From contig OZ253555.1 in the NCBI GenBank assembly GCA_965262725.1, forward strand, positions 736,001-800,000: a stretch of 64,000 nt of DNA. The letters run 5' to 3'. The DNA comes from Dehalococcoidia bacterium (lineage in GTDB: Bacteria > Chloroflexota > Dehalococcoidia > UBA2979). This document shows, in pieces, positions 1-64,000 of the stretch; the stretch's first letter is position 1, and each line of letters opens with the position of its first letter. The position numbers and the translations under genes were made by a program. Under the pieces are notes generated by a model. That model was not told where the DNA came from and did no database searches. It saw only the letters and a list, made by a program, of their open reading frames with translations.

Positions 1-289
1 GCGCATGCACCACAACCCGGTGAGCGTGGCGCAGTGGCTAGCGCGGGTACTGCGTGGGTGGCTTGGCTACTACGCGGTGCCGACGAGTTATCGGTTCCTC
101 CACCGCTTTGTGCAGACCTTGCTTCGCATGTGGTGGCAGGTCTTGCGGCGGCGGTCGCAACGGGACCGTTTCTCGTGGGAGCGCCTCGATGCCCTGTGCC
201 GGGACTACTGGCCCCGAGTCTCCATCCTCCACCCGTGGCCAACGCAGCGATTTACCGTCAGGACTCAAGGCAGGAGCCGGATGCACTAG
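1..289 (+). CDS. Group II intron RT/maturase, C-terminal part (truncated by window edge)
   Basis: Domain X motif RGWLGYY; no En domain; stop codon lies inside DV. Confidence 0.85.
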   Translation, partial: RMHHNPVSVAQWLARVLRGWLGYYAVPTSYRFLHRFVQTLLRMWWQVLRRRSQRDRFSWERLDALCRDYWPRVSILHPWPTQRFTVRTQGRSRMH

Positions 290-345
290 CGTGCATGTCC
301 GGATCCGTGCGGGGGGTGCCGGGTAACCGGCATCCCTACCGCGAA
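1..345 (+). mobile_element. 3' end of group II intron #1 (class E-like): maturase C-terminus, domain V and domain VI
   Basis: ORF tail WLARVLRGWLGYYAVP...ILHPWP is a typical domain X. DV is GAGCCGGATGCACTAGCGTGCATGTCCGGATC (~274-305). DVI GGGGGTGCCGGGTAACCGGCATCCCTACCGCGA ends at ~344-345. Confidence 0.85.
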
Positions 346-485
346 AGAACCTCACGTCCGGTTCGATGTGGCAGGGGCTGGAGACGGACGCTGCTATGGC
401 CGTGGAGTTGGGCACCACCGGGAAACCGGCTTGGAACTGATGCGCCACCGCCTACGGCTCGCACCGCGCCAGCCCCTGACCCTAC
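345..485 (+). mobile_element. 3' end of group II intron #2: 3' half of domain V plus extended domain VI
   Basis: AAGAACCTCACGTCCGGTTC is the loop and 3' strand of DV only. It is followed by GGGGCTGG...CCAGCCCCTGACCCTAC, homologous to the intron #3 end at 1291-1446. Confidence 0.8.
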
Positions 486-1279
486 ACGACCGGTTGATGG
501 AGGCGGTGGAGGAGCGGATATATGACCGGAAGCTCCTGAAGCTGGTGCGGGCGATGCTCCGTGCCGGGGTGATGGAGTCCGGGGCCGTGCGGCACAGCGT
601 GACGGGTACGCCACAGGGCGGGGTAGTATCCCCGCTTCTGGCCAACGTCTATCTGCACCGGGTTGACCGGGAATGGGAGACGAGGGGCCGGGGAGTGCTG
701 GTGCGATATGCCGACGACCTTGTGGTGCTCTGCGGAACGCAGCGGGAAGCGGATGCGGCGCTGGCGCTGCTCCGTGAGCTGGTCGCCGAGCTCGGACTGG
801 AGCTGAAGGCGGAGAAGACCCGCATCGTGCACCTGGCGGAAGGAGGCGAGGGGCTGGAGTTCCTCGGCTTTGAACACCGGTGGGTACGGGCTAGGCGGGG
901 TTCGAATCTCCGATTCCTTGCACGCTTTCCCTCGCGACGAGCGATGCAGCATGCACGTGACCGCATCCGTGAGATGACGGTGCGGTCACGGTTGGTGTTG
1001 AGCGTGGAGCGCATCGTGCAGGAGGTGAACCGCCTCCTGCGCGGCTGGGCGGGCTATTTTCGTTACGGGAACGTGGCGAAGTCGTTCCGCAAGCTCAGTG
1101 CGTACGCCGCGTTGCGGCTGGTGGTGTGGTGGGGTAAGCGTCGGCGCAGTCGGCAACGTCTGCGGTACGGCGTGTCATACCGCCATGCGACCCGCCTCGG
1201 TCTGCTCTCGCTCAGTGGATGGGTTGTCGCACCGCGGCCGAACCGGTCGTGGCGGGTGAAACCGAATGCCGTCCGGTGA
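486..1279 (+). CDS. ltrA: Group II intron #3 reverse transcriptase/maturase, 3' part (interrupted at 485/486 by intron #2)
   Basis: (H)DRLMEAVEERIYDRKLLKLV, GTPQGGVVSPLLANVYL, RYADD, FLGF and RGWAGYFR (domain X); no En domain. Confidence 0.9.
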
Positions 1280-1446
1280 AGGGCGTCGGTAAGCCGGATG
1301 CGGGAGAACCGCCTGTCCGGTTTGACGGGGAGGAGCTGGAAACGGGCGATATGCCATGGCCGTGGGATTGGGCACCGCGGGGAAACCTGCTCGGAACAAG
1401 AGCGCCACCGGCCTACAGCGCGTACCGCGCCAGCTCCTCACCCTAC
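486..1446 (+). mobile_element. Group II intron #3, 3' portion
   Basis: Intact DV AAGCCGGATGCGGGAGAACCGCCTGTCCGGTTT (1291-1323). Long DVI GAGGAGCTGG...CCAGCTCCTCACCCTAC ends at 1446. Confidence 0.88.
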
Positions 1447-1742
1447 TCGTCCGGAAGTCCGAAACGCGAGTCATGCCCTCGGCTCCCGGATACCGTCCCG
1501 AGTTCTCACGACAACGACCGACGCGCGGCGGGGCCGATCCCGACGGTTGGGGAAAGCCCCGCTTCCCCGGCATCGTCGCATCCTGCGCCACCGGCTGGCG
1601 GAGCCAGCGTTCGCTCGGCTCCTCGTCCCTGAGGGCATCTCTGCTTCGGCGTGTACGGCCGTGCGCGCCGCCCTCTGCGCTCAGGTGCCGGGAGCGCCGG
1701 GGTGCCGGCCGCCGGACAGCCGTGGGGGTGAGGCATGACAGA

Positions 1743-2102
1743 ATGCGCGCCATGGTCGCCACGCTCCCCATCACGACGCTGATTGCTCGTGCCCCGTGGC
1801 GCGAGGCGGTGACGTACCGCGAGACATGGCCCCACGAGTACGTCGTGGTCCGCCGCGACGGGCAGCAGGCGTTGCTCGCCGCCTTCTGTGCCCGCATCGC
1901 GCGCGGGGAGGGTGTCGAGTGCCGCTTCTTCGGGGAGACGCGGCGCTATCTCTTCCTCGGCGATCACAAGTACTGGACGATGACCGACTGCGCCGACATC
2001 GACGTCGACGCCGACGACTACGTCCTCAACCGCGCGCGGCTCTACCGCGACCGCCGCGACTTCGACTTTCGGCCGGGCGACCACGGCACGCGGGACGGGT
2101 AG
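1743..2102 (+). CDS. Hypothetical protein (WPHEY...YWTM motif)
   Basis: Coding-like GC3 bias from ATG 1743/1752; stop 7 nt before the next gene; aromatic-rich globular sequence. Confidence 0.65.
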   Translation: MRAMVATLPITTLIARAPWREAVTYRETWPHEYVVVRRDGQQALLAAFCARIARGEGVECRFFGETRRYLFLGDHKYWTMTDCADIDVDADDYVLNRARLYRDRRDFDFRPGDHGTRDG

Positions 2103-2109
2103 CCTTCCC

Positions 2110-3096
2110 GTGCCCGACGCCCACGACGCCGCCGCCGAACGGTTGGCCGTTCACTCGCTGTGGCACCACGAGGCACTCGACTTCACGCGATGGCTGGCCG
2201 CGAACCTCGGCGTGCTCGGCGACGCGATCGGGCTGCGGCTCGAGCTCCTGGAGCGCGAGCACGCGGTCGGCCAGCTCTGGCTCGACATCCTCGCGTGCGA
2301 CGCCGACGCAGACGTGAAGGTGGCGATCGAGAACCAGCTCGCGGCGGCCGACCTCTCGCACCTCGGCCAGCTCATCACCTATGCGACGGGGAGCGACGCC
2401 CCCACCGCCGTCTGGGTCGCGACGGCGTTCCGGCGCGAGCTCGCCGACGCGCTGGACCTCCTGAACGCCTGGACCCGCGACGACGTCCGCTTCTACGCCG
2501 TCCAGGTGGAGGTCGTGAGGCGCACCGGGGACGGCGATCCGGTGCCCCGGTTCCGCAGGGTCGTCTGGCCCGGCGGACGGGACGAGTCGCTCGTGCTGGC
2601 CGCCGCGGAGCCGTCGCCCGAGGCCCGGCGCTACCAGGAGTTCTTCGAGCCGTTGATCGCGGAACTGCTGCGGACGGGCTTCGCCGGGCGCGCCGTGCAG
2701 CACTTTGACCACACGGGGCGGTTCTTCCGCTCGCGCCTCGATCCCGGCATCGGCTACGCGGCGTCGTTCTGGAGGGGTGCCGCGTTTGTCGGGCTCCACA
2801 TCCGCATGGACGACACTGCCCACACCAAGCGCGTCTTCGACGCGCTGCACGCCGACCGGGCAGGCATCGAGGCCGACCTTCCCGCGCCAGGCGGGTCGGA
2901 GTGGTCGTGGCTGCGGCACGACGCCTACACGTTCTCCAGCATCAACCTCCGCCGCGACGGCGCGATCCACGACCCTCCGGACCGCCTCGCCGAGACGCGG
3001 GAGTGGATGCTCGACACGCTGCCGCGGCTTCGCGCCATCTTCGACCCGCGCCTCGCGGTGATCCTCGAAGGCGTCCGCGCGCCGAACGGTGAGTAG
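2110..3096 (+). CDS. DUF4268-domain protein with N-terminal PD-(D/E)XK-like nuclease region
   Basis: LWHHEALDFTRWL, LDILA...VAIENQL...DLSHLGQLITYA motifs; C-terminal DUF4268-like region. Confidence 0.8.
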   Translation: MPDAHDAAAERLAVHSLWHHEALDFTRWLAANLGVLGDAIGLRLELLEREHAVGQLWLDILACDADADVKVAIENQLAAADLSHLGQLITYATGSDAPTAVWVATAFRRELADALDLLNAWTRDDVRFYAVQVEVVRRTGDGDPVPRFRRVVWPGGRDESLVLAAAEPSPEARRYQEFFEPLIAELLRTGFAGRAVQHFDHTGRFFRSRLDPGIGYAASFWRGAAFVGLHIRMDDTAHTKRVFDALHADRAGIEADLPAPGGSEWSWLRHDAYTFSSINLRRDGAIHDPPDRLAETREWMLDTLPRLRAIFDPRLAVILEGVRAPNGE

Positions 3097-3339
3097 CGCC
3101 GCGGGCGAGACGGCCGCCCGTGGCGGCAACGTCTCGTGGCTCTGCCACGCGACCAGGAGCGCACGCCCGCACCGCCTGAGTCGCTGCCGCGCCGGACCGC
3201 TCCGCCCGTTCGGGCTCCGCCCTCGCACGGCCCACACCCCGTCACCGATAGGCGGATTACGGTCACCGGCACGACCTGGGAGGTCCGTCCGCTGGTCGGT
3301 CGACTCATCCTCACCATTGAGGACGCGTGGCGTTCGCGC

Positions 3340-3634
3340 TCGATACCTCCCGAACGTCCTTTCTGCTCCGGCCAAACCGGAGACCGTGGACGCGCCGCGG
3401 CGACCCTCGACGCCGCGCGTAGCGGGGATCGTCCCGCCGGAGACGTGGAACCGATTCGGTCGGACGATTCTCCCGAAGCTCCAGGCGGGTGAGAATCTGC
3501 GTGTCGACATTCAGATGTTGGTGGATGCCGACGGTCAATCGATGGGAAGCCTGGAGGCGGACATCACGCGGGCGATCAGCGAATTGGCACTGAGCGATCG
3601 GCTTCGCGTTGAGCGCGAGGATCCCCGGACGTAG
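3340..3634 (+). pseudogene. Probable C-terminal gene remnant (resembles tails of DUF1156/DUF499-system proteins)
   Basis: GIVPPETWNRFGRTILPKLQAG...LALSDRLRVE reads like real protein, while the upstream part of ORF 3089 reads like noncoding sequence. Family recalled from memory only. Confidence 0.35.
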
Positions 3635-4818
3635 AGGGGCGGGAACGACCCACCCGAGACACAGCTCCAGTGAGCGACGGCTGCCCGCGGTGATCGAGGC
3701 CCGCTCGCGCTACCCGGGCGGGTAGCCGGCGGCCACCGCAGCGACCGCTCGTCCGCCGCCGCTATCAGATGGTCGCGAGCCGGCCGGACACGGACCGTGC
3801 ATCGACGGCATCACTCGCGCCACCCGAAGTGTTACAGCCAGCGGTCGTGCTGCTGGGACAGTTGATCGCTCATTCCGATGTAGCCGAGGCGGAGCATGTC
3901 GTCGATCACGTCGAGCACGCGCCTTCGGAGACCGGGATCTCTGGTCTCCTCGTGCAACCGCACGACGAGCGGTACGAGATCGTAGGCTGGTGCGGCGTCT
4001 CGTGATGTGACGCCCCCGGCCCTCGACCCGTAGGCGTCGACCGCACGTTCAGCCAACTCACAAACCTCGAGGGGGAGCGGTTCATGGGACCGCTGCAAGG
4101 CGTGGGCAAGGCCCGCCACATCGGCGTCGAGACCGATCGATCGCACGTACGCACCGAGCAGCGATCCGCGCTTCGCCACGTCGTCCGGCTCCAGTACGTC
4201 CCAGCACTGAGCCGCGGCGTGGCGCACAGGCCGGCTCTCATCCCCAAAGAGAGCCTTCAGGCGCTCCTCGCACTCCGCGCCGGTCGTCGGGTCCGCAACG
4301 TTCTCGGCATAGACAATGGCAGCGCCGACTCGGGCGTTCTCACCGAGGCCGAGTACGAGATCGGCGTCCTCGCGTGCCTCCTCTACCCTGAGGCTCGCGA
4401 GCGTCATCTGTCTCGCGCCCGCCTCGAGAGTCGTCGGCTCTGAGCATGCAAGCGTCCTCAAGAGCGTCGGTCGGATTGCTAGGTAGTCGCGGTACATCGC
4501 GAAGTGGACGAACCTCTGCACGAGCCCGCTCCCAAGGATCGGTTCCGCTCCGTCGATCAACCGCTCGAAGCCAAGAAGAGCTTCCTCGCGATGGGTGTCC
4601 AGGATGGCGAGGAGGCACTCCACCGCCACCGACCGCACGGCGAGCACTGAATCGACAGTGAGCTTCTCGACCGTGGGCTTGAGGGCCGACCAGCGATTCC
4701 TGTCCGCAAAGAGCAGCGTGGCCAGCGACTGCGCGGCCCTTCCTCGGGCTGAGTTGATGGCCTGAGTGATCGGGGCCACCTCGCGATCACCGTTCTCATC
4801 GGCCAGCCAATCATCCTC

Positions 4819-5996
4819 TAGTGTCCTGATTCGTAATAGCGACAGATAACGGGTATGGTGGCACAGCGGGGTTTTGCCCCATGGGGCAGACTCTGGAGTG
4901 TCATGAGCACCCGAATCGGACGGCCGACGGTCGCGATCGTCCTGAGCGACGAGGAGCGTGAGACGCTGGAGCGGTGGGCGCGCCGGCCGACATCGGCCCA
5001 GGCGCTGGCGCTGCGCTGTCGCATCGTCCTGGCAGCGGCCGAGGGGACATCGAATAAAGCGATCGCCGCGGCGCTCGATTGCCATCCGGTCACCGTCGGC
5101 AAGTGGCGCCGGCGCTTTGCGCAGGGGCGGCTCGATGGGCTACAGGATGAGCCGCGCCCCGGGGCGCCGCGCACGATCGCCGATGCACAGGTGGAAGCGG
5201 TGATCGTCACGACGCTGGAGGAGCAGCCTCCCAACGCGACGCACTGGTCGACCCGATCGATGGCAGCCGCGGTCGGGATGTCGCAGTCGGCGATCTTCAG
5301 GATCTGGCGCGCCTTCGGCCTGAAGCCGCACCTCGTGGAGAGCTTCAAGCTGTCGCCCGACCCGCAGTTCATCGACAAGGTGCGCGACGTGGCCGGGCTC
5401 TATCTCAACCCGCCCGACGCGGCGGTTGTGCTGTGCGTGGACGAGAAGACCCAGATCCAGGCACTCGACCGCACCGCGCCGACGGTGCCGATGATGCCCG
5501 GCGTCCCCGCCCGCCAGACGCACGACTACATCCGTCACGGCACGACGAACCTCTACGCGGCGCTCGATGTCGCCTCGGGATGCGTGATCACGGAGATGAC
5601 CCCCCGGCACCGGGCTCGGGAGTTCCAGCAGTTCCTCGCCCTCATCGACCAAAGCGTTCCCCGTGAGCTGGCGGTGCATGTCGTGCTCGACAACGTCTCC
5701 ACGCACCGCACGCCCGCCATCCAGCGCTGGCTCCAGCGCCATCCCCGCTTCACCTTCCATTTCACGCCGACCTACAGCTCCTGGATGAACCTCGTGGAGC
5801 GCTGGTTTGCAGAGCTCACCAGCAAGTGGCTCCGGCGCGGCACGCACCATAGCGTCCCTGATCTGATCCGCTCAGTGGAGATGTGGGTCGCCAGCTGGAA
5901 CGAGAATCCGAGGCCCTTCATCTGGCACAAGTCCGCGGACCAGATCCTTGACAACCTCGCCGGATATCTAGAGCGCATCCCTGAATCGGGACACTA
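4819..5996 (+). mobile_element. IS630-family insertion sequence
   Basis: Terminal IRs TAGTGTCCTGATTC (4819-) and GAATCGGGACACTA (-5996); TA duplicated within CTAG. Confidence 0.93.
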
Positions 5997-5997
5997 G
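4903..5997 (+). CDS. IS630-family transposase
   Basis: N-terminal HTH, VLCVDEKTQIQALDR, VLDNVSTH, HFTPTYSSWMNLVERWF (DDE); stop overlaps the right IR. Confidence 0.95.
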   Translation: MSTRIGRPTVAIVLSDEERETLERWARRPTSAQALALRCRIVLAAAEGTSNKAIAAALDCHPVTVGKWRRRFAQGRLDGLQDEPRPGAPRTIADAQVEAVIVTTLEEQPPNATHWSTRSMAAAVGMSQSAIFRIWRAFGLKPHLVESFKLSPDPQFIDKVRDVAGLYLNPPDAAVVLCVDEKTQIQALDRTAPTVPMMPGVPARQTHDYIRHGTTNLYAALDVASGCVITEMTPRHRAREFQQFLALIDQSVPRELAVHVVLDNVSTHRTPAIQRWLQRHPRFTFHFTPTYSSWMNLVERWFAELTSKWLRRGTHHSVPDLIRSVEMWVASWNENPRPFIWHKSADQILDNLAGYLERIPESGH

Positions 5998-7205
5998 GGG
6001 TTCTCTGAACAGGTCGCCGCGTCGTTACTGGAGCACATGCACACTCCGATGACTATATGCGATCATGGCACTCCTCCGGGAAAGGGGAGCGCTGCCATGC
6101 ATCAGCCGACATTCGCGAGAGTCGAGTTCGAGCGGGATGGCTACAAGACGCGCCGCCAGAAGTTCCTCGAACGGCTGGATGGCCTCGTCCCGTGGCAGAG
6201 GTTCGAAGCAGCCATCGAGCCCCACTACCCGAAACCGGGCCGCGGGCGGAGGCCCTACCCGCTCTCCGTGATGCTGCGCATCCATACCGTGCAACTCTGC
6301 TACAACCTCAGCGACCCCGGCATGGAGGATCTGCTCCACGAGGCCGAGTCGGTGCGAGCCTTTTGCTTCCTCACGCTCTCCGAGCCCATCCCCGACGAGA
6401 CGACGATCCTCAACTTCCGGCACCTGCTCGAGCGCCACTCCCTGGGTAGCAGGATCCTCCAACTCATCAACGAGCACCTCACGAGCAAGGGATTGAAGCT
6501 GAGCGAGGGCAGCATCGTGGATGCGACCATCATCTCGGCGCCATCGTCGACGAAGAATCGCGGGCGGGCGCGGGACCCGGAGATGCATCAGACCAAGAAG
6601 GGGAAACAGTGGTTCTTCGGGATGAAGCTGCACATCGGCGCCGACAGGGATACTGGACTGGTCCACAACTTCACGACCACGCCTGCGAACGTGTCGGACG
6701 TGTCTGAGACGCACCGCCTGCTGCACGGCGAGGAAGCCGAGGTCTACGGCGACGCCGGGTACCGGGGCGTGCAGAAGAGACCCGAGAACGCGGACTCCAG
6801 GGTCAAGGACTGGAACGTGGCGATGCGCCCGGGCCTCCGGCGTGCGCTCGACCCGGAGAGTCCTGAGGCCGTCGAGGAGAAGCGGAAGGCATCGGTGCGA
6901 GCGCTGGTGGAGCACCCGTTCTACAGCGTGAAGCGGCGCTTCGGCTACGCCAAGGTGCGGTACCGGGGTCTCTTCAAGAACCACGAGCGGTGTGCGGTCT
7001 TGCTGGGGTTCCACAACCTGCTCACCGCGAAGCCGCACCGTGCCTGACCGTGGGTGGAGTGCGCCCTCCCCGCCCCACACGGGGCGAGGAGGGGAGCCAC
7101 AGGGGCCCGCGAGGGGGCGGATATGACCACTGTCATCGGGAATCCGCCTGAGAGCGCCTGACCGCGGCGAAACTGGGTCGCTAGACCCACCTGATCAGAC
7201 TTGCC
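5998..7205 (+). mobile_element. IS5-family insertion sequence
   Basis: Imperfect 17-bp IRs GGGTTCTCTGAACAGGT and ACCTGATCAGACTTGCC, flanked by CTAG at 5994-5997 and 7206-7209. Confidence 0.9.
6097..7047 (+). CDS. IS5-family transposase
   Basis: GRRPYPLSVMLRIH, IPDETTILNFRHLLE, IVDATII, RDPEMHQTKKGKQWFFGMKLHIG, VRALVEHPF...VRYRGL. Confidence 0.95.
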   Translation: MHQPTFARVEFERDGYKTRRQKFLERLDGLVPWQRFEAAIEPHYPKPGRGRRPYPLSVMLRIHTVQLCYNLSDPGMEDLLHEAESVRAFCFLTLSEPIPDETTILNFRHLLERHSLGSRILQLINEHLTSKGLKLSEGSIVDATIISAPSSTKNRGRARDPEMHQTKKGKQWFFGMKLHIGADRDTGLVHNFTTTPANVSDVSETHRLLHGEEAEVYGDAGYRGVQKRPENADSRVKDWNVAMRPGLRRALDPESPEAVEEKRKASVRALVEHPFYSVKRRFGYAKVRYRGLFKNHERCAVLLGFHNLLTAKPHRA

Positions 7206-10200
7206 CTAGGATGAGGCGCCGTCTCCGCGATCTCGCAGAGCATCTGGACGATATCCTCGGGCACCTCCTCGTCCGCCAGAGTTCCAATCGCATCTGCGAG
7301 TGTGTCCTCTATCCCCGTAACCCCGATGGCGGCGATGCGCCGCAGGATGCTGCATACCTGATCGCGTGTCCCGGGCCGCTCCGCCCCTGGCGGCCCGGTG
7401 AGTCCGCGCAGAATCGCTGCGAAGTAGGCGGAGTGATACGAACCATCCATCTGCTCAGGAAGACGCGCGAAGCGGCCCGGATCCTCGCGGACGAGTTCCT
7501 CAAGCCCGCGAGACAGCTCATGAGCGCCGCCGACGATCCGCCCGCCGCGAGCCGCACCCTCTCGGTCATGACGGTAACGTGCCATCGCCGCAAGCCACTG
7601 CGCATCCGTCATGAGTCGCTGACTCGCCGGCGAGATCGGCGGGCCCACCCACTGCGGCTTGAAGTCCTCGTGCGATGGTGGTCGCGGGGCTCCGCGCTCA
7701 GCAGCGTCCGTGTAGCGTCGTTCGAGCTCCTCGATCCGGCGGCGCGCGATCTCGCTGAGCCGCTTCTCGTCCATGGCGCAGAGGAGAGCCAACGCCGTGC
7801 GGCCAACGAACCGGTGCTGCCGTTCCCAATTGGGAGTGAACTCCAAGATGGCGGACTCTAGGTCGGCAAACGACTTGTCGGAGCACTGAGGCGAGGCCGC
7901 GGCAATCGCCGTGCGGCTAATCGCCGCGAGCATGTCTGTCCCGCCGGCGGCACTGCTGTACCCGATGTCGAGCCGGCGGTCTGGTGAGTCCAGGAGGAAC
8001 CGTACCACTCGTTCGGCATACCGCTCCGGGTTGGCACTCCAAGCTCGGAGCAGAAGCGCCGACATCCACTTGCTATTCCCCAGTCGCTCCGCCTCGACGA
8101 GGGCATCGAGTGCCTCAGGATCCTCGCGGGCGACCCGGCCCATCGCATCCACGAGGGCGTCTCGGAGTTGCTGGTCTGGACCGCCCCACCGGCTCGGTGC
8201 CGCGATCCGCTCCTTCGGGACGGCTAGGTCGAAGCGCGCTAGCCGCGGGAAGAGCTCCCTGGCGAATTGCACTGGGGCCGCTTCGGCGCACGTGCGGATC
8301 AGGTCGCCGCTGTACTGGCTATGTGGTACCAGTTTGAGGCCGTACTGGAATGGGTCACCCTCACCGAGCCCCGCGGCGCGTGCGATCTGCCGGTCAAACC
8401 ACGTACCGAGCACCCTGATGGCGAACTCCGCTTGTTCGGTACCCAGTCCGCGCCACATCAACCACCAGTCGTCGTTGCCAGCGATTCCCGGACGGGCATC
8501 GTCGAGCGTGCCATCCCGGATGAGCGCGACAGCGAGCTCTTGCATTTCCGCGCTGGTGCGGCCGTGCCGACCCTCAATGAGCCACCGGAGCCGCCCGCTC
8601 CACTCCTTGGAGGTGCCTCGGAATCCTCGGACCAGCGCCGCGACCTCCGCGGACCTCTCGTCCAGCACATGGGGCATGCGGAGCAGCCACAGGGCGCGGT
8701 TGACCTGCAGTTCGTCGGATTTGAGCCATTCCTCCCAGCGTCCCATCGCCTGCAGGATGTCGAACCAGGGCACGGAGTTCCGCGCGACTGTCCACGCGTG
8801 ATCGCCGAGCGTCTCGGCGAGCCCCTCAACCACTCGCCACTCATCCGACGTGGGATCGGGAAGCCCGCCGAGCCAATCGAGCACGAGCTGCTTGATGTGG
8901 AAGCGGGTGTCACTGTGGCTCAGCAATCCCCTGAGTGCTGTCAGATAGGAACGTCGATCGGACTCACGATCACGCAGAAACGCCAGCACCTGCCGGACTT
9001 GCGACCGTTTGAAGAGGTGCTGCTCGTCCTCAAGTAGCCACTGGACGATATTCTTGTTCGAGCGCACGAAGGCCCTCGAGAACGCGTAGTCGAAGAACGA
9101 CTCGTGGAAGAAGCCGACATAGTCGTTCTGGACGTAGACGACGCTCTCGGACGCCAACACGCTGAGTGCCTCGCCGTACTCGTCCAGGACGAACGCGGGC
9201 GCGACGAGCGATTCGCGCCGGCTGAGTTCATCAGACAGGCGCCCAAGTGCATGAGACCAGATCCTCATGTCGCCATGGAGCCGTTGGGAGACGGCGGCTG
9301 ACTTGTGCTCCCAGAACGCATCGTAGAGGTCTGCAGCGCTTGCGAATTCGATGTGGTGGGAGTCGGTCGACTCCAGCAGAAGGCGCAGGTGCAGAGGGGT
9401 CGAGAGGATCGCGATCTGCTTCTGGCTCAACCCCGCTGGGTCGAGCCCCGCAGCCGCGATCGCCGACCGGATGACCTCTTCCTTGAGCGGCCCGACAGCA
9501 ATGCGTGCGACACGCTCCCGATCTTCGGCGAGCCCGCGCAGTCGGGGGTCGCGGTCGAAGTCGAAGGAGCGGCACGCAAAAAGGATGCGCATGTTCGGGT
9601 ACGTTGTCCGGGCCTCTTCGAGCGTTTCGTTGAAGGCACCCCAGACAGCCTGGTTGCGAGCGGACACGACGCTCATCGCGTCGAGTTGGTCGACGACCAG
9701 AACAGATGGCCGGCCGCCCGCGAACTCCCCCAAAGTGATCGCTGGGGACGCCGGCAGCCCGAGCCGTGTGCCGATTGCCTGAGCGTGTTGATCGCCGCTC
9801 TCAAGCGTGTCCAGCCGAACGACGAGATACGGAACGTTCTCCGCCTCAAGTTGCTCCATCAGCTGCACCAGCACACAGCTCTTCCCGCTACCGGCCGCTC
9901 CTTCCAGCACGACCGACTTCCGCTGCTCGAGCAGAGCATCTAGTGCGGTCGCCGCCTCGTCCCGAATGATCTGGTCGCGATTGATGAGGCGAGACCGCAC
10001 GTCCTCCAAGTGGGAGCGGTTGCGCCGCTGGATTTGCCCACGTACGTCCGCGTCACCCACGAGTCGCGACCTCAAGAGTCCGTGCGCTGCAAGATCGTCG
10101 AGGACCGCCTCGCCAGTGAGACGCCTGCCGAGGTTGTCAGTCAGGAAGTCGCCGATCAGGAGCTTCGCGGCCCGAGGATCGACGGGCCGTCCATCCGCAG

Positions 10201-10821
10201 CCCTGAGCAGGGCGCGGACACGCGTCTCCACGGTCGCCCGGAGCATTGCCTCATTGACTGTCCGCACGCTCAGCCGGCGAAGTGCGGACCAAGCTCGGTG
10301 CTCGCTACCGCAGATCGGGACGACGTGCTTGACGAACTGCCCGGAAAGCACGGCGTTTTGCTCGATGCGCGCACCGAAATCGTCGAACGACTCAGTCGCG
10401 CTAGACTGGTCAATCAGCCTCTCGACTTCGCTTGCGCTAGTGCCGGAGCTGAAAACTCCCTCGGCCCCACTGTCGACCTTCGCGATGAGGTCGCCGAGGA
10501 TGCTCCTCCCCGTGCGCCCCTCCTCGGTGAGACGACTGAGTGTCCAGTTGCCCTTCCCCTGCTGTCGCTTGATGGAGTGGTACTCGAGGGCACCGGAGCG
10601 TTTCGTCCGAACGAACTCGACCCCGGCGGCTTCGTCACCGATCGCTTCGATTGTCAGGTCGACGTATTGGCCGTCGATGAGGTCCAGTGCAGCATGAACC
10701 GCCCACAGGCCCTCGTATCGGTTCCCCAGCTTGTCAGCCTCGCCGCCGGATCTAGGCATTGTCTCCGCGGTCCACACGCATGGAGGTGATCGCAGGCTCC
10801 GGTCAAGATGGGGCTATCCTC

Positions 10822-10945
10822 GCCGACGCTGTCTGCAGGGAGGAAGCGGCTGCCGATGCCGCCGTGCGGCCGCCACGCATTGTAGCGACGGAGCCAGCGC
10901 GGGAGCTCGTGGCGGCGCGTCTCGCGCAGCCGCTCCCGCACCGGC
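10822..10945 (-). pseudogene. IS481-like transposase C-terminal relic
   Basis: Translates as RRHELPRWLRRYNAWRPHGGIG, matching the W-L-x-x-Y-N-x-x-R-P-H tail of IS481/IS3-type integrase cores. Confidence 0.55.
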
Positions 10946-11135
10946 GAGTCGTGGAAGCCCCCGTGAGACGCACTCAACTTGAAACACGACGCCGATCTGC
11001 AAGGCGCGGACATAATGCCGATCACGCTCCGCACCCGCAGATTCCCGTCCCCAATCCGTCCCCAATTGCTTATGTACTCAGCAGTTGGCCATCGGGTCGA
11101 CACCCGATGCTGAGGCGGATCTGAACCTGAGGTGG

Positions 11136-11232
11136 TGGCGGGAGTGCGTGGGAGTCGAACCCACCCAGGACTGCGACGCAGCCCCACGACGGTTTTGAAG
11201 ACCGCGGGCACCACCGGACACCATCCACTCCC
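11136..11232 (-). tRNA. selC: tRNA-Sec (anticodon TCA)
   Basis: GGGAGTGG...GCGGTCT-TCA-AAACCGT, long variable arm GGGGCTGC/GCAGTCCT, T-arm GTGGGTTCGACTCCCAC, 3' GCCA; 97 nt. Confidence 0.95.
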
Positions 11233-11405
11233 ACGGCCATTCTCGCGATCGGACCGGCTGCTGTCACCGTTCGTGTGCATTCGCCGAGCGGGCGTGCCAC
11301 GATCGGCCTCACCGGCACCCGTCTCGCCCGGCACACTCGCGTGAGGCCGCGCGGGAAGAGCCTCGGGAGCTCGTCGCGGAGTGGCGCGATCCGAGGGGAG
11401 CGCCC

Positions 11406-12644
11406 GTGACGATCGAAGGACGGGATCCGGCCTCACCCGCGGCCCGTCCCGGGCTCCTCGCGTCGTTCGAGGAGCCCGTCTTCCGGACGACCTGGCTCGG
11501 CGCCGTTCTCTTCGGCCTCGGCGTGTCGATGGAGCGGCTCGCGATCGGGTGGTTCGTACTCGACGAGACCGGCTCGATCCTCCTCGCCGCACTCTCCTTC
11601 GCGATCCGCACCGTGCCCAATCTCGTCATCGGTCCGATCGCCGGGGCCGTCTCCGACCGGTGGTCGCGCGCTCGCGTTCTGGCCGTGGCCGCCGCCGTGC
11701 GCATGGTCGCGGCGACCTTGATGGCGGTCACCGTCGCGGTCGATGTTACCGTGGTGCCGCTTCTCATCGCGCTCGCCGCCGTCTCGGGGTCGACGAACGC
11801 CTTCCAGATTACAGCGCTCCAGCCCCTGCAGGCCGACATCGTCGGTCGGGAGCGGCTCGGGAACGCCATCAGCCTGACCTCACTCGGTCAGAGGTCGATC
11901 GGCGTCGCCGGTGCCCTGAGCGGTGGCGTGCTCATCGGCTGGCTCGGCCCGGCGCCGGCCCTGCTCGTAAGTGTCGTGCCGCTCGCGCTGGCTGCACTGC
12001 TGTTCGCGCGCGCTCACCGCAAGGCGGCCCGCCCGAGGCCGGACGCGCGCTTCGCCGCGGAGGTCGTCGAGGGGTTGCGCCTGCTCGTGACCACGCCGAT
12101 GGTGCGGCTGCTGCTCGGGATGATGATCGTCATCGAGATTTTCGGGTTCGCCTACATGGGCCTGCTCCCCGCCGTCGCCGATCTCGTTCTGAGCGTCGGG
12201 CCCGAGGGCCTCGGCGTGCTGACGGCGGGCGCAGCCGTGGGCTCGATGCTGGGGATGCTGTTCCTGGTCGCTGTGGCAGATCGCCTGCGCCGTGGTCCGA
12301 TGCTGATCGGCGTGTTCGCGCTGTTCGGCGCGCTCCTTCTCGTGCTGGGGAACTCGACGCTCTTCTGGCTCTCCCTGGGGGCCGCCGCCGGGATCGGGGC
12401 CGCGGCGGCGATGGTCGACACGCTCGAGTGGATCATGCTGCAGCACGCCGTGCCCGCGTCGCTGCGCGGTCGGGCGGTCGGGGGCTGGAACTTCGCCATC
12501 GGCTGGGGATGGATCGGACCGATCACGCTGGGCGCCGTCGCCGAGGCGACCAACGTCTCGACCGCACTCACCGTCGGCGGGACGGTCCTTCTCGTCTCGG
12601 CGGTGGCGGTGTGGTTCGCCGCGGGGAGCATCCGGGCGCGGTGA
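11406..12644 (+). CDS. MFS transporter
   Basis: About 12 hydrophobic segments; GAVSDRWSR motif A. Confidence 0.9.
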   Translation: MTIEGRDPASPAARPGLLASFEEPVFRTTWLGAVLFGLGVSMERLAIGWFVLDETGSILLAALSFAIRTVPNLVIGPIAGAVSDRWSRARVLAVAAAVRMVAATLMAVTVAVDVTVVPLLIALAAVSGSTNAFQITALQPLQADIVGRERLGNAISLTSLGQRSIGVAGALSGGVLIGWLGPAPALLVSVVPLALAALLFARAHRKAARPRPDARFAAEVVEGLRLLVTTPMVRLLLGMMIVIEIFGFAYMGLLPAVADLVLSVGPEGLGVLTAGAAVGSMLGMLFLVAVADRLRRGPMLIGVFALFGALLLVLGNSTLFWLSLGAAAGIGAAAAMVDTLEWIMLQHAVPASLRGRAVGGWNFAIGWGWIGPITLGAVAEATNVSTALTVGGTVLLVSAVAVWFAAGSIRAR

Positions 12645-12731
12645 GCCGAGGCCGCCGCCGGCGCTCTCGGCGAGGGCCTGTGTTTCAATGGCGAGCGCGC
12701 AGGGGGCGGGTCGGATGACGGTGAGGCGCCG

Positions 12732-13568
12732 ATGACGGAACCGAGCTCCGTGCGCGTCGGCGCCATCGAGGTCGTCGCGCTCTACGACACGCCGCTCCGG
12801 CGCGCGTTCGGCTGGACCTTCCCCGACGTTCCGGCCGAGGCGTGGTCGTCGTACCGTGAGCTCTACCCGGCCGCGGGCTCGGGCGAGAACTTCACCTTCA
12901 ATACGCAGGGGTTTCTGCTGAGGACGCCGGAGCGGACGATCGTCGTCGACACAGGGTTGGGGCCCGGACCGCACGAGCGCCTCGGAGGCGTGCGCGGTCG
13001 CCTGCTCGATGAGCTGAGAGCGGCCGGCGTCACGCCGGGTGAGGTCGATATCGTGCTCTTCACGCACCTCCACGGCGACCACGTCGGCTGGAACGTGGTC
13101 GCCGGCGAGCCGTCCTTCTCCCGCGCGCGCCATCTCGTGCCCGAGCAGGACTGGCGCTACTTCGGGGATCCGGACCGCTCCGAGCGCTACCCCCATATCG
13201 CGCAGCAGGTAACGCCGCTTCAGGAGCGGGGCATGCTCGAGATGACGAGCGGCGAGGAGCAGCTCGCGCCGGGGGTGCGGCTACTTCCAACGCCCGGCCA
13301 CACGCCCGGCCACCAGAGCCTGCTGCTTGAGTCCGGCGGCGAGCGGGCGGTCTTGATCGGAGACGTCGCGCACCACCCGGCGCAGGTGCAGGAGACGTCG
13401 TGGGGCCCGCGCTTCGACGAGGACTCGCAGGCGGCCGCCCGGACGCGGCGCCGGGTCATGGAGCAGCTCGAGTCGGAGTCCCCCCTCGTCATCGCCGGTC
13501 ATTTCCCCGCTCCGGGCTTCGGGCGCGTCGTACGCCTCGAGGGCCGGCGCATCTTCCGGGCCCTCTAA
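12732..13568 (+). CDS. MBL-fold metallo-hydrolase (AHL-lactonase/OPH-like)
   Basis: THLHGDHVG, TPGHTPGH, GDVAH, AGHF motifs. Confidence 0.92.
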   Translation: MTEPSSVRVGAIEVVALYDTPLRRAFGWTFPDVPAEAWSSYRELYPAAGSGENFTFNTQGFLLRTPERTIVVDTGLGPGPHERLGGVRGRLLDELRAAGVTPGEVDIVLFTHLHGDHVGWNVVAGEPSFSRARHLVPEQDWRYFGDPDRSERYPHIAQQVTPLQERGMLEMTSGEEQLAPGVRLLPTPGHTPGHQSLLLESGGERAVLIGDVAHHPAQVQETSWGPRFDEDSQAAARTRRRVMEQLESESPLVIAGHFPAPGFGRVVRLEGRRIFRAL

Positions 13569-13600
13569 CGCCCGGGTCCGGATCGCCGCGGGGCGAGGAG

Positions 13601-14908
13601 GTGCGCTTCCGGGACGTCCCAGGCGGCCCCGGTCGGCCCTCGGGCGGGCGCGGCGCAAGGCCTCGCATCTTCTTCGGCTGGTACATCGTCGCCGCCGGTC
13701 TCGTCACCAATCTCGTGATGGGCGCCGGACTCGTCGGCTACGTCCCGGGCGTCTTCCTGGAGCCGATGACCGAGGAGCTGGGCTGGACACGCACGGAGTT
13801 CATCGTCGCCTTCATCGGAGGCCAGGTCGTCATGGCGTTCTCCGGCCTCGCCGTGGGCGGGCTGATCGACCGGCACGGCGGCCGTCCCCTGGTGCTCGCC
13901 GGCAGTGCCATCACCATCGTGACCCTGCTCCTGACCGCCGAGGTGCGTGAGCTGTGGCAGTGGTGGCTGTTGCGCGGACTGCTGCAGTCCACGGGGATCG
14001 CCATTGCGGGATCTCTGGTCGTCAGCGTCACGCTCTCGAAGTGGTTCGTGGCGCGCCGGGGCCGTGCGATCGCGATCGCGGCGATGGGTCTCTCGCTCGC
14101 GGGAGTGGTGGTGCCGAACGCGCTCACGCCGGTCGTCGACGAGTTCGGCTGGCGCGCCGGCTGGCGCGTGCTCGCGCTCGCGACGGCGGTGCTCGTGATA
14201 CCGGCGGCGCTCGCGATGAGGCGTCAGCCGGAGGATCAGGGGCTTCTGCCCGATGGCCGCCGGCAGGACGACTCAGACAGCGCGTCGGCTGCGATCGCCC
14301 GTCGGGACTTCGCGCGCTCGCTGACGCGGTCGCAGGCGCTGCGGACGTCGGCGTTCTGGCTGCTGATCGTCGCGTTCGGTCTCGTCGGCCTGAACGTGCT
14401 CTCGCTGGCGACGCAGGGGATCCCCTTCCTGACAGACGTCGGCTTCTCGCGCGGGACGGCGGCGCTCATGCTGTCGCTCCTGGCACTGCCGGGCCTGCTC
14501 ACGCGCCCGCTGTGGGGGCTGGCGGCCGAACGGATCTCCGTGCGACTGCTCGCGACGGCGGCGTTCGTCGCGGTCGCTGTGGGGATGCTCGCCGTCGTGG
14601 CGACCGCGCGGGCGGGGAGCACCCCCCTGGTCGCGGCCAGCTTCCTCACCGTCGGTCTCGGGATGGCCGGCTTCGCCCCCCTGAACGAGCTGCTCTGGGC
14701 CACGCTGTTCGGGCGCCGCTACCTGGGCGCCGTGCGCGGCGTCGTGATGCCCTTTTCGGTGGTCTTCGGCGCGGCGGGTCCGCTCGGTCTCGCGCTCTAC
14801 CACGACATCGTGGGGAACTACGACGGCATCCTCGTCGTCATGGGAGGGCTCGCCGTGCTCGCAGCCGTCCTGATGCAGTTCGTGCGCGATCCGTCCGCTC
14901 CCGGGTGA
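13601..14908 (+). CDS. MFS transporter (OFA/MCT-like)
   Basis: FFGWYIV start, GGLIDRHG, KWFVARRGRA; purine-rich GAGGAG immediately before GTG 13601; exact start uncertain. Confidence 0.9.
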   Translation: MRFRDVPGGPGRPSGGRGARPRIFFGWYIVAAGLVTNLVMGAGLVGYVPGVFLEPMTEELGWTRTEFIVAFIGGQVVMAFSGLAVGGLIDRHGGRPLVLAGSAITIVTLLLTAEVRELWQWWLLRGLLQSTGIAIAGSLVVSVTLSKWFVARRGRAIAIAAMGLSLAGVVVPNALTPVVDEFGWRAGWRVLALATAVLVIPAALAMRRQPEDQGLLPDGRRQDDSDSASAAIARRDFARSLTRSQALRTSAFWLLIVAFGLVGLNVLSLATQGIPFLTDVGFSRGTAALMLSLLALPGLLTRPLWGLAAERISVRLLATAAFVAVAVGMLAVVATARAGSTPLVAASFLTVGLGMAGFAPLNELLWATLFGRRYLGAVRGVVMPFSVVFGAAGPLGLALYHDIVGNYDGILVVMGGLAVLAAVLMQFVRDPSAPG

Positions 14909-14920
14909 CCGGCCGCCCCG

Positions 14921-16189
14921 CTAGCCGCCGCCCCGCGGCGGCGGGTCGGGGTAGCGATCGCCGATCACGTCTCCCTGCGCGAGTGCGTCGATCTCGGGGT
15001 CGCTGTAGCCGACTTCGCGGAGAACCTCGCGGTTGTGCTCGCCGAGGAGGCCGCAGCGGCGATCCCAGCTCGGCGCATCGGGCGAGAGCCGCCACAGGAA
15101 GCCGCCCAGCAACCGGTTCGGCAGATAGGGGTGGTCGACGCTCTGGAACCACTCTCGCTCGTGTAGCTGGGGGGAGTAGAGCGGACCCTCCGGAGGATTC
15201 GCGGGAGCGCCGATCGCCCCGGCCGCCTGCACGCGGTCCGCGATCTCGTAGGGATCGCCGCTTCGCGCGAACTCGCCGACCGCCCGATCGACGGCCGCGC
15301 GCTCGCGAAGGCGCCCCGTGAGCGTCGCCCACGGGTGTCCGTCGGCGGCCCACTCCGGGTGGCCCATCGTGCGGGCGAGCGCCTCCCATTGCGCATCGTT
15401 CTCCGCCGCGATCACCACCCACCCGTCCTCCGTCGCGGCCCGGTAGCACCCGTGCGGCACCACGTGGGCTTCGGCGTTGCCCAGGCGCGGTGGCACGCGG
15501 CCGTTGAGCGTCCACTCCCCGAGCACGCCGGGGATCTGCGTCGCGAGCTCCTCGATCTGGGCGAGGTCGATGTAGCTCCCCGTGCCGGTCTCCTCGCGGC
15601 GTATAGACGCCGTGACGACGGCGAAGATGAGCGCGAGCGGCACGGTGGAGTCCGAGTGCAGCGTCGGGATCATCTCCTCGACGGGCGCGTCGGGATAACC
15701 GCGGACGGAGGCGAGCCCGGACATCGCCTCGAAGCCGACGCCGTACATCACGTAGCCCTGGTACGGCCCCTCCTGTCCCCAGCCGGCGAGGGAGATCATC
15801 GTGAGCCGGGGGTTCAGCGCGTGCACCGCCTGCCAGCCGAATCCGAGCCGCGTGATGGTGCCCGCCGAGAAGCTCTCCACCAGCACGTCTCCCCACCGCA
15901 CGAGCCGGCGGAGCACCTCCGCGCCCTCGGGCGTGCGGACGTCGACGGCGATGTTGCGCTTGTTGCGGTTGCCGTGGTGGTGCGTGTTGGCACGCTCGTA
16001 GACGGGTCCGGGACCGTCGGCGACCCGGGCGTCCGGGACGGTGAGCGGTCGTGTCGTGGAGGTCCGCGGGTAGCTCTCGAGCTTGATGACCTCGGCGCCG
16101 AGATCCCCCAGTAGCGAGCAGCCGAACGGTCCCGCCCAGACCTCGGCGAGCTCGATGACGCGCAGGCCCCGCAGCGCCTCGCTGCTCAT
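14921..16189 (-). CDS. CoA-transferase family III (CaiB/BaiF)
   Basis: LRGLRVIEL...AGPF...LGDLGAEVIKLE, NRNKR, candidate catalytic Asp in LHSDS, LGEHN. Confidence 0.93.
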   Translation of the reverse strand: MSSEALRGLRVIELAEVWAGPFGCSLLGDLGAEVIKLESYPRTSTTRPLTVPDARVADGPGPVYERANTHHHGNRNKRNIAVDVRTPEGAEVLRRLVRWGDVLVESFSAGTITRLGFGWQAVHALNPRLTMISLAGWGQEGPYQGYVMYGVGFEAMSGLASVRGYPDAPVEEMIPTLHSDSTVPLALIFAVVTASIRREETGTGSYIDLAQIEELATQIPGVLGEWTLNGRVPPRLGNAEAHVVPHGCYRAATEDGWVVIAAENDAQWEALARTMGHPEWAADGHPWATLTGRLRERAAVDRAVGEFARSGDPYEIADRVQAAGAIGAPANPPEGPLYSPQLHEREWFQSVDHPYLPNRLLGGFLWRLSPDAPSWDRRCGLLGEHNREVLREVGYSDPEIDALAQGDVIGDRYPDPPPRGGG

Positions 16190-16211
16190 CAGGGCTCCTT
16201 CCGCCCGCGCA

Positions 16212-17420
16212 TCATCCGGTCACGCCCGCCCGGAAGAGGGCTATCTGCTCGTCGGCGGAATAGCCGTGCTCGCCGAGAATCTCCGCGCCGTGCTCGCCGA
16301 GCGTCGGCGAGGGCCGCGCCCGCCAGGCGTCGCCGGTCACGCCGTCGAGGCGGAAGGGCGCACCGGCTATGGTCACGGTACCGACGCCGGGCTGCTCCAC
16401 CTCCACGTAGGAGCGTCTGGCCACCATCTGCGGATCCGCCATCACCTCGGAGGCGTCGAGCAGCGGCACGGCCATCGCCTGGTAACGCTGCATGTGCTCG
16501 AAGACCTCGTACTTCGTCCGCGAGGCGAGCCACTCGCGCAGGTGGGGCGCGAATTCATCGAAGTGCAGCGGCTTCTGTGAGAGGTCGGCGAAGCGCGGGT
16601 CGGCCGCGATCTCCGGCTTGCCGATCGCCTCGCAGACGCGGCTGAAGAAGGGCTCCCGACCCGCGGAGAAGAGCATGTGGCCATCGCGGCAGGGCCAGGC
16701 TCCCGCCGGGTACATCGCCCGCGACTGGCCCCCGGCCCGCGGCTGCACGGCGCCGTTGACCGCCCACAGGAAGAACGAGGTGTCGACGTTGCCCGTGATC
16801 GCCTCCACCGCCGAGATCTCGGCATCGCGTCGCCGCCCGTCCTGACGCCGGCCCCACAGGGCCGCGATCCCCACCGCCGCAGCTGTGGAGCCGACCTGGG
16901 CCATCCCCAGGAACGGCGCGTAGCGCAGGGGCTCGCGGCCCTGGATGGAGTGGCGGTGCGCCCGCGTCGACCAGGCGAAGAGCGAGAGGTCGTTCTCGAT
17001 CCGTCCCTCGTAGGGGCCGTCCATGCCGTGCGGGGTGATGACGACGGTGCATGGCCCCTCGTCGGGGTCGACCAGGGCGAGGATCCTGCGTGCGTCGGCG
17101 GGGGGCAGGTCGAGGATGAGCAGCTCGCACGCGGTCGCGAGGCGGCCGACGACCTCCCGACCCGAGGGCGTGCGGTGATCCAGGACCAGTGAGCGCTTTC
17201 CCGTGTTGAAGGCGAGGTGGAACGCGCCCGCATCGATGTGCGGGCGATCCCCCGGGAACGGCGGGACGCGCCGCGCCTCGCCCCCGCCCGGTGGCTCGAC
17301 CAGGATCACGGATCCGCCGAAATCGGAGAATCGCTTGGTGGCGGCGGCCGCCGCCACCGTGCCGCCCACCTCGACGACGCGCAGACCCTCAAGCGGCTGT
17401 CCCACGCACTCTCCCGTCAC
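16212..17420 (-). CDS. CoA-transferase family III (CaiB/BaiF), possibly non-catalytic subunit
   Basis: PLEGLRVVE, FNTGKRS, CRDG, SPTLGEH. Confidence 0.9.
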   Translation of the reverse strand: MTGECVGQPLEGLRVVEVGGTVAAAAATKRFSDFGGSVILVEPPGGGEARRVPPFPGDRPHIDAGAFHLAFNTGKRSLVLDHRTPSGREVVGRLATACELLILDLPPADARRILALVDPDEGPCTVVITPHGMDGPYEGRIENDLSLFAWSTRAHRHSIQGREPLRYAPFLGMAQVGSTAAAVGIAALWGRRQDGRRRDAEISAVEAITGNVDTSFFLWAVNGAVQPRAGGQSRAMYPAGAWPCRDGHMLFSAGREPFFSRVCEAIGKPEIAADPRFADLSQKPLHFDEFAPHLREWLASRTKYEVFEHMQRYQAMAVPLLDASEVMADPQMVARRSYVEVEQPGVGTVTIAGAPFRLDGVTGDAWRARPSPTLGEHGAEILGEHGYSADEQIALFRAGVTG

Positions 17421-17588
17421 GCACCTGTCGCTCGCCCGTGCTCCCCGCTCGCGCTCGCCGGATCATACGGCAGCGCACTCGGAGCCGGGCCCCGCACCGC
17501 GCCCGCCCGCCGCGACGGCTGGCCGCGCCCCCGGAGGCAGTCGGCCTGCCCGCGCCGTCGTCTCGGTCGCCCCGGCGGCGCGTCGCCC

Positions 17589-20500
17589 TCACGCCCCTCC
17601 CCGGCCGCCGTCGGCAGGGGAGGGGCAGAGCGCCTGCGCGAGGAGCTCCGCGCTGTGGAGCGGGGATCGCGTCGTGAAGTGGGTGATCTGCTGGCGGCAC
17701 GAGACACCCGTCACGGCGATGGCAGTGCCCTCCGGCGCGCTCTCGACGGCCGGAAAGAGCCGACGTTCCCCCATCTCGCGGGAGATCGCGTAGTGCTCGG
17801 CCTCGAAGCCGAAGGAGCCGGCCATGCCGCAGCAGGCGGAATCGATCAGCTCGGGCGCGTAGCCTGAGGCGGCGAGAGCGTCGAGGGTGGCGTCCATGCC
17901 GACCAGCGCCTTCTGGTGGCAGTGTCCGTGCACGAGGACGCGCCCCGGCGCGCCTTCGGCCTCGCGGCCGGCGCGCAGGGCAGCCATCGCCTCGGGGTCC
18001 TCTGCGGACACGCGCGCGACGAGCTCGTCGAGCAGCACGGCCTCGCGCGCCACGGTGGCCGCCGCTTCGTCGCGGAGGATGTCGGGGTACTCGTCGCGTA
18101 GCGCCAGCAGGCACGAGGGCTCGGTGCCGACGATCGGGACCCCACGCCGCGCGTATGGCGCGAGCGCGTCGACGTTGCGCCGCGCCCAGCGCCGCGCTGT
18201 GGGGAGCAGACCCTTGGAGATGGCGGGTCGGCCGCAGCAGCCCAGCCGCCTTACCAGGGTCACGCGGTACCCGAGCGCCTCGAGTACGCGCGTGGCGGCG
18301 GCCCCGACCTCCGGGTGGTGGAAGCGAGTGAAGGTGTCGTCGAAGAGCACGGCGTCGCCGCGCGCCGCCAGCCGCGTCGGATCCACGTCGCGGGTGTGCT
18401 CGGCGAACCAGCGGCGGAACCCTCGCCGCGCCAGCCGGGGAAACGGCCGCTCGCGGTGGACGCCGAGGAAGCGATGGGCGGCGTGCCGCGCCGGCCACGT
18501 CGCCGCGAGGGCGTTCGCGAGCGGGGCGACGCGGCTCCCCCACGCCGCGAGCCGGTGGACGTGCGCGAAGAGTCGGTCACGGTGCGGGATGCCGTGCTCT
18601 TCGTGGTAGAGCGCCAGCACCTCGCCCTTGAGCTTCGCCATATCGACGCCGGAGGGGCACTCGCTCTTGCACGCCTTGCACTCGACGCAGAGATCGAGCG
18701 CCTCGTGCACCCGCTCGCCGCGGAGCGCGGTGCGCGGGAGATCCCCCGCGAGGATGGCGCGCAGGAGGTTGGCGCGGCCGCGCGTGGAGTGCTCCTCGTC
18801 GCGCGTCACCATGTAGGAGGGGCACATCGCGCCGTCCTCCTTGCGGCAGGTTCCCTGCCCGTTGCACAGCTCGACGGCGCGCGCGAGGCCCCCCTGCGCC
18901 GAGAAGTCGAACACGGTCTGCGGCTCGCGGTTCTGCGTGGTCGGCGAGAGACGCAGGTTGGACGCGAAGGGAGGCGTGTCCACGATCTTGCCGGGGTTGA
19001 GCAGCCCATGCGGATCGAAGGTGCGCTTGACGGCGCGGAACGCCTCGGTGAGCTCTGCGCCGAACATCCGCTCCACGAAGGCGCCGCGCAGGATGCCGTC
19101 TCCGTGCTCCCCGGAGAGCGAGCCGCCGAACTCCAGCACGAGATCGGCGATCGCCGAGGCGAGCGACTCCATCGTCTCAAGGCCCGCGGCCCGCTTCACG
19201 TTCACCAGCGGGCGGATGTGGAGGCAGCCGACGGAGGCGTGACCGTAGTAGCCGGCGGTCGTGCCGTGGCGTGCCACCACCTCCTGGAAGCGCCGCACGA
19301 AGGCCGGGAGGCGCTCGGGCGCGACCGCCGCGTCCTCGACGAAGGCGAGCGGCTTGGCGTCGCCGGTCACGCTCATGAGGAGGCCCAGCCCCGCCTCGCG
19401 CACCCCCCACATGCGGCGCTGCCTCGCCGGATCGAGCTCCGTGACGGTGGCGTAGCCCAGGCCGCGCGCCGAGAAGTCCTCCGTGAGCGCGGCGAGCCGC
19501 GACGACAGCTCCTCCTCCGTGTCCCCGAAGAACTCGATCAGGAGCAGCGCTCCGGGATCACCCTGGATGTAGTCGGCGAGCGCGCGGTAGCCGGAGCTCT
19601 CCCGGCAGCGTTGCACGATCGTGTCGTCGATGAGCTCGACCGCGGCGGGTCGGTGTGCGAGGGAGGCGACGGTCGCCTCCGTCGCCTCGATCACGCTGTC
19701 GAAGTGCACGGCGGCGAGCGCGCGACGCGCCGGGAGCGGCGCCAGCCTCACGCGGGCCTCGGTGACGACCGCGAGCGTTCCCTCCGATCCGACCACGAGT
19801 CGCGAGAGGTCGACCTCTTCTCCGAGCAGCTCGTCGAGGTTGTAGCCGGAGACGCGGCGCTGGATACGCGGGAATCGCTCCGCGATCGCTCCGGCGTGCC
19901 GGCGCGCGATGGCCGGGATCTCGCGGTAGATCTCCCCCTCGAGGCCCGCGGTCCGGCGTCTCGCCTCGAGCGCATCGCCGGAGAGCGGCTGGAGCGTCGC
20001 CCGGCTGCCGTCTGACAGCACGACCTCGAGGGAGAGCACCTGGTCGATCGTCTTGCCGTAGAGCGGTGAGTGCGCGCCGCAGGAGTTGTTACCGATGCCG
20101 CCCCCGATCGTCGCGCGGTTCCGCGTCGAGGGATCGATGGGGTAGTGGAGGCCGTGGGGCGCTGCGGCGCGGTTGAGAGCGTCGAGGACCAGTCCCGGCT
20201 GCACGCGGGCCCAGCCCTCCGTGGCGTTGATCTCCAGTACCTCCCCCATGTGCGGCGTGAAGTCGAGCACGATGGCGTGGTTGACGCCCTGGCCGGCCAG
20301 GCTGGTCCCGCCGCCGCGGGGAAGCACGGGCACGCCGTAGAGCGCGGCGACGCCCAGGACGTACTCCACGTCCTCGGTCGTGCGCGGGAAGACCACGCAC
20401 ACCGGCTCCATCTGGTAGATCGAGGCATCGGTCGCGTAGATCCGTCGGGAGGCGCGGTCGGCGCGCACGTCCGATGCGCCGCCGCTGAGCCCATCGGCGA

Positions 20501-20597
20501 GGTCGCCACCGAGGGCGAGGATCCCCTCCTCGCCGAGGGCGAGGGCGGTGGCAACGCTCGCGTGATGCACCCCCGGGGGTGGGATGCTCGCGGTCAC
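17589..20597 (-). CDS. FAD-linked oxidase with 4Fe-4S and CCG domains (YdiJ/GlcDF-like 2-hydroxyacid dehydrogenase)
   Basis: PRGGGTSLAGQ, GSEGTL, SGEHGDG, LNPGKI, CVECKACKSECP, CCG motifs. Confidence 0.93.
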   Translation of the reverse strand: MTASIPPPGVHHASVATALALGEEGILALGGDLADGLSGGASDVRADRASRRIYATDASIYQMEPVCVVFPRTTEDVEYVLGVAALYGVPVLPRGGGTSLAGQGVNHAIVLDFTPHMGEVLEINATEGWARVQPGLVLDALNRAAAPHGLHYPIDPSTRNRATIGGGIGNNSCGAHSPLYGKTIDQVLSLEVVLSDGSRATLQPLSGDALEARRRTAGLEGEIYREIPAIARRHAGAIAERFPRIQRRVSGYNLDELLGEEVDLSRLVVGSEGTLAVVTEARVRLAPLPARRALAAVHFDSVIEATEATVASLAHRPAAVELIDDTIVQRCRESSGYRALADYIQGDPGALLLIEFFGDTEEELSSRLAALTEDFSARGLGYATVTELDPARQRRMWGVREAGLGLLMSVTGDAKPLAFVEDAAVAPERLPAFVRRFQEVVARHGTTAGYYGHASVGCLHIRPLVNVKRAAGLETMESLASAIADLVLEFGGSLSGEHGDGILRGAFVERMFGAELTEAFRAVKRTFDPHGLLNPGKIVDTPPFASNLRLSPTTQNREPQTVFDFSAQGGLARAVELCNGQGTCRKEDGAMCPSYMVTRDEEHSTRGRANLLRAILAGDLPRTALRGERVHEALDLCVECKACKSECPSGVDMAKLKGEVLALYHEEHGIPHRDRLFAHVHRLAAWGSRVAPLANALAATWPARHAAHRFLGVHRERPFPRLARRGFRRWFAEHTRDVDPTRLAARGDAVLFDDTFTRFHHPEVGAAATRVLEALGYRVTLVRRLGCCGRPAISKGLLPTARRWARRNVDALAPYARRGVPIVGTEPSCLLALRDEYPDILRDEAAATVAREAVLLDELVARVSAEDPEAMAALRAGREAEGAPGRVLVHGHCHQKALVGMDATLDALAASGYAPELIDSACCGMAGSFGFEAEHYAISREMGERRLFPAVESAPEGTAIAVTGVSCRQQITHFTTRSPLHSAELLAQALCPSPADGGRGGA

Positions 20598-20689
20598 GCC
20601 CGGCCTCCCGCTTCCTTGAGCCCTGCTCGGGCGCCGAGCGTAGCATGAGAGCCGCGGCAGCCCGCGAGCTGGAACGGAGGGGCGGCGCG

Positions 20690-22636
20690 ATGGCAGCAGC
20701 AGGCGACCCCTGTGCGAGCTACGACGCGGTGCTCGTGAGCAACGCCGGGATGCGGGCGCGGGACGGCACCTGGCTCGCGACCGACGTGTGGCGTCCCGCG
20801 CGAGACGGCGAGCCGCTCCCCGGCCCGTTTCCCGCGATTGTCACCCGCACGCCCTACAGCCGCCGGGCCGGGCCCGGGCGCTCGCCCCACGGCACGGGGA
20901 TGGCGTGGAACAGCGGCGAGTTCTGGGCGCGCCACGGCTACCTCGGCGTCGTGCAGGACGTGCGCGGTCGCTTCGACTCCGAGGGCGAGTTCGTGCTGAT
21001 CGCCAACGAGGGTCCGGACGGCTACGACGCCGTGGAATGGACGGCGGCGCTCCCCTACTGCGACGGCAACGTCGGGACGATGGGCACCTCCTACATGGGC
21101 TGGACGCAGTCGGCTGCGGCCGTCGAGCGTCCTCCCCACCTGCGCGCGATGTGGGTGAACCAGGGGGGGAGCGACGGCCGCGTGAGCGCCATCCGCCACA
21201 ACGGCGCGATGGAGCTGCGGTGGCTCGCGTGGGCGGTGTGCTTCGGCTCCGTCTCGCGCGAGGCGCTGGCCGACCCCTCTCTCGGTGCGGAGCTCGCCGA
21301 GCACGGGCGGGCGATGGGCGAGTGGCTCAGGCGCCTGCCGTGGCCGGCCGAGGGTGGCCCGCTCGCGCGCCTGCCGTCCTATGATCGCTGGGCGCGCGCC
21401 CTCTACGAGGGGGTCGACGACGAGGCGCTCTGGGCCGGCTCGGGCCTCGCTCCGGCCCGCCACTACGACCGGACCGCGGATGTGCCCACGGTCTATTCGG
21501 GTGGCTGGTACGACTCCTACACGCGCGCGACCACCGACTCCTACGCGGCGCTCGCCCCCCGGCTCGCCGGGCAGCGGCTGCTGATGGGGCCGTGGAACCA
21601 CGGCGCGCGCACAATGGACCTCGAGAGCGCCGGCGACGTCGACTTCGGGCCTGGGGCGACGATCGCGGGCTCGGGACTGCTGCCGCCCGGAGAGGGGCCC
21701 GTCGAGGGACAGCTTCACCTGCACCGGCGCTGGTTCGACCGCTGGCTGCGCGGCGTCGACAACGGCGTCGACCGCGAACCGCCGGTGCGTCTCTTCGTGA
21801 TGGGGGGCGGGGACGGCGGCCGCACGCCCGAGGGGCGGCTGCGTCACGGCGGCTCCTGGCGCGACGAGGCACAGTGGCCGCCGGAGCGCGCCGTGCCGAC
21901 GCGCTTCTACCTGCAGCCCGGTGGTCAGCTCGCGCAGGGGCGGCCGCCCACGGGTGGCGGCGCCTCCGAGCTGCGCTTCGATCCGCTCGACCCGCTGCCG
22001 ACGGTCTCGGCGAACACCTCCTCGCTCTATGAGCTGCTCGCACCGCCTGAGCGGGTGACTCTCGACTCGCCTCTCGTGCTGCTCCGCTCGCTCGTGACGA
22101 TGGGCGGCTCCGACCAGAGGACCCGCCCCGGCGTCTTCGGAGCGCGCGCGCCGTACGGCCCGCTCTCCGATCGCGCCGACGTGCTCTCCTTCGCGAGCCC
22201 ACCGCTTGAGCGCGATGTCGAGGTGGTCGGTCCCGTCGAGGCGGAGCTATATGTCTCGACCGATGTCCCGGACACGGACATCTTCGTGATGCTGCTCGAC
22301 CTCTACCCGCCCTCTCCGGAGTGGCCGGAGGGCTACCGGCTCAACGTCGCCGATGGGCTGCTCAGGCTCCGCTACCGCGAGGGCTTCGATCCGCGGCCTC
22401 TCCGGGCAGGCGAGCGCTACCGGGTCGCCGTGCCCCTCTACCCGACGGCGAACCGCTTCCGGGCCGGGCATCGCATCGGCCTCTGGGTCTCGTCGTCGTC
22501 GTTCCCCCGCTTCGACGTGAATCCGAACACGGGCGAGCCGCCGGGCCGGCACACGCAGACGCGCGTCGCGCACACGCGCATCCACCACGCCGCCGAGGCG
22601 CCGTCGATGGTGCGGCTCCCCGTCGTGCCGGCGTAG
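20690..22636 (+). CDS. CocE/NonD family serine hydrolase
   Basis: RTPY, QDVRGRFDSEG, GTSYMG nucleophile, GGWYD, GPWNH, SSSFPRFDVNPNTG. Confidence 0.93.
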   Translation: MAAAGDPCASYDAVLVSNAGMRARDGTWLATDVWRPARDGEPLPGPFPAIVTRTPYSRRAGPGRSPHGTGMAWNSGEFWARHGYLGVVQDVRGRFDSEGEFVLIANEGPDGYDAVEWTAALPYCDGNVGTMGTSYMGWTQSAAAVERPPHLRAMWVNQGGSDGRVSAIRHNGAMELRWLAWAVCFGSVSREALADPSLGAELAEHGRAMGEWLRRLPWPAEGGPLARLPSYDRWARALYEGVDDEALWAGSGLAPARHYDRTADVPTVYSGGWYDSYTRATTDSYAALAPRLAGQRLLMGPWNHGARTMDLESAGDVDFGPGATIAGSGLLPPGEGPVEGQLHLHRRWFDRWLRGVDNGVDREPPVRLFVMGGGDGGRTPEGRLRHGGSWRDEAQWPPERAVPTRFYLQPGGQLAQGRPPTGGGASELRFDPLDPLPTVSANTSSLYELLAPPERVTLDSPLVLLRSLVTMGGSDQRTRPGVFGARAPYGPLSDRADVLSFASPPLERDVEVVGPVEAELYVSTDVPDTDIFVMLLDLYPPSPEWPEGYRLNVADGLLRLRYREGFDPRPLRAGERYRVAVPLYPTANRFRAGHRIGLWVSSSSFPRFDVNPNTGEPPGRHTQTRVAHTRIHHAAEAPSMVRLPVVPA

Positions 22637-22649
22637 TGGGTCTGGGGCC

Positions 22650-23138
22650 GTGGAGCTCGCACCGGCGCTCGTCGCCTTCCTCGAGGAACAGCGCGTCGCC
22701 CGCTTCGCGACCATCGATGGCGACGGGCTCCCGCACGTGCTCCCGGTCTGCTACGCGCTCCTGCGAGGCCCTGACGAAGACTCCCTCTACTCGGTCGTCG
22801 ACGAGAAGCCGAAGCGGGGCGAGCCCCGCCGGCTGGCACGGCTGCGTCACCTGCTCCTCCATCCCCGTGCGGCGCTCCTGGTCGACGTCTGGGACGAGGA
22901 GTGGAGCCGCCTCGGCTGGGTGATGGTGCAGGGCGAGGTCGCCGTCTTCCACGGGGAGGAGGGCCTCGTCCCCGCGCCCGGCGAGGAGGAGCGCGCCCTC
23001 CAGGCATTGCGCCGCCGCTACCCGCAGTACCGCGCGATGGCCCTGGAGGGGCGGCCCCTCATCCGGTTGCGTCCCGGGCGCGTGCTGCACTGGGGCGGGG
23101 AGGAGAGCGCGCTCGCCCGCACCCGCGAGCCCCGCTGA
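22650..23138 (+). CDS. PPOX-class F420-dependent oxidoreductase (Rv0121/TIGR03668-like)
   Basis: RVARFAT...PHVLPVCYA, VDEKPK, LARLRH, WSRLGWV, RYPQY. Confidence 0.85.
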   Translation: MELAPALVAFLEEQRVARFATIDGDGLPHVLPVCYALLRGPDEDSLYSVVDEKPKRGEPRRLARLRHLLLHPRAALLVDVWDEEWSRLGWVMVQGEVAVFHGEEGLVPAPGEEERALQALRRRYPQYRAMALEGRPLIRLRPGRVLHWGGEESALARTREPR

Positions 23139-23141
23139 GTC

Positions 23142-23546
23142 CTACTCGACGACCGCCGTCGCCTCCACCTCGCAGAGGAAATCGGTCGAGGCGAGCCGTT
23201 CCACGCCGAGGAGCGTCGATGCCGGGCGCTTCGCGGTCGGGAGGAACTCGTCGCGGACGGCACGGCCGGCGGTGCGCGCCTCGTCGGAGAGCGAGACGAC
23301 GTACACGGTGACGCGCAGCACGTCCTCCCAGCCCGCCCCGGCCGCTTCGAGCGCGAGCTGCACGTTGCGGTAGCACTGCCGCATCTGTGCGAGCAGGTCG
23401 CCGGCGCCCACGACCTGCCCGCTCGCGTCCAGCGGCACCTGGCCTGCGGTCATGACCAGGCGCCCAGGTCCGGAGGAGACGACCTGGCTGAATTGTCCTC
23501 CGGGCGGCGGCGCGAGCCCTGGCGGATCGACGTGCTGCTTCGGCAT
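23142..23546 (-). CDS. RidA/YjgF family protein
   Basis: FSQVV, AGQVP, RPASTLLGVERL...CEVEATA. Confidence 0.9.
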   Translation of the reverse strand: MPKQHVDPPGLAPPPGGQFSQVVSSGPGRLVMTAGQVPLDASGQVVGAGDLLAQMRQCYRNVQLALEAAGAGWEDVLRVTVYVVSLSDEARTAGRAVRDEFLPTAKRPASTLLGVERLASTDFLCEVEATAVVE

Positions 23547-23662
23547 CCGTCCTCATCCCTGGTGCCGGCGTCGGCGTGGACGCATCCGGCGCGTTCGCGC
23601 AGTATACGCCCGCCTCGGTGGCGGTCCCTGTCCGCCGGGGCGCTGCGAGGCGGGGGGATCTG

Positions 23663-24454
23663 ATGGCCGTGCTCTCGGGCAAGGTGGCGCTGGTCACGGG
23701 GGGCGGCCGCGGCATCGGTCGCTGCGTCGCGCTCCGCTTCGCACGCGAGGGGGCCGAGGTCGCGGTCACGGGGCGCACGGCCGACGAGGTGGAGGAGACG
23801 GCCGCTCAGGCGCGCACCCTCGGCGTGCGCGCCGTAGCGATCGTCGGCGACCAGTCGCACGAGGACGATGCCCGCCGCATGGTGGAGCAGGCGGAGCACC
23901 AGCTGGGGCCGCTCGATGTCCTCGTCAACAACGCCGCTGTCGGGATCCGCTATGTGCCCGATCCGGAGATGCGCTGGGCGCACACGCTGAGCGTCGAGGA
24001 CTGGGACGCGGTCATCGCGATCAACCTGCGGGGCGTCTTCCTGGTGACGCGCTTCGCGTTGCCGGGGATGCGCTCGCGCGGGCGGGGGTCGATCGTCATG
24101 GTCTCCTCCGGTCTCGGCCGCCGCGGCGGACGCCAGTACGGGCCCTACAGCGTGTCGAAGTTCGGCGTCGAGGGGCTGATGCAGGTGATCGCCGTCGAGA
24201 ACGACGGGAGCGGCGTCCGCTGCAACTCGCTCGCCACCGGGGGCCTCACCAACAGCTCGGAAAAGTTCCTCGGGAAGCTCCCGTCCGAGCGACTCGCCGA
24301 GATCCTCCCGGCGAACATCTGCGAGGACTCGGTGCTCTACCTCGCGAGCGACGAGTCGGCGGGCGTGAGCGGGCAGGCACTCACCGCCGCGCTCTGGAAC
24401 GCCGAGCACGGGATCACGGTCGAGGCGCTGCGCGAGCGCCTGGCGCGCGAGTAG
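23663..24454 (+). CDS. Short-chain dehydrogenase/reductase
   Basis: TGGGRGIG, NNAA, YSVSK. Confidence 0.92.
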   Translation: MAVLSGKVALVTGGGRGIGRCVALRFAREGAEVAVTGRTADEVEETAAQARTLGVRAVAIVGDQSHEDDARRMVEQAEHQLGPLDVLVNNAAVGIRYVPDPEMRWAHTLSVEDWDAVIAINLRGVFLVTRFALPGMRSRGRGSIVMVSSGLGRRGGRQYGPYSVSKFGVEGLMQVIAVENDGSGVRCNSLATGGLTNSSEKFLGKLPSERLAEILPANICEDSVLYLASDESAGVSGQALTAALWNAEHGITVEALRERLARE

Positions 24455-24488
24455 CGCCCCCGGCGGGGCGAAGGCGGCGGGCGGCCCT

Positions 24489-25769
24489 GTGAGCGAGCAC
24501 TCGGATCGGGAGGTGGTCCGCGCGCACTACGAGGAGCTCCCGTACCCCGCGCGCGACCCGGAGGACGAGCGTCGGCGGCTGGTCCAGGACCCTCTCTCGC
24601 AGCTCGCGCTCGTCGATCACCTCTTCTGGGGTGGTCGGTGGCACGAGGGCGGCGGTCTCCGCGTGCTCGACGCGGGGTGTGGGACCGGCGACTCCGTGAT
24701 CTGCCTTGCTGAGCAGCTCCGGGGGAGCGCCGGCCAGATCGTCGCGCTCGATGTCTCGGAGGCCTCGCTTGCCGTGGCGGCGGCACGGGCCCGCGTGCGC
24801 GGACTCGAGGGGATCGAGTTCGTCCACGGCAGCATCGAGGATCTCCCCTCGCTCGGACTCGGGGAGTTCGACTACATCGTGGCACCGGGGGTGCTGCACC
24901 ACCTCGCCTCGCCCGAGGAGGGTCTGAGCCGGCTCGCGGAGACCCTGGCGCCGGACGGCGGGCTCGGAGTCAGGGTGTACGGGCGCTACGGGCGCACCGG
25001 CGTCTCCCAGGTGCGGGAGCTGCTCCGGATCCTCGCGCCGCCGGGTGAACCCACCAGTGCGCGCCTGCACACGGCTAGGCGTCTCCTCGCGCGGCTGCGC
25101 CGGGAGCATCCGGCCAGGGTGTACGCCGATGAGTGGGAGCGCGAACTCAGAGAGAACGGAGGCACCGACGGAGATGCGGCCCTCGGCGATCTCTTCCTGC
25201 ACCCACGGGAGCGCGCGTACACGGTCCCGGAGCTCTACGACTGGCTCGTAGGCTCCGGGCTGCGCCTCACTGCGTTCGACCCGCCCGGAGCCTACGAGCC
25301 GGGTTCCGAGCTCGACGCCACGCGCCTCTCCGTGCCGGAGCGGCATGCCCTCGCCGAGCTCCTGAACGGGCGCATGGGGCACCACCGCTTCTTCGCGCAA
25401 CGCGCGACGGCACCTGCGCCGCCCCGGGCGCGCTGGGACGACGAATCGGCCGTCCCGACGTGGGGTCGATTCGACCCGGAGGGGGAGCGTGACCGCCTCC
25501 TGGAGGAGGGAGTCGCGGTGACGGGGTATTCCGGCGAGACCCGAACACGGGTGCCGCTGACCCCCGTCGGCGTCGAGATCCTGCGGCGAGTCGACGGACA
25601 GCGTCCCCTTCGCGACATTCTCGATCGTATCGGTGCCGTCTCGGGAACGGCCGCTCGGAGCCGAGCCCGCCGGGAGTGGGAGCGTCTCCATCGGGAGCTC
25701 GGCGCCGTGAGCTATCTCGTGCTGAACCCGCCCCCGGATGCCGCGCGGTCCACGACGTTGTCGGCGTGA
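24489..25769 (+). CDS. Class I SAM-dependent methyltransferase
   Basis: HYEELPYP, VLDAGCGTG, GVLHHL, DLFLHPRE. Confidence 0.88.
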   Translation: MSEHSDREVVRAHYEELPYPARDPEDERRRLVQDPLSQLALVDHLFWGGRWHEGGGLRVLDAGCGTGDSVICLAEQLRGSAGQIVALDVSEASLAVAAARARVRGLEGIEFVHGSIEDLPSLGLGEFDYIVAPGVLHHLASPEEGLSRLAETLAPDGGLGVRVYGRYGRTGVSQVRELLRILAPPGEPTSARLHTARRLLARLRREHPARVYADEWERELRENGGTDGDAALGDLFLHPRERAYTVPELYDWLVGSGLRLTAFDPPGAYEPGSELDATRLSVPERHALAELLNGRMGHHRFFAQRATAPAPPRARWDDESAVPTWGRFDPEGERDRLLEEGVAVTGYSGETRTRVPLTPVGVEILRRVDGQRPLRDILDRIGAVSGTAARSRARREWERLHRELGAVSYLVLNPPPDAARSTTLSA

Positions 25770-25933
25770 GCAAGGTCCGGCGGCCGGGACCTCCTGGCTC
25801 GCCCGACCCCACGTAGCGCCCTCGGGGTCGGCCTGCGACGGGGAGTGGTGAGTCCCCGAGCACGACCGCCCGCCGATGTTGGGTTGTGTGTCGTGCCGCC
25901 GCCGCGGCAAGTCACGCCTACAGTGCCTGTGCG

Positions 25934-26866
25934 ATGCAGCAGAATCACTGGGCCCCGCCCGACTTCAGCGACATCGGCCTTCTCGCCACGGCGCGCGACA
26001 GCGTCTGCACGTCCGCCGCTCCGGTCGGGCGGTTGCGCGTCGTCGGTGAGGGCTTCTTCAGCGTCGCATTCGCCTCCGAGTCCGGCCACATCTTCCGTCT
26101 CGGCACGAGCCCCGACGTCGTCGCGCGCTACCGGAAGGAGTGGGACGTCCTGCCATGGCTGGCCGCCACGGGGCTCCCGGCCGCGAGCCCCGCGCCGTCG
26201 TGCCTCCTCGAGCCCGGGGAGAGCTTTCCGTTCGGTGGCATGAGCTACCCGATGCTCTCCGGCCGCGAGCTTCTCCCCGACGTCCTCGCCCGCTCGGATC
26301 GCGGCGCGCTGGCGCGGCAGATCGCCGCCTTCAACATCGCGATGCACCGGCTCCCGGTCGACGAGGGGTTCGGCGCCGGTCTCCCGGACGGGCGCGAGGT
26401 CGACCGAGCGTGGCTGAAGGCCTACCAGGGCTCTTCGGTCGATGCGCTCCGCGGCGTCCTCGATCCGGTCGAGCACGCGAAGCTCGTCCGCTGGTGGGAC
26501 GACATGCTCACCGACCGGCGCCTGAGCGACTACGAGCCGGTGGTCGTCCACGGCGACGTCGGGGACGAGAACCTGCTCGTGGACGACGACGGTCACCTCA
26601 TCGGCGTCCTCGACTTCGAGCACGCCGCGGTCGGCGATCCGATCCACGACTTCCGCCAGCTCCGTTACATCGACGAGAGCTTCATGGAGGAGGTCATCGC
26701 CGCGTACGTGACGCTCGGCGGGCAGATCGACGATGGGTTTCGCTACCGGATGGAGTGTGAGCGCCAGCTCGGCCCGTTCGGCGACATCCGGCGCGCGTGG
26801 GGCCGGGACGAGCATGCGCCGATCGAGCGCGCCCCGGCTCAGCTTCGGGCTGTGGGGGTGATTTAG
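25934..26866 (+). CDS. APH/choline-kinase family phosphotransferase
   Basis: VGEGFFS Gly loop, HGDVGDENLL, GVLDFE, GDPIHD. Confidence 0.88.
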   Translation: MQQNHWAPPDFSDIGLLATARDSVCTSAAPVGRLRVVGEGFFSVAFASESGHIFRLGTSPDVVARYRKEWDVLPWLAATGLPAASPAPSCLLEPGESFPFGGMSYPMLSGRELLPDVLARSDRGALARQIAAFNIAMHRLPVDEGFGAGLPDGREVDRAWLKAYQGSSVDALRGVLDPVEHAKLVRWWDDMLTDRRLSDYEPVVVHGDVGDENLLVDDDGHLIGVLDFEHAAVGDPIHDFRQLRYIDESFMEEVIAAYVTLGGQIDDGFRYRMECERQLGPFGDIRRAWGRDEHAPIERAPAQLRAVGVI

Positions 26867-27324
26867 CGGCGGCGGCGGCCCCCGAAGAAGGAGCGCACCG
26901 AGTTCCAGGCGCCGCCGCCGCCGACTCCGTCGAGGAAGTCTTTCCAGGCCTCCTCGGCGGATGCCGCGCGCCTGAGGCCGCGCACGCGCTCGTCGATGAT
27001 GTCGCGGACCCGCCCGTCCTCGCCGGCATCGAGCCAGAAGCCATGCTCCTCTTCGCAGACGTCGAGCTCGAGGTCGTATCCGCGGTAGTTGAAGGCGCTC
27101 ATCTGCCGCTGGCACACCGGGCAAAGCAGATCGGACTGGCGGTCGGCGTAGCGGATCGTGGCGCGGCGCACCCCCTCATCTGAGACGCGGGTCGCCTCCA
27201 GGTCGTCGAGCTCGTGGTGGTCGAGCCAGCGTCCGTTGCAGGTCGAGCAGTGGTCGACCTCGATGCCGTGGATTTGCGTCTCGACGAGCGCCGAGTTGTC
27301 CCGCGGGCAGCGAAGATCGGTCAT
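26863..27324 (-). CDS. Tandem zf-TFIIB-like zinc-ribbon protein
   Basis: CPRD...EVDHCSTCNGRWLD and CPVC...ELDVCEEEHGFWLDAGE; GAGGAG upstream. Confidence 0.8.
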   Translation of the reverse strand: MTDLRCPRDNSALVETQIHGIEVDHCSTCNGRWLDHHELDDLEATRVSDEGVRRATIRYADRQSDLLCPVCQRQMSAFNYRGYDLELDVCEEEHGFWLDAGEDGRVRDIIDERVRGLRRAASAEEAWKDFLDGVGGGGAWNSVRSFFGGRRRR

Positions 27325-27471
27325 GGGCGGGTCTCCTCTTCGGCGTCTCGTCGACCGGCCCCGGGTGGAGGCCGGTTTCCCACCGTCGATTCTATCGGAG
27401 CTTCGCCTGTTTCCTGAGCCCACCTGCGATCGCCGGGCCGTTGGGGGAGCTCGACCTGCTACGATGCGGCC

Positions 27472-27972
27472 ATGACGAGTCCCGTCGACGCGCGGCTCTA
27501 TCGCGACGCGATCGGGCGCTTCGCCACGGGTGTCACGGTCGTCACCGTCGACGACGGGCAGGAGCCCCGTGGGATGACGGCGAATGCCATCACGTCGGTG
27601 TCGCTGGATCCCGTCCTGCTGTTGGTCTGCGTCGCCAAGAGCGCCCGATCGCACGAGGCGCTCGCGATCCCACGCTCCTTCGGGGTCAACGTGCTCGCCG
27701 CGGATCAGCGCGAGCTCTCCGACTTCTTCGCGCGCTCGTCGACCGATGCGGAGACGCCGATGGGGGGCTGGCCCTATCGGACCGGATCGACGGGCGCGCC
27801 GATACTCGAGGGCGCCCTCGCGTGGTTCGAGTGCCGCGTCGCGGACTGGTTCCCCGGCGGCGACCACTCGATTGTGGTGGGCGAAGTCGTCGACCTCGCG
27901 CTCGAGCGCCCCGACGCCGAGCCGCTGCTCTTCCACGCCGGCGCCTACCGCCGACTCGGCGACCCCCTGTAG
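27472..27972 (+). CDS. Flavin reductase-like protein
   Basis: RFATGVTVVT, SVSLDP, GGDH, PLLF. Confidence 0.92.
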   Translation: MTSPVDARLYRDAIGRFATGVTVVTVDDGQEPRGMTANAITSVSLDPVLLLVCVAKSARSHEALAIPRSFGVNVLAADQRELSDFFARSSTDAETPMGGWPYRTGSTGAPILEGALAWFECRVADWFPGGDHSIVVGEVVDLALERPDAEPLLFHAGAYRRLGDPL

Positions 27973-28068
27973 CGCCGTCCCGGGGCCGCCACCTGTCCGC
28001 CGTCGCCGCCCACGGGAAGCCCGTGTAGACTCGGTGATGTCTGCGCGCACTGTGTCGCAGTCGTTCGC

Positions 28069-28145
28069 GGTGGGTGTCGCCTAGCGGTTAAGGCGCCAGG
28101 TTGTGGCCCTGGAGACCGGGGGTTCGAATCCCCTCACCCACCCCA
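28069..28145 (+). tRNA. tRNA-His (GTG)
   Basis: G-1 GTGGGTG, anticodon arm CCAGG TTGTGGC CCTGG, GGTTCGAATCC, 3' CACCCAC CCCA. Confidence 0.96.
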
Positions 28146-28224
28146 AAACAGGTCCGGTGCGCGGGGCGTCGTGGGCGCATGCTACGATCGATCGGCGCCC
28201 CCTTTCGCCGAGATCGGAGGCCCG

Positions 28225-29154
28225 ATGCGTGCGGCCCCGCTCGCGTTGACTCTCCTGGCAGCCGCGCTGCTCCTCCCCGTGCTGCTCGCCGCCTGCGGCG
28301 GCGGCGAGGACTCGGTTCAGGGCGACCTCCTCTCCGAGCGCTTCCTGCGCCTCGGCGAGGATCTGGAGACCGAGGTCGAGGTTTACGACGGCGCCCTCCC
28401 GCCGGCTCTCTCGGACGCGCTCAACCCCGGCAGGACGGAGGAGACCCCCGACGAGGATCTGGTGGCGCTGCCAGTGCACCCGAACGGCGTGCTGCTGGGG
28501 TCGTACCGGCTGAGGCGGGACGACGGGATCAACACCTTCATCCTCTTCTACGACGTGGACGGCGACGATCGAACGGTCGAGACGGCGCTCCGCGAGCAGC
28601 TCGACCAGTCGCCGTGGCAGGTGATCGGCGGGCAGTCGACCGAGTCCCTCTCCTGGGTGAGCTTCCAGAGCACCATCTCCGGTGACGTCGACGGCCAGGC
28701 CGCCATCACGCCGCTCCCGCCGGTCGAGAGCGAGGACGGCGGCACCCTCACGCTCTCCAACATCGTCTACTTCCTCAACGTCCAGCCAGCCATCCCGCCC
28801 GACCCGCGCCCCTTTGTGCTCCCGCCCTCGCGCGAGCCGCCCGCCGACTTCCCGTTGCCGTTCCTGCTCGAGGGGATGGACGTCCTGAGCATGGCGTGGC
28901 TCACGCAGCCAGGCTCGACGCTCTACCAGGCGACGTTGCTCTCTCGGGAGTCGTCGTTCGACGTGGCGGAGCGCTACCGGCAGGCCTTCACGTCTGCCGG
29001 CTGGGAGGTGCAGGAGGACCGCGCTGTCGGCTTCGCGACCGTGGTCTCCTTCGCCTCCGAGGACGGAACGGCGGTGGCGCAGCTCACCATCGACTCCTTC
29101 GAGGAGGATGACTCCTACACGGCGGTGCGGCTCCAGCTCCAGGAGGGAAGCTAG
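28225..29154 (+). CDS. Acidic lipoprotein of unknown function
   Basis: Signal peptide and lipobox LAAC; GGAGG SD; two roughly similar domains. Confidence 0.8.
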   Translation: MRAAPLALTLLAAALLLPVLLAACGGGEDSVQGDLLSERFLRLGEDLETEVEVYDGALPPALSDALNPGRTEETPDEDLVALPVHPNGVLLGSYRLRRDDGINTFILFYDVDGDDRTVETALREQLDQSPWQVIGGQSTESLSWVSFQSTISGDVDGQAAITPLPPVESEDGGTLTLSNIVYFLNVQPAIPPDPRPFVLPPSREPPADFPLPFLLEGMDVLSMAWLTQPGSTLYQATLLSRESSFDVAERYRQAFTSAGWEVQEDRAVGFATVVSFASEDGTAVAQLTIDSFEEDDSYTAVRLQLQEGS

Positions 29155-29236
29155 CCCCGCTTCCGAGGAGCGGTGCCGTCGTCCGGCGCCTGCCGTGCGA
29201 GCGTCGACGCCGCTCGCCGCGTGCGACAATCGCGCC

Positions 29237-29653
29237 GTGGTCGTGCCGATCGACGAACAGTGCGCCCATCGCCTCGGGCTCTTTCGCCCGGGTTGCGGTC
29301 GCGACGCCGTGGCCGCCTGCGTCTACTGCGGTGCTCCCTTCTGCGAGGAGCACGGCGAGAGGCACGAGGACTACGCCGACGTCTGCCTCAGGAAGCGCTG
29401 CCGGACGAAGTACGGTGACGTGCACGAGCACCGGGAGTTCGTCCGCCGCCACTCCAACTCCAACCGCATGTCGGTCTGCGCGCATCAGGACTGCCGCGAG
29501 CGGATGCAGCACCGCTGCGCGCGCTGCCTCCTCCAGTTCTGCGACGAGCACGTCGGGGAGCGCGACACCATCGACACGAACAATCCGAAGCGCGCCGAGG
29601 TGCGGGCGCTCGTCTGCGATCACTGCCACGATCGGCGCAAGCTCTGGCGCTAG
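29237..29653 (+). CDS. Cys/His-rich multi-zinc-finger protein (B-box/AN1-like)
   Basis: CVYCGAPFCEEH, CARCLLQFCDEH, CDHC. Confidence 0.75.
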   Translation: MVVPIDEQCAHRLGLFRPGCGRDAVAACVYCGAPFCEEHGERHEDYADVCLRKRCRTKYGDVHEHREFVRRHSNSNRMSVCAHQDCRERMQHRCARCLLQFCDEHVGERDTIDTNNPKRAEVRALVCDHCHDRRKLWR

Positions 29654-29686
29654 TCCTGCGGGCGCGGCGGCCCTGGTCGCCCGGGT

Positions 29687-30469
29687 CTAGCCGGCGACGA
29701 CGGGGTTGCTGAGGACGCCGACGCCCTCGACCTCCACCTCCACCACGTCGCCGGGGTGCAGTTCGACCGTCGTTCCGGGCGTCCCGGTGAAGAGCAGGTC
29801 ACCGCGCTCGAGCGTCATGTACTGCGAGATGAAGGAGATCGATCGCCGGATCGAGTGGACGAGATCCGCCGTGTGCGCCTCCTGCACGAGCTCCCCGTTG
29901 ACCCGGCCCACGAAGCCGATGTCGGATCCGTGTTGGATCTCCGTCTCCACCCACGGACCGATCGGGGAGAAGGAGTTCGCCGACTTCGCGCGCCACCACT
30001 GCGTGTCGTCGCGTTGCCAGTGGCGCGCCGAGACGTCGTTGCCGGCGGTGTAGCCGAAGATGTGGTGGTCGACCTCCGCCTCCGAGATGCGGTGCGCGCG
30101 CCGTCCGATGACGACCACCACTTCCGCCTCCTCGTCGACGCGACCGGCATCCGGCGGCAGCACGATCGGTTCGCCCGGGCCGATGATCGACGACGGCGTC
30201 TTGAGGAAGGGCTGCGGGGTCGGCGAGAGGGAGGCCTGCCCGCGGGCTCCCTGCGCGTGGCTGACGTAGTTCACGGCCATCGCGATGATCTTGCCCGGCT
30301 GCACGGGCGCGAGCAGCCGGATCTCGGAGAGGGGATGGCTCTCGCCGGTCGGCTCCAGCGATCCGAAGAGGCCGCCGCGGACGAGGTGCACCATGGACTC
30401 GGAGACGCGGGCGTAGCTGGTCTTGCGCCCCACACGGACTCGGGCGATGCGCACGTTGTACTCCCTCAC
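29687..30469 (-). CDS. Fumarylacetoacetate hydrolase family protein
   Basis: FLKTPSS, DEEAE, GYTAGNDVSAR, GDLLFTGTP. Confidence 0.92.
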   Translation of the reverse strand: MREYNVRIARVRVGRKTSYARVSESMVHLVRGGLFGSLEPTGESHPLSEIRLLAPVQPGKIIAMAVNYVSHAQGARGQASLSPTPQPFLKTPSSIIGPGEPIVLPPDAGRVDEEAEVVVVIGRRAHRISEAEVDHHIFGYTAGNDVSARHWQRDDTQWWRAKSANSFSPIGPWVETEIQHGSDIGFVGRVNGELVQEAHTADLVHSIRRSISFISQYMTLERGDLLFTGTPGTTVELHPGDVVEVEVEGVGVLSNPVVAG

Positions 30470-30622
30470 TGAACGTCGGCCTCATGCCCCGGGCGGTCAT
30501 CGCGGAGCGCGCGGGAGCGTACCATCGGCGGTGCGCGGCGGCGAGGCTGCGGTCGGCCCGTGCCCGGGTGCGTGCTAGGATGGCCTGCCTCGTCCGCCCG
30601 CTGAGAGAGTCGGAGCCCGGCG

Positions 30623-31834
30623 CTGCTGCGCATCTACAACACGCTCACCGGACGCGCCGAGACCTTCCGGCCGCTGGAGCGCGGCATCGCGCGCATGTAC
30701 GTCTGCGGCGTCACTCCCTACGACGTCGGGCACCTCGGTCACGCGCTCACCTTCGCCGTCTTCGACACGGTGAGGCGCTACCTCGAGTTCCAGGCCTTTG
30801 AGGTCGAGCACATCCAGAACATCACCGACGTCGACGACGACATGGTCCGCGTCTCACGCGAGCGCGGTCTCTCAATAGCCCGTCTCACCGAGGACAACCA
30901 CCAGGTACACCTGCGCGAGATGGACGCGCTCCACGTCCTGAGGCCGGCGGGGTTTCCGCGCGCCTCCGAGCACGTCGGGTCGATCGTGGAGATGGTCCAG
31001 GAACTCCTAGCGCGCGGCCACGCCTACGAGTCCGGGGGCCACGTCTTCTTCTCGGCGGCGAGCGCAGAGCACTTCGGGGAGCTGGCGGGACGAACCCATG
31101 CCGAGCTCCGAGCGGCCCCGCGGACGGACTCGATGCCGGAGGAGCCCGAGCACCTCAAGCGCGACCCGCTCGACTTCCTGCTGTGGCAGCCGGGAACAGA
31201 TCCGGGGGCGAGCTTCGACTCGCCGTGGGGCGCTGGGCGTCCCGGATGGCACGTCGAATGCTCCGCGATGGTGCGCGTCACGCTGGGTGATCAGATAGAC
31301 ATCCACGGCGGAGGCGCGGATCTCGTCTACCCGCATCACGAGAGCGAGATCGCGCAGTCGGAGGGCGCGACGGGACGCCGCCCCTTCGCCGGCACCTGGA
31401 TGCACGTCGGCACGATGCGGCTCGACGGCGTCAAGATGTCGAAGTCGCTCGGGAACCTGGTGAAGGTGAGCGAGCTGATCGAGCGGGGCCACGACCCGAA
31501 CGCGCTCCGCCTCACCCTGCTCTCGCGCCACTACCGCGACGACCACGACTTTACCGAGGGGGCGCTCGTGGCCCACGGGGAGCAGATCGCGACGTGGCGA
31601 CGCGCGCTGGCGTGTGCGGGCGGACCGCCGGATGCGCTGAGCGTGCAGCCGTGGCGCAATGGCTTCATGGATGCGCTGGACGACGATTTCGACACGCCGG
31701 GGGCCATCGCGGCGCTCGATGGCATCGCCGAGGGGCTTCTCGGCGGGCGGCTGGAGGCTGCGACTGCGCAGCCGACGCTTCGCGAGCTCTCGGCCGTGCT
31801 CGGTATCGAGTTCAACGAGGACTGCGCGGGCTAG
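30623..31834 (+). CDS. CysRS paralog lacking anticodon domain (MshC-like cysteine ligase)
   Basis: LRIYNTLTG, MYVCGVTPYD..HLGH, GRPGWHVECSAM, HHESE, KMSKSLGN; ~400 aa; probable CTG start. Confidence 0.8.
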   Translation: MLRIYNTLTGRAETFRPLERGIARMYVCGVTPYDVGHLGHALTFAVFDTVRRYLEFQAFEVEHIQNITDVDDDMVRVSRERGLSIARLTEDNHQVHLREMDALHVLRPAGFPRASEHVGSIVEMVQELLARGHAYESGGHVFFSAASAEHFGELAGRTHAELRAAPRTDSMPEEPEHLKRDPLDFLLWQPGTDPGASFDSPWGAGRPGWHVECSAMVRVTLGDQIDIHGGGADLVYPHHESEIAQSEGATGRRPFAGTWMHVGTMRLDGVKMSKSLGNLVKVSELIERGHDPNALRLTLLSRHYRDDHDFTEGALVAHGEQIATWRRALACAGGPPDALSVQPWRNGFMDALDDDFDTPGAIAALDGIAEGLLGGRLEAATAQPTLRELSAVLGIEFNEDCAG

Positions 31835-31891
31835 CCGCCGTCCGGCGCTGTAGTACGCTCGCCCGGGCCGGCGCGAGCGCGCAGGGGGGGC

Positions 31892-33214
31892 TTGGTGCTG
31901 GAGACCAGCGGCGGGTTGGTCGCCCTGCTGCTCCTCGTGCTCCTCAATGGCTTCTTCGTCGCGTCCGAGTTCGCGCTGGTGACACTGCGGCGGACGCGCG
32001 TGGAGCAGATCGCCGAGCAGCGGCGCCCCGGCTGGCGCAGCCTCAACGACGCCGTCGAGCACCTTGACTCCTACATCGCGGCCTGCCAGCTCGGCATCAC
32101 CATCGCCAGTCTCGCGCTGGGCTGGATCGGGGAGCCGGCGCTGGCCGGGCTGCTCGAGCCGGTCTTCGGGGCCATAGGCGCGCACGCGCTCGGCGTCGCG
32201 TTCGCGTTCGCCATCATCACCGCTCTCCACGTGGTCGCGGGCGAGCTCGCCCCGAAGGGGATCGCGCTCCAGTACCCCGAGGGCGTCTCGCTCGTCGTGG
32301 TCGGCCCGCTGCGCGCCTTTCGCGCACTCTTCCGGCCGGTCATCTGGCTGCTGAACGAGAGCGGGTGGTTGGTGGCGAGCATGGTGGGCGTCCGCCGCGA
32401 CGCGGATCAGACGAGCCATATCGGCGGCGAGGAGCTGGCGCTGCTCGTGCGCTCGAGCGCCGAGGCGGGCGCGCTGGCTGTGGATGAGCGCTTCCTGCTC
32501 GAGCGCGTGCTCCGCTTCAGCGGTCTCACGGCCGCGAGCGTGATGGTGCCCCGGACGGAGGTCGTGGGCCTCTCCGAGGGAACCCCGGTCGCCAGCGCCC
32601 GCCAGCTCGTGTACGAGCAGCGCTACTCCCGCTACCCAGTCTTTCGCGCCAGCCTCGACAACGTGCTCGGTGTCCTCCACGTGAAGGACCTGATGGCCGC
32701 CTCGGAGGACGCCTCGCTCAAGGATCTGGTGCGGCAGCCGCTCGTCGTCCCGACGCAGATCGGCGTGAACGAGCTGCTGCGGCTGATGCGCGCGCGCCGC
32801 GTGCACTTCGCCGTCGCCGTCGATGAGTACGGCGGGACCGACGGGATCGTGACGCTTGAGGATGTCCTGGAGGAGATCGTTGGGGAGCTCGAGGACGAGT
32901 TCGAGCAGCCGCACCCCCCCGCACCCGTCGCTCGCGACACCGTGCACCTCGAGGGGCTCGACTCCGTCGACATGCTCGCCGAGCGGATCGGCGTCACTGT
33001 CCCCGAGGGGCCGTACAAGACGGTGGCGGGCTACGTGCTGGCCAGGCTCGGCCGCATCCCGCGCCTCGGCGACTCCGTGGAGGTCGACGGCCACCGGTTG
33101 ACGGTGGTTGCGATGGACGGGATGCGGATCGCGGAGCTCGAGGCGCGGGCCGACGCCTCCGGCCTTCCGGGTGAGCTTCCCGCGGGCACCCCCGGCGGGA
33201 TCGAGCAGGGGTGA
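31892..33214 (+). CDS. Hemolysin-family CNNM/CBS/CorC protein (TlyC-like)
   Basis: NGFFVASEFAL, QLGITIASL, GELAPK, YSRYPV, VDEYGG...LEDVLEEIVGE. Confidence 0.93.
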   Translation: MVLETSGGLVALLLLVLLNGFFVASEFALVTLRRTRVEQIAEQRRPGWRSLNDAVEHLDSYIAACQLGITIASLALGWIGEPALAGLLEPVFGAIGAHALGVAFAFAIITALHVVAGELAPKGIALQYPEGVSLVVVGPLRAFRALFRPVIWLLNESGWLVASMVGVRRDADQTSHIGGEELALLVRSSAEAGALAVDERFLLERVLRFSGLTAASVMVPRTEVVGLSEGTPVASARQLVYEQRYSRYPVFRASLDNVLGVLHVKDLMAASEDASLKDLVRQPLVVPTQIGVNELLRLMRARRVHFAVAVDEYGGTDGIVTLEDVLEEIVGELEDEFEQPHPPAPVARDTVHLEGLDSVDMLAERIGVTVPEGPYKTVAGYVLARLGRIPRLGDSVEVDGHRLTVVAMDGMRIAELEARADASGLPGELPAGTPGGIEQG

Positions 33215-34548
33215 GCCTGCTCGTCCGGCGCACGCCGCTCTACTACGGCTGGGCCATCGTTACGGCCGGCGTATTCGGCAACGCGACGTCGGCGGGCTTC
33301 ATCTTCTGGGCCACGGCCGTCTACATCCCCGCCGTTTCGGACGGCCTCGGTATCGGACGCTTCCCGGTCGTCGCCGCCTTCGTTGCGGGGCAGGCGGTCT
33401 CCGCCGCCGTCGGACCGGTGGCGGGCTGGTACATGGACCGTCACGGCGCGAGACGCGCGCTCGCGATCGGCACCGTGATCGCTCCTCTCGGACTCGTGAT
33501 GGCCTCGTTCGCGACGGAGCTCTGGCATCTCTACGCGGCGTGGGCGGTCGTGGGCGTGGGGCGCCCGTTTCTGCTCCCCACCACCTACAACTGGCTCGCT
33601 ACGCGCTGGTTCGACCGCCGCCGCCAGTCGGCGCTGGGGCTCGTCACCGTCGGCCTCGGCATCGGCGGCGTGCTGCTGCCGCTCATCGCGATGCTCGAGG
33701 CCGCGTTCGGGTGGCAGGGAACGATGCGCATCACGGGCGTGGTCCTCGCGGTGGTGCAGGGCCTCACGGCGCTGCTCGTCGTACGGGACACGCCCCAGGA
33801 GCTGGGGCTCGCCATGGAGGGCGGGAGCACGGCCGGCGGGCCGTCGCCGGTCGCCGCCCCGCTCACGGGATTCACTCTCTCAGACGCGATGCGCGGCCCG
33901 ACCTTCTGGCTCATCGCCGCGGGGATGGCGCTCTTCTTCATGGGGCAGGGCGCGGTCAACGTGCTGGGCGTCGACTTCTTCGACAGCCGGGGCGTCGCGG
34001 GTGGGGCGACGATACTCGGCATCGCAGCGTTGATCCGGGCGGCAGGCCGGCTGCCGGTCGGGCTGCTGCTTTCCCGCGTCCACCGAGTCTTCGCGCTCGC
34101 GGCGCTGGTGGCGGTCTCGCAGGCGTTCGCCCTCGCGGTCGTGATCCCGGGAACGGCGATGCCGGCGGTGACCGCCTTCATCGTGCTGTGGGGCGGGGGC
34201 GGGATCTTCGTGCCGATGATCGACGCGCTGCTCCTGACGCGCGCCTTCGGCGTTCGCCACTACGGGTCGATCTCCGGCGCCGCCCTCGGCGTCGCCTTCG
34301 GCGGGCAGCTGATCGCACCGACCGCGGGCTCGGCGATCTTCGACGCCACCGGGTCCTACACCCCTGCGTTCACGCTCTACGCCGCCGTCTCGGCGGGCGC
34401 GGGTCTTCTCTTCTGGGCGGCCGCGCTCACGGTTCGCGGGGCGCGACACCGCCGGCTCATGACCGCGCTCGGCATGGACCCACGCGGAGCGGCGGGGCGC
34501 ACGGGCGCGCGCCGGTCTCCGCGACCGACCGAGGGGGACTACACCTAG
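33211..34548 (+). CDS. MFS transporter
   Basis: YYGWAIV, GWYMDRHG, about 12 TM segments. Confidence 0.9.
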   Translation: MSLLVRRTPLYYGWAIVTAGVFGNATSAGFIFWATAVYIPAVSDGLGIGRFPVVAAFVAGQAVSAAVGPVAGWYMDRHGARRALAIGTVIAPLGLVMASFATELWHLYAAWAVVGVGRPFLLPTTYNWLATRWFDRRRQSALGLVTVGLGIGGVLLPLIAMLEAAFGWQGTMRITGVVLAVVQGLTALLVVRDTPQELGLAMEGGSTAGGPSPVAAPLTGFTLSDAMRGPTFWLIAAGMALFFMGQGAVNVLGVDFFDSRGVAGGATILGIAALIRAAGRLPVGLLLSRVHRVFALAALVAVSQAFALAVVIPGTAMPAVTAFIVLWGGGGIFVPMIDALLLTRAFGVRHYGSISGAALGVAFGGQLIAPTAGSAIFDATGSYTPAFTLYAAVSAGAGLLFWAAALTVRGARHRRLMTALGMDPRGAAGRTGARRSPRPTEGDYT

Positions 34549-35090
34549 CGGCGCGCCGTCTCCCCGTCCGGGGGCGGTGTGGCCGGATCTGTCTCCGGCT
34601 CGCCGGAGGCGTCGGGCGGGCGCTCCGGCGCGGTCGCCTCGTGGTCGGCCCTCAGGCTCTGCTCCAAGGCGTCGAGGGCCGGACGCAGCGGGGCAGGCGC
34701 TGCGATGCGCGCCGCGGCGCCTGCCCCGGCGGCGGCGGCCCGGCGCAACTCCTGCTCGTGCTCGCGCGTGTAGCGGGCCGTGTCACGGAGCGCCTGCTCC
34801 GCCAGCGGCCGCGCCGTGCTCGCGGCGTCGCGCGCCCGCCGCGAGAGCTCCTCGGCGTGCGGCCGTGCGGCGGCGGCGGCCCGGCGCGCCTCATCGCCCG
34901 CCCGCCTGGCGGCCTCCTCGACGTGGGGCCGCGCCACCTCGGCGACATCGCGCGCCGTCTCCTGTGCCGCCTGGGCGAGCTGCCGGAGCGCCTGGCCGAG
35001 CGCGGGCCGCTTGGCAACCGCGCCCTGCGCCTCCTCACCTGGGTCCTGATCCTCGCCGTCTGCCGCCGGCTCCCCTCCGCGCGTGTTCAT
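34545..35090 (-). CDS. Ala/Arg/Glu-rich helical repeat protein
   Basis: ATGA overlap with upstream gene; ARPH/ARPL-punctuated repeats. Confidence 0.6.
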   Translation of the reverse strand: MNTRGGEPAADGEDQDPGEEAQGAVAKRPALGQALRQLAQAAQETARDVAEVARPHVEEAARRAGDEARRAAAAARPHAEELSRRARDAASTARPLAEQALRDTARYTREHEQELRRAAAAGAGAAARIAAPAPLRPALDALEQSLRADHEATAPERPPDASGEPETDPATPPPDGETARR

Positions 35091-35614
35091 CTGCCCGCTC
35101 CCGTTCCCTCTGCGCCGCCCGCCTTGTCCCCCGTCTTTCCCGCGCCCCCCACGAGGCGGTAGCGGAAGTCACAGTGCGCGGCACCCTCCATGATCGTCTG
35201 CGTTCGCTCCAGCTCGAGCCGCTCGGAGTAGCCTGTGGAGAGCGTGAAGTCACGGGCACAGGAGAGCACGAAACCGAGATCGGCCGCGCCGAGGTGGCGG
35301 TACATCTCGGCGAAGCGGCAACCGGTGACGTTGAAGTGTAGCGCGTCATCGTCGTCGTGCAGCGTCTCGATCGTGAGGTCGCCCCCCGCGCCGCCCCACG
35401 AGTCCCTCACCTCGCGGAATCCGACCAGATCGTCGCGCCCGATCGCGCGCGCCACGGCCGATCCCTGCTCGCGCGCGATCTGCTCGATCGTCTCGCGTGC
35501 GATCGCGTGCGCCCTCTCCCGTCCGAGCTCTTGCTCCAGTCGGCGGATCAGGGGGATCAGCACCTCGGCCTCGATGCCGCGGCGTTGCAACAGGCTCAAC
35601 GGCTGCTCGGCCAT
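35087..35614 (-). CDS. L-2-amino-thiazoline-4-carboxylate hydrolase family
   Basis: RRGIEA, FNVTGCRFAEMY, LSCARD, RTQTIMEGAAHCDFRY. Confidence 0.88.
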   Translation of the reverse strand: MAEQPLSLLQRRGIEAEVLIPLIRRLEQELGRERAHAIARETIEQIAREQGSAVARAIGRDDLVGFREVRDSWGGAGGDLTIETLHDDDDALHFNVTGCRFAEMYRHLGAADLGFVLSCARDFTLSTGYSERLELERTQTIMEGAAHCDFRYRLVGGAGKTGDKAGGAEGTGAGR

Positions 35615-35720
35615 CGTGCTTACCCTTCCCGGCTGCCCGCCCCCGCAGGCGGCGCTGCGGTCGCGACCGCCGCTCTATGGTGCCAGATGATCGCGCGCTC
35701 GACGCGCGGGCGGTTCGCCG

Positions 35721-36233
35721 TCAGCCGCCGGGGAGCGCGATGCCGCGACCGCTCCGCCACGCCTCGACGATCGCCTGATCGTGCGGGAACGCAAGGTCAG
35801 GGATCTCCTCTACCTCGAACCAGCGCACCTCGAATGCCTCCTCGCCCGCCCGGGCCTCCCCCTCGAGGGCCTCGCCGGCATAGGCGATGAAGACCACCTG
35901 CTCACCGGCGGCGCTGTAGACCCCGAGCAGTCGCGTGAGCCTGACGCGAAGTGCGGTTTCCTCGTGGACCTCGCGCACCGCGGCGGCCTCGATGACCTCG
36001 CCCGCGTCGACGTAGCCGGAGGGGAACGACCAGCGGCCGAGCTCGGGCTCGTGATTGCGGCGCACGAGCAAGAGACGGCCGCCTCGCGCGACGAGGACGC
36101 CGGTGGCGATCTTGGGGTCGGGGTAGGCGATGTGGCCGCAGCGGAGGCAGCGTGGCGGCCGCTGCCCCGGCCCCGGGGCGAGGGCGGCGCCGCACCGCGG
36201 GCAGAAGCGCGCGGCGGGTGCGAGCGGGCTCAC
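35721..36233 (-). CDS. NUDIX hydrolase with N-terminal zinc ribbon
   Basis: FCPRCG...CLRCG; GYVDAGEVIEAAAVREVHEET. Confidence 0.9.
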   Translation of the reverse strand: MSPLAPAARFCPRCGAALAPGPGQRPPRCLRCGHIAYPDPKIATGVLVARGGRLLLVRRNHEPELGRWSFPSGYVDAGEVIEAAAVREVHEETALRVRLTRLLGVYSAAGEQVVFIAYAGEALEGEARAGEEAFEVRWFEVEEIPDLAFPHDQAIVEAWRSGRGIALPGG

Positions 36234-36237
36234 CGGA

Positions 36238-36990
36238 TCAGAACCACAGCCGCACCCGCCGGAAGCGCTCGACGTAGCGCCCGTCCTCCTCGCTCCACCG
36301 CTCGCGCAGGAGGGCACGGAAGTCGTCGTCGACGGTGAATTGGCTCACGTGCGCGGCGAGGGCCGCGATCTTCGTGTCGAGCACCGTCGAGATGTCGACG
36401 GTCTGGTTCGGCGCGTGCGTTCCGAAGAGGTAGAGCTCGCGCACCTTGTGCGTCTCCAGCCCCTCGGCGATCTGCTCCGGGAAGTTCAGGTGATCGCGCG
36501 CCGCAGGGTAGACGGCGTCGACGGTGGCGAGTCCGGTCGCGCGGTGATCGGAGTGGTTGACGAAGGAGTTCTCGAGAATCACGGGTTCGGGGTCGTGCGT
36601 GTAGACGGCGAAGGGGTGGAAGGAGCGGATCTCGCGCGTGATCGCGCCCAGCAGCTCGCGTCCGGTCCCGAGCTCCCCGTCGGGGAAGCCGAGGAAGCCG
36701 ACGGAGTGAACGCCGAGCAGCCGCGCGGCCTCCTCCTGCTCGGCACGCCGCATCTCGACGAGCTGCTCGGGCGTGAGGGTGCGATCCTCGGAGCCCTTCG
36801 ATCCACTCGTCACGACCACGTAGCGCACGGACCACCCGGCATCGGCGAGGAGCGCGACGGTCCCGGCCGCGCCGAAGTCGGCGTCGTCGGGATGCGCCGC
36901 GACGACGAGCGCCCGACGCGCGTCGCCCGTCGGCTCGTCCGCTCCCCCCGGCGGCTCGCCACCGAAGAGGTCCTCGAGGCTCGCCGCCAT
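36238..36990 (-). CDS. PIG-L/LmbE family deacetylase
   Basis: AHPDDADF, RRAEQ, NHSDHRA, AHVSQ. Confidence 0.9.
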   Translation of the reverse strand: MAASLEDLFGGEPPGGADEPTGDARRALVVAAHPDDADFGAAGTVALLADAGWSVRYVVVTSGSKGSEDRTLTPEQLVEMRRAEQEEAARLLGVHSVGFLGFPDGELGTGRELLGAITREIRSFHPFAVYTHDPEPVILENSFVNHSDHRATGLATVDAVYPAARDHLNFPEQIAEGLETHKVRELYLFGTHAPNQTVDISTVLDTKIAALAAHVSQFTVDDDFRALLRERWSEEDGRYVERFRRVRLWF

Positions 36991-37071
36991 CGCGCCCCCC
37001 GCTCCCGCGACCCCGGGGGCCGCGCCCATCGCCGTGTGCCGTCGTCCGGATCCTACGCGTCGCGCCGCCGA

Positions 37072-37101
37072 TTGACCGTGATCCCAGTGTTCTCCTATAG
37101 T
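37072..37101 (+). promoter_or_regulatory. Putative sigma70 promoter of lexA
   Basis: TTGACC-N18-TATAGT in an AT-rich patch upstream of lexA. Confidence 0.6.
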
Positions 37102-37103
37102 TC

Positions 37104-37117
37104 GGAACATATGTGCC
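37104..37117. promoter_or_regulatory. Putative LexA (SOS) box
   Basis: GGAAC-ATAT-GTGCC, one mismatch from GAAC-N4-GTTC, just downstream of the -10. Confidence 0.6.
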
Positions 37118-37193
37118 GTCCCGCCGCCAACATCGCGTCGCGTCAGGTGCGGGGGACGGGTCGGCCCGCGACGCGACGTTTGGGAGGAAGTCG

Positions 37194-37835
37194 ATGTCCG
37201 AGGATCTCTCCGCGAGGCAGCAGCGCATCCTTCAGTTCCTGAAGGACTTCATCGACGAGAAGAACTACCCGCCCTCGATCCGCGATATCCAGCAAGGGTG
37301 TGGCGTCTCCTCGACCTCCGTCGTCGACTACAACCTGAAGAAGCTCGAGGAAAAGGGCCACATCCGCCGCGACCGCGAGGTCTCTCGGGCGATCGAACTG
37401 CTCGGGGCGTCGGCCTCGCGACGGACCGAGCAGTTCTCGGTGCCGCTCCTCGGGACGATCGCGGCCGGCCAGCCGATCCCCACGCCGCCCGACACCGTCA
37501 GCCCCGGCGCGTACGAGGATCGGGTCGAGGTCACGGAGGAACAGATCGGGGGCCGGCGCAACGTCTTCGCGCTGCGCGTCGAGGGGGACTCGATGATCGA
37601 TGCCCTGATCCAGGACGGCGACATCGTCATCCTCGAGGCCACCCGCTCCGTCGACGACGGCGACACGGTGGCCGTCTGGCTTCGCGACGAGAACGAGACC
37701 ACCCTCAAGCGCTTCTACCACGAGGGCGAGCGCGTCCGGCTGCAGCCGATGAACAGGACGATGGAGCCGATCTACGCGGCGGCCGACAACATCGAGGTGC
37801 AGGGGCGCGTCGTCGCTATCCGCCGGAGCTTCTGA
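37194..37835 (+). CDS. lexA: SOS repressor LexA
   Basis: YPPSIRDI wHTH, IAAG cleavage site, VEGDSMID Ser, TLKRF Lys. Confidence 0.97.
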   Translation: MSEDLSARQQRILQFLKDFIDEKNYPPSIRDIQQGCGVSSTSVVDYNLKKLEEKGHIRRDREVSRAIELLGASASRRTEQFSVPLLGTIAAGQPIPTPPDTVSPGAYEDRVEVTEEQIGGRRNVFALRVEGDSMIDALIQDGDIVILEATRSVDDGDTVAVWLRDENETTLKRFYHEGERVRLQPMNRTMEPIYAAADNIEVQGRVVAIRRSF

Positions 37836-38877
37836 CGGAAGGGCGCCTCCGGCTCGCCGCGCGGGCTCGCGCGGCGACATCGAGCAGCAGCAGTTCGAGC
37901 GAGAGCGCCTCGGCGATCCGCCCGCTCTTCACCGCGTGGTCGGCGCGCTCCACGGCGCGCAGGCCCCACTCCGCCACCTCGCGCCGTGTCTCCCGCGCCT
38001 GCCGGACGAGCTTGGTGCGCGCGTAACCCTGCGCCCCGGTCGCCTCGCCGATCTCCTGCTCGCTCCCGCCCGCCTCCATGCGCTCGGTGGCGCGCACGAG
38101 CTGGCCCAGGTGCCGCCCGAGCTGAAACTGCACGCGCCCGGGGGTCTCGGATCCCTCGGCGAGCATGCGGTCGAGGAGCGTGATCGCCACCGCGCCCCGC
38201 CCCTCGATCGCCGCGTCGACAAGCGTAAAGAGGCTCTGCTCGCGCGCCTCGGGCGTGAGCAGACGCACGTCGGCCTCGGTGATCGCCCGCCCGCGGGCGT
38301 AGTGCGCGAGCTTGGAGATTTCGCCGTCGAGCGTGCGCAGGTCGGCGCCGACGAGATCGACGAGCGCGGAGACGGCGCGCGGCTCGATCGCCACCTGCTT
38401 TGCCTCGGCTCGCGTGCGCAGCCAGCGCGCGACCTCGCTCTCGCCGCCGCGCCCGTAGACGGAGAGCGGGCGGAACTCCCGCACCTCGACTGAGTCGAGG
38501 GCGGCAAGCTCGCGCGCGAGCGGCCAGGTCGCGATCGATTCGCGGCGTCCCCCGCGTCGCGGTGCCGGTGGCTCGCGCAGCACGAGGGTCGTCGACTCGG
38601 GCAAGGTCGGGAGGGCGTCGAGGAGGGGCTGCCAGCGCTCGCCGGCCGCGCGGCCGCGGCCGGCCGCCGTGATCAGGCCCTCGACGAGCACGAAGCGGGC
38701 CGAGCCCAGGAAGGGGAGCGCGGCGGCATGCTGCAGGAGCTCGGTCGGCGTGACACGGCGTCCGTCGAGGACGCTGGTGTTCGTCGCGAGCATGCCGTCG
38801 GTGTCGAGCCCGTGCCGCAGCGAACGCTGCGCCTCCTCGACGCGGAACTCGTCGTCGCCGTAGAGCACGTGCAGCAT
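37816..38877 (-). CDS. holA: DNA polymerase III delta subunit
   Basis: LHVLYGDDEF, LPFLGSARFVLV, EISKLAHY, LFTLVDA, DHAVKSG. Confidence 0.88.
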   Translation of the reverse strand: MLHVLYGDDEFRVEEAQRSLRHGLDTDGMLATNTSVLDGRRVTPTELLQHAAALPFLGSARFVLVEGLITAAGRGRAAGERWQPLLDALPTLPESTTLVLREPPAPRRGGRRESIATWPLARELAALDSVEVREFRPLSVYGRGGESEVARWLRTRAEAKQVAIEPRAVSALVDLVGADLRTLDGEISKLAHYARGRAITEADVRLLTPEAREQSLFTLVDAAIEGRGAVAITLLDRMLAEGSETPGRVQFQLGRHLGQLVRATERMEAGGSEQEIGEATGAQGYARTKLVRQARETRREVAEWGLRAVERADHAVKSGRIAEALSLELLLLDVAARARAASRRRPSVRSSGG

Positions 38878-38895
38878 CGGCCCTCCCCGCCGTGC

Positions 38896-39222
38896 TCAGT
38901 CGATCTCGAGCTGCCAGCCGAGAAAGGTGGCGAGCGTCGCCAGCACCACGATTGCGGGGCCGGGCCAGAGGATGGCGCCGACGAAGGCGGCACCGGCTCC
39001 GCCGTCTGAGCTCACCGCCTGCCAGGCACCCCAGCAGAGGGCGAGCCCGGCGCCGGGGAGCGGCAGCCACCACGGGAAGCGCGGGTCGTCGTCGTTGACG
39101 AGCGCTGAGCGCGCGAGATCCCGCGCACGGGTGCGATCCGCCGGCGGGCCCCCGGAAGCCCGCTCAGGGGCCGCATCCCGATCCCGGCCGTGCCGGATGC
39201 CGTCTGGATCGCCCGCCGCCAT
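38896..39222 (-). CDS. Small two-TM membrane protein
   Basis: Two hydrophobic segments in the C-terminal ~65 aa; start uncertain. Confidence 0.55.
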   Translation of the reverse strand: MAAGDPDGIRHGRDRDAAPERASGGPPADRTRARDLARSALVNDDDPRFPWWLPLPGAGLALCWGAWQAVSSDGGAGAAFVGAILWPGPAIVVLATLATFLGWQLEID

Positions 39223-39243
39223 TATCCCCCTCCGAAACCGATG

Positions 39244-40497
39244 CTACGCCTCTCGCTCGCGCGTTGGCGAGGTGTCCTCCCCCTCCTCCTGCGGCGGCCA
39301 GGTCGGCGCGATGCGGAGCTCTCCGCCGGCGCGCCACAGCATGTAGCCAGCGGCGAGCACCAGCGAGAGCGCCGCCGCCGCGGCGAGCAGGGCGGAGCCG
39401 GTTCCCCGCTCGTCGACGAGGAGGGCGACTGCCGGCATCGCGATCACCGTGGCGAGCTGCGACGCCATCGAGTTGAGAGAGAGCACGGTCGCGCGCTCGC
39501 GATCGGGGGCACGCCGCGCGAGGTAGTCGGCGACCAGCGGGTGCAGCACGTTCCAGGCCAGCGGTGAGAGCAGGATCAGGGGGAAGAGTGCCCGCGTCCC
39601 GGCGGCGCCGGCAAGGAGCGCCACCATCGCCCCGAGCCCGGCCGCCGCGAGCGTCCTCGGGAGTCCGAACCGTCGCTCCGTGGCGGCGGCCATCCAGCCC
39701 CCGAACGCGGAGGAGATCGTCATCGTCGCGGCGATCGCCCCGAGCGACCACAGCGGCGCCCCCAGCTCCGTCGCGATCGGCTGGAAGACGGTAAAGACCA
39801 GCGCGGCCGAGACGAGCACAGCTGCGAAGAAGACGATGATCGACCAGATCTCACGCTGCCCGAGCACGCGCCTCGCCGCGCGCGTGCCTATGCGCAGGAA
39901 GGGCACCGGATCGCCGCGGGCGGGCGGCTCCGTGAAGCGCAGCGCGAGGAAGGCGGCCACCACCCCGAAGACGCCCGAGATCGCGATGGGGAGCGCGAGC
40001 GATGTGACCTGCGCCAGGGCGGCGCCGACGAGGGCGGTCGCCGCGTTCACGCCCCACGCCATCGCGTTGAGGCGCCCGGCGCGCCGGGCGAACTCGCCGC
40101 CGCGCCCGAGCGGGGTGAGCGAGTCGAAGAGCATCGCGTCGTCGGCGCCCGACATCAGCGAGAGGCCGGTGCCGAAGAGGGCGAAGGCGAGCAGCAGCAG
40201 CTCGAAGCTATCCGCGAGCCCGAAGACGGTGAGCCCGAGCGCGGTGAGGAGACCCGAGGCGAGCAGCGAGAGACGCCGGCCCCAGCGGTCAGCGACCATC
40301 CCGGTCGGGACCTCGGCGACGACGGTGATGGCAGCGAAGACCGACTCGAAGAGCAGGACCTGGCCGAGCGTCAGCCCCCGCTCCTGCAGCAGGTAGAGCA
40401 CCCAGATGCCCTCGCCGAGCCAGAGCCAGCGCGCCACCCACCACCACGGGAGCAGGCGGAGGTTGCGCTCGAGCCCGGCGCGTTCCTCGGTGGTCAC
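39244..40497 (-). CDS. MFS transporter
   Basis: EVPTGMVADRWGRR, SGADDAMLFDSL. Confidence 0.9.
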   Translation of the reverse strand: MTTEERAGLERNLRLLPWWWVARWLWLGEGIWVLYLLQERGLTLGQVLLFESVFAAITVVAEVPTGMVADRWGRRLSLLASGLLTALGLTVFGLADSFELLLLAFALFGTGLSLMSGADDAMLFDSLTPLGRGGEFARRAGRLNAMAWGVNAATALVGAALAQVTSLALPIAISGVFGVVAAFLALRFTEPPARGDPVPFLRIGTRAARRVLGQREIWSIIVFFAAVLVSAALVFTVFQPIATELGAPLWSLGAIAATMTISSAFGGWMAAATERRFGLPRTLAAAGLGAMVALLAGAAGTRALFPLILLSPLAWNVLHPLVADYLARRAPDRERATVLSLNSMASQLATVIAMPAVALLVDERGTGSALLAAAAALSLVLAAGYMLWRAGGELRIAPTWPPQEEGEDTSPTREREA

Positions 40498-40537
40498 TGT
40501 GCCCGGTGAGCGTGACGTGTCCCGGGCGACCGCCGCA

Positions 40538-41299
40538 TCAGGGGAAGAGATCGAGCTCGGGGCCGCGGACGATATCAGTGGCGGCGCCGTCGGCCGGCTC
40601 GAAGCGAAAGCCGCGCACGATGACGGCGGGGATGCCGTCGAGCTTGTTCATCACCAGCTCGGAGGCGCCGGCTAGCTCGTCGGCGACGCAAATCTCGGTG
40701 ACGCGCAGCTCAACGCCGTCCATGTCGGGGAGTCCGACGTAGTTGCGGAGCGGGGAGATGCCGGCGACGCCGATGGCGATGTTGGTCTGCCCGTTCCGCC
40801 ACGGGCGCCCGAACGTGTCGGTCATGATCACCGCGACTTCGACCCCCGCGAGCTGCCGCAGCCGATCGCGCAGGGCGTGGCAGGAGGCGTCCGGATCGAC
40901 CGGAAGCAGCGAGAGCCACTCCTCGCCGCCCACGTTGGAGCAGTCGACGCCGGAGTTGGCACAGACGAGGCCGTGGCGGGTCTCTGTGATCAGGACGCCG
41001 CGCAGCTGCCGGACCACGCGCACGGACTCCGAGAGCACGGCCTCCGTCACGTGAGGGTCCTTCCCCCATCGTTCGGACCAGGCGAGGGCGTAGGGGCTGG
41101 GCTCGAAGTGCGCGCGCGGGAGGATACGTCCCTCCGACGCCGAGACGACGCGCTGCGTGAGGACCAGGACGTCGCCCTCCGAGAGGGGCGTCTCCTGCGC
41201 CCGGGCTGCCTCCACGAGGAGCGCGGCGAGATCGTCCCCATCCTGGACGCGGGGGAGCCCGGCGATCCCGATCACGCGAATCTCTGGTGGCGCCATCAC
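40538..41299 (-). CDS. cofE: Coenzyme F420-0:L-glutamate ligase
   Basis: GLPRVQDGDDL, GLVCANSGVDCSN, DTFGRPWRNGQ, ADELAG. Confidence 0.93.
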   Translation of the reverse strand: MMAPPEIRVIGIAGLPRVQDGDDLAALLVEAARAQETPLSEGDVLVLTQRVVSASEGRILPRAHFEPSPYALAWSERWGKDPHVTEAVLSESVRVVRQLRGVLITETRHGLVCANSGVDCSNVGGEEWLSLLPVDPDASCHALRDRLRQLAGVEVAVIMTDTFGRPWRNGQTNIAIGVAGISPLRNYVGLPDMDGVELRVTEICVADELAGASELVMNKLDGIPAVIVRGFRFEPADGAATDIVRGPELDLFP

Positions 41300-41375
41300 G
41301 GCCCGATCATCGCACGCCGTTCGCCCAAGCGGTGCGCCTCCCCGCCGGGGAGGCGGCCGCCCACTCCGCCGGCTC

Positions 41376-42047
41376 CTACTCTCCCTCGGGCAGGCCCGCG
41401 ATCCGGATGCCGGTGTGGGCGCCGTGCCGGCCGTTGATGCCGATCAGCAGGATCGTGAGCCCCTCCACGAACCGCGAGTAGCGCAGCGGGCCGGCGTCGA
41501 CGGCGCGCACGCCGGCTATCTGCTCGGCGAGGGCGCCGGCGTGCCTCTTCCCCTCGGCGCCTCCCGTGAGCAGGACGTCGGCGTCCACCGAGGCCTCCGG
41601 GTCGAGCAGCGTCTCGGCGTCGAGGTTGTGGAAGGCGCCGACCACGGTCGAGTCGGGCAGGAGCGCCGCCGCCTCCTCCGTCGCCGATCCGGCCGCGACC
41701 TCGATGGGGCGGGGCCCGCGCTCGAAGCGCACCGGCACCACGGCGTCGATGACGAGCTTCCCGGCGAGGGGACGCCTCAGCGCCTCGAGCGTGGCGGCGT
41801 GGGCGGTGTACGGCACGGTGACGATCGCGAGCGTCGCCTCAGCGCAGGCCTCGTCGTTGCCGCCGCCGCGCAGGTCGCCGGCACCGGCGCGCCCCGGGAG
41901 CGACGATGCGAGCTCGGCGGCGATGGCCGCGCCGCGCTCCGCGTCGCGGCTGCCGATGATCACGGCGTGCCCCGCCAGCACCAGTCGCGTCGCCAAGCCC
42001 CGGCCCTCCGGCCCCGTTCCGCCGATGATCGCGATCGTCTCGCTCAC
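41376..42047 (-). CDS. npdG: NADPH-dependent F420 reductase
   Basis: IIGGTGPEGRGLA, IGSR, VVGAFHN, DAGPL, LIGIN. Confidence 0.92.
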   Translation of the reverse strand: MSETIAIIGGTGPEGRGLATRLVLAGHAVIIGSRDAERGAAIAAELASSLPGRAGAGDLRGGGNDEACAEATLAIVTVPYTAHAATLEALRRPLAGKLVIDAVVPVRFERGPRPIEVAAGSATEEAAALLPDSTVVGAFHNLDAETLLDPEASVDADVLLTGGAEGKRHAGALAEQIAGVRAVDAGPLRYSRFVEGLTILLIGINGRHGAHTGIRIAGLPEGE

Positions 42048-42197
42048 CGCTTGCCTCCCCCTCGTCGGCTCTCTCCCGCGCGTTCTCCCCGGCCGGGGCA
42101 CCATACAATGAGCGCCGTGTGTGTCCCCGGAGCCGACCGGGCGGGGGCCGTGCCGGAGACCCGAGCGCTACCGCAGGCCGGGGCAGGGGGAAGGCCG

Positions 42198-43022
42198 ATG
42201 GCGGCGCCAGCCACCGCATCCGGGGCGGCCGCCCCGAGCGCGCCCCCGCCGGCCCTGCTCGTTCAGTCCCTCTCCCACCGCTACCGCTCGACCGCCGGGA
42301 ACATACTGGCGCTCGACGGGGCCGCGCTTGAGGTGGGAGCCGGCGAGTTCGTCTCCCTGGTCGGCCCCTCCGGCTGCGGCAAGACGACCCTGCTCCGCAT
42401 CGCCGCCGGTCTCCTCGCTGCCTGCCCGGGCCCGGGCGCCCCCGCCCCCACGGTTGAGGTCTTCGGCTCCTCCCCAGCCGCCGCCCGCCGCGGGCGCTGG
42501 CTTGGCCTCGTGCAGCAGGAGTCGGGGCTTCTGCCGTGGCTCTCGGTGGAGCGCAACGTGGGACTCGTCGCGGAGCTCGCGGGCGTGCAGGCGGACGTCT
42601 CCGCGCTGCTCCGGCGCGTCGGGGTCGCCGAGTTCGCCCGTCACTATCCCCACGAGCTCTCCGGCGGCATGCGGCAGCGCGTGGCGCTGGCGCGCGCCCT
42701 CTCGCACGGCCCGCGCCTCCTGCTGATGGACGAGCCGCTCGGGGCCCTGGACGAGCTCTCGCGGGAGGCGCTGCGGCTGGAGCTGCTCGGGCTCTGGGAG
42801 CGCGACCGGGTCTCCGTGCTCCTCGTGACGCACTCCATCCGGGAGGCGGTGCTGCTCTCCGATCGCGTTTTCGTCATGGGTGAGAGGCCCGGGAGCGTCC
42901 TCGCCGAGTTCCCGCTCGCGCTCCCGCGCCCGCGTGGCGAGGAGCTGGTGACGACGCCCGCCTTCGCCGAGCTCGAGGCCGAGGTGCGGGCGGCGCTGAG
43001 CCAGGGGCGGGTGCTCCGGTGA
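42198..43022 (+). CDS. NitT/TauT-type ABC transporter ATPase
   Basis: GPSGCGKT, LSGGMRQR, LLMDEP. Confidence 0.93.
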   Translation: MAAPATASGAAAPSAPPPALLVQSLSHRYRSTAGNILALDGAALEVGAGEFVSLVGPSGCGKTTLLRIAAGLLAACPGPGAPAPTVEVFGSSPAAARRGRWLGLVQQESGLLPWLSVERNVGLVAELAGVQADVSALLRRVGVAEFARHYPHELSGGMRQRVALARALSHGPRLLLMDEPLGALDELSREALRLELLGLWERDRVSVLLVTHSIREAVLLSDRVFVMGERPGSVLAEFPLALPRPRGEELVTTPAFAELEAEVRAALSQGRVLR

Positions 43023-43843
43023 GCGGGCGGAGCCTCCCCGTCGATCCCCCCGCGGGCAGGCGCCGCCGCGCCTCCGCCGCGGGGGCGATCGCGCGGTCCG
43101 CGGTCGCGCCGCTGCTCGCGCTGGCGGTGCTCATCGCGCTCTGGGAGAGCTGGGTGCGACTCGCGGACGTGCACGAGTACCTGCTGCCGGCGCCGTCGGC
43201 CGTGGGGGCCGCTCTCGTCGACGAGCCGGGGCGCTACGCCTCAGCTGCGGCGGAGACGGCGGCCGCGGCGGCGGGGGGGCTCGTGCTCGCCACGGTGGGG
43301 GCGCTCCTCCTGGCGGTGGCGATGGCGCACTCGCGCGCCGTGGAGCGCGCCCTCTATCCGCCGGCGCTCGTCCTCAAGCTCACGCCGATCGTCGCCGTCT
43401 ACCCGCTGTTCACGATCTGGTTCGGATTCGGGCTTTGGCCGAAGATGCTGGTGGCGGCCCTGATCACTTTCTTTCCGACGCTCGTCAACGCGGTCATCGG
43501 GCTCAGGTCGGTCGACCCGGCGGCGCTCGACCTGCTGCGCTCCCTCAACGCCTCGCCCCAGCAGGTGCTCTGGAGGTTGAGGCTCCCCTCGGCTCTTCCC
43601 TATCTCTTCGCGGCGCTGCGCATCTCCGTCCCGCTCGCACTGATCGGGGCGGTCGTGGCGGAGTTCCTCTCCGGTGACGGGGGGATGGGGCAGCTCATCC
43701 TGATCGCGAACGGCGATCTCGACACGGCGACGCTGTTTGCGGCCGTTGTTGTGCTGGTGGCGATGGGTGTGCTCCTCACTGGACTGCTCGCGTATAGTGA
43801 GCGGCGCGTGCTCTTCTGGCACGCCTCCACGAGCGACGTGTAG
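43019..43843 (+). CDS. NitT/TauT-type ABC permease
   Basis: LLPAPS, FFPTLVN, LPSALPYLF, GAVVAEF. Confidence 0.93.
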   Translation: MSGRSLPVDPPAGRRRRASAAGAIARSAVAPLLALAVLIALWESWVRLADVHEYLLPAPSAVGAALVDEPGRYASAAAETAAAAAGGLVLATVGALLLAVAMAHSRAVERALYPPALVLKLTPIVAVYPLFTIWFGFGLWPKMLVAALITFFPTLVNAVIGLRSVDPAALDLLRSLNASPQQVLWRLRLPSALPYLFAALRISVPLALIGAVVAEFLSGDGGMGQLILIANGDLDTATLFAAVVVLVAMGVLLTGLLAYSERRVLFWHASTSDV

Positions 43844-43979
43844 CGCCAGCGGCACACCGCTGATGCACGTCGCCTCCGCGGCCGGGCACCGATGCCGGCG
43901 GGGGACGTTCGGTACACGGCGTGCAGCGCCCGCGACCGCGTCGCGGATGCGCGCCACGGATCACCGGGGTCGGCTCATC

Positions 43980-44978
43980 ATGCCCAGAGGATCGATGTGT
44001 CTGGTGGCCGCGCTCGCGGCGCTTGCCCTGCTCGGGGCCTCCTGCGGCGGCGACGGCGACGAGAACCTGCGGGAGGTCACCTTCATGGCGGGCTTCCGCC
44101 CGCAGGCGAATCTCCCGTTCGTCGCGGTCTACATCGCCGACGCCAACGGCTACTTCGCGGAGGAGGGGCTCGCCGTCACCATCCGCCACTCCGCGGGCGC
44201 CGACGAGCACATCAAGCTCTTGCTCGAGGGCGATGTCGCGTTCACGACCGGCACGGCGGCGCAGTCCCTCAGGCAACACGCCGACGGGCTTCCCCTCCGC
44301 GCGATCGCCCTCTTCGGCCAGAGGGGCGATCAGGGCTTCGTGACGCGCGCCGAGTCGGGTATCCGCTCGCCGTCGGGATTCCGCAACCGTAGCGTCGGCT
44401 TCAAGGCGGGTGTCGTGCCGGCGGAGCTCCACGCGCTTCTCGCGACGGCGGGGCTCTCGGTGGACGACGTGCAGTTGCAGGCCGTGGGCTTCGATCCGCG
44501 CGTCTTCATCGAGGGGCAGGTCGACGTCTACCCCGTCTTCCTCAACAACGAGCCAGACACCATCCGCCGCGCCGGCGTCGAGATCATCGTGATCGATCCG
44601 CACGACTACGGCGTCCCGACTCTCGGTGTGGTCTACCTCGCGCACGAACAGACGCTGGCCGAGGATCCGGATCTGGTGGAGCGCTTCCTCCGCGCGACGC
44701 TCCGGGGTGTGGCCTGGGCCCGCGATCACGTCGACGAGGCGGTGGAGATCACGCTCACCTTCGCGGAGGGCGCCTCCGCCGATCACCAGCGCTTCCTCCT
44801 CGAGACCGACCTCGCGAACGCTCAGCGCGAGGACGGCATCGGGCGTTCCACGCCCGATCAGTGGGAGGCGCTTGCGCGGGTGCTCCAGCGCTACGGCTTG
44901 CTCGAGACCCCGCTCGACGCGGCCGCCGTCGTCGACGAGGAGGCGGTCGAGCGCATCTACGCCGACGGGCTGGATTGA
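43980..44978 (+). CDS. NMT1/THI5-like ABC substrate-binding lipoprotein
   Basis: Lipobox GASC; YIADANGYFAEEGL; NEP; FLRATLRG. Confidence 0.9.
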   Translation: MPRGSMCLVAALAALALLGASCGGDGDENLREVTFMAGFRPQANLPFVAVYIADANGYFAEEGLAVTIRHSAGADEHIKLLLEGDVAFTTGTAAQSLRQHADGLPLRAIALFGQRGDQGFVTRAESGIRSPSGFRNRSVGFKAGVVPAELHALLATAGLSVDDVQLQAVGFDPRVFIEGQVDVYPVFLNNEPDTIRRAGVEIIVIDPHDYGVPTLGVVYLAHEQTLAEDPDLVERFLRATLRGVAWARDHVDEAVEITLTFAEGASADHQRFLLETDLANAQREDGIGRSTPDQWEALARVLQRYGLLETPLDAAAVVDEEAVERIYADGLD

Positions 44979-45060
44979 TGAGACGGCCTCCGGGGGGAGG
45001 CCGCCGGTTGAGCGTGACGTCCCGACCCCCCGCGCTCGCCGGCGGCCGAGCCCGGCCCGC

Positions 45061-46686
45061 TCACTGGAGTTCGGTGCCGCCGGCGCCGGCCCGCTTGGCG
45101 TCGAAGTAGATCTCGAACTCCCAACTGCCCTCGCCCAGCGGCCCGTCGGCGTGGTGGCCGACCCACCAGCGCCCGCTGTCGCCCCCCAGCCAGAGCGAGG
45201 GCGGTGACTCGTACACGACGTCGCCGTCGTGGAAGACGACCCAGTGCAGCCACAGCACGCCGCCGGCCCCCTCGTACTCGAAGAAGCCGAAGAGCCTCGA
45301 CGCGCTGCCGGCGGGCGGCGACCCGGGATCCCCGTCGGCCCCGACCGTCGAGCCGAAGGTGAGCTCCCCGATGGTGGTCTCCGGCGGTTCGATGCCGATG
45401 TAGGCGAGGCCCGTGGCCGCGAGCGATTCGTCGACCCACACCTCAAGCCGCCACTGCCCGGCGGGGACCCCGTTCGGGTTCGGCGCGAGCAGCCGGTCGG
45501 TCACCACCGCGAAGTCGCCCTCGGTCCACGTGTAGGCCGAGGAGAGCGCGTCCTGGAGAACGTCCTCCAGGAACCACCTCTCCTCGACGAGCGTGCCATC
45601 GGGGATGCCCTGGGCGGCGAACTCGTAGTAGAGCGCGGGGAGGCCGCCCACGGGGAATCGCGTGTAGTCGAAGAGGGAGGTCCGCCCCCCGCCGGCGAGC
45701 GCGTTCTCGGCGAAGGCGGGTCCGCGGATCGCGACGCCCGACGCGGCGGGGTCGGGCGAGTTGCGGGCCGGCCGCGGGTGCTGAAGCAGGGCGTGGTAGC
45801 TGGCTCGCGGCTCGGCCGAGCGGGCCGCCTCGATCAGAGGCTCGGCGAGCGCGGCCGGGCGTGCGGTGCCGATCGAGACCGCCTCGTCGTGACGGAGCTG
45901 GACCAGCACGCCGACGAGGCCACCCGCCTGGGAGAAGACGCCGCCTCCGTCCATCCCGGCCGGGAGCCGGGCGTCCATGTCGAGCCAGGCCCGGCCGTCC
46001 ACGCCGGATGCGGATCGCGTTCCGAGTAGCGTCGCGTGCGCACCGGTCGCGGCGGCGCGCTCGCCCTCGCCGGCGTAGCCGAAGAGGCGCAGCTTCTCCC
46101 GCGTCTCGATGGTGGCGGAGTTCCCGAGGCGTACCGCCGGCGCCGAGAACTCGCCCGCGACGAGCGGCGCTTCGCGGTAGGCGCTCACGGCGCGGAGCAC
46201 GGCGAGATCGTGATCCGGTGCCGCGGTCACGATCTCCGCCTCGTAGAGCAGCACGGCCGGATCACCGGCCTCCGCGCTGAGACCGACCGCCAGCGTCGTG
46301 TACGCCGGGCTGCCGTCGGAGAGGAAGGGATCCACGAGCGGGTAACTGGTCAGGATCAGCGCCCGCTCGCCGTCGACGACCACCCCGGAGCCGCGCCTCA
46401 CCGCCCGCTCGACGCCGCTTCCCGCATCGAGCGCGACGATCTGCACGACGGATTGCGCGAAGACGGCATCGGGGATCGCATCGGCCTCGCCGGCGGCGGG
46501 GGCGCCGGTGACGCCGATATGGGTCGGCGGCACGATCGCGGTCGGCGCCACGATTGGTGTCGGCGTCAGCGTCGGCGTCGGCGTCGGGATCGCGGTGGCG
46601 GTGCCCGGGATCAACTCCGCGGTCCGACCGCACGCGGCGGCGAGGAGCGCGACGAGGGCGAGCAGGGAGAGTGAGAGAGTCTTCAT
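45061..46686 (-). CDS. Lipoprotein with degenerate trypsin-like domain and two beta-rich C-terminal domains
   Basis: LAAAC lipobox, PT linker, SVVQI...GSGVVV...ILTSYPLV...DLAVL...GMDGGG. Confidence 0.75.
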   Translation of the reverse strand: MKTLSLSLLALVALLAAACGRTAELIPGTATAIPTPTPTLTPTPIVAPTAIVPPTHIGVTGAPAAGEADAIPDAVFAQSVVQIVALDAGSGVERAVRRGSGVVVDGERALILTSYPLVDPFLSDGSPAYTTLAVGLSAEAGDPAVLLYEAEIVTAAPDHDLAVLRAVSAYREAPLVAGEFSAPAVRLGNSATIETREKLRLFGYAGEGERAAATGAHATLLGTRSASGVDGRAWLDMDARLPAGMDGGGVFSQAGGLVGVLVQLRHDEAVSIGTARPAALAEPLIEAARSAEPRASYHALLQHPRPARNSPDPAASGVAIRGPAFAENALAGGGRTSLFDYTRFPVGGLPALYYEFAAQGIPDGTLVEERWFLEDVLQDALSSAYTWTEGDFAVVTDRLLAPNPNGVPAGQWRLEVWVDESLAATGLAYIGIEPPETTIGELTFGSTVGADGDPGSPPAGSASRLFGFFEYEGAGGVLWLHWVVFHDGDVVYESPPSLWLGGDSGRWWVGHHADGPLGEGSWEFEIYFDAKRAGAGGTELQ

Positions 46687-46885
46687 CGATCGCTCCACAC
46701 GCCGATGCCCCCGCCCGCCGCGCGGGGCTCGCGATTCCATGCTGCTCGCTGACAGCATGTTGCGTCGACGCCGATCATCGGCGCTCGGTGCCGTGAAGGA
46801 CCTGAGCGGCTCCCCGTCGCGGGCCGGCACCCTGCGGCGCTCCGGCGATTGTCCATCGCGGGGCGGCGGCATGGCGAGCGATCCG

Positions 46886-47491
46886 CTACGGGACGTCGGC
46901 GGGCGGAAGCTCGAGGGCGCGCCCGGCGACGAGCAGCCACGCGCGGTCGGCCGCGCCGGCGACCCGCTGGTTGGCGCTCCCCAGCACGTCGCGAAAGAGC
47001 CGGCCGAGAGCCGTCGGCGGCACGACGCCGCCGCCCACCTCGTTGCTGACGACGAGCGTCGTGCCCGCGCGCGCCGCGATCGCCGCAAGCAGAGTGTCGA
47101 CCTCCTCCCCGATACGAGCCTCGAGCCGCGCTTGGGCGTCGGTCGGGATCGAGGCCGGCAGGGCGCCCTCGTCGGTTGCAGGATCGGCGTGAAGCGCCGC
47201 AAGGAGCATGTTCGAGACCCAGAGCGAGAGGCAGTCGAGGAGAACGCAGACCCCGTCCGACGCGCCGCGCACAGCCGGCGCCGGGGCGAGCGGCGCCTCG
47301 ACGGTGCTCCACGCCCGTGGTCTCGCGGCGCGGTGCCGCGCCACGCGCGTCTGAAGCTCGGCGTCGCGTGCCTCCATCGTCGCGACGAAGACGACCGGGC
47401 GGCCGCGCCCGGCCTCGGCCTCGGCGAGCCGCACGGCGAAGCGGCTCTTCCCCGAGCGGGCGCCGCCGGTCACGAAGTAGAGCGCGCCCAT
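46886..47491 (-). CDS. cobU: Adenosylcobinamide kinase/phosphate guanylyltransferase
   Basis: VTGGARSGKS, RVARHR, LDCLSLWVSN, VSNEVG. Confidence 0.95.
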   Translation of the reverse strand: MGALYFVTGGARSGKSRFAVRLAEAEAGRGRPVVFVATMEARDAELQTRVARHRAARPRAWSTVEAPLAPAPAVRGASDGVCVLLDCLSLWVSNMLLAALHADPATDEGALPASIPTDAQARLEARIGEEVDTLLAAIAARAGTTLVVSNEVGGGVVPPTALGRLFRDVLGSANQRVAGAADRAWLLVAGRALELPPADVP

Positions 47492-47516
47492 CACACCCCC
47501 CGGTCCGTCGCGGCGT

Positions 47517-48305
47517 TCACGGGAGTTCCGTGGGCACGAGCCAGCCTCGGGCCGCACCGGCGACGATCGCGAGCCAGACGACGGTCTGCGCCAGCTCGAC
47601 GGCCGCGCCGTAGGTGTCGCCGGTGATGCCCCCCAACATCCGGGCCGACGCCGCCGCCGTGATCAGCGCGGCGCCGGCGGCGAGGGCGAGCAGTGCCAGT
47701 CCCGCAGCACCGAAGAGCACGATCGCGGTCGCCGCGGCGGTCGCGGTCGCGAACGGGGCGGCGAATGGCCAGAGCGCCGTGGCGACCGCGTGCCCGAGCC
47801 CGGAGGGGCGTGCCGGGCGGTAGGCAACGGCCGCCGGCACCACCGCCCAGCGCGCGAGTGCCGGCGCGAGCAGTAGCGCCGCGGGGCGCGCGGCGCCCTC
47901 GAGAGCGGCGAGGGCTGACCACTGCGCGATCAGCAGCAGGACGAGCGCCATCACGCCCGCCGGTCCCGTGGTGCCCTCGCGCATGATCGCGAGTCGCGTC
48001 TCGCGCCCTCGCTGCGCCGCGAGGCCGTCCGCGGTGTCTGCGACCCCGTCGAGGTGAAGGCCGCCGGTGGCGAGCGCGAGCGCCGCGAGCAGGACCGCCG
48101 CGACCGGGGCCCCGGGCAGGAGTTCCGAGAGGGCGTGGTCGAGCCCCCAGAGCGCGCCGCCGAGCACGAGGCCGACCGCCGGAAACCATGCCAGGGCCGA
48201 GCCGAAGCGCGCGTCGTCCCACGTGTGGACGCGCCTGAGCCGGAGCGTCGTCAGGAACTCCAGCGCGATCAGCGGGCCGTTCCAGGCACCGCCCCCGGCC
48301 GCCAC
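47517..48305 (-). CDS. cobS: Adenosylcobinamide-GDP ribazoletransferase (cobalamin synthase)
   Basis: FLT, TGGLHLDGVADTADG, GGITGDTYGA. Confidence 0.95.
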   Translation of the reverse strand: MAAGGGAWNGPLIALEFLTTLRLRRVHTWDDARFGSALAWFPAVGLVLGGALWGLDHALSELLPGAPVAAVLLAALALATGGLHLDGVADTADGLAAQRGRETRLAIMREGTTGPAGVMALVLLLIAQWSALAALEGAARPAALLLAPALARWAVVPAAVAYRPARPSGLGHAVATALWPFAAPFATATAAATAIVLFGAAGLALLALAAGAALITAAASARMLGGITGDTYGAAVELAQTVVWLAIVAGAARGWLVPTELP

Positions 48306-48306
48306 G

Positions 48307-49443
48307 TCAGGCCTCCGGCCGGACGGCGTTCGGTGCATCGCTGATGCTCGCCTCCTCGAAGGTCGCCATCTCGTCCAGCAGCCGGCAGGCCGCGACACAG
48401 AGCGTGATCCCGAGCGCGGCCCCCGTCCCCTCCCCGAGCCGGAGGCCGAGGTCGAGGAGCGGATCGAGCCCGAGCCACTCCAGGGCGATGCCGTGACCCG
48501 GCTCGGCCGAGCGATGCGCCGCCACCATGTAGGGGACGCAGGCCGGGGCCATCTCGGCTGCGACGAGCGCCGCTGCGCCCGCGATCAGGCCGTCAACGAC
48601 CGCGGGGATGCGCCAGGCCGCCGCCCCGATGTAGATGCCCGCCAGCACGCCGATCTCGAGCCCGCCGAGCGAGGCGAGGAGCCCGATGCCGTCGGAGGCG
48701 CCGGCGCCGCCGGCGCCCGCCGCGTGGTGCCGCGCGAGAGCGAGCTCCACGGCGTCGAGCTTGCGGCCGTAGCCGGCGTCGTCCACGCCGGTGCCCCGGC
48801 CGGTGACGGCGGCTGCCGAGCGCCCTGTGGTGGCGGCGACGAGGGCGGCCGCCGCCGTGGAGTTGCCGATCCCCATCTCGCCGCAGCCGACGATGTCGAC
48901 GCCGGCCCCTGCCCGCTCCTCCTCGATCAGCGCGATGCCCGCGGCGACGGCCCGTTCAGCGACATCCCGCCCCATCGCCGGGTGCTCGGCGATATCGCCG
49001 GTCGCCCCGCCGAGGCGCAGTCGCCACAGCGCCGGGTCGTCCGGCGTCCGGCCGGATACGCCGGCGTCGACGACGCGGACGCGGGCGCCCGCGTGCCGGG
49101 CGAGCACGTTGATGGCGGCACCGCCCATGAGGAAGTTGGCGACCATCTGTGCCGTGACCTCCGCGGGGTAGGCGGAGACTCCGCGCGCGGCCACGCCGTG
49201 ATCGCCGGCCGCCACGACGATCAGCCGCCGGTCGAGGCGGGGACGCGGCCGGCCGGTGGCGGCGGCGATGTGCTCGGCGAGCGCCTCCAGCCGCCCGAGC
49301 GCCCCCGGCGGCTTGGTGAGACGGTGCTGCCGCTCGCGAGCGGCGCGGGCGGCAGCGCCGTCCGGCGGCGCGATCCGACCGGTGGCGGAGGCGATGCGCG
49401 CGGCGGCCTCCGGGTCGACGTCCCGCTTCAGGTCCGCGCTCAG
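48307..49443 (-). CDS. cobT: Nicotinate-nucleotide-DMB phosphoribosyltransferase
   Basis: LTKPPGALGRLE (upstream of the ORF-track start), AGDHG, GEMGIGNST, LRLGEGTG; CTG start overlaps the cobO stop. Confidence 0.93.
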   Translation of the reverse strand: MSADLKRDVDPEAAARIASATGRIAPPDGAAARAARERQHRLTKPPGALGRLEALAEHIAAATGRPRPRLDRRLIVVAAGDHGVAARGVSAYPAEVTAQMVANFLMGGAAINVLARHAGARVRVVDAGVSGRTPDDPALWRLRLGGATGDIAEHPAMGRDVAERAVAAGIALIEEERAGAGVDIVGCGEMGIGNSTAAAALVAATTGRSAAAVTGRGTGVDDAGYGRKLDAVELALARHHAAGAGGAGASDGIGLLASLGGLEIGVLAGIYIGAAAWRIPAVVDGLIAGAAALVAAEMAPACVPYMVAAHRSAEPGHGIALEWLGLDPLLDLGLRLGEGTGAALGITLCVAACRLLDEMATFEEASISDAPNAVRPEA

Positions 49444-50060
49444 TAGTCGATCCCCGGCTGCGCCTTGATGCCGCCCTGGTAGGGGTGCTTGATCTCGGTC
49501 ATCTCCGTGACGAGGTCGGCGAACTCGACCAGCTCCGGCACCGCGCCGCGGCCGGTGAGGATGAGGTGCACGTTGGGTGGGCGCGCGGCGAGCGCTGAGA
49601 CGACGGCCTCAACGTCCAGCCAGCCGTAGCTGATCGGGTAGGTGATCTCGTCAAGCACGACGAGATCGTAGCGGCCGGACTCGATCTTCTCCCGCGCGAG
49701 CGCCCAGCACTCCCGCGCGAGGGCTTTGTCCTTCTCGATGTCGGTGGAGAGCCAGGTGAAGCCGTCGCCCAGGGGGGTCATCTCGATCCCCATCGCCTGC
49801 GCGGCGCGCGTCTCGCCGAAGTTGGAGGTGGATGACTTGATGAACTGGAGCCAGCAGATCGACCAGCCGCGCCCCCAGGCGCGCATCGTCACGCCGAGCG
49901 CGGAGCTCGTCTTCCCCTTGCCGTCGCCGGTGTAGAGGAGGACCAGTGGGTGCCGCTTGCGGAAGAGGCCCCTCCACTGCTTCGGCGGCTGCGGGACCGC
50001 CGCCTGGCCGGCGTGCTCCTCCGATGCGCTGACATCGTGCTCGTCGCGACTCTCTGGCAC
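49440..50060 (-). CDS. cobO: Cob(I)yrinic acid a,c-diamide adenosyltransferase (CobO/BtuR)
   Basis: YTGDGKGKT, QFIKS, GDGFTW, LDEI, LTGR, KHPY...GIDY. Confidence 0.95.
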   Translation of the reverse strand: MPESRDEHDVSASEEHAGQAAVPQPPKQWRGLFRKRHPLVLLYTGDGKGKTSSALGVTMRAWGRGWSICWLQFIKSSTSNFGETRAAQAMGIEMTPLGDGFTWLSTDIEKDKALARECWALAREKIESGRYDLVVLDEITYPISYGWLDVEAVVSALAARPPNVHLILTGRGAVPELVEFADLVTEMTEIKHPYQGGIKAQPGIDY

Positions 50061-50189
50061 CGGTCACACCCCTCGGCGCGTACGGTACACCGGGGGCGCG
50101 CAGCGGGAGCGTCGGCCCGGCTCGCAGCGGCCGGGCATCGACGCTACCGTCGGTTTCGGCGCACGGATGCGGAGGGGGAGAGGTCCGAC

Positions 50190-50777
50190 GTGGAGCACGG
50201 CAGCGGCGTGCCCGGCGATCCCTGCGCGCCCGTCGAGGTGCGCGACGCCCGCAGGGAGGATCTCCCCCAGCTGCTCGCGATCTACAACCACTGGGTTCGC
50301 ACGAGTGCGGCCACCTTCGATCTTGAGCCCCTCACGACTGAGGCGTGGGAGCGCTGGTTCGAGGGGCACCGGGATCCCGCCCGCCCCGTCCTCGTTGCCG
50401 AGGGGACGGGGACCGGCGGCGAGGGCCGCGAGCTGCTGGGCGGGGCGTGGCTCTCGGGATGGCGCCCGCGCCTTGGCTTCGCCCGCACGGCAGAGTCCTC
50501 GATCTACCTCCACCCGAGCGCGCGTCAGCAGGGCGTCGGGCGCTCGCTCTACTCAGCGCTCATCACGCGTGCCCGCTCGCTCGCGCTCCACACGCTGATC
50601 GCTATTATCACGCCGCCCAATGCCGCCTCCACCGCGCTGCACCGGAGCCTCGGCTACGAGCGCGTGGGGGTGACGCGCGAGGTCGGGTGGAAGTTCGAAC
50701 GCTGGCAGGACAGCGAGATCTGGCAGCTCATGCTCGATCGCGAACCGCGTTCCGGCGAGCGCCGCGCCGGGCGTTGA
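50190..50777 (+). CDS. GNAT N-acetyltransferase (PAT/YncA-like)
   Basis: IYNHWV...ATFD, ESSIYL, QQGVG, STALH..LGYE, GWKF. Confidence 0.9.
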   Translation: MEHGSGVPGDPCAPVEVRDARREDLPQLLAIYNHWVRTSAATFDLEPLTTEAWERWFEGHRDPARPVLVAEGTGTGGEGRELLGGAWLSGWRPRLGFARTAESSIYLHPSARQQGVGRSLYSALITRARSLALHTLIAIITPPNAASTALHRSLGYERVGVTREVGWKFERWQDSEIWQLMLDREPRSGERRAGR

Positions 50778-50801
50778 CAAGCGCTCCCGCGCCTGTATGC
50801 T
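50774..50801 (+). promoter_or_regulatory. Putative sigma70 promoter for the riboswitch transcript
   Basis: TTGACA-N16-TATGCT followed by an AT-rich stretch. Confidence 0.6.
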
Positions 50802-50859
50802 AATTTCGTCACAATCACGTATGGAAGGCATGCGTACGTGACGATGCCCTTTCAGGGCA

Positions 50860-50969
50860 CTGCCAAATCTCCCTTCGGGGAGACCGGGGGAACCACTCTT
50901 GGGGTGAACCCTCTTCGGAGGGCGGGTGAGTCTGCTCCACCCGAACCCGTCAGCTTACCCCGGCGGCAG
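50860..50969 (+). ncRNA. c-di-AMP (ydaO/yuaA) riboswitch
   Basis: CTGCC/GGCAG closing stem, GCCAAATC, CGGGGGAACC, TGGGGTGAA, CCCGAACCCGTCAGCTTACCCCG; TTCG-capped hairpins. Confidence 0.88.
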
Positions 50970-51058
50970 ACGAGCAGCCCCGGCCGGTGGGATGCCGGCA
51001 CGGACCCTCCCGCTTGGGAGGTTCGCGCCACCCGGTGGCGCGAGGAGGCTTGGCTGCT

Positions 51059-51271
51059 GTGATCCACTCTCCACCACCCCGGAACTGCCCGCGCTGCCGG
51101 GGCCTGATCATCGTCGAAGACGACTGGTACGGCTCCTTCGGCACCTGCGTGACCTGCGGCTACGTCCACGAGACGCAGCGCGCCGATCCCGCGGATCTGC
51201 TGGCCGAGGAGCAGCTCGCCGCTGGCAAGCAGCGCCGACGCCAGCCCTCGCACGGGAAGCTACGCCTCTAG
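51059..51271 (+). CDS. Small CxxC...CxxC zinc-ribbon protein (70 aa)
   Basis: SD GAGGAGG (51042-51048); CPRCRG...CVTCGY; basic tail. Confidence 0.8.
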   Translation: MIHSPPPRNCPRCRGLIIVEDDWYGSFGTCVTCGYVHETQRADPADLLAEEQLAAGKQRRRQPSHGKLRL

Positions 51272-51376
51272 GCACCAGCCGCCTGTGAGGGACGGGCTCG
51301 CCCGCCGCACGCCGGGGGGCGGCTCTGGCGTCGCGTGTGCGCCCCCGGGGGGAGGCGGATGTCCGCCGACCCCGGC

Positions 51377-53077
51377 TCAGCCCCGCGCTGCCGGCGCGCC
51401 GGCGCCCTCCGGCCCGCGTCTGTGGTGGAAGAGCCAGTACTCGTACGCGTCCTGCAACGCCATCCAGGAGGCCTCGATCACGTCGGTCGAGGCTCCCACG
51501 GTCCGCCAGAGCGAGAGACCGTCGCTCGACTCTATGAGGACGCGCACTGCGGCGTTCGCACCCCCGCCGGGGTTGATGATGCGCACCTTGTAGTCGAGGA
51601 GGTGGACGCGCTCGAGCTCTGGGTAGGACTCGAGCAGGGCGCGGCGCACGGCGAGGTCGAGGGCGGAGACGGGGCCGTTGCCGTCGGCGGCGGTCTGCGA
51701 AAGCCGGTCGCCGACCCGCACCTTCACCATCGCCTCGGCCTGCATGTCATTCTCGTCGTCCCCGCGCCCGAGGCGGCGGCGCTCCACGATCAGGAAGTCC
51801 TCGAGGTCGAAGGGCGCCTGGTACGCGCTGAGGGAGCGGCGCACCAGCAGCTCGAAGGAGGCCTCGGATGACTCGTATTGGAAGCCGCGCGCCTCCTGCT
51901 CCTTCACGTGCGCGAGCACGACGCGCGCCTGATCCTCGGTCAGCTCGAGCTCGACGCCCTGCTCGCGCAGCTTCTCGACGATGTTGCGGCGGCCGGAGAG
52001 CTCGGAGACGAGCACGCGCTCGGTATTCCCCACACGCCCCGGCTCGACGTGCGTGTAGGAACCGGCGGACTTTGTGATCGCGGCGACGTGCAGTCCCGCC
52101 TTGTGCGCGAAGGCGCTCTGCCCCACGTAGGGCTGGCTCTTGTCCGGGATCATGTTTGCGAGCTCGTCGGCGAAGCGCGCCGTCTCCGTGAGCCTGGCGA
52201 GCTGTTCGTCGCTCACGACGTCGATGCCGAGCTTCAGCTTCAGGTTCGCCACGACCGAGATCATGTTCGCGTTCCCGGTGCGCTCCCCCCACCCGTTCAC
52301 GCACGCCTGGACCTGCGTCGCGCCGGCCTGCACCGCCAGCAGCGTGTTGGCGACGGCGATGTCGGCGTCGTTGTGGACGTGGATGCCGATCTCGCAGTCG
52401 ACGACGCCCAGTGCGGCGCGCACGCCCTCCACCACCTGGCCGGGGAGCGAGCCGCCGTTGGTGTCGCAGAGCGTCACGGTGTGGGCACCCGCGCCCTCGG
52501 CGGCGCGCAGGGTCGCGATCGCGTACTCGGGGTCGTCCCGAAAGCCGTCGAAGTAGTGCTCGGCGTCGAAGACGACCTCGCGCCCCTGCGCGACGAGATG
52601 CCGCACGGAGTCCGTGATCATCGCGAGGTTTTCCTCCTCGGTCGTCTCGAGCACCTCGACGACCTGACGTGCCGACGACTTCCCGACGATGGTGATGACC
52701 GGCGTGTCGGCCTCGAGGACCGCGGCGATCGCGGGGTCGGTGGAGGCGTCCCCGCCCGCGCGCCGCGTCGAACCGAACGCGACCAGCTTCGCGTGGCGCA
52801 GCCCCAGCTCGCCCGCGCGGCGGAAGAAATCCGCATCCTTCGGGTTCGAACCGGGGTAGCCGCCCTCGATGTAGTGCATGCCCAGCTCATCGAGCTTTCG
52901 CGCCAGCACGAGCTTGTCCTCGAGCGAGAGGGAGATCCCTTCCATGCCGAGGCCGTCCCGGAGCGTGGTGTCGTAGAGGCGTATCGGGAAGCGCCGCCGT
53001 CGCTCCGCGGCCACCGGGTCGGGCGAGCCCGGGTGAATGGCGGTGGGATCGGCGTGTGTCGGGTCGGTCGCGGTCAT
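51377..53077 (-). CDS. cimA: Citramalate synthase
   Basis: YDTTLRDG, YIEGGYPGSNPKD, DAEHYFDG, PYVGQSAFAHKAGLH, LDYKVRI. Confidence 0.92.
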   Translation of the reverse strand: MTATDPTHADPTAIHPGSPDPVAAERRRRFPIRLYDTTLRDGLGMEGISLSLEDKLVLARKLDELGMHYIEGGYPGSNPKDADFFRRAGELGLRHAKLVAFGSTRRAGGDASTDPAIAAVLEADTPVITIVGKSSARQVVEVLETTEEENLAMITDSVRHLVAQGREVVFDAEHYFDGFRDDPEYAIATLRAAEGAGAHTVTLCDTNGGSLPGQVVEGVRAALGVVDCEIGIHVHNDADIAVANTLLAVQAGATQVQACVNGWGERTGNANMISVVANLKLKLGIDVVSDEQLARLTETARFADELANMIPDKSQPYVGQSAFAHKAGLHVAAITKSAGSYTHVEPGRVGNTERVLVSELSGRRNIVEKLREQGVELELTEDQARVVLAHVKEQEARGFQYESSEASFELLVRRSLSAYQAPFDLEDFLIVERRRLGRGDDENDMQAEAMVKVRVGDRLSQTAADGNGPVSALDLAVRRALLESYPELERVHLLDYKVRIINPGGGANAAVRVLIESSDGLSLWRTVGASTDVIEASWMALQDAYEYWLFHHRRGPEGAGAPAARG

Positions 53078-53457
53078 CGGCGTGGCTCGCAGGGCTAGGC
53101 GTCACCCCGCTCGTAGGGCCGCCGCTCGTGCCGGGTGGCGCTCAGAGTTGCTCAGCGGCGCGGGGTGAGGATTCGTTGCATCGGTCGGGCCGTCGCTGCA
53201 GCGGGGCGCACGATGACACCCGCCGCCGGCCTCTGGGGCCGGACGGCGCGCACCACCTCGACGACGCTTGGCACACATCCCACGACGTATCGATTCTAGG
53301 CACCATTCTGCGGCACCTACAAGGTCGCCGTTCCGCGGTTGCGCCAGGGCACCGTGGTGGGGGCGGCAGTCGCTCCCGCGGTGGGGTTCTCCCCGGGGGC
53401 GCGGCGCGCGCGATCCGAACAGCGTCTCCTCAGCGGTTCATGCCCGAGGGTGCCGGA

Positions 53458-55131
53458 TCAGGCCGGGGACACACTGTCGAAGTGGATCGACGGGTTGCTC
53501 CATGGCGTGTAGTCGGCGCCGATGGCGTCGGTTCGCCACCCGAATAGGATCGGCCGCTCGACGAACCACGCCGCCGGAACGAGGTCACCCTCCACTCGCA
53601 GCATCTCGGTGAGCTCCCAGTACATGCCGATACGCTTCTCCGTGTCCGTCTCCTGGCGGGCGCGTGCCAGGGTCGCATCGAAGTCGTCGCTGTTGAGTCC
53701 CGCCGCATAGGCGTTGCCGTCCTCGTACCACGTGAACGCCGATTCGGCCTCGTACTGGAATGAGCCGGAGGCCTTCAGGAACGCGCCCGGGCGCGGTCGC
53801 GTCTCGCGGCCGTAGAGGCGATCTCGCCAGACGTTGGTCTCCAGTGTTCGGAGATCGATCGACACCCCGACGTCTTCCCAGAAGCCGAGCGAGGACTCGG
53901 CGGCACCCTTGAGTTCCGGCGCGAGGGCCAGCGGTCCCTCGACGGTGACCGTCGCCCCTTCCACGCCGGCGTCCTTGATCAGCTGCCGTGCCTTGTCGGG
54001 GTCGTACGGCACAGGAGAGAGGTTCGGGTTGTGACCCACGGCCGCCTTCGTGATGAGCTGATCCCTGGAGAGGTTGCTGAGGCCCGCGTAGACAGTGTTG
54101 TGCATGAGCTCGCGATCGAGGGCGTAGTTCATCGCCTGCCGCACGCGGGGGTCGTTGGTCGGACCGGGGTCGGCGCTCGGGTCGATGCCGAGATCCCACC
54201 CCTGCATGCCGGTCGCCGCCGCCGGCTGGACCGTGATGCTCTGGAGACCCCCGATGCGCGCCGCCTCGATCGTTGGCACCGAGCTGTTGAATTGGATCTC
54301 TCCGGCCTCGAGGGCTGAGAGGCGGGTGGTTCCCTCACCGATGTACTTCACATCGATCGAGTCGAGCCCGCGAGTCGTCCGCCAGGTCGAGGCGCTCTTG
54401 CGGAGATCGACGCTGACCTTGTCGAGGAAGTTGCTCGCCGTGTAGGCACCTGTCCCGACCGGCGTCTGCCCCATGAACGTGACGAAGTCCTTTGCCGGAT
54501 CGTCTGCGATGTGCTTCGGGAGCATGAACACGAGCCCGGAGCGCCGTGGAAGGATCGGGTCGCCGTTGGTCGTGGTGATCGCGATCGTACGATCATCCAC
54601 GACTTTCGCGGACGCGAATGTATTCACCCTCGAGATGAGACGCGACATGTTCTCGGGGTCGGCGTAGTACTCATAGCTGAACTTGACATCCTCGGCGGTA
54701 GCCTTCTCGCCGTCGGACCACTCCAGCTCGCGGAGGCTGAACACCCACGTCTTGGGGTCGGCGTCGTCGAGCTCCCACGCTTCCGCGAAGGCCGGCTCCA
54801 GCTGGCCGCCACCGGGTGCCGGAGCGAGCCGCACGAGCGGATCGTAGATGGCGTGGAATTCCGCGAAGCTACCCGCCGTCGAGTTCGGGTCCATCGTCGG
54901 CGGCGGCAGGTGCCGACCCATCACGAGGCGCCCGGAGGGGTTGAGACGCGCGGCGGCAGTCGGGGCGGCAGTCGGGGCGGCAGGCGCGACGGTAGTTCCC
55001 GTCCCGTCCTCATCGTCATCGCCGCAGCCGATCACCGCCGCCGTGGCGAGGCCAACCCCGCCCAGGGTGATGCCACGCAGGAACACGCGGCGCGAGACCT
55101 TCTGCTTGAGTACTGTGAATTGACTGTCCAC
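53458..55131 (-). CDS. Family-5 ABC substrate-binding protein, Tat lipoprotein (orphan)
   Basis: SRRVFL Tat motif, VIGC lipobox, IYDPLV, WSDG, PVGTGAY, DPRVRQAMNYALDR. Confidence 0.9.
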   Translation of the reverse strand: MDSQFTVLKQKVSRRVFLRGITLGGVGLATAAVIGCGDDDEDGTGTTVAPAAPTAAPTAAARLNPSGRLVMGRHLPPPTMDPNSTAGSFAEFHAIYDPLVRLAPAPGGGQLEPAFAEAWELDDADPKTWVFSLRELEWSDGEKATAEDVKFSYEYYADPENMSRLISRVNTFASAKVVDDRTIAITTTNGDPILPRRSGLVFMLPKHIADDPAKDFVTFMGQTPVGTGAYTASNFLDKVSVDLRKSASTWRTTRGLDSIDVKYIGEGTTRLSALEAGEIQFNSSVPTIEAARIGGLQSITVQPAAATGMQGWDLGIDPSADPGPTNDPRVRQAMNYALDRELMHNTVYAGLSNLSRDQLITKAAVGHNPNLSPVPYDPDKARQLIKDAGVEGATVTVEGPLALAPELKGAAESSLGFWEDVGVSIDLRTLETNVWRDRLYGRETRPRPGAFLKASGSFQYEAESAFTWYEDGNAYAAGLNSDDFDATLARARQETDTEKRIGMYWELTEMLRVEGDLVPAAWFVERPILFGWRTDAIGADYTPWSNPSIHFDSVSPA

Positions 55132-55344
55132 GCTGCCCCCTTGCGGACGATGGCACGGCGGCGCCGACCCCATTTCGTCCGATAACACTTGGAATAGACT
55201 CGATCCCGTGCGGCGCGTCAAGCGCCCCGCTCCCTCCAGCGCGGCGAGGGTATGCGACAGTCGCACCGATCATGGATCGCGGAGCTGCTGCCCCCGCTTC
55301 GCGCTGGCGACTTCCGCCGGTGCCGATCGTCGTCGGGCTCTGGG

Positions 55345-56442
55345 CTAGCCGGCGCTCACCGCGGCGATCACGGCGTCCGCCATCTCGCGAGTACCGATCG
55401 CGCGCTCGTCGGGCGAAGCGATGTCGGCGGTGCGCAAACCCCCGGCGAGCACGGCCGCCACCGCGGCCTCGACCGCGTCTCCCTCGTGCTCGAGCCCGAG
55501 GGAGTGCCTGAGCAGCATCCCGACGCAGAGGCACATCGCCAGCGGGTTCGCCGATCCCTCTCCCGCGATGTCCGGCGCGGAGCCGTGAATCGGCTCGTAC
55601 ATGCCGAGGCCCGTCCCGTCTTCGAGCCGCTCGCCGATGCTCGCCGACGGGAGCATCCCCAGGGAGCCGGCGAGCATCGAGGCCTCGTCCGTGAGGATGT
55701 CGCCAAAGAGGTTGGAGGCGATCACCACGTCGAAGTCGGAGGGGCGGCGGATGAGGTGCATCGCCGCCGCGTCCACGAGCATGTCTGAGTACTCGACGTC
55801 GGGATAGCCGGCGCGCACCTCGTGCACGACCTCCCGCCAGAGGCGCGAGGACTCCAGAACGTTCGCCTTGTCGATGGAGTGGAGCCTCCGGCGGCGCCCG
55901 CGAGCCAGCTCGAAGCCGAGGCGCGCGACGCGGCCGATCTCCTCCTCGTTGTAATAGATGGTGTCGACCGCCTCGCGGCGGCCGTCGGCTATCCGTCGCT
56001 CCTGCGGCCTGCCGAAGTAGGCGCCCGAGGTCAGCTCGCGCACCACCAGCAGGTCGACGCCCGCGAGCACGTCCGGGCGGAGCGGCGAGGAGGCGGCGAG
56101 TGCCGGGTCGACGACAACCGGGCGCAGATTCGCCCACAGGCCGAGCTCGCGGCGGATGCGGAGCAGTCCCTGCTCGGGTCGCACCGGCGCCGTGGGGTCG
56201 TCCCATTTCGGGCCGCCGACGGCGCCCCACAGCACGGCGTGCGAGGCGCGCGCCTGCTCGATGGTCTCGTCCCGGATCGCGACCCCGTATGCCTCGATGG
56301 CGGCACCGCCGACCAGGTCCTCGGTGACGCGGAAGGAGTGCTCGAAGCGCTCCCCCACGGCGGTGAGCAGCCGCACGCCCTCGGCGGTGACCTCGGGGCC
56401 GATGCCGTCGCCCGGAAGCACCAGGATCTCGTAGTCGGCCAC
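55345..56442 (-). CDS. leuB: 3-isopropylmalate dehydrogenase
   Basis: [46 protein letters not shown]. Confidence 0.97.
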
Positions 56443-56483
56443 GCCACCTCTCCCTCGCCGCGGTCGCTCTGCTCGCGCTGAGG

Positions 56484-57419
56484 CTACTGCGCCCGCGCCT
56501 GACGCGCTTCCCGGGCGGCGCGGGCCGCCCTTGCTGCGACCCGTCGCCGACCCGTCGCGACCTGCTCCCGGCCGGCCGCGCCCCCGAGCATCCAGCCGTC
56601 CCGCACCTGGTAGAGCGGCTCGAGCGCGAGGTAGAACCGGATGCGCCGGTTGAGCCCCGCGTCGCGCGCCACGAGGGCGGCGCGCCCCTCCTCCCTCGCG
56701 TAGCTCGCGATCACCCGGCGCAGGAACGGGGGCCGGAAGCCCCGCAGCCGGCCGAAGCCGGAGAGCAGGCCCGCGAGATCGAACGCGGGATCGGCGATCA
56801 TCGCGTCGCCCCAGTCGATCACGCCCCGCAGGGTGCCGTCGGGGCCGGCGAGCAGGTGCGCGATTGAAATGTCGCCGTGCACAAGGGCGCGCGGCGTCCG
56901 GTCGGACCCCCCCTGTCCCAGGAAGCGGCCGAGCGTCTCCTCCACCCAGTCGCGGCTCCGGGGCCCGAGCTCGGGGAGAGACTCCTCGACGAGCGGCGTG
57001 TAGACCTCTCGGCCGAGGTCGACGGAGCGTAGACCCCGCGTGCGGGCCGCCTCAGCAGGCGTCGCGTGCAGCGTCGCGAGGAAGCGCCCGACCTGTTCGG
57101 CGAGCCGGTGCCTCGGACGGCCGCGCAGCGCTGCGCCCCCGGGTCCCGCGCTTCCCGCTGGCTCGCCCTCGATGTAGCGATAGAGCGTGGCGAGCGGCCG
57201 CCCGCTCCCCTCGCGCAGCACGCGCGCCTCTTGGGGTACAGCGAGCCCGCACGCGGCCAGCAGCTCGAGCAGGCGAGGTTCGCGCTCGTAGCCGGCGACG
57301 GTCTCCTGGGGGATGCCCGGGCGCAGCACCCGCAGGACGTGGTCGCCGGCCCGGTAGGCGACCGTCCCGTATCCGGATCCGATCAGGCGGGGGCGGCCCG
57401 GCAGCCCGGCGTCGCGCAG
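56484..57419 (-). CDS. APH-family phosphotransferase
   Basis: LIGSGYG loop upstream of the ORF-track start, HGDIS, GVIDWGD, DPAFD; start uncertain. Confidence 0.8.
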
Positions 57420-57454
57420 GAGCGCCGCGGGCGAGCGCGCGGGACGCCGGGTGG

Positions 57455-58054
57455 CTACGGCGCGGTCCTCGGATACCCCTCGTCGTCGCGCTCTGCCTCG
57501 AAGGCGGCGACGTCGCGCTCATACGCGAGCGTCATGCCGATGTCGTCGAGCCCGCCGAGGAGCCGGTGCTTCTTGAAGGGATCGATTTCGAAGCGCCGGC
57601 TCCACGATCCGTCGGCGGTGGAGACGCTCTGCGACTCCAGGTCGATGACCAGCTCCGACTCGGGGAGCTCCTCGGCGCGGGCCATCAGGTAGTCGACGTC
57701 CTCGTCAGGCAGCTCGATGGTGAGCACGCCGCCCTGAAAGCAGTTCCCCTTGAAGATGTCGGCGAAGGAGGGCGCGATGAGCGCCCCGATGCCGAGACCC
57801 TGGATCGCCCAGACCGCGTGCTCCCGGCTCGAGCCGGAGCCGAAGTTCTGGCGGCTGAGGAGGATGCGTGCGCCGCCGTACGCCGGGTTGTTGAGCACGA
57901 AGTCCGGGTCGGCGCGCCACGCCTCGAAGGCGAAGGGGCCGTACCCCGTGCGCTCGATGCGCTTGAGGTGCTTGGCGGGGATGATCTGGTCGGTGTCGAC
58001 GTTCGGACGGTCCAGCGGGATCGCCTTTCCCCGTACCCTGCTCACCGGCTCCAT
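57455..58054 (-). CDS. leuD: 3-isopropylmalate dehydratase small subunit
   Basis: [30 protein letters not shown]. Confidence 0.97.
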
Positions 58055-59577
58055 GACATCATCTCCCTGACGTCGACGAAGTGGCCCGCGACAGCCGCCG
58101 CCGCCGCCATCTCGGGCGAGACGAGGTGGGTGCGTCCCCCGGGTCCCTGGCGCCCCTCGAAGTTGCGGTTCGACGTGGAGGCGCTGCGCTCGCCCGGGAG
58201 GAGGATGTCGGGATTCATCCCGAGGCACATCGAGCACCCGGCGTCGCGCCACTCGAAGCCGGCCCGCGTGAAGACGGCGTCGAGTCCCTCCCGCTCGGCC
58301 TGCTGCTTCACGAGGCCCGAGCCCGGCACCACCATCGCCCGCACGCCCTCGGCGACGCGCTTGCCGGCGACGACCCTGGCCGCGGAGCGGAGGTCCTCGA
58401 TGCGCCCGTTGGTGCAGGAGCCGAGGAAGACGCGATCGATGCGGATCTCCCGGATCGGCGTCCCGGCCTCGAGGTCCATGTACTCGAGCGCCCGCCGGAT
58501 CGCCTCGCGCTGGGTGTCGGTGGGCATGCTCTGTGGGTCAGGCACGCGGTCGTTCACGGTCACGCTCTGCGACGGGTTGGTGCCCCACGTGACGTAAGGG
58601 GCGATCTGCGAGCCATCCACGATGACCTCGGTATCGAAGACCGCCCCGTCGTCGGTGACGAGCTCGGACCAGCGGGCGAGGGCCGACTCCCACTGCTCGC
58701 CGCTGGGCACGTGGGGGCGGTCCTTCATGTAGGCGAAGGTCGTCTCGTCCGGCGCGATCAAACCAGCGCGCGCCCCCGCCTCGATGGACATGTTGCAGAC
58801 CGTCATGCGCCCCTCCATGGAGAGCGCGCGGATCACGGGCCCGCGATACTCGATGATGTGGCCGATGCCGCCGTGCACCCCGATCTTGTGGATGATCGCG
58901 AGGATCACGTCCTTTGCCGTCACTCCGGGGCCGAGCTCGCCGGTGACGTCCACCGACATCATCCTGGGGCGGACCTGCCTGAGGGTCTGCGTGGCGAGCA
59001 CATGCTCCACCTCGGAGGTGCCGATCCCGAACGCGAGGGAGCCGAAGGCGCCGTGCGTGGAGGTGTGGCTGTCCCCGCAGACGATGGTCATGCCGGGCTG
59101 CGTGTAGCCTTGCTCCGGCCCGATGATGTGCACGATCCCCTGGCGGATATCGAAGATGTCGAAGAGCGGGACGCCGAACTCCCTGGCGTTGCCCTGAAGC
59201 GTCGCGATCTGCGTCGCCGAGACGGGGTCGGGGTTCGGCTGGTCGCGGCCGATCGTCGGGACGTTGTGGTCGACGGTCGCGAGCGTGAGATCCGGGCGCC
59301 TCACGCTCCGCCCTGCCGTCCGCAGCCCCTCGAACGCCTGCGCAGACGTCACCTCGTGCACCAGGTGCAGGTCGATGTAGAGGAGGTCGGGGCGCTCCCC
59401 CTGCGCCGCCTCCGGCGTGTCGCCGAGCGCGGTGAGGCGGGCCTGCTCCTGCAGCGGGCTAGGAACGGCATGCTGCTCCCAGAGCTTATCTGCCAGGGTC
59501 TTCGGCTCGCTCACGTTCCCCCCTCGCCGTGGCGACGTCGGCCGCCGCTCTCCCTCGCTTACGGGCCCCGCGCTCAC
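58042..59577 (-). CDS. leuC: 3-isopropylmalate dehydratase large subunit
   Basis: [36 protein letters not shown]; start 59577 or 59514. Confidence 0.97.
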
Positions 59578-61121
59578 GCTTTCGTGGCAGCGGTGTGGCG
59601 GTTCAGCGCGTAGACGTAGGCGCGCGCGGAGGCGACCAGGATGTCGGTGTCGGAGGCGCGGCCGACGTAGCTGGCCCCGTCCGCCTCGATCCGGATCGTG
59701 ACCTCGCCCTGCGCGTCTATTCCCTCCGTCACCGATTTCACGCTGAACTCGGCGAGCTGGTTGGTGACGCCGGTCACGCGGTTGATGGCGCGGTAGATGG
59801 CGTCGACGGGGCCGTCGCCGATGGCGGCGTCCTCCCGCATCTCCCCGTCGGGGCCGACGAGGCGCACGGTTGCCGTCGGCCGCCCACGATCGCCGGTCGA
59901 CACCTGCAGGAGGTCGAGGCTCCAGCTCGCCTCCGCCCGCTGCTGGGTTTGTTCGGAGAGGATCGCCTCGAGGTCGCGGTCGTCCACCTCGTTCTTGCGG
60001 TCGGCGACATCTTTGAAGGCGCCGAAGACACGTTCGAACTCCTCGGGATCGAGCGTGACGCCGAGCGCCTCAAGGCGCGCGCGCACCCCGTGGCGGCCGG
60101 AGACCTTGGTGAGGACGATCGAGTCCCCGGAGGGGACGCCGATGGCGGCGGGATCCATGATCTCGTAGGTCTCGCGCATCTTCAGCACGCCGTCCTGGTG
60201 GATGCCGGAGGAGTGTCGGAAGGCGTTGCGCCCGACGATCGCCTTGTGCGGCTGCACGACCATCCCGGAGAGCCTCTCCACGAGCTTGCTCGACGCGTAG
60301 ATCTCCCGGGCGTTCACGTCGGTGTGCACGTGCATCAGGTCGCGGCGCGTCTGAATGGCGAGGATGACCTCTTCCAGCGAGGCGTTGCCGGCGCGCTCCC
60401 CGATGCCGTTGATCGTGCCCTCGACCTGCCGGGCGCCCGCGAGCACGCCGGAGAGCGAGTTCGCCGTCGCGAGGCCGAGATCGTTCTGGCAGTGCACGGA
60501 GAGCCGCGCCCGGTGGATGTTGGGTACGCGCTCCTGCAGGTCGGTCAAGAACGCGCCGAACTCCGCCGGGATCGCGTAGCCGACGGTGTCGGGGATGTTG
60601 ATGGTGGTGGCGCCCTCGTTGATCGCCGCCTCGACGAGCTCGTAGACGAACGTGGGGTCGGAGCGCGTCGCGTCCATCGGCGAGAACTCGACCTCGGTGC
60701 AGTAGCCGGCGGCACGCGCCACGGAGGCGCGCGCGAGTTCCAGCACGTCCTCCTTGTTCTTGTGCAGTTGCTGCGCCATGTGGATGGCGCTCGAGGAGAT
60801 GAAGACGTGGATGCGCGGCGTCTCGGCGTGCTGGACGGCCTCCCAGACGGCGTCGATGTCTGAGGCGTTGGCGCGGGCGAGACCGCAGATGATCGGCCCG
60901 CGCACCTCACGCGCGATCGCCCTCACGGCCTCCAGGTCGCCGGGCGATGAGGCGGGGAAGCCCGCCTCGATGATGTCCACGCCGAGCCGCTCCAGCTGCC
61001 TGGCGATCGCGAGCTTGTCCTCGATGGTGAAGCCGATGCCCGCGGACTGCTCCCCGTCGCGCAGCGTCGTGTCGAAGATGTGGACCTTCTCGCCGGCGCC
61101 GGCATCCTCGCTAGTGCTCAT
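59574..61121 (-). CDS. leuA: 2-isopropylmalate synthase
   Basis: [33 protein letters not shown], regulatory GDGPVDA. Confidence 0.96.
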
Positions 61122-61299
61122 CGCCTCGTCCGTTCTCACCCTGCGTCGGGGTGCCGCAATCTCCCTCGCCACGCTGTGGCCTCGCCCGAATCGGCCCTCT
61201 GCGCCCGGTGGGCGGCGGAGGGCCCGGTCAGGAGGAGGCCGGGCAGGCCCCCCGCGGGGCGGATCGGCCTCCGTGCGACGAGGGGATGCATCGGGACGA

Positions 61300-62301
61300 T
61301 CACCCCTCGCGCTCGCGGAGCCACGACATCATCGCGCGGATCTCGCGCCCGACCTCGGCGATCGGGTGCGCAGCGCTCTGGCGGCGCAGTGCGTTGAAGC
61401 GCGGCCGCCCCGCCTGGTTCTCCAGGATCCACTCGCGCGCGAACTCCCCCGACTGGATCTCGTCGAGGATGGTCCGCATCTCCCGCTTCGTCTCGGCCGT
61501 GATGACGCGCGGGCCGCGCGTGTAGTCTCCGTACTCCGCCGTGTCGGAGACGGAGTAGCGCATGTACTCCATCCCTCCCTCGTAGAGCAGGTCGACGATC
61601 AGCTTCAACTCGTGCAGCGTCTCGAAGTAGGCCGACTCGGGCTGGTAGCCCGCCTCGACCAGGGTCTCGTAGGCCGCGGTGATGAGCGCCGTCACGCCCC
61701 CGCAGAGGATCGTCTGCTCGCCGAACAGGTCGGTCTCGGTCTCCTCACGGAAGGTGGTCTCGAGAATCCCGGCCCGGGTCGCGCCGATGCCCCGGCCGTA
61801 TGCGAGCGCCGTCGCGAGCGCCGATTCGGTTGCGTTCTGCTCGATGGCGAGGAGCGCCGGAACGCCCCCGCCCTCGGTGTAGACGCGCCGGACGAGGTGC
61901 CCGGGCCCCTTGGGCGCGATCATCGAGACGTCGACGCCCTCCGGCGCCGCGATCTGGCTGAAGTGGACGTTGAAGCCGTGCGCGAACATCAGCGTCTTGC
62001 CGGCCGAGAGGTGCGGGGCCACGTGATCCTCGTAGACCGCGCGCTGCACCTGATCGGGCACCAGCATCATGATCACGTCGGAGCCGCGCGCCACGTCGTC
62101 CACCGAGCCGACCCGGAGGCCCTCTGCGCGCGCCTTCTCCCACGAGGGCGAGCCGGGGTAGAGCCCCACGGCGACCTCGACGCCGGAGTCGCGCAGGTTC
62201 AGGGCGTGGGCGTGCCCCTGCGAGCCGTAACCGATGACGCCGACGGTCCGGCCCGCGAGCACGCCGGGATCCGCATCGGAGTCGTAGTAGATCTTCGCCA
62301 C
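61300..62301 (-). CDS. ilvC: Ketol-acid reductoisomerase
   Basis: [30 protein letters not shown]. Confidence 0.97.
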
Positions 62302-62362
62302 CGGCACCCGCCTCTCGTTGCTTCCGGCCCAACCCGTCTCAGTCACCGCCCGGGTCGTTGCC

Positions 62363-62953
62363 TCAGTCGCTCACGTAGGGTAGCTCGCCCTCCGGCAAGC
62401 GCCCCGCCTCGTGGTGGAAGCGGTGCATCTCCTCGCTCTCGCCGTTCTGGTCCCCGTAGGCGGTGACCCGCGCCCCGCGGCGCATCGAGACCCGACCCGT
62501 GCGCATCAGCTCCATGATTCCGTACGGGCGCAGGTTGTCGAGCAGCCCGTTGACGCGGTCGCGCTGCGCCACCGCCTGCAGGGTCACGCTCACGGGCGAG
62601 AGATCCACGGCTTGCGCGCGGAAGATCGTGGCGATCTCCAGCACCTCGCGACGGTTCTCGGCCGTGCAGCGCACCTTGATCAGCGCCAGCTCGCGGTTGA
62701 CCGCCTCGGCGTTGGTCAGATCCTCCACCTTGATCACGTCGACGAGCTTGATGAGTTGCTTCTCGACCTGGTCCACGATGCCCTCGTGGCCGTCGACGAT
62801 GATCGTCATCCGCGATATGCCGTCCTCGTGCGTCGTGCCGACGGCGAGCGACTCGATGTTGAACCCGCGCCGCCGGAAGAGGCTCGTGACCCGGTTCAGG
62901 ACGCCGGGGCGGTCCTCGACCAGCGCGACGACTGTGTGCAGCATCGCCCTCAC
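62363..62953 (-). CDS. ilvN: Acetolactate synthase small subunit
   Basis: [34 protein letters not shown]. Confidence 0.96.
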
Positions 62954-64000
62954 ACCATCCCGTCCGTGCTCTCGACGGTCTCGGAGAGCGCCGCGCCCGC
63001 CGGCACCATCGGCCAGACGTTGTCGTCGGCGGTGACGCGGAAGTCAATCAGGACCGGGCCGGGGTGCGCGTCGGCCTCGCGTATCGCCTCGTCGACCTGG
63101 CCGGGCTCGTCGACGCGGATGCCCTTGATGCCGTAGGCCTCGGCGATCTTAGTGAAGTCGGGCTGCGACATCGAGACCGCGACGTAGTTGTCCTTGTAGA
63201 AGAGCTCCTGCCACTGGCGCACCATGCCGAGGTAGCCGTTGTTCATGATCGCGAGTTTCACCGGGGTCTGCTCGTCGACCATGGTGGCGATCTCCTGGAA
63301 CGTCATCTGGAATCCGCCGTCGCCGCAGATCGCCCAGACGCTCGCGTCAGGCCGCGCCACCTGCGCGCCGAGGGCGGCCGGCACCTCGAAGCCCATCGTG
63401 CCGAGCCCGCCCGACGTGATCAGCTGACGCGGACGCGAGATGCTCATGTGCTGCGCCGCCCACATCTGGTGCTGGCCGACGCCGGTCACGATGATCGCGT
63501 CCTCGTCGTTGGCGTGCGCGCGCGCGATGCGCTGCACCACGAACTGGACCGTGAGTTCCGGCCCCTCCGGGACGGCGAGCGAGGCCGCGTGTGCGCGGGC
63601 GAGGTCGTCGATCCAGCGCACCCACTCCGGCTGGCTCGAGCGCTTCACCGCCGCCGTCAGCTGTGGCAGTACGTCCTTGACGTCACCGGTGATCGGGACG
63701 GCGGTGTCGATGTTCTTGTTGTGCTCGGCCGGATCGATGTCGACGTGAATCACGGTTGCCGTCGGGTTGAGATCGGCGAAGCGCCCGAGCGCGCGGTCGT
63801 CCATGCGCATGCCGAGCCCGATGATCAGGTCGGCGTTGGAGGCGGCCATGTTCGCGTGGTAGGAGCCGTGCATCCCCATCATCCCGTAGGAGAGGGCGTG
63901 CCGCTGGTCAAGGACGCCGAGGCCGAGCAGCGTCGTCAGCACGGGGATACCGGTGCGCTCCGCGAAGGCGCGCAGCTCCTCGCTCGCGTTCGCGATCACG
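62950..64000 (-). CDS. ilvB: Acetolactate synthase large subunit (5' truncated)
   Basis: GMHG, VGQHQMW, SGGLGTMGF, GDGGFQM, NNGYLGMVRQWQ. Confidence 0.96.
   Translation of the reverse strand, partial: VIANASEELRAFAERTGIPVLTTLLGLGVLDQRHALSYGMMGMHGSYHANMAASNADLIIGLGMRMDDRALGRFADLNPTATVIHVDIDPAEHNKNIDTAVPITGDVKDVLPQLTAAVKRSSQPEWVRWIDDLARAHAASLAVPEGPELTVQFVVQRIARAHANDEDAIIVTGVGQHQMWAAQHMSISRPRQLITSGGLGTMGFEVPAALGAQVARPDASVWAICGDGGFQMTFQEIATMVDEQTPVKLAIMNNGYLGMVRQWQELFYKDNYVAVSMSQPDFTKIAEAYGIKGIRVDEPGQVDEAIREADAHPGPVLIDFRVTADDNVWPMVPAGAALSETVESTDGMV

Follow-up and report, generated by a model that had tools for sequence, protein, structure and literature searches.

The window analysed here (64,000 nt, positions 736,001 to 800,000 of contig OZ253555.1 from a Dehalococcoidia bacterium) opens with three successive 3' ends of group II introns. 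These ends had been proposed in the original prediction, made from the letters of the window, and are confirmed by folds, by matches to Rfam RF00029 and by the points at which homology stops. Together with the DNA upstream they form locus L031 (G000:C1:732001-737700, G000 being the genome analysed here; window coordinate = L031 coordinate - 4000), in which we call the outer intron A, the middle one B and the inner one C (Table 1). The 5' cores follow each other in the order A, B, C, and the 3' ends in the order C, B, A. The prediction had expected this order of 5' parts upstream of the window, and they were indeed found there: the three introns start with GUGCG at L031 582, 1701 and 2423, and a half of domain V reaches to 2422. 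All three have the GUGYG 5' end and the DI-IV core of group II introns, a domain V with AGC triad and 2-nt bulge, and a domain VI with an A bulged 7-8 nt from the 3' end. In addition, A and C carry an RT/maturase gene in domain IV.

Table 1. Introns A, B and C and their parts (coordinates without L031 or G000 are those of the window)
Feature	Coordinates	Strand	Details
Outer intron A	L031 582-5446	+	2,080 nt own sequence, RT-encoding
RT/maturase of A, N-half	L031 1160-1699	+	TIGR04416 profile 2-137
RT/maturase of A, C-half	486..1279, stop 1277-1279	+	TIGR04416 profile 140-352 of 353
Domain V of A	1292..1322	+	AGCCGGAUGCGG-GAGAA-CCGC(CU)GUCCGGUU; fold and RF00029
Expanded domain VI of A and 3' end CCCUAC	1327..1446	+	bulged A1440; fold and RF00029
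Middle intron B	L031 1701-2422 and 4346-4485	+	862 nt, no ORF
Domain V of B, last four loop bases AGAA and 3' strand	346..365	+	AGAACCUCACGUCCGGUUC
Expanded domain VI of B and 3' end CCCUAC at 485	370..485	+	bulged A479; fold
Inner intron C	L031 2423-4345 (G000:C1:734423-736345)	+	1,923 nt, GUGCG...CGCGAA
3' part of C	1..345	+	remaining 5' 1,578 nt upstream of the window
RT/maturase ORF of C	L031 2787-4286; window part 2..289	+	500 aa, open frame without stops
Domain V of C	273..306	+	fold and RF00029 alignment
Domain VI of C	308..343	+	bulged U337/A338; fold

The 5' end of intron A is followed by its DI-DIV core (Rfam D1D4-4, 91.8 bits; gathering score 49) and by the N-half of its RT gene. 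B divides a CAC codon of this gene, leaving C at L031 1700 and AC at window 486-487, from where the frame continues as (C)AC GAC CGG (H-D-R); the resumption of an RT frame directly behind the second intron end had been read correctly from the window. The two halves adjoin on the TIGR04416 profile, the protein matches Pfam RVT_1 (1-83 and 90-204) and GIIM, and the YADD motif is present. At Pfam E <= 0.01, no endonuclease domain was reported for the RTs of A or C. The third end, at 1446, has a domain V and VI of its own as predicted: window 1289-1446 matches RF00029 with 36.5 bits (E 4e-5; below the gathering score of 40), and domain V with domain VI (1327-1443) folds with z -3.9. Domain VI is unusually long in both A and B, about 115 nt. 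Three 3' ends of A occur in G000, the flanks differing in each past TCGT, and the copy number of A is 3-4. At this locus A is situated in intergenic, non-coding DNA.

The core of intron B belongs to the same Rfam family (D1D4-4, L031 1769-1905, 102.8 bits; above the gathering score of 49), and its insertion point in the RT gene of A is FESIP|HDRLM. The 5' strand of its domain V together with the first loop G occupies L031 2409-2422, ending ...GAGCCGGAUGAGGG at 2422, and the hairpin continues at window 346 (AGAACC...) with the other loop bases and the 3' strand, the half domain V that had been noticed behind the first intron end. C is thus placed after the first base of the domain V loop, GAGG-G|AGAA-CCUC; an uninterrupted copy of B folds domain V as GAGCCGGAUGAGG-GAGAA-CCUC(AC)GUCCGGUUC. 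The 3' parts of B and A (window 346-485 and 1305-1446) share 79% identity.

B is abundant in G000, with 28 copies, of which 24 are full-length and free of mismatches. Sixteen copies, including one tandem pair, lie in A/Y RT genes, and the remaining 12 occupy other sites with the common motif UCGAG...C(C/U)GC|. Every one of the 15 A/Y-family RT genes in G000 contains B, and in all of them the cut falls at profile position 138|139. Group II RT genes without interruption number 12 in this genome, and all 12 are C-type. Positions 1-664 and 666-862 of B align to both ends of Y-like introns, with a gap of about 1.2 kb between them. Judged by these alignments, B is an ORF-deleted derivative of A's own intron family. 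As in ORF-less derivatives of the TeI3 kind, the ORF is deleted, the ribozyme ends are kept and many copies lie at sites fitting the EBS. The preferred homing site of B would be a conserved RT-gene stretch of its own family, UUCGAGUCGAUACCGC|AC (FESIP|H codons). Some other copies of A and B are broken by blocks of 2.6 kb and 1.2 kb; at each break the aligned parts share 4-8 nt, which suggests insertion sequences with target duplications, not introns.

Intron C has a core of another Rfam family (D1D4-6, L031 2458-2687, 152.6 bits; above the gathering score of 49). Its ORF starts at intron position 365, matches TIGR04416 with 360.7 bits (cut-off 300; profile 2-352) as well as Pfam RVT_1 and GIIM, and terminates with TAG at window 287-289, within the loop of C's own domain V. 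Window 272-345 matches RF00029 with 30.3 bits (E 0.0014; below the gathering score of 40), and the fold of domains V and VI has z -4.8. In the AGC triad of C, G stands opposite A rather than U, as in all six C-type copies compared. The domain VI helix is preserved through compensatory changes between the copies of G000 and those of G008, a genome of another genus, and the putative branch-point A is 7 nt 5' of the 3' splice site 345|346. Fifteen other C-type 3' ends in G000 are homologous to that of C up to 345 and no further; the first intron end, originally put at about 344/345, was located rightly, and its exact position is 345, not 344. The 3' terminus is AC in A and B and AA in C and the 15 other C-type ends, the usual one being AY. 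A sequence search of the PDB returned IIC-type and other group II RTs as the nearest solved RTs, and no class is defined thereby. Class C (IIC) was considered because the ribozyme part is short, and was rejected because the family keeps an IBS2-like block: the 14 nt of 5' exon next to C-type introns are conserved and comprise IBS2-like UUAGCCC and IBS1 AUCCA. The position differs as well, C lying within a hairpin loop and class C introns just downstream of a stem-loop.

Each inner intron is contained completely in its outer intron, the boundaries are exact, and at both levels there are versions of the outer intron that lack the inner one, as the placement of the first intron in the domain V loop of the second, and of the second in the RT ORF of the third, had implied. 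The 27 B copies of G000 without C all have an intact and identical domain V, and each joins L031 2422 to 4346. An A(B) copy lacking C is found at G000:C1:344131-342006 with 100% identity. A without B is represented by a 1,440-nt contig from public run X5, which joins L031 1699|4485 with 0 differences, and Y-like introns of G003 and G008 have an RT gene uninterrupted at B's site. A joint of L031 564 to 5447 in run X8 was rejected as an empty site of A: 28 other letters lie between, and with a depth of 2.6 and a side of 33 it is too thin. The listed Logan contigs (runs X1, X5, X6 and X8) end where the repeats end, so that neither B|C nor C|B is spanned by any of them; in run X6, parts of C are without cover. 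The location of C in this particular B copy is given by the single-contig assembly alone (one contig of 3.67 Mb, completeness 91.55%), and the 100% identity among copies could in part be a polishing effect. On balance, we assign a probability of about 0.8 to a genuine three-level nest A(B(C)) formed by successive retrohoming, with domain V targeted by C.

The choice of domain V by C can be examined in G008. C-like introns of this genome are 92% identical to C and occupy the same loop position in four of the five host domain V hairpins. Three of them lie in dispersed Y-like introns and have junctions ...GUGCGGG|...|AGAACCGCA; for the fourth there is a 3' junction. The sole empty host domain V has a different loop, GCAAA. 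Two inner copies, a and b, show 0 mismatches over 1,918 nt, whereas the RT regions of their hosts differ at 23 of 1,138 positions, and four or more different sites carry hosts with C-like introns. The four junctions are possibly not all independent, one locus (L064) being recombinant. From sequence comparison, the insertion in G000 is independent of those in G008, because the B copy that hosts C is identical to uninterrupted copies.

EBS sites were assigned by alignment and covariation among C-type families; a blind search for complementary k-mers, which gave dozens of chance matches in the GC-rich RNA, was replaced. EBS1 corresponds to 6 variable nt, which the Rfam consensus structure places in a hairpin loop, and covaries with the target: UGGAUU occurs with (A/G)AUCCA, CCCAUU with AAUGGG and CUCGCA with UGCGGG. 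The pairing of EBS1 with the domain V half, which the original prediction proposed to check, was found with a flaw: the loop CUCGCA of C is complementary to UGCGG-G, made up of the 5' half of the upper helix of domain V and the base that opens its loop, and in B, which has UGAGG-G, there is one mismatch (G opposite A at -4). A second EBS1 variant, CUCUCA, is the exact complement of UGAGGG-type domains V. A candidate EBS2, GGCU, could form only 4 bp with AGCC, a stretch that includes the catalytic triad. The only copy of the sub-lineage outside domain V sits at a domain V-like sequence, GGUGAGCGGCGGCGCGGG|AG.

C itself is present in a single copy in G000, no donor copy was found, and 1 of the 43 host-type domain V hairpins of this genome is occupied. 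None of the 19 other C-type introns of G000 and none of the 12 copies across seven other genomes lie in domain V, and of 99 genomes examined in the family only two had the domain V-sited sub-lineage. A collection of genome contigs yielded the 3' junction pattern at four loci only, all on one contig; three of them agree with G008 loci without a difference over 400 nt, and L069 was unmatched by the same test. In a collection of metagenome contigs the 3' junction pattern had 0 matches, and all seven contigs matching the 5' junction pattern were judged to do so by chance (no group II Rfam match and no C-like continuation). The suggestion of domain V as a deliberate target gains real support for the sub-lineage of C, whose insertions share one loop position across two genera and whose EBS1 matches, and does not extend to the other C-type introns, which are located elsewhere. 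This support is narrow, coming from two genomes only. We lean towards the stronger proposal that the sub-lineage regularly homes to the domain V loop of another intron family, reading the upper helix strand by EBS1 and the near-invariant AGC(C) triad by EBS2, and that this would create a three-tier dependency in G000, in which B depends on C, and the RT of A on B.

Other explanations have to be weighed against a nest built by successive retrohoming. The window alone, with its three consecutive 3' ends, would be compatible with tandem 5'-truncated fragments or recombination scars, an alternative that the original prediction itself named; the upstream 5' halves, present in mirror order and with exact junctions, refute it, and it can be set aside for practical purposes. 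It is highly improbable that the nest is an artefact of assembly, in which repeats were misthreaded, C belongs to a different B copy or a chimeric join was made. The 28 identical B copies and 3-4 A copies would invite such errors, the incomplete genome and the public contigs broken at repeat borders add to the concern, and yet both junctions of C map to a single point in B and show canonical intron ends, unlike in a chimera, the independent assembly of G008 has the same type of junction four times, and the genome is a single contig.

The nest could also be real, with C in domain V by a one-off ectopic retrotransposition into a chance look-alike of its target. Chance resemblance is plausible because C2-type targets (UUAGCCC..AUCCA) and the domain V strand both carry AGCC; domain V holds only 1 of the 20 C-type 5' ends in G000 and no copy in the seven other genomes, and the EBS1 of C is mismatched to B. 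Nevertheless, we regard such a stray event as unlikely, as the closest relatives of C fill the identical loop position in most G008 hosts, EBS1 is perfect with the domains V of G008, the second EBS1 variant suits the other domain V variant, and the G000 host differs from the G008 hosts and was entered independently. It is somewhat doubtful that the nest is a dead ("zombie") one, in which C fails to splice from B and this copy of B and A are inactivated relics. C keeps a 500-aa RT frame, GUGCG, domains V and VI and the bulged A, its domain VI shows compensatory changes between the genera, the A and B parts are 100% identical to recently multiplied copies, and the G008 hosts bearing C-like introns are spread over several sites. 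On the other hand, because A lies in non-coding DNA there is no selection for splicing, none of the listed sequencing runs is recorded as RNA, the IBS1-EBS1 pairing is mismatched, and plant mitochondria provide documented cases of inner introns that do not splice (PMC7049729). Successive retrohoming into the nest is still the reading that we prefer.

Under successive retrohoming, B would have inserted into every RT gene copy of its family in G000, and C, an autonomous intron of a structural type differing from that of A and B, would then have reverse-spliced into the domain V loop of one B copy. Once C is in place, its exon-binding sites would keep one half of the catalytic hairpin of B paired, and the two strands of B domain V would lie 1.9 kb apart. 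From this sequestration and separation, we infer that C should splice first, by its own RT/maturase. B could splice second, either via an A/Y-type RT in trans or by self-splicing, with restoration of the RT frame of A, and A would make its own maturase only once C, then B, had been removed. Sequence shows how the introns are nested and which target is preferred; that they splice from the inside out, or are active at all, is inferred.

Introns within introns have been described before, as have inner introns that lack an ORF and, in Euglena psbF, a twintron with its insertion in domain V. The introns of the psbF twintron are reportedly ORF-less and degenerate, and the inner one is said to splice first. 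In Euglena gracilis psbF, as summarized in the review PMC8393795, a group II intron lies within domain V of another (Copertino & Hallick 1991); this is a single chloroplast locus, whereas the lineage of C is mobile and RT-encoding, recurs at one domain V loop position and is matched to it by EBS1. The Lycopodiaceae intron atp9i87g2 (Zumkeller et al. 2020, PMC7049729) likewise represents a single locus, in plant mitochondria, and its elements are not known to move at present. PMC5572947 and PMC12584367 add nothing on domain V insertion. A bacterial twintron of Trichodesmium erythraeum, for which sequential splicing in vivo was shown (Pfreundt & Hess 2015, PMC4649490), differs in having the inner intron in domain I, two levels and a protein-coding gene around it; the same paper puts forward the view that sites which the host intron needs for its splicing favour inner introns.

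More extensive nests occur in Methanosarcina acetivorans, where up to five nested group II introns arose by repeated site-specific homing into other group II introns (Zimmerly & Semper 2015, PMC4424553). As in those nests, surrounding coding exons are lacking at our locus and ORF-less and RT-encoding members are mixed (PMC4424553). By the title of Dai & Zimmerly (2003), homing there is into related intron ORFs; our nest differs in its innermost intron of another structural type, which targets the domain V loop, in its bacterial host and in its three levels. As a general rule, according to PMC4424553, splicing of the inner intron often has to come first. B is best compared to the ORF-less TeI3 in the TeI3/TeI4 twintrons of Thermosynechococcus elongatus (Mohr et al. 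2010, PMC2882425). The ORF-deleted derivative outnumbers its parent in both cases, and identical inner copies occupy one ORF site in diverged outer introns; TeI3/TeI4 inner introns are mobilised in trans by the family RT, which is putative for B. In the TeI3/TeI4 twintrons the inner intron is placed between two start codons, allowing the RT to be made without splicing, and two introns retain continuous ORFs. B, unlike TeI3, cuts the RT domain itself in all 15 copies, and a third level is added.

What is new is an intron lineage that recurs, in two genera and with matched EBS, at one nucleotide of the catalytic hairpin of its host, and a host family that in G000 has no intact RT gene left, all 15 being cut by its own ORF-less derivative. 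Since these copies nonetheless look freshly multiplied, the RT would have to be supplied via splicing of the inner intron. Automatic intron finders overlook the outer members of such nests (PMC8919778), which gives a practical warning for intron annotation. Nested group II introns serve as models for the multiplication of selfish ribozymes, for the way in which ORF-less introns come to rely on common splicing factors and for layered splicing dependency. If the proposed targeting is true, the host ribozyme would be unable to mutate the target away without loss of function, and its catalysis would become conditional on the parasite's own splicing.

Genome self-comparison and direct reading of junctions were used to set the limits of three nested group II introns, an outer (A), a middle (B) and an inner one (C), at the start of the window and in the DNA before it (see table). 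They lie on a single contig of 3,674,403 bases in the genome of the window (G000); positions are given in the window or in the locus L031 (G000:C1:732001-737700), whose coordinates exceed those of the window by 4000. Three Rfam domain I-IV cores, all above the gathering score, follow one another along L031 as A (D1D4-4, 91.8 bits), B (D1D4-4, 102.8 bits) and C (D1D4-6, 152.6 bits). Since the three 5' cores run in this order, the arrangement is a perfect mirror, A5-B5-C-B3-A3. According to the original prediction, C sits in domain V (DV) of B and B in the reverse transcriptase/maturase (RT) gene of A, so that matching 5' halves should be found upstream. These halves are present, in the order A, B, C and with exact junctions, and the mirror order supports the nesting.

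Coordinates of the nested introns, of other interrupted A/B copies and of further features in the window
Feature	Position	Strand	Own length or score	Ends
A (outer intron)	L031 582-5446		1,119 + 961 = 2,080 nt	GUGCG...CCCUAC
B (middle intron)	L031 1701-2422 + 4346-4485		722 + 140 = 862 nt	GUGCG...CCCUAC
C (inner intron)	L031 2423-4345		1,923 nt	GUGCG...CGCGAA
Interrupted A/B copy	G000:C1:346759-344131			
Interrupted A/B copy	G000:C1:412733-410129			
Interrupted A/B copy	G000:C1:408952-406324			
Interrupted A/B copy	G000:C1:294033-291404			
Interrupted A/B copy	G000:C1:1391732-1392941			
c-di-AMP riboswitch	window 50851-50981	+	Rfam 76.1 bits, above gathering score	
Selenocysteine tRNA	window 11140-11232	-	Rfam 71.6 bits, above gathering score	
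tRNA	window 28070-28142	+	Rfam, above gathering score	

Matches to RF00029 (Rfam domain V/VI), folds and junction sequences confirmed three successive intron 3' ends at the predicted positions, except that the first, put at about 344/345, is at 345, 344 being one base too early. Here (window 272-345; 30.3 bits, below the gathering score of 40), the end of C forms a domain V of 34 nt, containing a 2-nt bulge, and then a domain VI whose bulged A is near the end; window 1289-1446 (36.5 bits, also below gathering) folds alike. At the start of window 346-485, a domain V is represented just by its final loop bases and its 3' strand; the stretch terminates in CCCUAC and shares 79% identity with window 1305-1446. 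From 486 onward, a group II RT frame continues (positions 140-352 of the 353 of the group II RT/maturase profile TIGR04416). The N-terminal half of this RT, at L031 1160-1699, covers profile positions 2-137, and one split codon lies between the halves (FESIP/H/DRLM, slashes marking junctions here and below). The fold of a B copy without the insertion is GAGCCGGAUGAGG-GAGAA-CCUC(AC)GUCCGGUUC, and the sequence directly 5' of C is ...GAGCCGGAUGAGGG; this places C between bases 1 and 2 of the DV loop.

Without C, the C junction is spanned by 27 other B copies in G000, 24 of which are complete 862-nt copies with no mismatches, and across the C site the A(B) copy at 344131-342006 shows 100% identity. 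An empty B site was not found in G000, where 0 of 15 RT genes of A or of the RT-encoding introns of its family (Y) span the B junction uninterrupted. A 1,440-nt contig of a public sequencing run (X5) joins L031 at 1699/4485 with no differences. This contig, from a run of unrecorded type, represents either DNA of an A copy lacking B or spliced RNA, and the joint is as predicted in both cases. None of the listed public runs with this stretch is recorded as RNA. Y-like relatives in a genome of the same genus (G003) and in one of another genus (G008) have RT genes that are continuous at the B site.

Intron B aligns to both ends of Y-like introns with a gap of about 1.2 kb between, and judged by this alignment it is an ORF-deleted derivative keeping domains I-III, the start of IV, V and VI. 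Its 28 copies in G000 are distributed among A-type RT genes (3), Y-type RT genes (13, including one tandem pair) and other places (12), the upstream flanks of these ectopic sites sharing UCGAG...C(C/U)GC/. At a homologous domain I position, B has GACUCG and A has GAGUC, matching their own 5' exons (CGAGUC and GACUC, respectively), and these motifs look like exon-binding site (EBS) 2. The genome-wide census gave 53 group II RT profile matches but only 12 uninterrupted genes, all of C type, while every A/Y-type RT gene is split at profile position 138/139. At least 63 group II intron cores were counted in the 3.67-Mb genome, with 44 D1D4-4 (28 B, 12 Y, 4 A) and 19 D1D4-6 cores.

The tandem pair (G000:C1:549500-551223) consists of two identical B copies, head to tail in one Y-type RT gene, the second beginning directly after CCCUAC of the first. 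Domain VI of A, B and Y (about 115 nt; window 370-481 and 1327-1443) carries a large structured insert above the branch-point helix and is far longer than the Rfam consensus allows. Other A/B copies contain interruptions of roughly 2.6 kb and 1.2 kb, with alignments overlapping by 4-8 nt at the break, as would be expected of target-site duplications of insertion sequences.

C has an intact open frame of 500 aa (TIGR04416 360.7 bits, cut-off 300) and a single copy in G000, its nearest relatives there being 85% identical. Its DV location was first read as a one-off, since other C-type 5' ends in G000 (0/19) and C-type copies in seven other genomes of the family (0/12) were not within domain V; junctions in G008 revised this reading. 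There, introns 92% identical to C occupy the same DV loop position (...GAGCCGUGUGCGGG/.../AGAACCGCA) in three RT-encoding Y-like introns at different genomic sites, and a fourth 3' junction of this type occurs in a recombinant copy. Four of five host-type DV hairpins in G008 are occupied, and the only empty one has a different loop, GCAAA.

Covariation with the 5' exon was seen among C-type families for the final six bases of a hairpin loop in domain I of the Rfam consensus (UGGAUU with (A/G)AUCCA, CCCAUU with AAUGGG). This loop is CUCGCA in C and most G008 copies, complementary to UGCGGG, the DV strand of the G008 hosts and of A. The DV strand of B, UGAGGG, has one mismatch to CUCGCA; in one G008 copy the loop is CUCUCA, which complements UGAGGG exactly. 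In the EBS2 region, a short GGCU could tentatively form a pairing of only 4 bp with AGCC, a stretch containing the catalytic triad. The sole copy of the DV-sited sub-lineage outside a DV is found at a DV look-alike sequence, GGUGAGCGGCGGCGCGGG/AG. Sequence comparison indicates that the G000 insertion of C is independent of those in G008, because the host differs and the G000 host is identical to uninterrupted copies. Two of the inner introns of G008, copies a and b, show no difference over 1,918 nt while the RT regions of their hosts differ at 23 of 1,138 positions, suggesting that the inner intron has moved from host to host within this genome.

Among 99 genomes of the family, the sub-lineage was seen in two, and exact-pattern scans of species-representative genomes and JGI metagenomes returned no further DV-sited case. 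Domain V as a target is supported for the C sub-lineage within a narrow lineage (G000, G008), but not for the other C-type introns compared, which lie outside DVs. The sequences show the target preference, the order and exactness of insertions, and intact motifs.

Several further features of C-type introns were recorded. Their RT frame passes through the 5' strand of their own DV (window 273-306 in C) and stops at UAG in its loop (window 287-289), and the G of the AGC triad is opposite A, not U, in all six copies compared. The commonest C-type family in G000 (C2, 14 introns) begins with GAGCG, not GUGCG; its sites are dispersed and share only a 14-nt 5' exon, U(U/A)AGCC(C/U)(U/G)(G/A)AUCCA, several also sharing the 3' exon CCGAAGAAGAGUGCGCGAGCGG, and one lies within a palindrome. 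The G008 locus L064 (G008:C1:2447000-2452500) holds a chimeric C-type intron with a C2-like 5' part at a UUAGCCCGAAUCCA/ site and a 3' part of the DV-sited sub-lineage followed by the host DV 3' strand, as if two introns had recombined and the DNA between them had been lost.

As for the surroundings, the 5' exon of A (GCUCGACUCCUUCGGGU, L031 565-581) is complementary to a sequence, AAGGAG, that resembles a ribosome-binding site and lies some 20 nt upstream of where a minus-strand gene probably starts (..VATWNVRW), a gene whose N-terminus we take to resemble the endonuclease/exonuclease/phosphatase family. The 4.9-kb nest may separate this gene from its promoter. A gene pair directly upstream of the nest, at window offsets of roughly -7000 to -4600, is presumably IS21-like from its translated frames.

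Nested introns are known as a general phenomenon. Published work describes nests in Methanosarcina acetivorans in which introns have repeatedly homed into other introns, with up to five per nest (reviewed in PMC4424553), and, in Thermosynechococcus elongatus, ORF-less derivatives whose identical inner copies occupy the ORFs of outer introns that have diverged, the inner insertion being between two start codons (PMC2882425). Also described are the Euglena psbF twintron, the first reported, with its inner intron in domain V (reviewed in PMC8393795), and a Trichodesmium twintron with demonstrated sequential splicing, in a paper that quotes the idea of a preference of inner introns for sites essential to their host intron (PMC4649490). 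In lycophyte mitochondria, removal of an inner intron rebuilds the maturase frame of the outer one (PMC7049729). In full-text literature, mostly without subscription journals and supplements, we found no description of a bacterial intron lineage homing into domain V and no paper on group II introns of the named taxon of the matching genome record. A recurring domain V target with matching EBS1 appears to be new, as does a family with all RT genes interrupted by its own ORF-less derivative.

We propose that A was inserted first, that B then homed into its RT gene, and that C came last, because a B with split DV could not have carried C along. Expression would proceed in the reverse order. C would splice with help of its own maturase, rejoining the catalytic hairpin of B; B would follow, unaided or with an A/Y-type RT in trans, restoring the RT frame of A, which would splice last. 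We infer this inside-out order from the sequence, as EBS1 of C should hold the strand needed by the DV of B until C leaves. The near-identity of B, Y and A copies, which polishing of repeats may exaggerate, suggests their recent multiplication. If so, the RT of this family has to be translated from mRNAs that have lost B by splicing.
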